Shown one piece after another: positions 1 to 4,737 of a stretch of DNA of 4,737 nucleotides. Under the pieces are notes generated by a model, which worked only from the letters and a program-made list of their open reading frames with translations, did not search any database and was not told the DNA's origin. Numbering within the stretch: position 1 is the first letter of the stretch; each line of letters begins with the position of its first letter. The DNA is from a virus (lineage: Duplodnaviria; Heunggongvirae; Uroviricota; Caudoviricetes). The DNA is taken from IMG/VR virus record IMGVR_UViG_2695420382_000015. The stretch is one strand, 5' to 3'. Position numbers and translations under genes: made by a program.

Positions 1-54
1 AAACACTATCAATAAGTTGGAGTCATTACCCCAATTTTTTACGTACGTAAACCA

Positions 55-135
55 CTAAATGATATTTGCGAGAATGCTACCGAGTATTGAAAACACCACT
101 ACAAATACATAAGCAAATCCCAACAAATAACCAAC
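55..135 (-). CDS. 3' end of a small hydrophobic ORF truncated by the N-run (C-terminal residues VGYLLGFAYVFVVVFSILGSILANII, stop TAG at 55-57)
   Basis: Minus-strand frame is open from 135 down to a TAG at 55-57 and encodes an almost purely hydrophobic stretch typical of a transmembrane helix. The 5' part is lost in the N-run, so start and length are unknown. Not in the ORF track because it is short and truncated. Confidence 0.2.
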   Translation of the reverse strand, partial: VGYLLGFAYVFVVVFSILGSILANII

Positions 136-173
136 NNNNNNNNNNNNNNNNNNNNNNNNNNNNNNNNNNNNNN
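136..173. other. Run of 38 N (masked or unresolved bases, assembly gap)
   Basis: Literal n characters in the sequence; nothing can be read here. Confidence 0.95.
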
Positions 174-449
174 CCAGTGTTATTTTTAGCCAGTTTAAAT
201 TGAACCTTCAAATTATAGAGCACTTATAAATAACAGCCGTTAATATAAATTGGCTAATAGATTTATTTTTATTCAGCCAAGAGCCATGAATAGGATTCGA
301 TAGAAAAAAGTTCAGATAAAAATAGAGATCTACTTCACAAATCAAACGAGAAACCAAAACTTACATCTTGAAATAATCACATTGATTAGATGAATATTTA
401 TCGCGCAGTGACATCATTTTTTAATAATAGTTCAAAAAAAGGGCTCACG
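174..449 (+). promoter_or_regulatory. A+T-rich upstream or leader region of the porin gene with a Shine-Dalgarno-like AAGGG at 439-443; promoter hexamers not confidently placed
   Basis: Strongly A+T-rich non-coding stretch immediately 5' of the porin start at 450. TTGAAA at 368-373 and TTGATT at 382-387 are -35-like but lack a convincing -10 partner. Confidence 0.3.
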
Positions 450-1532
450 ATGAAAAAATTAACAGTGGCAATTTCTGCTGTAGCTGCATCAGTACTGATG
501 GCGATGTCTGCTCAGGCAGCTGAAATTTATAATAAAGACAGTAACAAGCTGGATCTGTACGGGAAAGTTAATGCTAAGCACTACTTCTCCTCTAATGATG
601 CAGATGATGGTGATACTACTTATGCCCGTCTTGGCTTCAAAGGTGAAACCCAAATCAACGATCAACTGACTGGTTTCGGTCAGTGGGAATATGAATTCAA
701 AGGCAACCGCGCTGAATCTCAAGGTTCCTCCAAAGATAAAACCCGTCTTGCCTTCGCTGGCCTGAAATTCGGTGACTACGGCTCCATCGATTACGGCCGT
801 AACTACGGTGTAGCATACGACATCGGTGCGTGGACTGACGTCCTGCCAGAATTCGGTGGTGACACTTGGACTCAAACAGATGTGTTCATGACTGGTCGCA
901 CCACTGGTGTTGCAACTTATCGTAACAACGACTTCTTTGGTCTGGTTGATGGTCTGAACTTTGCTGCTCAGTATCAGGGTAAAAATGACCGCACTGACGT
1001 AACTGAAGCTAATGGTGATGGTTTCGGTTTCTCCACTACTTATGAGTATGAAGGATTCGGTGTAGGTGCAACCTATGCTAAATCTGACCGCACTAATAAT
1101 CAGGTTATCTACGGTAACAACAGCCTGAATGCATCTGGTCAAAATGCTGAAGTATGGGCAGCTGGTCTGAAATATGATGCGAACAACATCTATCTGGCTA
1201 CCACCTATTCTGAAACCCAGAACATGACTGTTTTTGGTAATAACCATATTGCCAACAAAGCACAAAACTTCGAAGTAGTTGCACAATATCAGTTCGACTT
1301 CGGTCTGCGTCCGTCCGTTGCTTACCTGCAATCTAAAGGAAAAGACTTGGGTGCGTGGGGTGATCAGGACCTGGTTGAATATATTGATGTAGGTGCAACC
1401 TATTACTTCAACAAAAATATGTCCACTTTTGTTGATTACAAAATCAACCTGATTGATAAGAGCGATTTCACGAAAGCATCTGGCGTTGCTACCGATGATA
1501 TCGTTGCTGTAGGTATGGTTTACCAGTTCTAA
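450..1532 (+). CDS. nmpC: Outer-membrane general porin of the OmpC/OmpF/PhoE family, phage-borne NmpC/Lc/OmpD-like (360 aa precursor)
   Basis: Start ATG at 450 preceded by AAGGG. Signal peptide [23 protein letters not shown] with an AQA cleavage motif, then mature [16 protein letters not shown] typical of enterobacterial porins. C-terminal region has GLRPSVAY and [14 protein letters not shown] and ends in YQF (terminal Phe, beta-barrel signature). The ORF track's 390 start adds 20 residues ahead of the signal peptide and is rejected. Identification is recalled similarity, not a search. Confidence 0.93.
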
Positions 1533-1547
1533 TTTGATTACTAAAAG

Positions 1548-1581
1548 ATATGTTGCGGGAGGCTTTGCCTCCCCAACATAT
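1548..1581 (-). terminator. Long near-perfect hairpin (15 bp stem with one bulged C, 3-nt loop); candidate tR'-type terminator for the minus-strand late leader
   Basis: Left arm atatgttgcgggaggc (1548-1563), loop ttt, right arm gcctccccaacatat (1567-1581). On the minus-strand RNA the stem is followed by CUUUUAGUAAU; on the + strand RNA it is followed by AAGUGG with no U tract. Functional assignment is inference. Confidence 0.35.
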
Positions 1582-1603
1582 AAGTGGCTCCCTCAAGCCA
1601 CTT
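1582..1603. repeat. Second inverted repeat (8 bp stem aagtggct/agccactt, 6-nt loop) directly abutting the first hairpin
   Basis: Read directly from the sequence; no U tract on either strand immediately after it. Confidence 0.3.
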
Positions 1604-1669
1604 CCTTTAGGAGCACAACCTTGCTTCTAACTATATAAACCTTCTGTTATATATTACCCTTTATTTTTG

Positions 1670-1693
1670 GGGGCGTTGCAACGCCCCATTTTT
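1670..1693 (+). terminator. Rho-independent terminator for the porin gene
   Basis: Perfect 18-nt GC-rich palindrome ggggcgttgcaacgcccc (1670-1687) followed by aTTTTT (1688-1693) and more T-rich sequence on the + strand. The minus-strand reading gives CAAAAAUAAA after the stem, so it is unidirectional. Confidence 0.7.
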
Positions 1694-1720
1694 AATAATT
1701 TTTAGTAAACAATTGGCATA

Positions 1721-2104
1721 TTAATTAGAGTTATTAACAACGATATCCATCTCTAACCGGATATCTAATGCCATTAACATCCCTTCAATTATGCCCTCAG
1801 CCTTCTGTAACCTTTTCCCGATATAACCATCAGAGCAGCAATGCTTACCTGCCAGTGACATGAATGTCATACCGACTACATAATAATCTACTAATAAATC
1901 GTGCAAATCGCTGTTGTTCTTTTTCAGACGGGCCATGCACCCGCAAATAATCATCGCGTCATCGTCACAACATTGCGGGCGAGATTTTACTTTTGAAGTA
2001 ATTAATCCCTTAAAACCGGCGGCAATGGACGACCAGGTCACATCTTCATGATTATTAGCCGCCCACGCTCCCCAACGCTCAAGAACCATCTGAATATCAC
2101 GCAT
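1721..2104 (-). CDS. quuD: Late-gene antitermination protein Q (phage 82 / DLP12 QuuD type), 127 aa
   Basis: Translation [62 protein letters not shown]... is recognised as the DLP12 QuuD / Q82-family protein. ATG at 2104-2102 with GGAG at 2115-2112 is preferred over the ORF track's TTG start at 2119. Stop TAA at 1721-1723. Confidence 0.9.
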
Positions 2105-2189
2105 CAACTTACTCCACAAAAATCAGACCAGAACGCCAATTACAAGCAAAAATCAACAAAACAGTATTAGTTGATTGTTATCTCTGACT

Positions 2190-2330
2190 TCATACTCCTG
2201 CTCCTGTCAGGGTTTTGGCGTAATTCTTCAGTATTCGGTAATCGGTCAAAACAGAACCGGGGAAACGATATAAGCGCAGATGCCCCCAGCGGTGGCGAAG
2301 AAGTTCTGCCATATAAAACTCAAACATCAT
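2190..2330 (-). CDS. ylcG: Small DLP12-type protein YlcG (46 aa), unknown function
   Basis: Hand translation of the minus strand gives [46 protein letters not shown], matching my recollection of YlcG between rusA and quuD. Its ATG (2330-2328) overlaps the rusA stop TGA (2329-2327). It is too short to be in the ORF track. Confidence 0.75.
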
Positions 2331-2689
2331 TCATTCCCCATTTCGGTGATGGTCAGTTCCAGCCTCCCACCTTTGGTAACAGGCATCTTCACAACGCGGT
2401 AATCAACGACCTGAGCATCATCCAGCCAGAAACCTGCTTTGGTGAGTGCGTCAAAAGCGGCTTTTTGCAGATTATCCAGGTCACGGCGACGGCGATCCGG
2501 CATGTGGCACTCAATACGGATTTTCACTGGCATAGCCAGGCCGATATCCAGCATTGCGTTTTTAATGATTCGGGTGACGTTATCGCGGTATGCCTGCCCT
2601 TCTGCGCTGATGTGTGTGCGCCCGCGATTATGGCGGTAATAGCGGTTATTGCTCGGAGGCCAGGGTAATGTGATGCTGTAGGTATTCAC
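2327..2689 (-). CDS. rusA: Holliday-junction resolvase RusA (crossover junction endodeoxyribonuclease), 120 aa
   Basis: Translation [120 protein letters not shown] is recognised as RusA. The initiation codon is GTG at 2689-2687, overlapping the ybcO stop (GTGA). Confidence 0.93.
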
Positions 2690-2976
2690 GCCTTAATAAC
2701 CCCCTCTTTCAGCCAGATAACCTGCGTTCTCGCCATACCTTCCAGCGCGCATTCTTTTGCATACTCAGCATCGACAAAATATGTGCGGCGGTCGATTTCG
2801 TCGTGACAGGCAGAACATGCAATGGTGGCAATCAGGTCTGGCGGTTTGATACCGGTACCGCACAATCCAGCCAGCCGGATATGTGCCAGTACTGACGTTT
2901 CAGGATTGCCATTACATACGCCAGGGATTCTTACCTGGCATTCCCGACCACGCGCTGCTTTTCTCAAATCAGCCAT
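2686..2976 (-). CDS. ybcO: YbcO-type (DUF1364) Cys-rich putative nuclease of the lambdoid nin region, 96 aa
   Basis: Translation [96 protein letters not shown]. Start ATG at 2976-2974 with GGAGGA 5 nt upstream (cctcc at 2981-2985 on the + strand); the ORF track's longer start at 3015 is rejected. Multiple Cys pairs suggest metal binding. Confidence 0.87.
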
Positions 2977-3139
2977 GATTCCTCCTTGCTGCCAGTCGCA
3001 ACCATTTTTTATCAACCAGGCTAGCGGTATATCCGAGCAGTGTTGGTATTTCGGATGGCTTCAGCTCAGGCTTACGCTTACGACGATTTGATACTCTGTA
3101 GATGTGCCCGTTCATGACACGAATAAGCGGTGTAGCCAT
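2969..3139 (-). CDS. ninE: NinE-family small basic protein (56 aa)
   Basis: Hand translation gives [59 protein letters not shown] at 3139-3137 shares one base with the ybcN stop (TAATG), and the 3' end overlaps the ybcO start by 8 nt. Absent from the ORF track because it is short. Confidence 0.8.
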   Translation of the reverse strand: MATPLIRVMNGHIYRVSNRRKRKPELKPSEIPTLLGYTASLVDKKWLRLAARRNHG

Positions 3140-3594
3140 TACGCCTCCTGCTTATCGCGCAGCTGCTGGTATTCACAGCTCTGCGGAATTGTCAGGTGGC
3201 AGCCGATATTCATCGCCCAGGCTTCGACTTTGCACAGGAAGATGTACATCTCGCCGGTTTCCAGCTCTGACGTATGGCGGAGGGATTGGACGGTGGTGAC
3301 CTCGCCGGACACGACATCTACACGGTCTTTGCTTTCGTAGCCGAGATAGGTGTGCTTCATCGCGTCTTTGACCCACTCAGGCGTAGCGAAGGTCTTGCCG
3401 CGGGCGATGAGATATTCGCTGATCTCCGTGTACCACATGTGGCTGAGCGCGTTCTGCGACAGGCTGCGCTTCTCGCGCCACGGCTTAACCTGCAGGCGTA
3501 AGCATTGCCCGGCATCCAGCAATGGCTGAATCTGCTGGCCGATGGCCGCGAAGTTACCGCGATGGAGTTTGATGCCGTCTACTGGCAGAGTCAT
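3139..3594 (-). CDS. ybcN: YbcN / NinB-family recombination-associated DNA-binding protein (151 aa)
   Basis: Translation MTLPVDGIKLHRGNFAAIGQQIQPLLDAGQCLRLQVKPWREKRSLSQNALSHMWYTEISEYL... The RSLSQNALSHMW core resembles the NinB (orf family) motif. ATG at 3594-3592 with GGGAGG 4-5 nt upstream. Confidence 0.88.
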   Translation of the reverse strand: MTLPVDGIKLHRGNFAAIGQQIQPLLDAGQCLRLQVKPWREKRSLSQNALSHMWYTEISEYLIARGKTFATPEWVKDAMKHTYLGYESKDRVDVVSGEVTTVQSLRHTSELETGEMYIFLCKVEAWAMNIGCHLTIPQSCEYQQLRDKQEA

Positions 3595-3686
3595 ACGGCC
3601 TCCCTAACGGAAACCGCAGAATGCAGAAAATCGCAGGTGCATTTCTGCATCTGTGACAAGGTGATGAGTTCAGATTGTGGTCGCAT
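3591..3686 (-). CDS. ylcH: Small ORF (31 aa) in the position of DLP12 ylcH, translationally coupled to ybcN
   Basis: Minus-strand ORF MRPQSELITLSQMQKCTCDFLHSAVSVREAV with AAGGGGA upstream of ATG (3686-3684) and a TGA stop overlapping the ybcN ATG (ATGA). Assignment to ylcH rests on position and size; I do not recall the reference sequence exactly. Confidence 0.5.
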   Translation of the reverse strand: MRPQSELITLSQMQKCTCDFLHSAVSVREAV

Positions 3687-3705
3687 TTAAGTCCCCTTAA
3701 ATGCG
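3682..3705 (-). promoter_or_regulatory. Hairpin (9 bp stem, 6-nt loop) enclosing the Shine-Dalgarno and start codon of the ylcH-like ORF
   Basis: Arms cgcatttaa (3682-3690) and ttaaatgcg (3697-3705) are perfect complements. On the minus-strand RNA the loop GGGGAC carries the SD and the ATG lies in the 3' arm. No U tract on either side, so it is not a classical terminator. Confidence 0.25.
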
Positions 3706-3792
3706 CAGAAGTCACCGGAGTTGTTCAGGCTCCGATGAGAGGATTATGGCGGATTGATTACGATAAATCAAAACTATCTTGAAGCCAAAACA

Positions 3793-3822
3793 GTGATCTT
3801 CGCTTTAAAAACCTTGTATACT
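3793..3822 (+). promoter_or_regulatory. Candidate sigma70-type promoter for the A+T-rich cassette (-10-like TATACT at 3817-3822; weak -35-like GTGATC at 3793-3798)
   Basis: The only reasonable -10 match upstream of the cassette's first gene on the + strand; the -35 element is poor. Purely sequence-pattern based. Confidence 0.2.
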
Positions 3823-3858
3823 TTCACCTAATCACAGCCAGAACTATGGATCTAACCA

Positions 3859-4236
3859 ATGACCAACAAAGAAAACAAAGATAAATATATTAACAAGTTC
3901 AAGAAAGAGCTTTCAAAATATATACAACCAACTGCTGGAGTGGACATTCAATTATTTAACTCTAAGGATGGTGGTGGTGTAATTAAAGCCACTTTGAATA
4001 GAAGTGGAAAAAGAAAATCATCTATTGCTGGTAATTTTACTAAATTAGGTGAGGCAATTACCTCGAGTGGGCAGAGGGTTTTTGGTGGTGATCTATCAAA
4101 TGTGAATTTTTACGGAACAAATACGATTTTTGATGGAGATACAATATTTTTAATTAAATCACCTGATTCAGAGGAGTGGTCATCACAAAAAGCTTCCAAA
4201 GACGTAGAGGGCATCGTATTTGGAGGGAAAAAATGA
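3859..4236 (+). CDS. Hypothetical protein, 125 aa, Lys/Gly-rich, predicted soluble; first gene of a two-gene A+T-rich cassette
   Basis: Uninterrupted ORF with an in-frame TAA two codons upstream of the ATG at 3859 and a weak GGA 8 nt upstream. Codon usage and composition differ strongly from the flanking phage genes. No family recognised. Stop TGA (4234-4236) overlaps the next gene's ATG. Confidence 0.55.
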   Translation: MTNKENKDKYINKFKKELSKYIQPTAGVDIQLFNSKDGGGVIKATLNRSGKRKSSIAGNFTKLGEAITSSGQRVFGGDLSNVNFYGTNTIFDGDTIFLIKSPDSEEWSSQKASKDVEGIVFGGKK

Positions 4237-4661
4237 TTAACATTACTACTAAGGATGGCACTCAAGTCAGTGGTGAAGTAAGAGATCTAGTAATTCTTCT
4301 TGAAACTGATGGAAAAACGGTGTCTGATTATTTGCAGCCAATCCCTCCCAAAAAAGATACACACTGGAGCATGATTTTCATTCCGGTAGCAATTTATATA
4401 CTACTTAATCTTGTATACATTATTGCTCACCCATTATTTCCTGAAAAATATCTAAAAACATCAACATCTATATTTCTATTCATTTCCTTCATATTAAGTG
4501 CAATAGTAGCATATTTTGTTTTCCATAAGCATAAATCTGCCACTCTATCCATATGCAGCTTAGTGTTCTTAGTGTTAATTGTAGGTGCTAACGTAGGGTT
4601 TATCAGTTACAGCGACCTAACACAAAAAGCGACGCAAAAATTAGATAGTTTGTCTAAATAA
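4233..4661 (+). CDS. Hypothetical small membrane protein, 142 aa: about 65-residue soluble N-terminal domain followed by three predicted transmembrane helices
   Basis: ATG at 4233-4235 with GGAGG at 4222-4226 (6-nt spacer), overlapping the upstream stop (ATGA). Hydrophobic segments WSMIFIPVAIYILLNLVYIIA, IFLFISFILSAIVAYFVF and ICSLVFLVLIVGANVGFISY are separated by short charged loops. The ORF track's 4176 start lacks an RBS and runs inside the upstream gene. Confidence 0.6.
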   Translation: MINITTKDGTQVSGEVRDLVILLETDGKTVSDYLQPIPPKKDTHWSMIFIPVAIYILLNLVYIIAHPLFPEKYLKTSTSIFLFISFILSAIVAYFVFHKHKSATLSICSLVFLVLIVGANVGFISYSDLTQKATQKLDSLSK

Positions 4662-4668
4662 TTATGTT

Positions 4669-4689
4669 GCCATGCGAAGTATGCATGGC
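4669..4689 (+). repeat. Inverted repeat (7 bp stem gccatgc/gcatggc, 7-nt loop) just 3' of the cassette's second gene
   Basis: Read directly; no U tract follows, so terminator function is uncertain. A second short palindrome ccatttaaaatgg lies at 4703-4715. Confidence 0.2.
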
Positions 4690-4737
4690 TGCATGTCTGC
4701 CTTCCATTTAAAATGGGCTAAGACCTATAACCCTAAA

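Follow-up and report, generated by a model that had tools for sequence, protein, structure and literature searches.

The stretch of DNA analyzed here (4,737 nt, IMG/VR record IMGVR_UViG_2695420382_000015, hereafter the window) carries, in intact form, an allele of the NmpC/Lc porin found in DLP12-like lambdoid prophages. Taken as a whole, the evidence is, with high probability, best explained by an intact NmpC/Lc cassette that would be transcribed from its own promoter and that lies between the antiterminator gene Q and the late promoter pR', outside the late transcript. Such a position, which would insulate the cassette from Q-dependent late transcription, was not found stated in the literature covered, the primary DLP12 and PA-2 papers apart. 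The NmpC/Lc prophage porin gene itself is already known, common, and ordinary, and nothing about it is new in kind. The features of the window are listed in Table 1.

Table 1. Features of the window, with positions counted from its first nucleotide
Feature	Position	Strand	Basis or remark
Outer terminal 30 nt of IS1; remainder beyond the left edge of the window	1-30		30/30 exact match
Surviving -35 (TTTACG, 51 to 46) and spacer of the pR' homologue	36-51	-	Match to the motif TTTACGTACGTAAAAA
Stretch of 38 N, masked or unknown, in the spacer between porin and holin	136-173		11-12 nt in relatives (K-12, ETEC1731)
AT-rich porin upstream region and 5' UTR (29% GC)	174-449	+	GC content, RBS, identity to relatives
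Segment compared with K-12	174-890		DNA identity about 100%
Candidate sigma-E-type promoter (GAACTA-N16-TCACT), inside the porin 5' UTR	400-441	-	Primer position and motif
NmpC/Lc-type general porin gene, intact	450-1532	+	ORF, Pfam, PDB, AlphaFold2, Fop
Signal peptide (residues 1-23)	450-518	+	Mature protein from 519
Segment compared with K-12	894-1553		DNA identity 70-93%
Porin 3' UTR, homologue of IpeX (DLP12/PA-2), 165 nt, four hairpins and an intrinsic terminator	1533-1697	+	Fold, conservation
Segment compared with K-12	1554-1733		DNA identity 97-100%
Antiterminator Q (quuD type), convergent with the porin	1721-2104 (or 2119)	-	PF06530, E 4e-53

The porin gene is intact and has the features of general porins

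The porin ORF runs from an ATG start through 360 codons to a TAA stop, and re-reading of the sequence revealed neither a frameshift nor an internal stop. The encoded protein matches Pfam Porin_1 (PF00267, E 3e-153) end to end, with residues 29-360 aligned on profile positions 1-337 of 337, and its best PDB matches are OmpK37, OmpC, PhoE, and OmpF (6V78, 2J1N, 1PHO, and 2OMF as a group; E 1e-137 to 1e-116). Because the mature chains of these solved porins begin at what is residue 24 of the window protein, the signal peptide corresponds to residues 1-23, i.e. MKK, a hydrophobic core and AQA/AE, with cleavage predicted before AEIYNK. The protein ends in VYQF and thus has a terminal Phe. In an AlphaFold2 model computed with 59 homologues (pLDDT 75.7, pTM 0.73), it folds into 16 strands, and loop L3 (residues 117-153), which is modeled at low confidence, contains LPEFGGD, matching the PEFGGD constriction-loop motif of this loop. 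This set of features (full-length profile match, 16 strands with the L3 motif, signal peptide, and C-terminal Phe) is that of the general porin family, and the protein is predicted to be a 16-stranded general diffusion porin of the trimeric type, exported via a 23-residue signal peptide. Pfam, PDB, and gene context thus all agree with the original prediction, made from the nucleotide sequence alone, of a full-length, phage-borne general porin of the NmpC/Lc/OmpD group that carries a signal peptide and a C-terminal Phe.

The ORF finder also lists an in-frame ATG at position 390, which would yield a 380-aa reading. The start annotated in identical RefSeq copies is at 450, a ribosome-binding site (AAGGG) is found at 438-442, and the 20-residue extension ahead of the true signal peptide is likely to be an annotation artefact. 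As judged by their lengths, 385-aa database entries named NmpC/LC precursor probably match the 390 start, i.e. a 365-aa allele with the same 20-residue extension.

The porin is widespread in lambdoid prophages

The porin is identical to RefSeq protein WP_000737275.1, found in the pig ETEC strains ETEC1731 and CV839-06, which PGAP has named porin OmpC (ompC), and it heads a 90%-identity cluster of 2741 members. Among 5426 complete E. coli genomes, 2384 contain the porin and its 3' UTR with at least 80% coverage, and 283 records show at least 99% identity to the porin and its 3' flank. It is also present in deposited genomes of lambdoid phages (PhiR68_2, PhiR34_1, ev243, 4A7, and Lambda_4C10). 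In ETEC1731, K-12 DLP12, CV839-06, and PhiR68_2, the gene order is the same, P...ybcN-ninE-ybcO-rusA-ylcG-Q, then the porin on the opposite strand, and then essD-rrrD-rzpD. Lambdoid genes border the porin on either side (P, nin genes, rusA, and Q; holin, endolysin, spanin, and terminase), and, as in NmpC/Lc cassettes, it sits between Q and the S-R-Rz lysis genes on the opposite strand. This arrangement bears out the earlier statement that porin and Q are convergent and that the porin is opposite to the lysis genes.

The practical value of these findings lies mostly in annotation: what RefSeq lists as "porin OmpC" is the prophage porin NmpC/Lc, with a 3' UTR of the IpeX type. Where a copy is intact, it can take the place of OmpC/OmpF or add to them, altering antibiotic permeability and the availability of phage and colicin receptors, and is relevant to the interpretation of porin-loss resistance genotypes in E. 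coli. Effects on permeability and on phage receptors have reportedly been established for Lc/NmpC.

No tRNA genes were found in the window. Further along it, two overlapping ORFs on the + strand (3859-4236 and 4233-4661; 34% GC) lie opposite the nin genes, between P and ybcN, and match the function-unknown families phrog_18061 and phrog_16940. The product of the second looks membrane-embedded and has a weak, sub-threshold Pfam match to 7TMR-DISM_7TM; PADLOC gave no match for either ORF. K-12 has ybcL/ybcM at this position, and in CV839-06 the first ORF is interrupted by IS1. The two ORFs are possibly a cargo or exclusion module.

The porin cassette is self-contained and reverse-oriented

The porin gene is part of a self-contained, reverse-oriented cassette comprising an AT-rich upstream region, the ORF, a 3' UTR, and a terminator. 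The upstream region is 98-99.6% identical in K-12 (99.6%), ETEC1731, CV839-06, and phage PhiR68_2. A stock promoter scan found nothing relevant in window positions 1-1720 or in the intact relative, and a relaxed scan yielded weak candidates only, the best of which upstream of the porin, GAGAAA-N18-AATAAT with a TG extension (348-377), may serve as the porin promoter. In published work on the DLP12 lysis operon (PMC7918800), a reporter construct covers "-121 to +650", and its forward primer Pdlp12Fw (Table S1 of that paper), whose given position is -121, corresponds to the reverse complement of window 502-521. The position of this primer would place the +1 of the operon near window 400 on the - strand, and the sigma-E-like motif at this location would face the lysis genes, away from the porin ORF. 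Further upstream, the 38-N stretch possibly makes the porin-holin spacer ~27 nt longer than it is in relatives.

Downstream, 188 bp separate the stop codons of the porin and Q. This Q-porin spacer is fully accounted for by an IpeX-type 3' UTR and its terminator, whose stem (1670-1687, followed by a T-run) is the only intrinsic terminator in the spacer. The + strand of 1530-1700 folds with a minimum free energy of -62.9 kcal/mol (z = -8.1), compared with z = -3.9 for the mirror-image hairpins of the - strand. The UTR is 96-100% identical in K-12 (97% for K-12 nmpC), an E. coli draft contig, and PhiR68_2, and 88% identical in Escherichia albertii, where the substitutions sit in hairpin loops or preserve pairing. 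Among these are one compensatory change (C-G to U-A) and two changes from A-U to G-U, which are neutral for the + strand alone. An Rfam scan of the whole window matched no family, which implies that IpeX is without a model in Rfam. No IpeX-like UTR or adjacent Q was found beside chromosomal OmpD-type porins of Citrobacter, Enterobacter, Salmonella, and others. The IpeX sequence in the transcript of the phage PA-2 porin lowers OmpC/OmpF (PMC12197685, PMC8065619). The original prediction contained no mention of this UTR or its terminator.

In the E. albertii locus (examined locus 1406-2760), the porin is 89% identical, and the Q beside it is a 33-aa remnant. The presence of porin and UTR next to a Q remnant suggests that the cassette outlives the prophage.

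Expression of the porin

We propose that the porin is transcribed from its own promoter in the cell that carries the phage or prophage. The 3' UTR of its transcript would then act as IpeX and, in view of the role reported for this RNA, lower OmpC/OmpF, so that the porin set of the outer membrane would be swapped.

A doubtful but serious alternative is that the porin, although intact, is quiescent, i.e. silent under ordinary conditions (for example through silencing of its AT-rich upstream region) and a preserved, unused remnant that adds little to the outer membrane. The upstream region is indeed very AT-rich and lacks a consensus sigma-70 promoter, the surrounding prophage is decaying, with IS1 here and IS3 in rrrD of relatives, and nmpC of E. 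coli B is called a "quiescent porin gene" in the title of Prilipov 1998 (PMC3333887). Against this, the codon usage of the porin is that of a highly expressed gene, its Fop being 0.74, whereas the eight remaining ORFs of the window have values of 0.40-0.62. In addition, the ORF, its upstream region, and its 3' UTR are intact and near-identical across thousands of genomes while the neighboring genes decay, and the copies described as not expressed are disrupted by insertions, IS5 in K-12 and IS1 in BL21-Gold(DE3). Lysogens of phage PA-2 are also said to express Lc as a major protein.

The allele differs from K-12 NmpC mainly in surface loops

In the K-12 annotation, nmpC (b0553) is a pseudogene interrupted by IS5B 58 nt short of the 3' end, in line with the original prediction, which described this copy as disrupted by IS5. 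When K-12 NmpC was reconstructed and aligned with the window protein, residues 1-148 were identical and overall identity was ~90%, with 36 differences including two indels. The mapping of differences onto surface loops, which had been suggested as a check, placed 30 of the 36 in predicted extracellular loops L3-L8, mostly L4, L5, L6, and L8. Loops make up 123 of the 360 residues (Fisher p = 2e-10). At the DNA level, identity to K-12 drops over a single internal segment and recovers beyond it (Table 1). Judged by these alignments, the departures of the allele from K-12 NmpC are almost confined to surface loops L4-L8, which are encoded by a mosaic 3' half, and this mosaic suggests recombinational exchange of the surface-loop segment. 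Across 59 members of the porin family, L1, L2, L4, L5, L6, L7, L8, and the periplasmic turn T2 are the most variable parts, and L3 and the strands are conserved.

These patterns, together with the fold of the spacer, can be combined into a more elaborate reading, which we consider improbable. On the one hand, the Q-porin spacer would work on both strands. Its + strand would provide IpeX and the terminator, and its - strand hairpins would meet early transcription from pR that proceeds past Q, so that upon prophage induction the collision of convergent transcription would shut off porin and IpeX before lysis. Separately, the conserved 5' half and the UTRs would be arms for recombination, by which the 3' half coding for L4-L8 would be swapped between prophage porin alleles.

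The late promoter homologue lies between porin and holin

The Q protein is annotated as quuD in relatives, is identical to Q of K-12 DLP12, shares 78% aa identity with Q of 933W, and distantly matches the Q21 structures 6P18 and 6JNX. In ETEC1731, which has an intact spacer between porin and holin, this spacer matches ~80 nt of 933W, VT1-Sakai, phi24B, and many other Stx phages with 77-89% identity (E 2e-8 to 3e-17). The annotation of the Stx phages assigns promoter pR', qut, and terminator tR' to this region, with the label "putative" in the 933W and phi24B records. At this homologue, DLP12-type loci read TTTACG-N16-TATGCT-GTTAAGAGTGGTTAC...AAACCCGCCGTCGAGCGGGTTTTT, which aligns with TTTACG-N16-TATCAT-GATAAGAGTGGTTAC...AACCCGCCGATGCGCGGGTTTTT in 933W. 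The pR' motif occurs once per locus in ETEC1731, CV839-06, K-12, and PhiR68_2, always between porin and holin, and in 933W and phi24B it falls at the annotated pR'. As a promoter, TTTACG-N16-TATGCT scores 8/12, which is under the threshold of the scan. In the ETEC1731 interval, the - strand has a single terminator, the tR' homologue. SfIV shares the transcribed leader and terminator, and its upstream promoter differs, which fits a transcription start just upstream of GTTAAGAG.

The original prediction had placed the porin within reach of Q, with Q-dependent late transcription running antisense through it toward the lysis genes. This reading, in which pR' would lie directly downstream of Q and Q-modified polymerase would traverse the whole porin, now appears very improbable. 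It is true that Q and porin are convergent with the lysis genes beyond the porin on the strand of Q, that pR' directly follows Q in lambda and in Stx phages such as 933W, and that no - strand terminator was detected between Q and the porin. The expected promoter, by contrast, was not found. On the - strand, 1533-1720 contains neither a promoter-like site nor any sequence resembling an annotated pR'; this spacer is accounted for by the IpeX-type UTR and terminator, and Stx phages with a related Q match the Q coding region only and not this spacer. Instead, all related loci examined, a deposited phage genome among them, have a single pR'-qut-tR' homologue, which lies between porin and holin. The arrangement that would make the porin an antisense gene of the late transcript, i.e. 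pR' between Q and the gene, was thus not found. One sequence in the Q-porin spacer, TTGCAA-N19-TAATAT, was considered as a candidate pR' and dropped on account of its 19-nt spacing and lack of homology to annotated pR'. A weak, unrecognized Q-responsive promoter next to Q is formally conceivable.

Since the sole pR'-qut-tR' homologue lies between porin and holin, Q-dependent transcripts are expected to originate past the porin and to proceed away from it. It is thus very probable, on sequence grounds, that the porin/IpeX cassette is positioned between Q and pR' and hence outside the Q-dependent late transcript. In our proposal, Q-modified polymerase would start at pR' beyond the cassette and transcribe away from the porin. 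With no - strand terminator detected past Q, antisense RNA over the porin could arise only from early pR transcription reading through the Q stop, and would then be early rather than Q-dependent.

IS1 interrupts the late promoter homologue

The left end of the window coincides with an insertion. Window 1-30 matches the end of the annotated IS1A in CV839-06 (examined locus 6446-6475) at 30 of 30 positions, and homology to all related prophages begins at position 31. The late strand of the window reads TTTACGTACGTAAAAAATTGG/GGTAATGACTCC... across this IS1 junction (slash). On the - strand, the motif TTTACGTACGTAAAAA occurs once, compared with 0.05 matches expected by chance over both strands with up to 2 mismatches allowed. 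The -35 and spacer of the pR' homologue (51 to 36) are therefore cut off by IS1 from its -10, qut, and tR'. Among 5426 complete E. coli genomes, this junction was found in none. In the two closest relatives (examined loci 3771-5603 and 270-2103), an IS3-family element interrupts rrrD, the endolysin gene, and these prophages are lysis-defective while their porin is intact.

The insertion of IS1 in the pR' homologue here, together with IS3 in rrrD of relatives, makes the prophage look defective, and the element is probably a cryptic prophage in decay, with its porin cassette still intact. A broken late promoter homologue next to a preserved cassette is consistent with domestication of the porin during prophage decay. 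Of the original description of the porin as a phage's lysogenic conversion gene, the phage-borne part stands; because the prophage looks defective, the gene is probably better described as a domesticated gene of a cryptic prophage.

Comparison with known systems

That the porin might be a chromosomal ompC/ompD paralogue mislabeled as phage-borne, as its PGAP name and its 76-80% identity to chromosomal OmpD-type porins of Salmonella, Citrobacter, and Enterobacter could suggest, is already refuted by gene context: lambdoid genes on both flanks, occurrence in deposited phage genomes, an N terminus of 148 residues identical to DLP12 NmpC, and OmpD-type loci without IpeX UTR and Q.

The closest known system is NmpC (b0553) of the K-12 prophage DLP12 (qsr'), which occupies the same locus in the order ybcN-ninE-ybcO-rusA-ylcG-quuD/porin/essD. 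The two differ in what has been broken: K-12 NmpC is an IS5B-split pseudogene, whereas the window copy is intact and IS1 is inserted in the pR' homologue. The window shares with NmpC/Lc cassettes the location, the identity to DLP12 NmpC, and the IpeX-type 3' UTR with its Rho-independent terminator. Lc (protein 2) of lambdoid phage PA-2 is likewise an intact phage porin; it is expressed from the prophage and has an ipeX-like 3' UTR (PMC12197685, PMC8065619). The likeness to PA-2 Lc is drawn from this literature and from the names of ~90% identical database relatives ("outer membrane porin protein LC"). In contrast to PA-2, which is a viable phage, the window element looks defective.

OmpD of Salmonella enterica and the OmpD/OmpC-like porins of Citrobacter and Enterobacter belong to the same subfamily, with the same length and architecture. 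They are chromosomal and have no detected IpeX-like UTR or adjacent Q, whereas the window porin is in a prophage. OmpC, OmpF, PhoE, and OmpK37 (2J1N, 2OMF, 1PHO, and 6V78) align with the window porin over the full length and share with it the 16 strands, the PEFGGD motif in L3, and the C-terminal Phe, but in the window porin L4 is shorter and the sequences of loops L5-L8 differ.

In lambdoid phages, the interval between Q and the lysis genes is a general site for cargo. In Lambda_ev087 (examined locus 3550-4074), a reverse-oriented gene for the lipocalin Blc is located downstream of Q, and SfIV (274-1344) and Stx2a_WGPS2 (416-1447) have reverse genes of 356 and 343 aa, respectively, just upstream of the late leader/terminator. 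Neither of the latter two genes had a Pfam match, which indicates that they are not porins. Reverse-oriented cargo near the late control region is represented by bor in lambda, blc in Lambda_ev087, and the 356-aa gene in SfIV, in addition to the porin. The bor gene of lambda lies inside the late transcript, downstream of Rz, whereas the porin cassette would lie upstream of pR' and outside it.

Follow-up and report, generated by a model that had tools for sequence, protein, structure and literature searches.

Lambdoid prophages of the DLP12/PA-2 type carry a regulatory RNA, IpeX, which reviews describe as a 167-nt part of the porin transcript that is made from the porin promoter and represses OmpC and OmpF. 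Known examples of prophages that swap host porins for their own include this locus. Reviews also state that IpeX lacks complementarity to ompC and works without base pairing. They are inconsistent on Hfq in IpeX action, and one review places ompA among the affected genes. The position of ipeX beside a porin gene resembles that of two other loci, micC, which lies beside ompN, and micF, which lies beside ompC.

A second set of described systems concerns late transcription next to the Q antiterminator gene. In the Q21-family late cassette, as in 933W and VT2-Sakai, a Q21-family Q gene is adjoined by the late promoter pR', a Q binding element, a sigma-dependent pause element and the terminator tR', and the binding element of this family consists of two directly repeated 8-bp subsites. 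In the Sakai Stx phages, the pR' start mapped by dRNA-seq lies 258 nt upstream of the tR' terminator mapped by Term-seq. Stx phages also have the small RNA StxS, which, like IpeX, is a phage regulatory small RNA that lies near Q and ends at an intrinsic terminator. However, StxS is the pR'-tR' leader, made from the late promoter on the Q strand, whereas IpeX stems from the porin promoter, on the opposite strand, and the two RNAs have unrelated sequences.

Here, we analyse the spacer between a porin gene and a Q gene in a 4,737-nt stretch of Caudoviricetes DNA (IMG/VR record IMGVR_UViG_2695420382_000015; hereafter, the window). A preliminary description of this spacer had noted three hairpins and had proposed strand-specific terminators and a possible Q-utilisation region.

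Results

The porin gene on the + strand and the Q gene on the - strand converge, as the preliminary description had it and as open reading frames and Pfam confirm, and between their stop sides lies a spacer of 188 nt (1533-1720; Table 1). The porin product matches Pfam Porin_1 (PF00267) with E = 3.1e-153, and matching phages and genomes annotate the same gene as porin, OmpD or NmpC. The spacer is ~97% identical to the quuD-nmpC spacer of the E. coli K-12 prophage DLP12, and 96.6% identical both to the DNA 3' of the lc porin gene of phage PA-2 (J02580) and to a phage 434 derivative carrying the DLP12 region. Its place is also that of ipeX in DLP12 and PA-2, from the porin stop to the terminator and beside quuD, directly 3' of an NmpC/Lc-type prophage porin gene and on the same strand. 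The segment that starts directly behind the porin stop codon and runs through the terminator T tract measures 167 nt, equal to the reviewed length of IpeX; we set the ends of the RNA here from that length and from sequence identity. By identity and position, we assign the spacer to the already known ipeX locus of a DLP12/PA-2-type lambdoid prophage, and not to a Q site.

Compared to ipeX of DLP12 and PA-2, the copy in the window differs by few substitutions, which fall in the hairpin 3 loop, in the hairpin 1 loop and in the tail by the stop codon. In K-12, nmpC is broken by IS5. By contrast, the porin gene in the window is intact, and this IpeX copy can therefore arise from the porin promoter, as in PA-2. 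The RefSeq K-12 record leaves ipeX unannotated, and a search of 1400-1850 against all Rfam families (E <= 10) returned chance-level matches only, with no IpeX or MicC family among them. A literature text search for the spacer sequence itself found nothing. This described regulatory RNA locus had also been missed in the preliminary description.

Table 1. Features of the porin-Q region and of the IS1-proximal end of the window
Feature	Position	Strand	Description or basis
IS1 element, terminal 30 nt	1-30		Exact match to the annotated IS1A edge in K-12
Predicted late promoter pR' remnant	31-53	-	GGTTTACGTACGTAAAAAATTGG; -35 hexamer TTTACG at 51-46
Porin gene (NmpC/Lc type)	450-1532	+	360 aa, intact; ORF list, Pfam, annotation of matching phages and genomes
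IpeX RNA region (3' UTR of the porin message)	1533-1699	+	167 nt; identity to K-12 DLP12/PA-2
Hairpin 1	1548-1581	+	15 bp (8 + 7), one-base bulge at 1556, 3-nt loop, -22.2 kcal/mol
Hairpin 2	1582-1603	+	8 bp, 6-nt loop; directly abuts hairpin 1
Hairpin 4 (unlisted in the preliminary description)	1607-1630	+	9 bp, 6-nt loop; from folding
Weak all-A/U hairpin (unlisted in the preliminary description)	1632-1653	+	Loop 1639-1646 = ACCUUCUG, anti-Shine-Dalgarno motif
Proposed IpeX seed	1638-1666	+	AACCUUCUGUUAUAU...CCUUUAUUU; unpaired, invariant, between hairpin 4 and the terminator
Hairpin 3 and T tract	1670-1699	+	Palindrome GGGGCGT-TGCA-ACGCCCC at 1670-1687, then ATTTTTAATAATTTTT
Q antiterminator gene (QuuD type)	1721-2104	-	127 aa; Q21 family, PF06530

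The spacer is structured far above chance level on both strands. The + strand fold of the 188 nt reaches -69.2 kcal/mol compared to -36.4 ± 3.7 kcal/mol in dinucleotide shuffles (z = -8.85), and the - strand fold reaches -67.0 kcal/mol (z = -6.42), with 0 of 200 shuffles as good in either case. All three hairpins of the preliminary description lie where it had put them, and folding added two more, hairpin 4 and a weak hairpin of A and U only. The loop of the latter is mostly open, with a mean probability of being unpaired of 0.89. Hairpin 2 is terminator-like on neither strand. Hairpins 1, 2 and 4 are stable structural modules of the IpeX RNA, and in processed IpeX, hairpin 1 probably forms the 5' one.

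Hairpin 3 was the only one of the three that had been said to look like a + strand intrinsic terminator, and this view is upheld. It consists of a 7-bp stem with six G-C pairs and a 4-nt loop, followed by ATTTTTAATAAT (-12.5 kcal/mol), and it combines the G+C-rich stem, short loop and immediate U tract (ATTTTTAATA) of an intrinsic terminator on that strand. A consensus terminator scan made it the sole call within the spacer, with the same call in K-12; the only other call of the scan was on the - strand at 1765-1742, inside the Q gene. Hairpin 3 on the + strand also had the top terminator score among all hairpin/strand combinations. Of 49 distinct variants, 47 retain the stem, whereas four different loops occur (TGCA, CTCA, TTCA and TTCC). 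We predict hairpin 3 to end the porin/IpeX transcript by Rho-independent termination.

Hairpin 1 has a U-containing tail on the - strand only (CUUUUAG here, CUUUUUCG in K-12). On that strand, its rough terminator score was -17 (-15 in K-12), which ranked second of eight, well above all other combinations except hairpin 3 on the + strand and below the strong reference terminators (+8 to +30). The scores come from a d'Aubenton-Carafa-type formula and served for ranking only; because even good terminators scored near zero, their absolute values are unreliable. Since it scored under the good reference terminators, hairpin 1 on the - strand is at best a weak terminator, and its bulge makes it invisible to the consensus scan. 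The strand-specific tail that the preliminary description had seen is real, and the ranking agrees with it. Together with its short U tail, hairpin 1 may act as a weak stop for Q transcription entering the porin gene antisense.

The unpaired stretch between hairpin 4 and the terminator is our candidate for the part of IpeX that meets its targets. Positions 1638-1652 are complementary to ompC from -7 to -21 (15 contiguous bp) and 1658-1666 to ompC from -23 to -31, while 1641-1661 are complementary to ompF from the Shine-Dalgarno sequence to the start codon. The core of this proposed seed is invariant in 119 of 119 IMG/VR contigs, which were found via an independent anchor, and also in six BLAST-derived variants down to 89.7% identity, and it is accessible in the predicted fold (probability unpaired 0.89-0.92). 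Against the ompC leader, the seed reaches -26.1 kcal/mol and ranks first of 19,984 windows from 100 kb of K-12, compared to -20.8 kcal/mol at the next independent K-12 site and a background mean of -7.3 kcal/mol (sd 2.95).

These comparisons used windowed duplexes, cofolding and a genomic background; whole-length RNAduplex gave meaningless long duplexes. When the whole of IpeX was set against the ompC leader in a shuffle test, 4 of 100 shuffles reached an equal local energy. Cofolding with IpeX brought a gain of -17.8 kcal/mol for ompC and -10.2 kcal/mol for ompF, compared to -3.2 kcal/mol for the phage porin's own leader. With the seed, the ompA leader was unremarkable (-10.8 kcal/mol). The primary ipeX paper, by Castillo-Keller, Vuong and Misra in 2006, reportedly had ompA as an unaffected control.

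The predicted pairing contradicts the reviews' statement that complementarity is lacking. It suggests that IpeX is a direct antisense RNA mimicking MicC, the host small RNA that represses ompC: the seed would pair with ompC from -31 to -7, a range that takes in both the MicC site and the Shine-Dalgarno sequence, and with ompF in a shifted register, while the phage porin leader would escape. We lean towards this reading, if only slightly. The MicC site, at about -30 to -15, is overlapped by the predicted IpeX site at -32 to -6, and the duplex energies are similar, the MicC 5' end reaching -26.5 kcal/mol against the overlapping ompC site. Both RNAs also contain the strings GUUAUAU...CCUUUAUU in the same order.

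Still, IpeX does not belong to the MicC family: it has no Rfam MicC match up to E = 10, and the likeness consists of the seed strings and the target site. The IpeX seed is internal and 3'-proximal, whereas the MicC seed is at the 5' end, and IpeX, a 3' UTR, has no separate gene. Beyond the pairing of MicC, IpeX is predicted to pair with the Shine-Dalgarno sequence itself and also with ompF. In the primary ipeX study, repression of ompC is reported to be Hfq-independent and repression of ompF to need Hfq. If the pairing is real, the contrast between a long perfect duplex with ompC and a weaker, interrupted duplex with ompF could explain this reported difference. Direct pairing would also overturn the reviews' statement that base pairing is not involved, and would offer a simple mechanism for an RNA which for some twenty years has been said to work without it. 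The ipeX locus is already known; what is new is the predicted complementarity of 1638-1666 to the ompC ribosome-binding region at the MicC site.

The only Pfam match of the Q protein is PF06530, the Q21 family (E = 3.5e-53), and it has a distant match to the Q21 structures 6P18 and 6JNX; the Pfam search gave no match to PF06323, the Q82 family. Because Q is of the Q21 family, phage 82, to which the preliminary description had looked for an alignment, is the wrong comparator. The features described for phage 82 pR' (AAA start, extended -10-like element, GCC at +15-17 and pause at +25) lack counterparts on the minus strand. The Q in the window shares 78% identity with its VT2-Sakai counterpart and 85% with the one in PhiR40_1.

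Homology places the late promoter beyond the porin gene. In K-12, the nmpC-essD stretch (L002 4695-4777) is 77-78% identical to the DNA directly after Q in Stx phages, which VT2-Sakai and phi24B annotate as late promoter, Q-utilisation site and terminator. In VT2-Sakai (AP000422), 258 nt separate the annotated promoter from the second of the annotated terminators, the same spacing as between the mapped pR' start and tR'. The homologue in DLP12-type phages lies on the other side of the porin gene, where the porin start faces the holin gene, and not on the side where the porin stop faces Q. The remnant in the window aligns with K-12, mEp332, VT2-Sakai and phi24B and is cut by IS1 15 bp after the -35 hexamer; phage records annotate the stretch as “putative late promoter.” In PhiR40_1, the same pR' homologue is also separated from Q by a reverse-oriented gene, but by another one, and a hairpin with a T tract directly follows Q, ahead of that insert.

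Within and around the spacer, a lenient sigma-70 scan of both strands of 1400-1850 found 0 promoter-like sites compared to 1.4 expected by chance, with the same outcome in K-12. This agrees with the preliminary description, in which no convincing -35/-10 hexamers could be placed. There are no direct repeats of at least 7 nt in 1533-1720. The candidate -35 hexamer TTGCAA (with GGTAAT or TAATAT) was rejected, as it fails the scan and sits in the hairpin 3 loop, a spot among the most variable. Set beside the Q21-family late cassette of 933W and VT2-Sakai, the spacer shares the adjoining Q21-family Q gene and the minus-strand U tail of hairpin 1, but it has no promoter, no repeats and no pR' homology. 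The preliminary description had named a late promoter at another place as what would refute its reading, and on that count its proposal of a spacer with a late promoter, a Q-binding site and tR' fails: the late promoter, Q-loading site and late terminator are predicted to lie outside it, with the pR' homologue on the - strand near the window's first positions, split by IS1.

The spacer was found in 36 phage records. In 35 of them, the match overlaps a gene annotated as porin or Q, and in the last, Turner, one annotated as Q alone. It was also found in 2510 of 5426 complete E. coli genomes (~46%), with a median of one copy each. A scan of genome contigs with an exact 28-mer gave matches in E. 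coli only, leaving no distant relatives to compare, and all variants are at least 89.7% identical. Variation in hairpin 1 falls in the bulge, in the loop and at one arm position where the bulge merely shifts. The top two pairs of hairpin 2 are broken in the CFT073-type variant, while a G.U to A-U change at 1611:1626 preserves a pair of hairpin 4. Variable positions make up 9 of 92 in stems compared to 19 of 96 outside them, a marginal difference (p = 0.066), and among 49 distinct variants no compensatory double change was detected. Comparative support for the individual hairpins is weak, and the covariation test is uninformative rather than negative. A match in H171 to the hairpin 3 side only was considered as a module boundary and rejected, as it is an IS5-family-associated deletion.

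Discussion

We consider it very likely that, taken as a whole, the spacer is the ipeX 3' UTR ending at hairpin 3, with a proposed pairing seed, a possible weak minus-strand stop and a pR' that lies beyond the porin gene. On the + strand, transcription would start from the porin promoter and run through the spacer as the 3' UTR of the porin message, ending at hairpin 3 and its U tract. The RNA, as a 3' UTR or in processed form (167 nt according to reviews), would repress host OmpC and OmpF, and the phage porin would therefore replace the host porins, in line with the published ipeX work as summarised in reviews and with the sequence identity found here. Its active part would be the invariant, unpaired 1638-1666, which we infer to base-pair with the ribosome-binding regions of ompC and ompF, in the case of ompC at the target site of host MicC. 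Hairpin 1 may weakly stop minus-strand transcription out of Q. The porin-ipeX unit as a whole would be a reverse-oriented insert (a “moron”) between Q and pR'.

The hairpins could instead serve as a two-way insulator only, with hairpin 3 stopping porin transcription, hairpin 1 stopping Q transcription and the RNA having no regulatory role. The strand-specific tails fit such an arrangement, as do the hairpin and T tract that PhiR40_1 carries after Q and before its own insert, and the weak covariation of the non-terminator hairpins is in keeping with it. However, two hairpins would suffice for insulation, whereas the spacer has five, along with a 30-nt invariant unpaired stretch. Moreover, published work ascribes OmpC and OmpF repression to exactly this DNA, and across 100 kb of K-12, the ompC ribosome-binding region is the best match of the invariant stretch. 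Insulation and nothing else is thus improbable; insulation as such is compatible with, and contained in, the ipeX explanation.

We judge it very unlikely that the spacer is the late regulatory region, in which pR', a Q-binding/pause site and a terminator (hairpin 1) would lie on the minus strand and Q-modified polymerase would read antisense through the porin gene to the lysis genes. The location would be the customary one, as pR' directly follows Q in lambda, 21, 82 and Stx phages, and both the minus-strand-only tail of hairpin 1 and the A/T-rich, -10-like strings on the minus strand of the invariant stretch (TAATAT and TATAGT) could be read in its favour. Yet no hexamer pair passes the scan, Q21-like direct repeats are missing and the candidate -35 hexamer falls in a variable loop, while Q belongs to the Q21 family and not to the Q82 family. 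The pR' homologue is found beyond the porin gene in K-12, mEp332 and the window, and beyond a different insert in PhiR40_1. We account for the invariant A/T-rich stretch as the IpeX seed, a mirror image of the ompC leader. Finally, spacer and porin gene occur together, and Q-related phages that have no porin gene lack the spacer as well (36 vs. 373 records).

It seems to us hardly credible that the structure arose by chance, or neutrally, where phage modules were joined by recombination: the close relationship of all copies makes conservation on its own weak evidence, but the folds are far outside the shuffled range (z = -8.85 and -6.42, 0 of 200 shuffles as good), substitutions are concentrated in loops and the bulge, and the spacer is present in ~46% of complete E. 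coli genomes and also in viable phages.

The ipeX explanation bears on annotation, in that hairpin-rich DNA just after Q is not necessarily a late promoter region. DLP12/PA-2-type phages and PhiR40_1 carry a reverse-oriented accessory gene with its own terminator between Q and pR', so that the late promoter of such phages should be looked for beyond it.

The spacer is the ipeX locus

The window is part of an Escherichia coli lambdoid prophage of the DLP12/PA-2 type. Its spacer (1533-1720), between the convergent porin and Q genes, is the already described ipeX locus plus the porin terminator, with ~97% identity to the quuD-nmpC spacer of the K-12 prophage DLP12 and 96.6% identity to the DNA following lc, the porin gene, in J02580, the original record of PA-2. 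According to the abstract of the primary paper, ipeX reportedly lies in untranslated sequence running from the nmpC stop codon to the gene's predicted Rho-independent terminator. Reviews describe IpeX as a 167-nt RNA of DLP12/PA-2, discovered as a multicopy suppressor, which represses OmpC and OmpF and is transcribed from the porin promoter within the porin transcript and then processed out. Exactly 167 nt separate the first base past the stop codon from the end of the terminator T tract (1533-1699), and from this match in length we infer the end points of ipeX.

Of 5426 complete E. coli genomes, 2510 contain the spacer, which is a single-copy element; it also occurs in 36 phage records, almost all with an annotated porin and Q gene adjoining. 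Many E. coli chromosomes (annotated quuD, ompC/porin, and ylcG) and viable phages, among them PhiR34_1 and PhiR68_2, match the 801-bp stretch around it at 100% identity. The order in viable DLP12-type phages is Q, spacer, porin (opposite strand), ~570 bp, holin, endolysin, and spanin. Rfam has no family for the spacer region, and the RefSeq K-12 record carries no ipeX annotation.

In E. coli JB2 (L008 1375-2572), the IS5-family element ISKpn26 stands in place of the greater part of the porin gene together with the initial two thirds of the spacer, so that next to quuD only the hairpin 3 side remains. K-12 nmpC is interrupted by IS5 57 nt before its stop, and IS5 appears to target the 3′ end of the porin gene repeatedly.

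Features of the window, with coordinates over its full length
Feature	Coordinates	Strand	Details
IS1 end	1-30		exact terminal 30 nt; abuts -35 side of pR′ homologue
pR′ homologue remnant	31-53	-	GGTTTACGTACGTAAAAAATTGG; only surviving part in the window (alignment)
Masked/unknown bases	136-173		38 N, upstream of the porin gene, between pR′ remnant and porin promoter region
Porin gene	450-1532	+	Pfam PF00267
Hairpin 1	1548-1581		15 bp around a one-base bulge
Hairpin 2	1582-1603		8 bp
Hairpin 4	1607-1630		9 bp, from folding
Weak A/U hairpin	1632-1653		from folding
Hairpin 3	1670-1687		GC palindrome and T tract
Q antiterminator	2104-1721	-	Pfam PF06530, E = 3.5e-53
ylcG, rusA, ybcO, ninE, ninB/ybcN		-	further genes
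Two A/T-rich ORFs	3859-4661	+	125 aa and 161 aa (the latter with predicted hydrophobic stretches); stand where K-12 and strain ST2350 have ybcM/ybcL

Structure and terminators of the spacer

All three hairpins noted in the preliminary description were present where it had placed them, and folding added two more. The + strand of the spacer folded at -69.2 kcal/mol (z = -8.85) and the - strand at -67.0 kcal/mol (z = -6.42), with 0 of 200 shuffles as good in either case. The case for the structure rests mainly on this thermodynamic signal. We also compared 123 copies from IMG/VR contigs and fetched loci, representing 48 distinct sequences besides the window. Variation fell mostly in the stop-codon-side tail, the bulge and loop of hairpin 1, and the top of hairpin 2, and also in the loops of hairpins 4 and 3 and the distal T tract. 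In the arm of hairpin 1, one change merely moves the bulge, and a G·U to A-U change in hairpin 4 preserves the pair; no compensatory double changes were found in the spacer stems among the 48 distinct copies and the window. Stem positions were marginally less variable than others (9/92 vs. 19/96, p = 0.066), in a test whose power is low, as every copy was at least 89.7% identical.

Within the spacer, the only terminator call of a consensus scan was hairpin 3 (+ strand). To this we added a rough score combining stem energy per nucleotide with a weighted T count and serving for ranking only. Hairpin 3 (+) came first at -5 and hairpin 1 (-) second at -17 (-15 in K-12, which has five Ts), while all remaining hairpin and strand combinations scored -42 or lower and strong reference terminators +8 to +30. 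The earlier strand-specific picture, with hairpin 3 looking like a + strand terminator and hairpin 1 having a U-containing tail on the - strand only, is therefore qualitatively right. The porin/IpeX transcript ends at hairpin 3, and hairpin 1 could weakly stop, on the - strand, transcripts coming out of Q before they enter the porin gene in antisense. In PhiR40_1, too, Q is directly followed by a hairpin and T tract.

The late promoter lies outside the spacer

The spacer had also been proposed to hold the late promoter and Q-utilisation region, with phage 82 as comparator. That comparator does not fit, as Q here belongs to the Q21 rather than the Q82 family (PF06530, with a distant match to Q21 structures); it is 78% identical to VT2-Sakai Q and 85% to PhiR40_1 Q. 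The consensus scan found no promoter-like hexamer pairs on either strand of the spacer, nor did the spacer contain direct repeats like the two 8-bp subsites of the Q21 binding element. TTGCAA was rejected as a -35; it sits in the loop of hairpin 3, whose sequence varies among copies (TGCA, CTCA, TTCA, or TTCC).

We sought a late-promoter homologue using the K-12 nmpC-essD spacer as query. Positions 4695-4777 of the K-12 DLP12 locus (L002) match, at 77-78% identity, the DNA right after Q in several hundred Stx-phage records. Both annotated records examined (VT2-Sakai and phi24B) label the matching stretch "putative late promoter," "putative Q-utilization," and "rho-independent terminator." The alignment conserves GTTTACG..CGTAAAAA, a -10 (TATGCT or TATCAT), TAAGAGTGGTTAC, and a hairpin AACCCGCCG....GCGGGTTTTT, and a terminator was called at the K-12 homologue. 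In Sakai Stx phages, dRNA-seq and Term-seq mapped tR′ to 258 nt past the pR′ start. In AP000422, counting from 7 nt past the annotated -10, the second annotated terminator likewise ends after exactly 258 nt, so the promoter annotated there and the one mapped are very likely the same. Since the late promoter lies elsewhere, a result that the preliminary description had itself set against its proposal, a Q-utilisation role for the spacer is unsupported.

A strong-looking hairpin with T7 (AACCCGCCG....GCGGGTTTTTTT; VT2-Sakai L004 1262-1284, K-12 L002 4754-4775) is common to Stx and DLP12-type phages. It lies only ~27-50 nt past the late promoter start, whereas the mapped Sakai tR′ is 258 nt past it.

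In PhiR40_1 (L006 1205-1883), Q and the same pR′ homologue are separated by another gene, likewise in reverse orientation. The Q/pR′ junction thus appears to be a site where accessory genes have repeatedly inserted, the porin-ipeX unit being one such insert. The PhiR40_1 gene is 447 nt long, and its N-terminus resembles a lipoprotein signal.

In our prophage, the alignment indicates that IS1 splits the pR′ homologue between -35 and -10. With the element in this position, Q-dependent lysis-gene expression from the native promoter would be lost.

Predicted pairing of IpeX with porin leaders

Residual interest lies in this IS1-split late promoter at the window edge and in a predicted MicC-like pairing, by which IpeX would base-pair with the ompC and ompF leaders. 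Between hairpin 4 and the terminator, no change was seen in six BLAST-derived variants, and the core of this stretch was invariant in 119 of 119 contigs retrieved by an independent anchor, the terminator. Predicted unpaired probability was 0.89 for the loop at 1639-1646 and 0.92 for 1654-1669.

With a seed of 1638-1666, the predicted ompC leader duplex reached -26.1 kcal/mol (cofolding gain -17.8), ranking first among 19,984 K-12 windows, and the next independent site reached -20.8. The ompF leader followed at -18.6 kcal/mol (gain -10.2; 27 of 19,984 windows as good or better), then the ompA leader at -10.8 kcal/mol (2,578 of 19,984) and the phage porin's own leader at -8.0 kcal/mol (gain -3.2). 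The background comprised 100 kb of K-12 on both strands (mean -7.3, sd 2.95). A shuffle test was weaker, with 4 of 100 shuffles as good. IpeX 1638-1652 is predicted to be complementary to ompC -7 to -21 over 15 contiguous nt, Shine-Dalgarno included, and 1658-1666 to pair with -23 to -31; the predicted ompF pairing spans the Shine-Dalgarno to the start codon. The 5′ end of annotated MicC, a host small RNA repressing ompC, pairs at -26.5 kcal/mol with an ompC site overlapping that of IpeX, and the two RNAs have GUUAUAU and CCUUUAUU in common.

In the primary ipeX paper, OmpA was reportedly an unaffected control, but one review places ompA among the affected genes. Reviews also hold that IpeX lacks complementarity to ompC and acts other than by base pairing, and the literature searched contained no report of IpeX-ompC pairing. 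We therefore offer the pairing as a testable prediction rather than a finding.

At 1629-1656, the IpeX seed read on the minus strand (ATATAACAGAAGGTTTAT) nearly reproduces the ompC leader (ATATAACAGAGGGTTAAT), which suggests an origin of the seed in an inverted piece of a porin 5′ leader.

Follow-up and report, generated by a model that had tools for sequence, protein, structure and literature searches.

A moron junction at the edge of the nin block in a lambdoid prophage and the two-gene cassette beside it

What kind of boundary separates the conserved phage genes in the left part of this prophage segment from the A+T-rich genes, read from the opposite strand, to their right? The window, i.e., the whole stretch of 4,737 nucleotides that we analysed from IMG/VR virus record IMGVR_UViG_2695420382_000015, had been given a preliminary description in which a compositional boundary between about 3700 and 3760 was taken as the insertion point of a moron or other cargo. 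Our analysis revealed a textbook moron junction, which belongs to a well-known kind of phage mosaic junction and is unusually clean. We assign a probability of about 0.8 to the reading that positions 3687–3858 separate two divergently oriented genes at the left margin of a hypervariable slot for accessory genes, with a moron of approximately 1 kb on the right.

Base composition was compared along the window and by segment. In 200-nt windows, the G+C content was 0.59–0.60 at 3301–3600, 0.445 at 3601–3800 and 0.33 at 3801–4000. The individual segments gave 0.577 for ybcN (GC3 0.76), 0.439 for the spacer taken as 3595–3858, 0.341 for orfA (GC3 0.26) and 0.336 for orfB (GC3 0.28), with about 0.50 in the nin block outside ybcN. 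A two-segment likelihood scan of 2700–4737 placed the change point at 3753 with a log-likelihood ratio (LLR) of 39.2, compared with a maximum of 6.8 among 300 permutations, and the peak is a broad plateau extending from about 3640 to 3780. The claimed shift in G+C was thus borne out by both the sliding-window profile and the change-point scan. The left side had also been called balanced in G+C, which it is not: the ybcN allele is G+C-rich and itself a swapped-in patch. Two foreign segments of opposite composition therefore adjoin, and the contrast at the step is exaggerated. The drop in G+C is a true module junction, located exactly at 3771|3772 rather than at 3700–3760.

This breakpoint was set by homology. 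In most of approximately 3000 E. coli genomes, the match ends at query positions 673–674, corresponding to 3772–3773 of the window, and it ends there also in K-12 DLP12, O157:H7, BL21(DE3) and phage 82. A seven-way alignment (A1) contained five different right flanks, with K-12, O157, Eco-15, TD225-C4 and phage 82 diverging at the junction, and a 32-bp core was invariant in all seven sequences. With this core as the search pattern, 120 IMG/VR loci were retrieved in addition to the window, and 115 sequences (114 placements in these loci plus the window) could be anchored. The invariance of 3703–3734 in the IMG/VR set follows from its use as the search pattern, so that only the conservation outside this stretch is informative. 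In the anchored profile, conservation stays at 0.82–1.0 up to 3771 and is random from 3773, with A3771 being the same in 115/115 sequences and position 3772 in 71% of them. Alignment to reference prophages had been proposed as a test of the insertion point; the references are not contiguous across the region, and neither such contiguity nor a flat G+C profile was found.

The junction opens a slot that lies, in lambdoid prophages of the 82/DLP12 type, between P and the nin operon (ylcH-ybcN-ninE-ybcO-rusA-ylcG-Q). The 115 anchored sequences carry 62 different right-flank alleles, among which 43 have a G+C content below 0.45 and 15 begin with an antisense ORF. Their contents include HolE-theta, DUF551, recombinases, EmrE, YbcL, AraC, Abi_alpha, NACHT, NADAR with PRTase, and PDC candidates. 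The allele of the window fits the moron or cargo interpretation put forward in the preliminary description: it is an A+T-rich, recurrent unit, antisense to its flanking genes. A survey of 5426 complete E. coli genomes detected it in 48, the copy being near-identical in 46 and diverged to 72% identity in the other 2. The nin block, in comparison, occurs in about 3028 E. coli genomes, more than 98% of which lack the cassette. The cassette is mobile between backgrounds. It sits in the P-to-nin slot in every lambdoid prophage examined, occupies the same slot in the same orientation in a Klebsiella-like prophage, and is also present in Enterobacter prophages whose nin and immunity modules are different; a fourth background has it as well. 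A tblastn search of deposited phage genomes with orfA gave no match, and within the collections searched the cassette is known only from prophages and IMG/VR viral contigs. One E. coli genome carries an IS1 copy in or next to the cassette; its location relative to orfA and orfB is only approximate, so this copy does not bear on the question of addiction considered below.

Left of the boundary, the minus strand encodes ybcN, ninE, ybcO, rusA and quuD. The first large gene of this conserved block, ybcN (3139–3594, minus strand), matches Pfam NinB at 24.0 bits (cut-off 23.8, E = 3.6e-5), is annotated as 'YbcN family protein' in near-identical genomes, and its product has been treated as a member of the Orf family (PMC4118853). 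This allele is about 79% identical to that of K-12 DLP12 and about 94% identical to those of Enterobacter phages. When the window was compared with another cassette-bearing prophage, 7–14 differences per 50 nt were found at about 3150–3630, the rest being nearly identical, so ybcN here is a patch of about these limits that was swapped in. The ybcN start overlaps the stop of a 31-codon ylcH/orf33-like ORF (3591–3686, minus strand) at the sequence ATGA, and small homologues of this ORF are annotated in phage 82 (orf33), K-12, O157 and BH100N. Because the ORF reaches to 3686, the true intergenic region is 3687–3858, i.e., 172 bp. The spacer had been described as 3687–3860, which is nearly exact, and as the likely site of the cassette promoter; only its right 87 bp (3772–3858) belong to the cassette.

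The remaining 85 bp (3687–3771) belong to the nin module, are strongly conserved and contain a leftward promoter-like element and two hairpins. One hairpin (3682–3705, minus strand) is a perfect inverted repeat, I10, whose 10-bp arms enclose a GGGA loop; the loop contains a Shine-Dalgarno-like sequence for ylcH, and the 3′ arm contains the ylcH start codon. The stem occurs in the 115 sequences as AUUUAAG/CUUAAAU, CUAAACG/CGUUUAUG and CUUUGAG/CUCAAAG, each haplotype being self-complementary, a pattern indicating that this predicted hairpin over the ylcH ribosome-binding site covaries. The other, delineated from phage 82 record X92588, alignment A1 and an arm census, is the 10-bp inverted repeat GTCACCGGAG-N9-CTCCGATGAG (3711–3739, minus strand), which X92588 labels a 'possible regulator-binding site'. 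The predicted start of leftward transcription coincides with this repeat or lies just upstream of it. Its commonest variant, CTCCGATGAC, forms 10/10 pairs as RNA on the minus strand only, through U-G wobble, and the version in the window has two mismatches. There is no T-run after this repeat, and the scan did not call it as an intrinsic terminator. Rfam gave no family match on either strand at E values up to 1.

The predicted promoter of the nin block (3743–3771, minus strand) is a sigma-70-like scan match consisting of a −35 hexamer TTGATT (3771–3766), a 17-nt spacer and a −10 hexamer CATAAT (3748–3743), and identical hexamers are given as putative −35 and −10 elements in phage 82. Each of the two hexamers is intact in 63 of the 68 distinct versions, with conservation falling to 40–82% at spacer positions 3751–3754 and 3760–3764. 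The −35 box ends exactly at the breakpoint, 3771. Two further roles for the motifs near the junction were considered and rejected. The conserved plus-strand TTGATT (3754–3759) could have served as a −35 element shared by the various cargoes; however, −10-like hexamers at 16–18 nt are not enriched, neither in alleles having a plus-strand first ORF (mean score 2.92 vs 2.69 for the control, none reaching 5) nor in the other alleles. The AATCAA junction motif was also inspected by eye as an IHF site, and its flanking bases misfit WATCAANNNNTTR on both strands.

The cassette-specific upstream region (3772–3858, plus strand, G+C 0.38) contains a candidate promoter, with a −35-like GTGATC at 3793–3798, 18-nt spacing and a −10 sequence TATACT at 3817–3822 (score 8/12), followed by a weak Shine-Dalgarno-like GGA at 3848–3850. 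A sigma-70 scan of the plus strand of this region found nothing at the standard threshold. Four cassette lineages (E. coli, Enterobacter, DY612 and L144), otherwise diverged in their upstream regions, all keep the GGA and a TATACT or TATAGT 36–39 nt before the orfA ATG. What marks this site as the best candidate for the cassette promoter is the TATA(C/G)T footprint.

At the other end of the cassette, 8 nt after the orfB stop, lies the stem-loop GCCATGC-N7-GCATGGC (4669–4689), with fold z-scores of −3.0 on the plus and −2.7 on the minus strand. In the 72%-identical DY612 cassette the stem is kept and the loop changed. It is not a canonical intrinsic terminator, as no T-run follows it on the plus strand, and it is a candidate for the 3′ end of the cassette or for an insulator. 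Further right, the scan detected a terminator-like hairpin followed by ATTTTAAATG on the minus strand (4715–4733), directly downstream of the stop codon of P, which lies just past the end of the window. P reads about 9 extra codons into the cargo module, which reaches to about the window equivalent of 4767, the canonical P stop site; the right junction is outside the window and this placement of it is approximate.

The cargo is an operon of about 1 kb, antisense to phage early (pR) transcription. The unrecognised opposite-strand proteins noticed at the outset correspond to plus-strand ORFs at 3859–4236 (orfA, 125 aa, phrog_18061, WP_000182282, an uncharacterised family) and 4233–4661 (orfB, 142 aa, phrog_16940, WP_000608370), the start of orfB overlapping the stop of orfA by 4 nt. 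Both are real coding genes under purifying selection, with dN/dS of about 0.09–0.10 for the two (orfB 0.097). We read the OrfA product as probably soluble, in view of a low-confidence compact alpha/beta model and no match to Pfam or membrane families. OrfB has a small N-terminal domain, predicted to be cytoplasmic by the positive-inside rule, and then three transmembrane helices placed by AF2 at 44–68, 71–100 and 103–141. Neither protein nor its distant homologues found anything in Pfam, NCBIfam or PADLOC: Pfam had no match for orfA and only sub-threshold generic membrane matches for orfB, and no family of PADLOC-DB 2.0.0 matched either protein at E values up to 1. The PHROG families that they match are of unknown function. 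A search of PDB sequences with a profile of 80 members returned only a chance match (E = 0.039), structure comparison gave no informative fold match, and a literature search by both protein accessions and the PHROG identifiers found no paper. The two-gene architecture is conserved. Behind each distant orfA homologue that we examined lies a second gene, overlapping or abutting it, whose product has three membrane helices and the same architecture as OrfB (hhalign E = 2e-5). The pair is conserved in prophages and genomic islands of distant bacteria, and clustering of the family at 50% identity gives about 111 clusters.

Could the shared breakpoint have arisen otherwise than by ordinary mosaic exchange? 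Site-specific, integron-like insertion by a recombinase or by homing at the palindrome TTGATT-N6-AATCAA (3754–3771) is suggested by the meeting of 62 different sequences at one nucleotide, by the conserved palindrome that adjoins the junction, by serine-recombinase genes (e.g., ybcK) in some alleles, and by one allele that begins at the junction with a tandem ACAATCAA array. We consider it improbable, since the slot of this prophage has no recombinase in it or next to it, the cassette is flanked by no repeated core or terminal repeats, direct or inverted, beyond short A+T-rich matches at chance level, and a crossover within the conserved flank has re-assorted the same cassette. The boundary, moreover, is the upstream edge of a conserved −35 hexamer, as selection on a promoter would produce. 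Less probable still is that the step stems mainly from the swap of a G+C-rich, Enterobacter-type ybcN, with the A+T-rich side being ordinary early-region sequence. The composition of ybcN (G+C 0.577 and GC3 0.76 vs about 0.50 in the rest of the nin block) and the discrete replaced patch at about 3150–3630, most like Enterobacter phage alleles, agree with such a swap; however, the cassette, at 0.34, is far under all the coding segments that the nin block has on its left and is missing from more than 98% of the genomes with that block, and BH100N, with an ordinary ybcN allele, has the same junction and cassette. As the sole cause the swap is refuted, and it survives only as a factor contributing to the sharpness of the step.

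For the function of the cargo, we put forward tentatively, and at well under even odds, that the inner membrane is the joint site of action of OrfA and OrfB, whose most likely role would be superinfection exclusion or abortive infection. Slightly more doubtful is the stronger proposal that they represent an undescribed two-gene family constituting a new anti-phage or exclusion system that is encoded by prophages and acts at the membrane. Since only a minority of the slot alleles match defence models, the location by itself argues only weakly for defence. Somewhat less likely again, the cassette might be a toxin-antitoxin or addiction pair, with OrfB as membrane toxin and OrfA as soluble antidote, or might bring about an envelope-changing lysogenic conversion unrelated to phages. 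A small membrane protein and a small soluble one, translationally coupled through the 4-nt overlap, would suit a toxin and its antidote; distant homologues lie in islands beside toxin-antitoxin genes (Gp49/HTH, Xre-MbcA), and no defence model matches the cargo. Against this, neither protein has Pfam or NCBIfam likeness to known toxin-antitoxin families.

Under the moron reading of the locus, cargo would be replaced through homologous recombination within the conserved flanking sequences. Experiments have demonstrated relaxed homologous recombination of lambdoid phages with prophages (PMC3945230), and the same cassette and junction are found joined to a ybcN allele that is 22–28% divergent, with a crossover at about 3630. 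The razor-sharp boundary could be explained by a lack of constraint, as we infer it, on the sequence upstream of the nin −35 box. In the repressed prophage, transcription of the cassette would start at about 3829, and during lytic growth antisense read-through would silence the cassette.

Because the junction is textbook lambdoid mosaicism, it brings no conceptual change. Its value lies in the left border of the slot, now set to the nucleotide and marked by the 32-bp core, which offers a handle for cataloguing the accessory genes of lambdoid phages, and in a cargo that is a conserved two-gene operon under purifying selection, carrying no annotation in any library searched. Some slot alleles match defence models, and if the proposal of a new system is correct, the P–nin slot would become a hook for mining accessory and defence genes.

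Several known systems invite comparison. In architecture only, the cassette may be likened to lambda RexA/RexB, an abortive-infection system expressed from the prophage and made up of a soluble sensor and a polytopic membrane effector; in both cases a small soluble and a small multi-pass membrane protein form one prophage unit that can be expressed while the lytic genes are off. No sequence or profile similarity of orfA or orfB to RexA/RexB was found with Pfam and PHROG, OrfA is half the size of RexA, and unlike the rex genes the cassette is located between P and ybcN, not in the immunity region with the repressor; a repressor-like XRE gene lies about 2.6 kb away, beyond P, O, a YdaT-domain gene and an HTH gene in the cro position. 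The lambda ren-tR2-ninB interval occupies the same map position, between P and an Orf/NinB gene, and resembles the slot described here in containing the non-essential ren, annotated as a 'Ren-like exclusion protein', and a transcription signal. In lambda this signal is a canonical intrinsic terminator (AGGCCTGC...GCAGGCC, then TTTTTATTT), whereas prophages of the 82/DLP12 type show a promoter-like block together with a hairpin that lacks a U-tract, and the terminator-like site after the P stop (4733–4715) is weaker. The 5′ boundary of nin in DLP12 and phage 82 (orf33-orf151, X92588) is alike in having TTGATT, CATAAT, the inverted repeat, and orf33/ylcH followed by ybcN; the slot of K-12, however, contains ybcK-ybcL-ybcM in the orientation of nin, in contrast to the antisense two-gene cassette of the window.

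The closest kind is represented by the morons of lambdoid phages, a concept developed for HK97/HK022 (e.g., HK97 gene 15, lambda bor and lom). Morons are defined by a differing GC content and by a promoter and terminator of their own, for expression from repressed prophages (PMC3594210). The present cassette differs in that its promoter and terminator are only inferred, its proteins belong to no characterised moron family, and its slot shows unusual polymorphism (62 alleles among 115 sequences). Related phages lack it at this map position, and it deviates in composition (GC3 0.26–0.28 vs 0.76). Like morons, it is extra DNA of deviant G+C at a fixed position between conserved genes, which would form an autonomous transcription unit in its own orientation and which spreads horizontally among phages (PMC3594210).

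The window is a segment of a lambdoid 82/DLP12-type prophage in reversed orientation relative to the phage map, with quuD, ylcG, rusA, ybcO, ninE and ybcN on the minus strand and two unannotated ORFs, orfA (3859-4236) and orfB (4233-4661), on the plus strand at its right end. In near-identical E. coli chromosomes, the phage order runs from the repressor through a cro-like gene, a YdaT-domain gene, O and P to two opposite-strand hypothetical genes, then ybcN, ninE, ybcO, rusA, ylcG and Q, followed by a porin gene on the opposite strand and the lysis genes. In the window (1-1720), this ompC/nmpC-type porin gene (390-1532, plus strand, G+C 0.43), lying between Q and the lysis genes, is a second antisense cargo gene; it is intact, whereas that of K-12 DLP12 is interrupted by IS5. 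The stretch before it is very A+T-rich (G+C 0.25-0.31 across 1-500), and undetermined bases (N) at about 130-170 appear as X when ORFs 66-203 and 77-223 are translated.

The G+C content in 200-nt windows falls from 0.59-0.60 at 3301-3600 to 0.33 at 3801-4000, and a two-segment likelihood scan placed the change point at 3753 (LLR 39.2; permutation maximum 6.8, n = 300), confirming the compositional boundary that the preliminary description had located at 3687-3860. Since a 31-codon ylcH/orf33-like ORF (3591-3686, minus strand) overlaps the ybcN start, that span corresponds almost exactly to the 172-bp intergenic region. The left side, previously described as balanced, is in fact G+C-rich: ybcN has a G+C of 0.577 (GC3 0.76), orfA 0.341 (0.26) and orfB 0.336 (0.28).

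The boundary had been interpreted as a cargo junction, and this interpretation is supported, with a sharper breakpoint and a spacer of two parts. Of 5426 complete E. coli genomes, 3028 gave a megablast match to 3100-4737, but the cassette is covered in only 46; in nearly all others, including K-12 MG1655, BL21(DE3) and O157:H7, the match ends at query 673-674 (window 3772-3773). Homology ends likewise in lambdoid phages, including phage 82, and at the same place in the alignment to K-12 DLP12. A seven-way alignment revealed an invariant stretch up to AAATCAA, beyond which the prophages have unrelated sequences. We searched IMG/VR with a 32-bp invariant core (3703-3734), which yielded 120 loci. 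In the core-anchored comparison (114 placements and the window), the majority-base frequency is 0.82-0.88 at 3735-3771 and falls to about 0.37 from 3773; all 115 sequences share A3771, and 71% agree at position 3772. Based on this loss of conservation, we place the junction at 3771|3772, which is about 20 bp away from the change point in composition. The right flanks comprise 62 alleles (members sharing at least 80% identity across 300 or more of the first 600 nt), 43 of them with G+C below 0.45. At one locus (L123), the slot allele opens, directly right of the junction, with tandem copies of the octamer ACAATCAA, a repetition of the junction motif AATCAA; this array may reflect slippage or repeated recombination there. 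In E. coli TD225-C4 (L006, 3001-3075), the conserved junction block occurs without adjacent ybcN and adjoins a NADAR/PRTase-like/MT-A70 gene set downstream of P; thus, loss or rearrangement of the nin genes need not remove the block.

Positions 3687-3771, the left half of the spacer, are part of the nin module. A scan predicted a sigma-70-like minus-strand promoter at 3771-3743 (TTGATT-17-CATAAT), and the phage 82 record annotates the same hexamers as putative -35 and -10, with an adjacent inverted repeat marked as a possible regulator-binding site. Leaving aside the anchoring pattern, 63 of 68 distinct versions retain the -35 hexamer and as many the -10 (-10 variants AATAAT, TATAAT, CAATAT and TATGAT), while conservation at promoter spacer positions 3751-3754 and 3760-3764 drops to 40-82%, as would be expected of a promoter. 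The upstream edge of the -35 is exactly where conservation ends, presumably because the putative promoter lies there. Downstream of it is an inverted repeat (3711-3739), whose commonest variant keeps its pairing, by means of a U-G wobble, in minus-strand RNA only. A minus-strand stem-loop (3682-3705) spans the ylcH ribosome-binding site and carries the start codon in its 3' arm; among the 115 sequences, it has three fully compensatory stem haplotypes, each self-complementary, with a constant GGGA loop. In one version the loop is inverted. The stem-loop appears to be a conserved nin-leader element acting on translation or mRNA stability. In lambda, the equivalent gap between ren and ninB contains the canonical terminator tR2, whereas the hairpin of the 3711-3739 repeat has no U-run.

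The right half (3772-3858) is cassette-specific. No plus-strand promoter above the standard scan threshold was found in it; the best candidate (score 8/12) combines GTGATC (3793-3798), an 18-nt spacer and TATACT (3817-3822). In four diverged lineages of the cassette (E. coli, Enterobacter, DY612 and L144), the aligned upstream sequences differ heavily outside a few motifs: a TATA(C/G)T hexamer 36-39 nt 5' of the ATG, GA(T/C)C where the -35 would lie, and GGA 8-9 nt 5' of the ATG. In the two distant lineages TGA precedes the hexamer, giving an extended -10 form. Based on this footprint, 3817-3822 is the most likely -10 box, and a cassette promoter within the spacer, as had been expected, is plausible.

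As previously noted, the proteins on the opposite strand right of the boundary are unrecognised: the products of orfA (125 aa) and orfB (142 aa), whose genes overlap by 4 nt, have no match in Pfam, PADLOC or NCBIfam, and their full-length matches are PHROG families of unknown function only. They are real proteins, with dN/dS of 0.088 and 0.097, respectively, against the 72%-identical DY612 copy. Word-indexed searches returned no more than 13 and 17 clusters, and those whose source names the organism are all from Enterobacteriaceae, while an exhaustive profile search for orfA gave 111 clusters, whose proteins are about 125 aa long and have a common motif; 80 scanned members share no Pfam family. 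Some distant members are longer, with fusions to extra domains (P0104, 447 aa; P0083, P0116, P0132 and P0136, 219-243 aa), and one scanned member carries an HNH endonuclease domain (Pfam E = 1.3e-12). Four distant homologues (28-35% identity) were placed on contigs, and in 4/4 the next gene overlaps or abuts, encoding a product of 125-128 aa with the orfB architecture, in which a short domain at the N terminus is combined with three hydrophobic helices (hhalign E = 2e-5 against the orfB family). These contexts include a prophage (integrase, lysozyme, holin) and islands that carry toxin-antitoxin genes. OrfA and OrfB probably act as a pair.

The cassette is present in 48 of the 5426 E. coli genomes; in NZ_CP025753.1 (strain CV839-06; hits H1 and H171), an IS1A inside the matched region splits the cassette match in two. 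In every lambdoid prophage examined, the cassette lies antisense between the replication genes and the nin region, including a Klebsiella-like prophage where a DUF1367 gene replaces ybcN, Enterobacter prophages with NinG, RusA or metallophosphatase nin variants, and a fourth background adjoining DndB and colicin-like genes. On the right the cassette extends slightly past the window, to approximately the position of the canonical P stop codon. In cassette-bearing prophages the usual P stop is gone (TCA to TCG on the plus strand; L001 10641-10668, equivalent to about 4740-4767), and P continues for about nine further codons within the cargo, which puts the right-hand junction at approximately the P stop.

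Another cassette-bearing prophage is almost identical to the window except at about 3150-3630 (7-14 differences per 50 nt), which indicates that the ybcN allele itself is a swapped patch. This discrete replacement (ybcN and the 3' half of ylcH; GC3 0.76) is 22-28% divergent from the allele of otherwise near-identical prophages and closest to Enterobacter phage alleles (vB_EclS_CobraSix, about 94%). Two ybcN alleles are found beside an identical cassette and junction, and the changeover at about 3630 falls inside the conserved leader. Relaxed homologous recombination has been shown experimentally to let lambdoid phages acquire prophage DNA (PMC3945230), and with the shared cassette this makes a two-step exchange the best reading: cargo would arrive through rare illegitimate events and then spread by homologous crossovers in the conserved flanks, with the visible boundary fixed by selection on the predicted nin promoter. 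A site-specific mechanism could instead act at the palindrome TTGATT-N6-AATCAA; it finds little support, and a search for terminal repeats of the cassette and a nearby recombinase found none.

Scans covered the two junction-proximal ORFs of 61 other slot alleles. Pfam matches include DNA polymerase III theta-like (13), DUF551 (4), antirepressor domains, recombinases, EmrE, YbcL, AraC regulator, Abi_alpha, NACHT, NADAR with PRTase-CE, and hydrolases; the few PADLOC matches are PDC-S47, PRTase type III-A, HEC-07, PDC-M42C, PDC-M28A and PDC-S60. In 47 alleles the first ORF runs in the direction of the nin genes, and in 15 it is antisense. These contents argue for a general accessory slot with a defence component, and location in it lends only modest support to a defence role for orfAB. 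Expression in the lysogen is typical of moron and accessory loci, according to two papers (PMC3594210; PMC7067206); antisense orientation, an own upstream region and moron character would fit a function in the lysogen rather than in lytic growth.

In kind, the junction is an ordinary lambdoid mosaic or moron junction, of modest interest for its extreme slot polymorphism and its two-gene cargo, conserved yet uncharacterised and unannotated. By analogy, orfAB might be an exclusion or abortive-infection module, a tentative and rather doubtful assignment, with a toxin-antitoxin or an envelope-conversion role as the main alternatives. The coupled soluble and membrane pair resembles such modules, as in RexAB, in architecture only, and no homology to RexAB was found for either protein.

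Follow-up and report, generated by a model that had tools for sequence, protein, structure and literature searches.

What does a two-gene cassette do that lies in the nin region of a DLP12-type lambdoid prophage of E. coli, is read against the phage genes around it and differs from them visibly in composition? This question was raised by a stretch of 4,737 nucleotides (referred to as the window) of the Caudoviricetes virus IMGVR_UViG_2695420382_000015, for which an original prediction, made from the letters of the DNA, had proposed an undescribed accessory or defence cassette. Here we describe the cassette, the distribution of its two genes and the functions that may be considered for them.

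An A+T-rich gene pair at a cargo site

The two open reading frames were found on the + strand, as had been predicted, gene A encoding 125 aa and gene B 142 aa from the ATG at 4233, while the neighbours quuD, ylcG, rusA, ybcO, ninE, ybcN and a ylcH-like gene are all on the opposite (-) strand. A longer listed frame for gene B, with a GTG start at 4176, was rejected, as the homologues all start at the methionine of MINITTKDG. In complete genomes the next gene past the right end of the window is the replication gene P (- strand), and the insertion point of the cassette is between P and ylcH/ybcN. The features of the cassette and its border are:

3743-3771, - strand: promoter-like site for ylcH-ybcN-...-rusA (TTGATT-17-CATAAT), divergent from the cassette and part of the flank, not of the cargo
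3773-4737, + strand: cargo segment, from the point where lambdoid similarity ceases to the end of the window, 3 nt before the P stop codon in relatives
3793-3822, + strand: candidate sigma-70 promoter of the cassette (GTGATC, 18-nt spacer, TATACT), proposed from its sequence
3859-4236, + strand: gene A (WP_000182282.1), 125 aa, hydrophilic, cytoplasmic, hypothetical in the RefSeq annotation
4222-4226, + strand: GGAGG, read as the Shine-Dalgarno sequence of gene B, inside the 3' end of gene A and 6 nt 5' of the ATG
4233-4661, + strand: gene B (WP_000608370.1), 142 aa, predicted inner-membrane protein with three hydrophobic segments
4663-4695, + strand: stable hairpin directly after the B stop codon, with no U-tract, candidate 3' end or stabiliser element

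A foreign composition of the cassette is supported: the difference previously estimated by eye, a third against half G+C, was measured as 33.9% (34.1% in A, 33.6% in B) versus 50.1% in the phage block 1721-3594, with GC3 values of 0.26 in A and 0.28 in B versus 0.47-0.76 in the same block. The predicted ATGA stop/start overlap at 4233-4236 is also present, the ATG of B (4233-4235) overlapping the TGA of A (4234-4236), as is the GGAGG in front of the second gene; on inspection, no strong Shine-Dalgarno sequence precedes gene A. Phage matches and most E. coli matches to 3600-4737 stop at query positions 173-181, corresponding to 3772-3780 of the window, and at locus L001 the end of P sits 78 nt past B. 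A repeat search detected no direct or inverted repeats flanking the cassette as the mark of a transposon-like insertion, and an Rfam search of the window gave no match.

The candidate promoter of the cassette scores 8/12, with a scanner threshold of 9/12, and the promoter and terminator scan made no call there or at the 3' hairpin. This promoter is kept in the L044 cassette, whose A protein is 92% identical, and an aligned -35-like motif, TTGATTTTTA, is present in L046 and L014, two cassettes that are more distant. The hairpin (dG -16.6 kcal/mol, z -2.9) retains its structure in L044 (-22.7) and L046 (-27.5), with the loop and the outer stem altered. On the flank side, for the stretch of phage 82 homologous to 3743-3771 the annotation gives putative -35 and -10 signals as well as a site for the binding of a regulator.

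The site next to ylcH/ybcN had been described as one of variable cargo, and the original prediction had called for a comparison across related prophages. In complete E. coli genomes the cassette was present in 46 of 5426 and the flank in 2778, and other DLP12-type prophages hold at the same site ren, emrE and ybcK, or ybcL and ybcM, or a HEPN gene followed by a hypothetical gene and P22AR. The position of the cassette was constant in 17 prophage contigs from IMG/VR with varying flanking alleles (YbcN 80-100% and O 65-100% identical). These observations support that the cassette is optional cargo at a hypervariable site.

Two conserved proteins and the known families

Given the lack of a strong Shine-Dalgarno sequence in front of gene A and of any annotated function, the two frames might be taken for non-functional remnants or chance frames in A+T-rich junk DNA. 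However, comparison with diverged cassettes gave dN/dS values of 0.068-0.081 for gene A and 0.074-0.091 for gene B, full-length homologues are found in at least four phyla, and both the pairing and the coupling of A and B are conserved. Because of these conservation data such a reading is refuted, and we give it practically no chance of being right. Since dN/dS is 0.07-0.09 and both proteins have homologues in several phyla, the two ORFs are, as judged from sequence, real genes under strong purifying selection and not chance ORFs.

The A family comprises at least 111 clusters at 50% identity, from Proteobacteria, Bacteroidota, Acidobacteriota and Myxococcota, and is better conserved than B. 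The predicted secondary structure of A is alpha-beta-beta-alpha-beta-beta-alpha, and Y10, L22, G39, F84-x-G-T-N, K100, W107 and D115 are conserved in the family alignment. Structure models of A and B, built from shallow enterobacterial alignments, were of low confidence (pLDDT 58.5 and 67.7, respectively). Within gene B the following parts can be proposed:

4233-4367, + strand: aa 1-45, N-terminal soluble mini-domain, a beta-hairpin and a helix in the model, predicted cytoplasmic
4368-4430, + strand: aa 46-66, transmembrane (TM) helix 1, from hydropathy windows and AlphaFold helices
4461-4523, + strand: aa 77-97, TM helix 2, followed by a conserved basic loop (HKHK) predicted cytoplasmic
4539-4604, + strand: aa 103-124, TM helix 3, ahead of a C-terminal tail that is amphipathic, net acidic and predicted to be periplasmic

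The N-terminal domain measures about 35-45 aa across the descriptions of the family and of the window protein, and the family alignment shows in it the motif (E/D)G(T/S)PxEIxxFxxxxGxxxxDY. The loop between TM helices 2 and 3 is strongly basic, with 35 K+R versus 7 D+E in 21 homologues, and because of this positive-inside count the N-terminal domain would be in the cytoplasm alongside A; B would then have three TM helices in an N-in/C-out topology, and its predicted periplasmic parts would be only a loop of ~12 residues and a tail of ~20.

This topology bears on the idea of a non-abortive superinfection exclusion or entry block, according to which B would interfere with DNA injection or with a membrane receptor or transporter, with A as its assembly or regulatory partner. 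A predicted membrane protein orientated for expression in the lysogen and carried by prophages would suit such a role, and T4 Imm, P22 SieA and HK97 gp15, which are exclusion proteins, are likewise small and located in the inner membrane. Nevertheless, known proteins of this kind usually act solo, whereas here the cytoplasmic partner is always present and better conserved than B itself, and the little of B that is predicted to face the periplasm also speaks against exclusion.

That neither product belongs to a recognised family, as had been stated, was upheld in Pfam, NCBIfam, PADLOC and the PDB. The Pfam and PADLOC searches that the original prediction had recommended were run on both proteins and, like NCBIfam, gave no match above threshold for A or B. 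Pfam contained no match for A at E<=1 and six sub-threshold ones for B (the best being 7TMR-DISM_7TM, with 21 bits and a cut-off of 29), with no holin, Gho or other toxin family among them. A phage holin was rejected as the identity of B, which matches no Pfam holin family, the lysis genes essD/rrrD being located elsewhere in the prophage, away from the cassette. PADLOC-DB v2.0.0 (2023), which includes candidate PDC families and lactococcal Abi, held no match to A or B at E<=1, and 78 diverse A homologues compared with Pfam and PADLOC produced scattered chance-level hits only, with no DUF4747 and no antitoxin-type domain in Pfam. Nothing significant was found in the PDB with the A-family profile (best match Spc97, E 0.065), fold searches with the low-confidence models led no further than generic alpha/beta sandwiches and helical bundles, and the A model had no match in BFVD at E<=0.001. 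In INPHARED phages, megablast and tblastn of A matched the flank only, and in PLSDB tblastn and megablast gave no match, the plasmid-borne variant included. The A and B identifiers and sequences are absent from the DefensePredictor supplements, and a literature search returned no paper with the WP accessions, the PHROG ids or the N-terminal sequences. Already known are the presence of both proteins in PHROGs, as the function-unknown families phrog_18061 and phrog_16940, and the RefSeq entry of A as hypothetical.

Some B homologues bear automatic names (VIT1/CCC1 transporter, PrsW) that hint at a transporter-like composition but have no significant match behind them. Together with the presence of emrE, ybcL and ybcM at the same cargo site of other prophages, and of housekeeping neighbours at several loci (L013, L021, L027), these names would agree with a role in lysogenic conversion or host physiology. 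The pair would then serve, for example, as a stress module, a transporter or a small channel in the membrane, regulated from the cytoplasm and unrelated to conflict, and would travel on mobile elements because of its benefit to the host. We consider this quite improbable, as no transporter or channel family reached the threshold for B, and a patchy presence in ~1% of E. coli genomes, a low G+C content and repeated insertion in defence loci are atypical for metabolic cargo.

Pairing and neighbourhoods in other bacteria

A B-type gene, with an N-terminal domain of roughly 35 aa and three TM helices, lies directly 3' of A in all 16 genome or contig loci, and right behind A in the four distant viral contigs. 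In metagenome loci B was identified directly after A by inspection in 27 out of 28, and by HMM in the remaining one. The HMM census yielded 73 loci with both A and B, and those with A alone were four truncated at the contig end, one A fragment (L089) and one fusion of an A domain to an HNH nuclease, known from two near-identical 1.6-kb contigs only (three samples). The A-B junctions are mostly ATGA overlaps, and 19 of 20 metagenome loci, like most of the genome loci, have a cassette that is lower in G+C than its flanks. A and B are thus an obligate two-gene unit that spans phyla and has no name, and the cassette is specific neither to DLP12 prophages nor to phages.

The contexts of the pair are diverse. 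It is present in a second lambdoid prophage, in Citrobacter, again on the opposite strand in the P-nin region, and in a mobilisable 4.7-kb plasmid with the order Rep-A-B-MobC-relaxase-RelE/HTH (129 collection blocks). In an ICE, a caspase-like Peptidase_C14 gene lies just upstream of the pair; in Bacteroides the pair is between type III Mod and Res, with a SNF2 helicase and DUF4391 adjoining; at one BREX context it is immediately upstream of brxA (identified with Pfam), and a match to the BrxB model was obtained somewhere among the pooled neighbour genes. An Acinetobacter island combines the pair with an integrase, a KAP NTPase and SNIPE/T5orf172, other copies adjoin PIN and DUF4160/DUF2442 genes, and viral contigs show it beside integrases or DNA methyltransferases. 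The association with defence concerns a few loci out of ~20 independent lineages. In some variants a caspase-like protease is added, or a 545-aa protein with no annotation, in which GHKL-ATPase-like motifs were recognised by eye only. As the pair adjoins P in the prophage and Rep on the plasmid, an accessory role in replication was considered and dismissed, since replication genes are missing from the surroundings of most chromosomal copies. A bacteriocin with its immunity protein was discarded too, as A carries neither a leader nor a signal for export and its contexts are not those of bacteriocin loci.

These neighbourhoods can be read in several ways. The plasmid copy, between rep and mob genes, occupies a possible place for entry-exclusion genes, but the A-HNH fusion and the restriction-modification, BREX and caspase neighbourhoods better suit intracellular conflict systems, and with the predicted topology of B they make superinfection exclusion very improbable. 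A toxin-antitoxin (addiction) pair that stabilises the mobile element, with B as a membrane toxin, A as a protein antitoxin made first and, through translational coupling, in excess, and no dedicated anti-phage role, would account for a gene order common in type II operons, with a small gene in front that overlaps its successor, and for the presence of the pair on a small plasmid, an ICE and prophages, since toxin-antitoxin modules share these genomic habits; the adjoining PIN, DUF4160/DUF2442 and RelE/HTH genes are toxin-antitoxin-like themselves, and 2 of the 17 prophage contigs have a frameshift in gene B next to an undamaged A, the decay expected of a toxin. However, the 4.7-kb plasmid already carries the RelE/HTH pair, and several copies have chromosomal surroundings that do not look mobile. 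In Pfam and NCBIfam, neither a DNA-binding nor a known antitoxin domain was matched by A, and no toxin family by B. Moreover, in strain CV839-06 gene A is split by IS1 while B is intact and identical, and a constitutively toxic B would not be tolerable there unless the insertion silences B too. On balance, we regard an addiction module as unlikely.

A candidate conflict module and its relation to known systems

The reading we prefer, to which we would give slightly less than an even chance, is that of a mobile conflict module of the abortive-infection or exclusion type, in which cytoplasmic A would control a membrane effector B. The pair is a good defence-like or toxin-like candidate because its two genes are always paired and recur, in several phyla, on phages and plasmids as well as in defence islands. 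Of the cassette originally proposed, the accessory part stands, as optional cargo of foreign composition that matches no family or defence-system model in the libraries searched, while the defence part is an association. Obligate pairing, mobile and defence-locus contexts and the A-HNH fusion partly support it and take it beyond the analogy first offered; it is a candidate reading, by guilt by association across a modest number of loci.

According to the conflict-module reading, the two genes would form a 'moron', a self-contained unit that moves horizontally and has entered the prophage between P and ylcH/ybcN, with a candidate promoter and a 3' hairpin of its own. Because it is orientated against early-right (pR) transcription, it may be active in the lysogen, and in lytic growth convergent transcription would work against it. 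Translational coupling would provide A and B in a fixed ratio, so that they act as one unit, A being a small alpha/beta protein working as cytoplasmic sensor or regulator and B the membrane effector. A trigger such as infection by another phage might then cause A to release or activate B, which would compromise the membrane and abort the infection. We infer in this scheme a physical interaction between A and B, the promoter and expression pattern, an anti-phage activity and membrane damage as the mechanism. A bolder version, which we find rather doubtful, would make A-B the founding example of unnamed, phylum-spanning mobile immune modules, with A as a new sensor or regulator fold wired to different effectors (usually B, once HNH, in some cases with an added caspase-like or 545-aa protein), and the E. 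coli copy as a lysogen-expressed abortive infection system protecting DLP12-type lysogens via membrane collapse.

The new elements of this work are the family size, the A-B pairing, the purifying selection, the mobile and defence contexts and the A-HNH fusion. As a defence or toxin module, if it is one, the pair would be a compact (0.8 kb) and widespread system with no homology to catalogued ones, one that current defence annotation would be missing in genomes of E. coli, Klebsiella, Enterobacter, Acinetobacter and Bacteroides, and the P-to-ninB gap of DLP12-type prophages, where another prophage has the HEPN-domain gene, would be a cargo site able to hold immune genes. Should the pair be no more than an addiction module, B would still represent a new type of membrane toxin, with three TM helices, a cytoplasmic mini-domain and a 125-aa partner controlling it. 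Its testing is made easy by the small size and self-contained nature of the unit and by the existence of natural knock-outs of each gene.

Among known elements, lambda Ren has the same map position as the cassette, directly after P, but is on the opposite strand and has no sequence kinship with it (hhalign probability 0.1%). The cassette resembles morons such as lambda bor and lom and the cargo of the nin region in being an extra transcription unit, present in some close relatives and absent in others, with distinct composition, on the opposite strand and with a candidate promoter and 3' hairpin of its own; nonetheless, 'moron' describes the packaging and not the function, and the content here is an unnamed, widespread two-gene family. 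With toxin-antitoxin systems of the GhoS/GhoT kind (types II and V) it shares a small cytoplasmic alpha/beta protein encoded first, a membrane protein second, tight coupling and residence on mobile elements, while B is far larger than GhoT (57 aa) and has a soluble domain, no Gho family matched in Pfam, and a natural disruption of A with B intact exists.

A parallel in logic would be offered by prophage systems of the RexAB type, i.e. lambda RexA/RexB, Sbash gp30/gp31, CarolAnn gp44/gp43 and Butters gp30/gp31 (PMC6426596, PMC7542560, PMC12894663). Both are adjacent gene pairs of conserved synteny on temperate phages, available for expression in the lysogen, with a gene for a cytoplasmic protein followed by one for a small multi-pass membrane protein of ~140 aa (144 aa in RexB, 142 aa in B), and by analogy a cytoplasmic sensor might act on a membrane effector in both. 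There is, however, no sequence relationship between them (hhalign probability 0.04% for A-RexA and 0.2% for B-RexB); RexA has 279 aa and a DUF4747 domain, whereas A has 125 aa and no DUF4747, and RexB has four TM helices, in contrast with the three of B (window protein and 21 homologues), to which an N-terminal soluble domain is added. Unlike RexAB, the A-B pair is also at home on plasmids, in ICEs and in defence islands of the chromosome, and this in several phyla.

The gene pair within the prophage

The window belongs to a lambdoid prophage of the DLP12 type. Complete genomes sharing its segment contain the full prophage, integrated beside an Arg tRNA gene and comprising an integrase, exo/bet/gam, the repressor region, O, P, the nin genes, Q, lysis genes and head genes. 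Only 3 nt separate the end of the window from the P stop codon.

Features of the window (ORF, open reading frame)
450-1532, + strand: intact OmpC/NmpC-type porin gene, between Q and the lysis genes
1721-2119, - strand: quuD, ORF
2190-2330, - strand: ylcG, ORF
2327-2689, - strand: rusA, ORF
2686-3015, - strand: ybcO, ORF
2969-3139, - strand: ninE, ORF
3139-3594, - strand: ybcN, ORF
3591-3686, - strand: ylcH-like small ORF
3771-3743, - strand: promoter-like site for ylcH-ybcN, divergent from the candidate promoter of the cassette
3793-3822, + strand: candidate promoter of the cassette, GTGATC-N18-TATACT, kept in a cassette with a 92%-identical A protein
3859-4236, + strand: gene A, ORF, 125 aa
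4233-4661, + strand: gene B, ORF from the ATG at 4233, 142 aa
4663-4695: hairpin directly 3' of the B stop codon, -16.6 kcal/mol
4733-4715, - strand: terminator-like site, 3' of P

The original prediction of two coupled, A+T-rich + strand genes opposed to their flanks was borne out: the neighbours of A and B lie on the - strand, the cassette has 33.9% G+C versus 50.1% in the phage block 1721-3594 (GC3 of 0.26 and 0.28 versus 0.47-0.76), and the A TGA is overlapped by the B ATG (ATGA), with a strong GGAGG 6 nt 5' of the latter. Every B homologue starts at the 4233 methionine, so mechanical ORF calling produced an artefact in the longer ORF from the GTG at 4176, and this start was ruled out.

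The signals around both genes are inferred from sequence. At the candidate promoter, a TTGATTTTTA motif aligns in two far more distant cassettes. The 4663-4695 hairpin, which has no U-tract, is retained as a structure in three diverged cassettes with the loop and outer stem altered. The counterpart of the 3743-3771 site in phage 82 (X92588) is annotated with putative -35/-10 signals and a regulator-binding site; this site and two terminator-like hairpins in the ylcH region (3614-3649, - strand) match the annotated signals of that phage. Since the cassette faces pR transcription, it could be expressed in the lysogen and would be opposed by read-through from pR during lytic growth.

Other details of the window concern its remaining genes. 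The porin gene, named 'porin OmpC' by RefSeq in related prophages, is a second opposite-strand cargo gene of the same prophage; the K-12 DLP12 copy (nmpC) is interrupted by IS5. At 136-173, in a very A+T-rich stretch 5' of the porin gene, 38 consecutive N (masked or unknown bases) make ORFs crossing them meaningless. The ybcN allele has ~78-80% DNA identity to that of most DLP12-type prophages, including K-12, unlike rusA and quuD, which are nearly identical to theirs, and this puts a mosaic joint close to the site of the cargo.

A hypervariable site and its optional cargo

The gap between P and ylcH/ybcN is hypervariable, and the A-B cassette is one of its optional cargoes, as had been proposed from its position. 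Of 5426 complete E. coli genomes, 2778 have the ylcH/ybcN flank and 46 have the cassette, at an identity of at least 99%; the strains with the cassette came from pigs, primates, dogs, chickens and humans. The gap is filled differently in other prophages of the DLP12 type: ren with emrE and ybcK; a ren-like gene with emrE, ylcJ, ybcK and P22AR; ybcL with ybcM; or a HEPN-domain gene alongside hypothetical and P22AR genes. In E. coli 02E060 (L006, 4678-5474) the HEPN-domain gene overlaps a hypothetical gene of 133 aa; the two may form a toxin-antitoxin or defence pair, which suggests that conflict genes accumulate at this site. Sequenced lambdoid phages cease to match at ~3772-3780, which delimits a cargo segment of ~3773-4737. 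In 17 IMG/VR prophage contigs the position of the cassette is constant while the flanks vary (YbcN 80-100%, O 65-100% identity), so that cassette and flanks recombine independently.

An obligate pair on mobile elements

Both proteins are hypothetical in RefSeq (A, WP_000182282.1; B, WP_000608370.1). In agreement with the claim that neither belongs to a recognised family, there was no above-threshold match in Pfam, NCBIfam or PADLOC, and PHROGs lists them only as families without an assigned function. No named description of either appeared in the libraries, literature and supplements searched, PADLOC being of 2023, and a very recent one is possible. The anticipated combination of a small soluble and a small multi-pass membrane protein also held. 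Protein A is hydrophilic, has no signal peptide and is predicted to fold as alpha-beta-beta-alpha-beta-beta-alpha (pLDDT 58.5, low confidence); B has a beta-hairpin-plus-helix N-terminal domain followed by three long hydrophobic helices (pLDDT 67.7). These models are weak, having been built on shallow alignments before the deeper family came to light, and fold searches were uninformative. In 21 B homologues, K+R and D+E numbered 49 and 40 before the first transmembrane helix (TM1), 22 and 19 in the TM1-TM2 loop, 35 and 7 in the TM2-TM3 loop, and 41 and 50 in the C-terminal tail. By the positive-inside rule, this gives a predicted N-in/C-out topology, which would place the N-terminal domain of B in the cytoplasm, on the same side as A.

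Word-based searches returned enterobacterial relatives only (identity of at least 63%), while a full HMMER scan using the profile of A yielded 111 clusters at 50% identity (E<=1e-3), almost all of them full-length proteins of 120-135 aa, with conserved Y10, L22, G39, F84-x-G-T-N, K100, W107 and D115. Named hosts are Klebsiella, Citrobacter, Enterobacter, Acinetobacter, Mesorhizobium and Chryseobacterium; genome scans added Bacteroides, Flavobacterium, Mariniflexile, Deltaproteobacteria, Myxococcales, Acidobacteriota and Betaproteobacteria. Wherever downstream DNA is present, a gene of 122-154 aa follows A at a spacing of -20 to +45 nt, most often with an ATGA overlap, and B-type products share the N-terminal motif (E/D)G(T/S)PxEIxxFxxxxGxxxxDY and two or three hydrophobic helices. 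A and B are thus an obligate pair: the HMM census of all fetched loci counted 73 with both, and the loci with A only were four contig-end cuts, one A fragment (L089) and an A-HNH fusion. Comparison of diverged cassettes gives dN/dS values of 0.068-0.081 (A) and 0.074-0.091 (B). The G+C content of the pair falls below that of its flanks at 19 of 20 metagenome loci and at most of the genome loci. Chance ORFs are excluded.

The pair was found on every kind of mobile element and inserted repeatedly within or beside known defence systems, housekeeping neighbours alone being seen at three or four loci. In a Citrobacter lambdoid prophage it lies on the opposite strand between P and the nin genes, with A only ~30% identical. 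A mobilisable plasmid of ~4.7 kb (129 collection blocks, no match in PLSDB) has the order Rep(Replicase+PriCT_1)-A-B-MobC-relaxase-RelE/HTH; this family (L016-L019, L008) is common in assemblies, its Rep overlaps A by 11 nt, and L016 (9424 bp) consists of two such units joined head to tail. Elsewhere the pair accompanies a Bro-N/BstA_C gene (Chryseobacterium integrase-bearing element), an integrase, KAP NTPase and SNIPE/T5orf172 (Acinetobacter island), PIN and DUF4160/DUF2442 genes, two flanking transposases (Mariniflexile), or integrases or DNA methyltransferases (viral contigs). In an uncultured Bacteroides sp. (L025, 3969-9919) it separates the two genes of a type III R-M system, Mod (N6_N4_Mtase) and Res (ResIII+RE_endonuc), all on one strand, with a SNF2 helicase and DUF4391 5' of the block; at another locus it is directly 5' of brxA (Pfam), and the BrxB model also matched among pooled neighbours.

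Variant architectures occur as well. N-terminally extended A proteins of 220 and 243 aa (L091, 3990-6252; L092, 258-3051) are encoded just 3' of a caspase-like Peptidase_C14 gene, in an ICE, and 3' of the gene for a 545-aa protein in which GHKL-ATPase-like motifs are visible only by eye; three-TM proteins weakly matching the B profile follow, and these arrangements may be three-gene variants. A 447-aa protein (L010/L011, 246-1589; two near-identical contigs, three samples) joins an N-terminal A-type domain to an HNH nuclease (PF01844, E 1e-12) and an unassigned C-terminal region of ~200 aa; its contigs end 77 nt past the gene, so a downstream B gene is possible. On a 63% G+C metagenome contig (L082, 3165-4520) the B-domain frame stays open for ~310 further residues. 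These include an R-x4-H motif that resembles HEPN by eye only, and a PDB sequence search with them gave no match; this could be a fusion or a missed stop.

Possible function and comparison with RexAB

Small and self-contained make-up, constant association, strong purifying selection, foreign G+C, sporadic occurrence, residence on mobile elements and repeated insertion in or next to defence systems are hallmarks of conflict systems, whether of the defence/abortive-infection or of the toxin-antitoxin kind. A plain addiction (toxin-antitoxin) module fits the gene order and the mobile-element habit, but the ~4.7-kb plasmid already holds a RelE/HTH pair and A has no antitoxin-type domain. Moreover, in E. 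coli CV839-06 (NZ_CP025753.1; L053, 860-2439), whose flanks are 100% identical to the window, IS1 has inserted into gene A and reduced it to a 49-aa stub, with B intact and of identical sequence. A constitutively toxic B, if still expressed, would kill the carrier of this natural A knock-out, although polarity may silence B. The opposite case, which agrees with addiction, is found in two IMG/VR prophage contigs (L035, ~6399; L043, ~6535), where single-base deletions frameshift B and leave A intact; these could be real decay or sequencing errors. Entry exclusion is possible, and so, with the same reasons and weaknesses, is a non-conflict membrane function; both fit the obligatory cytoplasmic partner and the intracellular-enzyme associations less well.

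We regard A-B as a well-supported and easily testable candidate conflict system, a prophage- and mobile-element-borne pair of a cytoplasmic and a membrane protein, for which we infer all functional statements. The first-encoded, cytoplasmic A, the cytoplasmic mini-domain of B and the occasional coupling of A to a nuclease suggest that A could be a sensor or regulator acting on a membrane effector, B. Such logic has been proposed for lambda RexA/RexB and for the mycobacteriophage Sbash, CarolAnn and Butters pairs (PMC6426596, PMC7542560). Membership in the RexAB family was ruled out, since A lacks the DUF4747 domain, B has three TM helices rather than four, and profile comparison with RexA/RexB gave no similarity. 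The likeness lies in the pairing of a cytoplasmic with a membrane protein and in the proposed working logic, and by this analogy A and B may work like RexAB while not being homologous to it.

Follow-up and report, generated by a model that had tools for sequence, protein, structure and literature searches.

RexB of phage lambda is a 144-aa multi-pass inner-membrane protein and a proposed ion channel, encoded together with RexA beside cI in the immunity region; the two form an abortive-infection system that is expressed by the prophage and co-transcribed with cI. Other two-gene abortive-infection or toxin-antitoxin (TA) modules with a membrane component include the lactococcal AbiT, CptA/YgfX-CptB/SdhE and SpoIISA-SpoIISB, and Kiwa pairs the transmembrane KwaA with the soluble KwaB. 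HK97 gp15, P22 SieA and T4 Imm act as single membrane proteins. The 4,737-nt stretch of viral DNA analyzed here (hereafter the window) carries two small overlapping genes, orfA and orfB (Table 1), which share an architecture with several of these systems. The likeness is closest to RexAB: both are pairs of lambdoid-prophage genes on the strand opposite the lytic genes, with the soluble gene first, and both combine a cytoplasmic partner with a membrane protein of approximately 140 aa, the proposed logic being that a soluble sensor gates the membrane component. Nevertheless, the proteins resemble each other neither in sequence nor in profile, as hhalign returned a probability of 1.8% over 19 columns for RexB and orfB and of 0.1% for RexA and orfA. 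RexB has four transmembrane (TM) segments, whereas orfB has three, preceded by a 44-aa N-terminal domain; RexA comprises 279 aa and orfA 125 aa; and orfA-orfB is located between P and ybcN, as well as on plasmids, rather than beside cI.

The pair also resembles AbiT, CptA/CptB and SpoIISA-SpoIISB, which are small overlapping gene pairs of mobile elements encoding a membrane protein and a small soluble protein. However, the Abi models in PADLOC and the Pfam families show no homology to the pair, and the domain order of orfB is a soluble N-domain followed by three TM segments. Class I holins of the lambda S type (~100 aa) are likewise small proteins with three TM segments and a hydrophilic, charged C-tail. 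In contrast to these, orfB begins with a further, conserved domain and is always accompanied by its upstream partner, lies outside the lysis cassette, and shows no similarity to the lambda holin (hhalign probability of 1.1%).

Table 1 Features of the orfA-orfB cassette and its flanks, in positions of the window
Feature	Positions	Strand	Basis or remarks
Cassette-specific upstream region with putative promoter	3774..3858	+	-10-like TATACT at 3817-3822
orfA, 125-aa soluble basic partner	3859..4236	+	Hydropathy, pI, co-occurrence
Shine-Dalgarno sequence GGAGGG for orfB	4222..4227	+	Within the orfA 3' end; read from sequence
orfB, 142-aa three-pass inner-membrane protein	4233..4661	+	ORF listing, hydropathy, AlphaFold2 (AF2)
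orfB N-terminal soluble domain, aa 1-44	4233..4364	+	Core aa 1-36 nearly invariant, linker aa 37-44 variable
TM1, aa 45-69	4365..4439	+	P51, N59 and Y62 invariant in all subtypes
TM2, aa 80-97	4470..4523	+	Y94 and F95 invariant
Loop 2 with the basic sequence HKHKSATLS (aa 98-106), probably on the cytoplasmic side	4524..4550	+	Charge count
TM3, aa 107-126	4551..4610	+	G-x-N-x-G motif (G118, N120, G122); N120, G122 and Y126 invariant
Hydrophilic C-tail of conserved sequence, SDLTQKATQKLDSLSK (aa 127-142)	4611..4658	+	Conservation, AF2
7-bp hairpin GCCATGC-N7-GCATGGC	4670..4690	+	Directly 3' of the orfB stop; read from sequence

The orfB reading frame was confirmed in the window. ATG 4233 is the credible start codon, given the Shine-Dalgarno sequence 5 nt upstream, the ATGA overlap with the orfA stop and the invariant N-terminus (MI.ITTKDG), which begins at the Met of this ATG in all close homologues. 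The alternative GTG start at 4176 in the mechanical ORF list falls within the orfA coding sequence. The ATGA shared by the orfA stop and the orfB start implies that the two genes are coupled in translation. Both are under strong purifying selection, with dN/dS values of 0.07-0.09, which for orfB were obtained against orthologues at 66-90% identity. A chance origin of a 142-codon ORF within DNA of 34% GC is unlikely, and orfB is a real gene under selection.

orfB contains three hydrophobic helices. Kyte-Doolittle windows of 19 residues (KD19) resolved three separate segments with peaks of 2.5. The Hessa-scale sums of the best three 19-mers were -0.43, -2.30 and -0.14, and three such windows occurred in 0 of 2000 composition-preserving shuffles. 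The AF2 model is of low confidence as a whole (pLDDT 67.7), with long helices at residues 44-68, 71-100 and 103-141, where the pLDDT is ~75-82, and the three hydrophobic cores are kept in all four divergent orfB subtypes. The three segments proposed in the preliminary description are thus supported by hydropathy, shuffling, modelling and all four subtypes, as is the presence of a soluble domain ahead of them, whose length has to be corrected from ~65 to ~44 residues, TM1 beginning at W45.

The two soluble ends of orfB are its most conserved parts. Residues 1-36 are 86% identical and the C-tail is 88% identical, versus 66% for the whole protein; in the same comparison, the linker is 0% identical. 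The N-domain is acidic (pI 4.9) and was modelled with low confidence (pLDDT ~52) as a beta-hairpin (residues 2-14) and a helix (residues 16-25), while the C-tail appears in the AF2 model as an extension of helix 3. Inside the helices, N59, Y62, Y94, N120, G122 and Y126 are invariant. With regard to topology, the loop after the second helix had been described as basic, which suggested a cytoplasmic position. Its basic character holds, as the net charge of loop 2 is +2 throughout the four subtypes, compared with +1, -1, -1 and -1 for loop 1. A cytoplasmic location of loop 2 is favoured by these charges, the positive-inside count being ambiguous when the Lys-rich C-tail is included.

In contrast to orfB, orfA is devoid of any hydrophobic segment (maximum KD19 of 0.43) and is basic (pI 9.5); its AF2 model is an alpha/beta fold of low confidence (pLDDT 58.5). 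orfA gave no match in Pfam, NCBIfam or PADLOC. For orfB, the best Pfam match was 7TMR-DISM_7TM (21.4 bits, cut-off 29), and the best NCBIfam match scored 12 bits (cut-off 33), so that orfB belongs to none of the housekeeping membrane families in these collections. Neither orfA and orfB nor their plasmid homologues had a match in PADLOC-DB v2.0.0 (2023), the threshold being E<=1 for the two window proteins and E<=0.01 for the plasmid subtype. Profile searches of the PDB retrieved nothing for either protein (none below E 0.3 for orfB), and fold searches with both models gave no significant match. Both proteins align over their full length with PHROGs, orfB with phrog_16940 (1-142/142, E 2.3e-96) and orfA with phrog_18061 (1-125/125, E 9.3e-85); as both are annotated as being of unknown function, this membership is functionally uninformative. 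In none of these searches was homology to a known effector, sensor, toxin or antitoxin detected.

An exhaustive orfB profile search among 1.84 billion representatives yielded only seven matches. A 571-aa protein, P0036, was rejected as a homologue: its four NVRDLVKKFENEGLTVEDYL repeats resemble orfB residues 12-40 (E 3.5e-5) at the level of a motif only, and in Pfam it shows just scattered sub-threshold helix-turn-helix (HTH)-like matches. The JGI label of one homologue, 'VIT1/CCC1 family Fe2+/Mn2+ transporter', is not supported by Pfam. No description of the pair was found in the literature on lambdoid hotspots, Col plasmids and Kiwa, and the Tai paper (PMC11364771) is unrelated to it and never mentions a transmembrane protein.

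The family is rare. It was absent from INPHARED phages (DNA and tblastn searches), from PLSDB (tblastn with both plasmid subtypes) and from the GTDB representative genomes, its only known sources being prophages in genome assemblies and IMG/VR, and draft or metagenomic plasmid contigs. Its carriers are E. coli, Shigella, Enterobacter and Klebsiella, in temperate phages and in mobilizable plasmids of 3-8 kb. In a DLP12-like lambdoid prophage, the pair lies in the P-to-ybcN interval, antisense to the early-right operon, at a place occupied elsewhere by ren, emrE, ybcK, ybcL or ybcM, and thus constitutes a two-gene cargo cassette of which orfB is the second gene, as had been proposed. Its GC content is 34%, whereas rusA, ybcO and ybcN on its flanks have 51-58%, and only 46 of the 5426 complete E. 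coli genomes contain it, despite its flanks being common. Lysogens with the pair include E. coli A7, BH100, F11 and ECONIH2. The A7 copy is located between P and ybcN, ~2.7 kb from the repressor, which is past the replication genes, and ~4 kb from the lysis genes essD and rrrD, which are on the opposite strand; rz is also elsewhere.

The E. coli prophage-side neighbours that were sampled (ren, emrE, ybcK, ybcL/M and IS elements) show no enrichment in defence genes, so that the argument for a defence role rests on the plasmid copies described below. Similarly, a census of the region upstream of DUF1367/NinB in 80 Klebsiella prophages gave no usable hotspot signal: this region is extremely mosaic (65 clusters), is dominated by same-strand Ead/Ea22-like ORFs, and contains orfA-orfB in one of the 80 loci.

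A functional link between the two genes, anticipated in the preliminary description, is strongly supported by their co-inheritance. Both were present in 28/28 loci containing either one, with the orfA homologue always directly upstream of the orfB homologue. The two have co-diverged into four subtypes with identities down to 31-45% (76/43/35% for orfA and 66/36/34% for orfB relative to the window copies), and the basic orfA and the acidic N-domain of orfB are complementary in charge. Natural disruptions affect orfB more often, which fits orfB as the costly component: orfB is broken and orfA intact in five loci, either by frameshifts (L024 and L028) or by a Tn3-family insertion (L117, L118 and L123), and the sole disruption of orfA is a polar IS1 insertion in an isolate with an intact orfB.

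These observations bear on the question of whether the pair is an addiction module that stabilizes the prophage or plasmid, one in which orfA would be a labile antitoxin to the membrane toxin orfB and which would have no dedicated anti-phage function. Two small genes of 125 and 142 codons with an ATGA overlap, patchily distributed over plasmids and prophages, correspond to the classical type II TA layout; the bias of disruptions towards orfB is as expected for a toxin, and a DarT1-NADAR TA system occupies the same position in a sibling plasmid. However, the isolate with IS1 in orfA retains an intact orfB, which argues against orfA as an indispensable antidote unless IS1 also silences orfB. Moreover, orfA has no Pfam or NCBIfam domain, hence none of the HTH, RHH, AbrB or Phd type, and no conserved operator-like palindrome was found in the aligned upstream regions of the pair. 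Sibling plasmids already contain separate TA modules upstream of rep (RelE/ParE-NadS, HigBA or Phd-YoeB), which leaves the position downstream of rep for other cargo, and the remaining occupants of that position are mostly non-TA defence systems. An addiction module is therefore improbable.

A non-lethal superinfection exclusion was also considered, in which orfB would block genome entry as HK97 gp15, P22 SieA and T4 Imm do and orfA would be accessory or stabilizing. A small multi-pass inner-membrane protein encoded by a prophage on the strand opposite the lytic genes would suit such a role, as this orientation makes expression of the pair from the prophage plausible, and the conserved hydrophilic C-tail could face the periplasm. 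Nevertheless, we regard this explanation as quite unlikely, given that those exclusion proteins work singly, that it leaves the strictly co-inherited cytoplasmic partner and the conserved cytoplasmic N-domain unexplained, and that PHROGs and PADLOC reveal no homology to such proteins.

The plasmid copies provide the context that is missing on the prophage side. Two very divergent orfA/orfB subtypes are found on small Col(Ye4449)-type Klebsiella plasmids immediately 3' of rep, which they overlap by 7-11 nt, with mobC or rop downstream. Homology between the plasmids is lost inside rep and regained 5-13 nt past the orfB stop codon, so that both subtypes occupy a slot defined by a variable rep 3' part and a conserved right border; this slot is a class of context, not a protein family, and the window copy itself is prophage-borne and lies outside it. 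A total of 277 PLSDB plasmids carry this rep. In sibling plasmids, this slot, bounded by the same right border, contains other cargo, namely Kiwa (KwaA 6e-121, KwaB 1e-143), an AIPR/AbiU protein (4e-23), an OLD/GajA-like ATPase-Toprim protein (6e-19), DarT1 with its NADAR antitoxin, and a ThsB-like TIR protein (7e-12). Some slot cargos are unknown or only weakly defence-like (x253, a helicase and a GTPase). The slot thus gives real contextual support to a putative phage-defence role of the pair, through guilt by association in ~10 hand-picked plasmids.

The slot also bears on whether the pair serves lysogenic conversion or host physiology, for example as a small transporter or channel with its regulator, or as a tether between replication and the membrane. 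The plasmid pair overlaps, and is co-transcribed with, rep, and non-defence cargo (the emrE efflux pump and ybcL/ybcM) is present elsewhere in the same prophage interval. However, cassette and rep are exchanged independently of each other: plasmids with 80-85% identity in rep have orfA/orfB subtypes that share only 31-38%, and the same rep is also paired with wholly different cargo or with none. As no transporter family was matched above its cut-off either, a role of this kind appears very unlikely.

The resemblance to Kiwa is more specific, since both are gene pairs in which the product of one gene spans the membrane several times and that of the other is soluble, and both are found in the same rep-mobC slot of sibling plasmids with the same 11-nt rep overlap. 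Nevertheless, the pair does not match the KwaA and KwaB (DUF4868) models, to which the genuine slot Kiwa aligns with the E-values given above. The membrane gene comes first in Kiwa and second in orfA-orfB, and the sizes differ (142 aa for orfB and 125 aa for orfA, compared with 218 aa and ~380 aa in Kiwa, the latter being the KwaB model length). The KwaB of the slot Kiwa is split into two ORFs.

Taken together, we tentatively favour the explanation that orfA and orfB, the latter as inner-membrane subunit, form an undescribed module that is mobile between lambdoid prophages and small Col-type plasmids of Enterobacteriaceae and is most likely anti-phage. In the lysogen, the pair would have a promoter of its own, and in the plasmids it would be expressed as part of the rep operon; the basic cytoplasmic orfA would bind the acidic, near-invariant N-domain of orfB on the cytoplasmic side of the membrane. 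Upon infection, a phage-derived cue would alter this interaction, the three-helix bundles of orfB, with their conserved Asn, Gly and Tyr residues in TM1 and TM3, would oligomerize or open, and the resulting depolarization would abort the infection, or else the entry of phage DNA would be blocked. The gene pair, its conservation, membrane character and mobility, and its location in a defence slot are shown by the analysis. We infer from these properties that the two proteins are in contact, that the N-terminus of orfB is inside, that a phage cue is the trigger and that the output damages the membrane, and the function of orfB as a membrane-disrupting effector, suggested in the preliminary description, should be read in the same conditional sense.

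The polarity of such a system could also be that of Kiwa, orfB acting as a sensor or anchor that responds to phage attachment, DNA injection or envelope perturbation, and orfA as the output, for example by binding, once released, to the nucleic acid of the phage or to a factor of replication or transcription; membrane damage would then play no part in defence. The presence of a genuine Kiwa in the identical plasmid slot, the basic pI of orfA, and the proximity of the module to replication genes in prophage and plasmids alike are consistent with this polarity, and the N-domain and C-tail of orfB are more conserved than its helices, as would be expected for interaction or sensing surfaces. However, orfA, with 125 residues, has no recognizable catalytic or nucleic-acid-binding domain, neither protein fits the KwaA or KwaB model, and TM1 and TM3 contain invariant Asn and Gly residues of a kind more often seen in pores or at oligomer interfaces. 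We consider this polarity unlikely.

In the most far-reaching interpretation, the pair could represent a new minimal two-component anti-phage system of 267 aa combined, common to lambdoid prophages and small mobilizable plasmids, in which a 36-residue near-invariant cytoplasmic domain fused to a three-helix module is gated by a small basic partner, with a mechanism independent of RexAB, Kiwa and all catalogued Abi and TA families; we put this forward with considerable doubt. A defence system of this size would be among the smallest known two-component membrane-associated systems. By its simplicity it would also provide a tractable model of a membrane protein switched by infection, since only a 125-aa partner and a three-helix protein with a soluble domain of 44 aa are involved. 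Given that its hosts are clinically relevant and its elements spread easily, it would be relevant to host range in phage therapy. The Col(Ye4449)-type rep-mobC interval would, in that case, be a previously undescribed, sharply bounded hotspot for defence cassettes, which could be searched for further systems, among them x253, x143, x235 and a helicase plus zinc-finger pair. Whatever the function of the pair, the plasmid slot is small and easy to search, and offers candidate defence genes.

With regard to the boundaries of the cassette in the window, no T-run follows the hairpin downstream of orfB, and a terminator scan made no call there. On the upstream side, a consensus scan called no full sigma-70 site between the cassette boundary and orfA. 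Similarity to other DLP12-like prophages ends at approximately window position 3773 (matches stop at approximately query position 635 of 3139-4737), and a -10-like motif (TATACT/TATGAT) is located at an equal distance from the ATG in a Klebsiella variant with 76% identity. The orfA-orfB pair may have its own promoter in this region.

This study revealed that orfB, the gene for a 142-aa three-helix membrane protein, and orfA, which encodes its 125-aa soluble partner, constitute a real, selected and strictly paired module that moves horizontally between temperate phages and small plasmids. In all 28 loci retrieved, homologues of the two genes were adjacent, in the same order and with overlapping stop and start codons. 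The position of orfB as second gene of a two-gene cassette, put forward in the preliminary description, is therefore upheld. The pair was found in lambdoid prophages of Klebsiella and Enterobacter whose replication and nin modules differ considerably, in IMG/VR prophage contigs and in plasmid contigs. Its two genes have diverged in parallel, with identities to the window copies of 76, 43 and 35% for orfA and of 66, 36 and 34% for orfB.

No relative of the pair could be detected among characterised proteins. When 5.8 billion proteins were searched by k-mers and HMMER, 17 orfB clusters emerged, all from Enterobacteriaceae and all with at least 63% identity, and a profile run exhaustively against 1.84 billion representatives gave only 7 matches, including two distant full-length relatives with 34-35% identity (P0032 and P0034). 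The orfA family was equally restricted in protein searches, a profile search adding the 43%-identity subtype P0062. Both proteins are present in PHROGs as families of unknown function. They remained below every Pfam, NCBIfam and PADLOC threshold, PDB sequences, BFVD and PDB folds provided no usable match, profile comparison detected no similarity to lambda RexB, RexA or holin S, and a literature search on the pair's accessions and PHROG identifiers returned no mention. One protein of the representative library, P0036 (571 aa), carries a sigma-70 region 4 domain and a unit of about 36 aa repeated four times in tandem; the repeats contain NVRDLVKKFENEGLTVEDYL, similar to residues 15-34 of orfB (EVRDLVILLETDGKTVSDYL), probably at the motif level only.

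With regard to orfB itself, its ATG at 4233 follows GGAGGG (4222-4227) and forms an ATGA overlap with the stop codon of orfA. Values of dN/dS of 0.07-0.09 against orthologues of 66% and 90% identity, with similar values for orfA, indicate that orfB is a real gene. Three strongly hydrophobic segments had been described, and Kyte-Doolittle 19-mers (up to 2.5), Hessa-scale sums (-0.43, -2.30 and -0.14) and an AlphaFold2 model with three long helices (pLDDT about 75-82; mean 67.7, from a shallow alignment) support them; they lie at residues 45-69, 80-97 and 107-126. Three such windows occurred in none of 2000 shuffles. The basic loop HKHKSATLS was likewise located, at residues 98-106, while the proposed hydrophilic N-terminal stretch of about 65 residues proved too long, as TM1 begins already at W45. 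The N-domain was modelled, with low confidence, as a beta-hairpin and a helix. The most conserved parts are not the helices: in the pair with 66% overall identity, the N-terminal 36 residues are 86% and the C-terminal tail 88% identical, whereas linker 37-44 is at 0% and TM1 at 44%. Within the helices, the small or polar residues P51, N59, Y62, Y94, N120, G122 and Y126 are invariant in all subtypes. In each of the four subtypes loop 2 carries a net charge of +2, against +1, -1, -1 and -1 for loop 1, which favours an N-in, C-out arrangement with a cytoplasmic N-domain; this arrangement is not established, because the raw Lys+Arg count turns ambiguous when the Lys-rich C-tail is counted in. As orfA has neither a signal peptide nor a hydrophobic segment, it must be cytoplasmic, which in the N-in model is the same side as the orfB N-domain. 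The isoelectric point is 9.5 for orfA and 4.9 for this N-domain, basic versus acidic.

The window belongs to a DLP12-like lambdoid prophage of E. coli, in which the pair occupies the interval where lambda has ren. The pair is followed by the gene of replication protein P in the complete E. coli A7 genome, so it lies antisense inside the early-right operon. Of 5426 complete E. coli genomes, 46 contain the full unit at 99% identity or more, while its flanks are common; homology with other DLP12-like prophages ends at about position 3773, and the GC content is 34% in the unit versus 51-58% in neighbouring rusA, ybcO and ybcN. Elsewhere in the genomes sampled, the variable P-to-ybcN/ninB interval holds ren alone, ren with emrE, ylcJ and ybcK (and ybcL and ybcM), or IS elements; this named cargo is all on the lytic strand, and no evident defence gene was seen among these contents. 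What sets the pair apart there is its antisense orientation, together with some 85 bp of upstream sequence that it brings along. This sequence contains a -10-like TATACT, kept as TATGAT in the 76% variant, and would include a promoter, which is only inferred because a consensus scan called no complete site.

Features of the window and of slot plasmids (L-numbers are retrieved loci; other positions refer to the window)
Feature	Position	Strand	Remark
OmpC/NmpC-type porin	390-1532	+	
Q antiterminator	1721-2119	-	
rusA	2327-2689	-	
ybcO	2686-3015	-	
ninE	2969-3139	-	
ybcN	3139-3594	-	YbcN/NinB-like
orfA	3859-4236	+	first gene of unit, opposite to ybcN
orfB	4233-4661	+	second gene of unit
x253	L034:1755-2516	+	253-aa slot protein
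x143	L032:2009-2440	-	143-aa slot protein upstream of DarT1
x235	L127:1223-1930	+	235-aa slot protein beside TIR protein
77-aa protein	L124:4755-4988	+	zinc-finger-like, after helicase

Several further observations concern this region. The 5' 329 nt of P are conserved at 92-95% in most other lambdoid prophages and the rest is not (L001:10041-10754, E. coli A7, versus other E. coli prophages), which places the P-side mosaic junction inside P, past the window end; the 3' half of P, next to the cassette, was replaced along with it. Minus-strand terminator-like hairpins with T-runs (4715-4733 and 3614-3649 among them) lie just downstream of P, ahead of the antisense cassette (one site), and just upstream of ylcH-ybcN (two sites). 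In the scanned region 3560-4737, four terminator-like sites were found versus 0.6 expected; such hairpins may limit early-right read-through across the cassette, unless antiterminated. A 31-codon minus-strand ORF (3591-3686) overlapping the ybcN start matches the small ylcH-like 'hypothetical protein' that is annotated there in K-12 and other genomes, and positions 136-173, in the AT-rich stretch ahead of the porin gene, are 38 N (masked or unresolved). Outside the window, directly downstream of the A7 prophage repressor, the genes for an ImmA/IrrE metallopeptidase and a DUF4411 protein overlap (L001:13497-15145). This is the position of lambda rexAB, and the two genes may form a further conflict module expressed from the prophage.

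Small Klebsiella plasmids of about 3.5-8 kb carry two widely differing subtypes of the pair, directly after a PF03090/PriCT_1 rep gene (7-11 nt overlap) and with mobC or rop downstream. Since the Rep proteins of both plasmid types are 80-85% identical and the pairs only 31-38%, the cassettes were exchanged rather than co-inherited with rep. Pairwise alignment showed homology breaking within rep, at about codons 237-262, and resuming within a few nt of the stop codon of the final cargo gene (for orfB, 5-13 nt beyond it). Sibling plasmids with the same rep (277 PLSDB records) carry other cargos in the same slot, with the same right border: Kiwa (KwaA 6e-121, KwaB 1e-143), an AIPR/AbiU-type protein, an OLD/GajA-like ATPase-Toprim protein, DarT1 with a NADAR antitoxin, a ThsB-like TIR protein with x235, a ResIII/DEAD helicase with a 77-aa protein, a dynamin-like GTPase or x253; the slot may also be empty. 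The two plasmid subtypes of the pair, the sole cargos measured, have a GC content of 33-37% versus about 50% for rep. The rep-mobC slot is a defence-cassette hotspot with orfA-orfB as one alternative occupant, in a small, hand-picked sample; four further plasmids were uninformative, the record origin cutting the slot. No literature description of this hotspot was found.

On these Col(Ye4449)-type plasmids (L119-L122, L008-L010, L124, L125, L127, L128, L130, L132, L134 and L032), the slot has sharp borders: the 3' third of rep on one side and, upstream of mobC, about 160 nt of conserved sequence on the other. Roughly the last 70 codons of rep vary together with the cargo, whose first gene overlaps rep by 4-20 nt. 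In several slot plasmids, rep is preceded by a separate module of the RelE/ParE-NadS, HigBA or Phd-YoeB kind. The unannotated proteins x253, x143, x235 and the 77-aa protein gave no significant Pfam or PADLOC match (best 18 bits, for the 77-aa protein, against a cut-off of 25) and are candidates for further defence components. An 8.6-kb ENA metagenome contig, in which a plasmid segment (rep fragment, both genes of the pair, rop) is fused to Bacteroidota-type genes (TonB-dependent receptor, BACON-domain protein, non-specific endonuclease), is probably an assembly chimera.

Given this context, above all that on the plasmids, a role of the pair in phage defence or inter-element conflict is well supported; that it serves an unrelated host function is very improbable. 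The pair resembles familiar two-gene membrane-associated defence or abortive-infection modules. In the reading we prefer, orfB would be the effector that damages the membrane, with orfA controlling it via the conserved N-domain in a Rex-like logic. Kiwa occupies the same slot, and a Kiwa-like polarity of the two genes appears unlikely. Non-lethal entry exclusion is quite improbable. Candidate defence systems without known mechanism are already numerous. Nonetheless, orfB is a genuine uncharacterised gene, and its context makes a good case that it is half of a new, small candidate defence system, which is compact, experimentally tractable and found in clinical Enterobacteriaceae.

Natural disruptions bear on the proposed effector role of orfB. 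The gene is frameshifted beside an intact orfA in two IMG/VR prophages, and in three related plasmid contigs a Tn3-family insertion has shortened its product to 44 aa; in these small numbers, the bias of loss towards orfB fits a costly component. This would also fit a pure addiction module, which we consider rather doubtful. In E. coli CV839-06, IS1 (IS1A) lies within orfA (L035:2221-3078), leaving a 49-aa stub and an intact orfB. A polar effect on orfB is to be expected from this insertion, which therefore does not decide whether orfA acts as an antidote; it constitutes a natural partial knockout that is experimentally usable.

What the first reader, a model, noticed from the sequence alone, without database searches (positions are those of the whole stretch)
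3859..4236. First cassette gene: Lys/Gly-rich 125-aa protein with no recognisable family
It has a lysine-rich N-terminus (MTNKENKDKYINKFKKELSKY) and recurring Gly motifs (KDGGGV, VFGGD, IVFGGKK), with no catalytic motif I can identify. The KDG..V motif recurs in the N-terminal domain of the downstream membrane protein (KDGGGVIKA versus KDGTQVSGEV), hinting at a shared small fold or an interaction surface.
Basis: inference. Interest (0 to 1): 0.55.

Follow-up and report, generated by a model that had tools for sequence, protein, structure and literature searches.

The report
Conserved soluble-plus-membrane gene pair in prophage

Summary
The ORF at 3859-4236 is a real gene under strong purifying selection (dN/dS about 0.08). 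With the overlapping gene B (4233-4661, ATGA overlap) it forms a low-GC cassette, on the opposite strand, between replication gene P and ybcN of a DLP12-like lambdoid prophage of E. coli.

No Pfam, NCBIfam or PADLOC model matches it. PHROGs lists both genes as unknown function. An exhaustive profile search still found 111 clusters of 120-135 aa relatives in many phyla.

In every locus where the downstream DNA could be read (about 30), A is followed, usually with a 4-nt overlap, by a small 2-3-TM protein. A and B diverge together (Mantel r 0.89).

The pair sits in prophages, small plasmids and an ICE. It also lies between type III mod and res, after hsdM-hsdS, and directly upstream of brxA-brxB. 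One relative has the A domain fused to an HNH nuclease.

The KDG..V resemblance between A and B is at chance level, and the profiles show no similarity.

Best reading, by inference: a new two-component defence or abortive-infection module, with A as sensor or regulator and B as membrane effector. No experiment supports this yet.

The parts
3774..4737 (+). Low-GC cassette (32-39% GC; adjoining phage genes 52-59%) inserted between the conserved region upstream of ybcN and the end of replication gene P
   Evidence: Composition profile. Sequence shared with about 2,780 E. coli records stops at about 3773, and the full cassette is present in only 46 of 5,426 genomes. Annotation of the same locus in strains NDM1 and 317.
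3817..3822 (+). Putative -10 element TATACT of the cassette's own promoter. A weak Shine-Dalgarno (GGA) lies at 3848-3850.
   Evidence: TATAnT is conserved in the Klebsiella and Enterobacter versions of the cassette while the flanking bases diverge. The generic promoter scan did not report it. Consensus-level evidence only.
3859..4236 (+). Gene A: 125-aa soluble alpha/beta protein (WP_000182282.1, phrog_18061), member of a wide un-named family
   Evidence: AlphaFold2 model pLDDT 93.8, pTM 0.87. No hydrophobic segment. dN/dS 0.08.
4233..4661 (+). Gene B: 142-aa inner-membrane protein (WP_000608370.1, phrog_16940). It has an N-terminal soluble domain of about 40 aa, three predicted TM helices (47-65, 79-97, 106-124) and a short tail. 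Its ATG overlaps the stop of A (ATGA).
   Evidence: Hydropathy. Homology to partner proteins in other phyla: hhalign 96.6%, E 5.8e-10. dN/dS 0.09.
4664..4694 (.). Hairpin just after the stop of B, between the convergent B and P genes; probable terminator
   Evidence: Inverted repeat I17. The GCCATGCG stem is conserved in position in the Klebsiella and Enterobacter cassettes. It lacks a clear T-run on the + strand, so its function is inferred.
3139..3594 (-). ybcN (NinB-like), the left-hand phage neighbour. The conserved block 3595-3773 upstream of it carries the orf33/ylcH-like ORF and a 10-bp perfect inverted repeat.
   Evidence: Pfam NinB. RefSeq annotation. Phage 82 record X92588. Repeat I11.

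Best explanation
Gene A and gene B form one self-contained, horizontally mobile two-gene module. Here it is carried as a 'moron' on the strand opposite to the early-right operon of a DLP12-like lambdoid prophage.

A is a cytosolic alpha/beta protein. B is a small inner-membrane protein with three predicted TM helices and an acidic N-terminal domain that probably faces the cytoplasm. The module most likely works as a conflict system of the abortive-infection or phage-defence type. In this model A is the sensor or regulator, which binds or controls the cytoplasmic N-domain of B. B is the effector, which damages or depolarises the inner membrane when released or activated by an incoming phage.

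Shown: the two genes are real; they are translationally coupled; they are always found together and diverge together across phyla; they sit on mobile elements and inside or next to known defence operons; and A has a confident fold with no solved relative.

Inferred: physical contact between A and B, which partner senses and which kills, membrane damage as the effect, and the defence role itself.
For: (1) Obligate pairing. In about 30 loci from Proteobacteria, Bacteroidota, Cyanobacteria, Acidobacteriota, Myxococcota, Desulfobacterota and viral contigs, every A with readable downstream DNA is followed by a small 2-3-TM protein, mostly with a 4-nt overlap.

(2) The B proteins are homologous across this range. 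The A and B distance matrices correlate: Mantel r 0.894, with 0 of 2,000 permutations reaching it.

(3) Context.
- The pair lies between type III mod and res in a Bacteroides genome, and directly after hsdM-hsdS in a proteobacterial MAG.
- It lies directly upstream of brxA-brxB, and about 1 kb (one unassigned ORF) downstream of an AbiJ-like gene.
- It sits in a toxin-antitoxin and IS-rich stretch.
- It sits in an ICE beside a caspase-like peptidase and DUF4238.
- It sits beside a ColE2-like rep gene and mob genes.
- It sits in several unrelated prophages.

(4) In E. coli the insertion site is a variable cargo site. It otherwise holds emrE-ybcK, a hydrolase or a HEPN gene pair.

(5) One relative carries the A domain fused to an HNH nuclease. 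This is the effector-swapping pattern typical of defence systems.

(6) The N-terminal helix of A is basic (mean +3.35) and the N-domain of B is acidic (mean -2 to -2.7) across the families.

(7) Low GC, opposite strand, a conserved -10 element and a conserved hairpin fit an autonomously expressed moron.
Against: There is no experimental evidence of any kind.

No PADLOC model matches the window's A or B or five distant A-B pairs. The two accessions do not appear in the held supplements of the DefensePredictor paper.

Only 4 of the 13 genome loci whose neighbours were scanned (of 15 found) lie within about 4 kb of canonical defence genes. Others lie next to housekeeping genes such as valS, thiC and a CLC channel. 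I did not measure the background rate.

A has no recognisable sensor, enzymatic or nucleic-acid-binding domain. I could not predict a complex.

In strain CV839-06 an IS1 disrupts A while B stays intact. A is also frameshifted with B apparently intact (its C-terminus reads differently) in L023. B is therefore not an unconditionally lethal toxin held in check only by A, unless loss of A also abolishes expression of B.

The HNH fusion is a single metagenomic sequence.
Confidence: 0.5

Rival explanations
1. A is the antitoxin and B a small membrane toxin in a plain toxin-antitoxin (addiction) module. Its role is to stabilise the prophage, plasmid or ICE that carries it, with no direct role against phages.
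For: The order is small upstream gene then downstream gene, with a 4-nt overlap, as in classical type II operons. The pair is found next to a plasmid rep gene, in an ICE and in prophages. It is also found in a stretch rich in other TA genes.
Against: A lacks any antitoxin-type DNA-binding fold or known antitoxin domain. An IS1-disrupted A with intact B is tolerated in CV839-06, as is a frameshifted A with B still readable in L023. Embedding inside type I and type III R-M operons and upstream of BREX points to defence rather than pure addiction. The two roles are not mutually exclusive.
Confidence: 0.2
2. It is a superinfection-exclusion system. B sits in the inner membrane and, with A, blocks DNA entry by incoming phages without killing the cell, in the manner of P22 SieA, T4 Imm or HK97 gp15.
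For: It encodes a small inner-membrane protein from a prophage, on the strand opposite to lytic transcription. It occupies a fixed cargo site in many different lambdoid prophages.
Against: The module is equally found outside prophages, in R-M and BREX loci, plasmids and an ICE, and in phyla with very different phages and envelopes. The HNH-fused relative suggests an intracellular effector logic. There is no similarity to known Sie proteins in Pfam, PHROGs or PADLOC.
Confidence: 0.12
3. It is an accessory membrane function unrelated to genetic conflict, for example envelope stress, transport or regulation, carried as lysogenic-conversion cargo.
For: Several loci lie among housekeeping genes. 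One source labels B a 'VIT1/CCC1 family predicted Fe2+/Mn2+ transporter'. The same E. coli site also carries non-defence cargo such as emrE.
Against: The transporter label has no support from Pfam or NCBIfam. The distribution is patchy and tied to mobile elements. The pair is inserted inside restriction operons, and an HNH-fused variant exists. These are not expected for a housekeeping membrane function.
Confidence: 0.15
4. One reading: A and the N-terminal domain of B share a small fold or interaction surface marked by the KDG..V motif.
For: The strings KDGGGV (A 36-41) and KDGTQV (B 7-12) exist, over an identical 10-nt DNA stretch, CTAAGGATGG.
Against: A 4-of-6 identity occurs in 268 of 300 shuffled pairs. 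BLASTP finds no alignment. hhalign gives 1.2% probability and aligns a different region. The motif residues other than one Gly are not conserved in either wider family. The 10-nt repeat is expected about 0.7 times by chance.
Confidence: 0.03

Closest known systems
RexA/RexB of phage lambda (two-component abortive infection; comparison from general knowledge)
   Same: Both are prophage-borne two-gene operons with a soluble protein first and then a small polytopic inner-membrane protein of about 140 aa. Both are placed so as to be expressed in the lysogen. In Rex the soluble partner senses infection and the membrane partner collapses membrane potential.
   Different: No sequence relationship was found: Pfam and PADLOC gave no hits for A or B. 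A is 125 aa against 279 aa for RexA. B has three predicted TM helices plus an N-terminal soluble domain, where RexB has four. The location is between P and the nin region, not next to cI. The distribution extends far beyond phages.
Genes embedded in restriction-modification operons, such as PrrC in the EcoprrI type I locus (from general knowledge)
   Same: Members of this family are inserted inside R-M operons: mod-A-B-res in L026 and hsdM-hsdS-A-B in L024. PrrC occupies the same kind of position as a second-line abortive defence.
   Different: PrrC is a single large anticodon nuclease. A-B is a small soluble protein plus a membrane protein with no nuclease domain, apart from the single HNH-fused relative.
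Type II and type V toxin-antitoxin pairs with small membrane toxins, such as GhoS/GhoT (from general knowledge)
   Same: Small bicistronic operon, soluble protein upstream, small membrane protein downstream, carried on mobile elements.
phrog_18061 and phrog_16940 (PHROGs v4)
   Same: Full-length matches to A (E 9e-85) and B (E 2e-96). These are the same proteins, taken from prophages.
   Different: Both PHROGs are annotated 'unknown function'. They appear to cover only the close enterobacterial clade, not the wider family found.

Membership tests
Any curated protein family (Pfam-A 2025, NCBIfam 20.0) | Score above the family's gathering threshold | tested here: not met
   No Pfam or NCBIfam family for A. 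None for 78 relatives apart from single chance hits. B has only sub-threshold hits to membrane families.
Known or candidate defence systems in PADLOC-DB v2.0.0 (includes Rex, Abi, PD-T4/T7/Lambda and PDC candidates) | HMM match of either protein | tested here: not met
   No hit at E<=1 for the window's A or B. None for five distant A-B pairs, apart from one chance hit at E 0.0011 to a type I specificity subunit.
RexAB-type two-component abortive infection | Homology to RexA and RexB | tested here: not met
   No Pfam or PADLOC hit. No solved-structure relative.
RexAB-type two-component abortive infection | Operon of soluble protein plus small polytopic inner-membrane protein, carried by a prophage | tested here: met
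   A has no hydrophobic segment and B has three. ATGA overlap. Prophage context.
RexAB-type two-component abortive infection | Phage-triggered loss of membrane potential and cell death | not testable with these tools
   Needs infection assays.
Type II toxin-antitoxin module | Bicistronic, overlapping genes, upstream antitoxin and downstream toxin | tested here: met
   A 4-nt overlap in most loci.
Type II toxin-antitoxin module | Antitoxin with a DNA-binding domain (HTH, RHH, AbrB, Phd) that autoregulates the operon | tested here: not met
   No such domain by Pfam. The fold has no match to solved structures.
Type II toxin-antitoxin module | The toxin is lethal without the antitoxin | tested here: inconclusive
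   An IS1 disrupts A while B is intact in CV839-06. A is frameshifted with B still readable in L023. A polar loss of B expression cannot be excluded.
Phage 'moron' (autonomous cargo unit, in the sense of Hendrix and colleagues) | Present or absent between genes that are adjacent in related phages, with deviant base composition | tested here: met
   The cassette is in 46 of 5,426 E. coli genomes, while the flank is in about 2,780 records. Other cargo occupies the same site. GC is 32-39% against 52-59% for the adjoining phage genes.
Phage 'moron' (autonomous cargo unit, in the sense of Hendrix and colleagues) | Own promoter and terminator | tested here: inconclusive
   A conserved TATAnT and a conserved hairpin, but the generic scan did not call a promoter. 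No transcript data.
Holin or antiholin | Located in the lysis cassette with the endolysin and spanin genes | tested here: not met
   The lysis genes essD-rrrD-rzpD lie several kb away, beyond the porin gene and outside the window. A-B lies between the replication and nin modules on the opposite strand.

The most novel reading that the evidence does not exclude
A-B is a previously undescribed, widely distributed anti-phage defence system. A would be a sensor domain with a fold that has no solved relative, coupled to interchangeable effectors: a small 3-TM membrane protein in nearly all cases and an HNH nuclease in at least one. The system would ride on prophages, plasmids and ICEs, and insert into R-M and BREX operons as a second line of defence.
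Probability: 0.4. Interest if true: 0.6.

Novelty: new variant of a known kind. Interest (0 to 1): 0.45.

Why it matters
If the pair is a defence module, it adds a compact system of under 1 kb to the repertoire, built from two protein families that have no curated family, no function assigned in PHROGs and no solved structure. It occurs from Enterobacteriaceae to Bacteroides and cyanobacteria.

It would also mark the P-to-nin junction of lambdoid prophages as a defence and cargo hotspot comparable to those described for P2 and P4.

Its small size makes it easy to test and a convenient model for how a soluble sensor gates a minimal membrane effector.

If it is only an addiction module or unrelated cargo, the result is still a clean definition of a new conserved gene pair, and a correction of the motif-based inference.

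Tried and rejected
Searches that returned nothing:
- Pfam, NCBIfam and PADLOC gave nothing for the window's A or B, and PADLOC nothing for five distant pairs; Pfam and NCBIfam gave nothing for 78 relatives of A.
- Sequence searches of the PDB with three profiles found only noise.
- tblastn of A against isolated phage genomes and PLSDB plasmids found no match. The enterobacterial clade was found on chromosomes and, in 18 cases, on IMG/VR viral contigs.
- An Rfam scan of the window found no RNA family.
- Literature searches by accession, UniProt id and PHROG id, and keyword searches, found no description.
- The accessions are absent from the DefensePredictor supplements.
- Brenes & Laub 2025 (prophage defence screen) is not held. 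I could not check whether the cassette is among their systems.

Structure work:
- The first AlphaFold run, with 9 close homologues, was poor (pLDDT 58.5) and I discarded it in favour of the 78-sequence run.
- Fold searches with the good model:
  - Foldseek against the PDB: best E 0.2.
  - BFVD: best hit an uncharacterised 209-aa siphovirus protein.
  - None assigns a function.
- afdb50 was not available.

Other points:
A 13-sequence sub-alignment worked.
- P0130, a 1,251-aa cadherin-repeat protein in the profile search, is a false positive.
- I rejected the idea of integron-like or repeat-flanked cassette ends. There are no convincing terminal repeats.

Full report
**What the window is.** The 4.7-kb window is part of a DLP12-like lambdoid prophage of E. 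coli.
- An ompC/nmpC-type porin gene lies on the + strand (450-1532).
- On the - strand lie quuD (1721-2104), ylcG (2190-2330), rusA (2327-2689), ybcO (2686-2976), ninE (2969-3139) and ybcN (3139-3594).
- Two overlapping + strand genes follow: A at 3859-4236 and B at 4233-4661.
- Replication gene P (- strand) begins just past the end of the window.
This rests on the ORF list and Pfam hits and on RefSeq annotation of the same locus in strains NDM1 and 317. RefSeq calls A WP_000182282.1 and B WP_000608370.1, both 'hypothetical protein'.

**Checking the observation.**
- The gene is real. Against the Klebsiella version (76% amino-acid identity), dN is 0.155 and dS about 1.9. B behaves the same way.
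- The segment from about 3774 onward has 32-39% GC, against 52-59% for the adjoining phage genes.
- Sequence shared with about 2,780 E. coli records stops at about 3773. The whole cassette is present in only 46 of 5,426 complete genomes.
- In other DLP12-like prophages the same site holds ren-emrE-ybcK, an alpha/beta hydrolase, or a HEPN-domain gene pair next to an IS3. The pair is therefore cargo in a variable site.
- In Klebsiella and Enterobacter prophages with quite different replication and nin modules, the cassette sits at the equivalent junction. It is always on the strand opposite to early-right transcription.
- A TATAnT element (window 3817-3822) and a hairpin after B (4664-4694) are conserved among these versions while the surrounding bases differ. 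This fits an autonomous promoter-genes-terminator unit, but only at consensus level. The generic scan did not call the promoter.

**Family membership.** Pfam, NCBIfam and PADLOC give nothing for A and only sub-threshold membrane-family noise for B. PHROGs has both as full-length families of unknown function, phrog_18061 and phrog_16940. The word-indexed search found only close enterobacterial relatives: 13 for A and 17 for B, on the same contigs. The exhaustive profile search found 111 clusters at 50% identity, nearly all 120-135 aa. Their shared pattern is:
- a basic N-terminal helix (Y-I-N-N-F-R-R in most);
- a G-A-I/V strand;
- Q-x-A-F-G-G-N-L, then F-x-G-T-N, then L-I-K-D/G;
- a Trp and an Asp in the C-terminal helices.
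None of 78 members has a Pfam or NCBIfam hit. Five distant pairs have no PADLOC hit. 'No recognisable family' is therefore true of curated resources, but A is not an orphan.

**Structure.** With only the nine close homologues AlphaFold2 was unconvincing (pLDDT 58.5). With the 78-sequence alignment it gave pLDDT 93.8 and pTM 0.87. The order of elements is helix 4-19, strands 27-35, 40-47 and 53-60, helix 63-70, hairpin 87-92/95-100, then helices 104-107 and 109-124.
- Foldseek against the PDB gave a best E of 0.2.
- BFVD gave an uncharacterised 209-aa siphovirus protein.
- PDB sequence searches were empty.
No known fold family or function can be read from the structure. AFDB50 could not be searched.

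**The partner gene.** This is the most informative result. I recovered relatives at about 20-42% identity to A from:
- metagenome contigs;
- one-per-species genomes (Deltaproteobacteria, Acidobacteriota, Synechococcus, Desulfobacterota, Myxococcota, Betaproteobacteria, Bacteroides, Flavobacterium, Mariniflexile, Gemmatimonadota);
- viral contigs.
In every case where the DNA downstream of A is available, the next gene is a protein of 117-188 aa. It usually starts 4 nt before the stop of A. It has a soluble N-terminal domain of about 35-70 aa, then two or three hydrophobic helices and a short tail. The partners from other phyla are homologous to the window's B: hhalign 96.6%, E 5.8e-10 over 115 columns. 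Pairwise distances of A and of B across 23 pairs correlate with Mantel r 0.894, and none of 2,000 permutations reached this. A and B are inherited and diverge as one unit. One relative (P0104, 447 aa, seen in three samples) instead has the A domain fused through a basic linker to an HNH endonuclease domain.

**Context of the pair elsewhere.** I scanned the neighbours of 13 of the 15 species-genome loci:
- one has A-B between a type III methyltransferase and its restriction subunit, all on one strand (L026);
- one has it directly after hsdM-hsdS (L024);
- one has it directly upstream of brxA-brxB (L017);
- one has it about 1 kb, with one unassigned ORF between, downstream of an AbiJ-like gene (L020).
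Pooled neighbour scans also hit PADLOC candidates PDC-S05 and PDC-S22, type IIG enzymes, Mu-like prophage genes and transposases. Other loci place the pair:
- in a stretch with BrnA, HigB-like and Ymh genes and an IS;
- in an ICE between a caspase-like peptidase and DUF4238;
- immediately after a ColE2-like rep gene beside mobC and a relaxase gene;
- in prophages.
Several loci are among housekeeping genes (valS, thiC, a CLC channel). I did not measure a background rate, so the enrichment is suggestive rather than proven. Insertion inside restriction operons is nonetheless the position classically taken by second-line abortive systems such as PrrC (general knowledge).

KDGGGV (A 36-41) and KDGTQV (B 7-12) do exist and share a 10-nt DNA string.
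- A 6-residue window with 4 identities is found in 268 of 300 shuffled pairs.
- The 10-mer is expected about 0.7 times by chance in 1.2 kb.
- BLASTP finds no alignment. hhalign gives 1.2% probability and picks a different region.
- In the wider families only G39 of A is conserved at that site, and B has E/D-G-T/S there without the Val.
There is thus no evidence of a shared fold. The idea that the two proteins work together is supported, but by synteny, translational coupling and co-divergence, not by the motif. A weak hint of how they might meet is charge. The N-helix of A is basic across the family (mean +3.35) and the N-domain of B is acidic (mean -2.1 to -2.7).

**Most likely mechanism.** I commit to a two-component conflict module of the abortive-infection or defence type. 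A is the cytosolic sensor or regulator. B is the membrane effector, with its N-domain in the cytoplasm, three TM helices, the basic loop between TM2 and TM3 inside, and the C-tail outside. This topology is inferred from hydropathy and the lack of a signal peptide.
- For: the mobile and defence-linked distribution, the moron position in prophages, and the HNH effector swap.
- Against a simple 'antitoxin holds lethal toxin' version: an IS1 interrupts A while B remains intact in strain CV839-06, and A is frameshifted with B apparently intact in L023. Polar loss of B expression could explain both.
I put 0.5 on the defence/Abi reading, 0.2 on a pure addiction module, 0.12 on non-lethal superinfection exclusion and 0.15 on an unrelated membrane function. 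These overlap in part.

**Comparison with known systems.** Functionally the closest analogue is lambda RexA/RexB: a soluble protein, then a membrane protein of about 140 aa, expressed from a prophage. No homology is detectable. The sizes, TM number and genomic position also differ. It is not a member of any PADLOC v2 system. It is not a holin, because it lies outside the lysis cassette. It lacks the DNA-binding antitoxin that defines type II TA modules. I found no paper naming these proteins. I could not read Brenes & Laub 2025, which screened E. coli prophages for defence, so prior experimental discovery cannot be excluded.

**Verdict.** Many such candidates exist, so I rate the interest as moderate (0.45). 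I rate novelty as a new variant of a known kind: a soluble sensor plus a small membrane effector.

Noticed in passing
window 136-173: A run of 38 N (masked or unknown bases) in the AT-rich region upstream of the porin gene. Two spurious ORFs run across it.
   Followed up: no
window 450-1532 (+), hairpins at about 1546-1580 and 1668-1695: An intact ompC/nmpC-type porin gene (Porin_1, E 3.7e-153) inside the prophage, followed by two GC-rich stem-loops with T-runs. In K-12 the DLP12 copy (nmpC) is interrupted by IS5 (from memory); here it looks functional.
   Followed up: partly
window 3682-3705: A perfect 10-bp inverted repeat, CGCATTTAAG-n4-CTTAAATGCG, in the block upstream of ybcN that is conserved among lambdoid phages. 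It appears to correspond to the 'possible regulator-binding site' annotated in the phage 82 record X92588, and to lie under the 'IR4' feature of phage phi80; neither correspondence was checked position by position.
   Followed up: partly
L046 (E. coli CV839-06, NZ_CP025753.1) 860-1717: An IS1A insertion truncates gene A after about 49 codons, while gene B remains identical and intact. This is a natural knock-out, useful for testing whether A is needed to tolerate B.
   Followed up: partly
L015 and L016 (metagenome contigs), gene 246-1589: A 447-aa protein with an N-terminal A-family domain, a basic linker, an HNH endonuclease domain (PF01844, E 1.3e-12) and an unassigned C-terminal region of about 200 aa. 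This is a possible effector swap.
   Followed up: partly
L038 (E. coli UTME-10) 5015-5811: At the same prophage site, instead of A-B, there is a HEPN-domain protein plus an overlapping 133-aa hypothetical protein next to an IS3. This is another likely TA or defence pair occupying the hotspot.
   Followed up: no
L045 3665-5348: In one prophage (assembly GCA_030132385.1) the A-B cassette is adjacent to a second piece of cargo: a 377-aa protein with a weak Colicin pore-domain hit and a 174-aa protein with a weak Colicin-immunity hit. A DndB-like gene lies further along.
   Followed up: no
L026 1969-7919 and L024 884-4740: A-B homologues are inserted inside restriction-modification operons: type III mod-A-B-res in an uncultured Bacteroides, and hsdM-hsdS-A-B in a proteobacterial MAG.
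   Followed up: yes
L070 765-1118: The most divergent A relative examined (P0085) is paired with a different-looking 117-aa partner: a soluble region of about 55 aa plus two TM helices. The membrane partner itself may come in more than one family.
   Followed up: no
window 4176-4661: The longest ORF for gene B starts at GTG 4176 (161 aa), and one database entry uses that start (P0015). Conservation and the ATGA overlap show that the real start is ATG 4233 (142 aa).
   Followed up: yes
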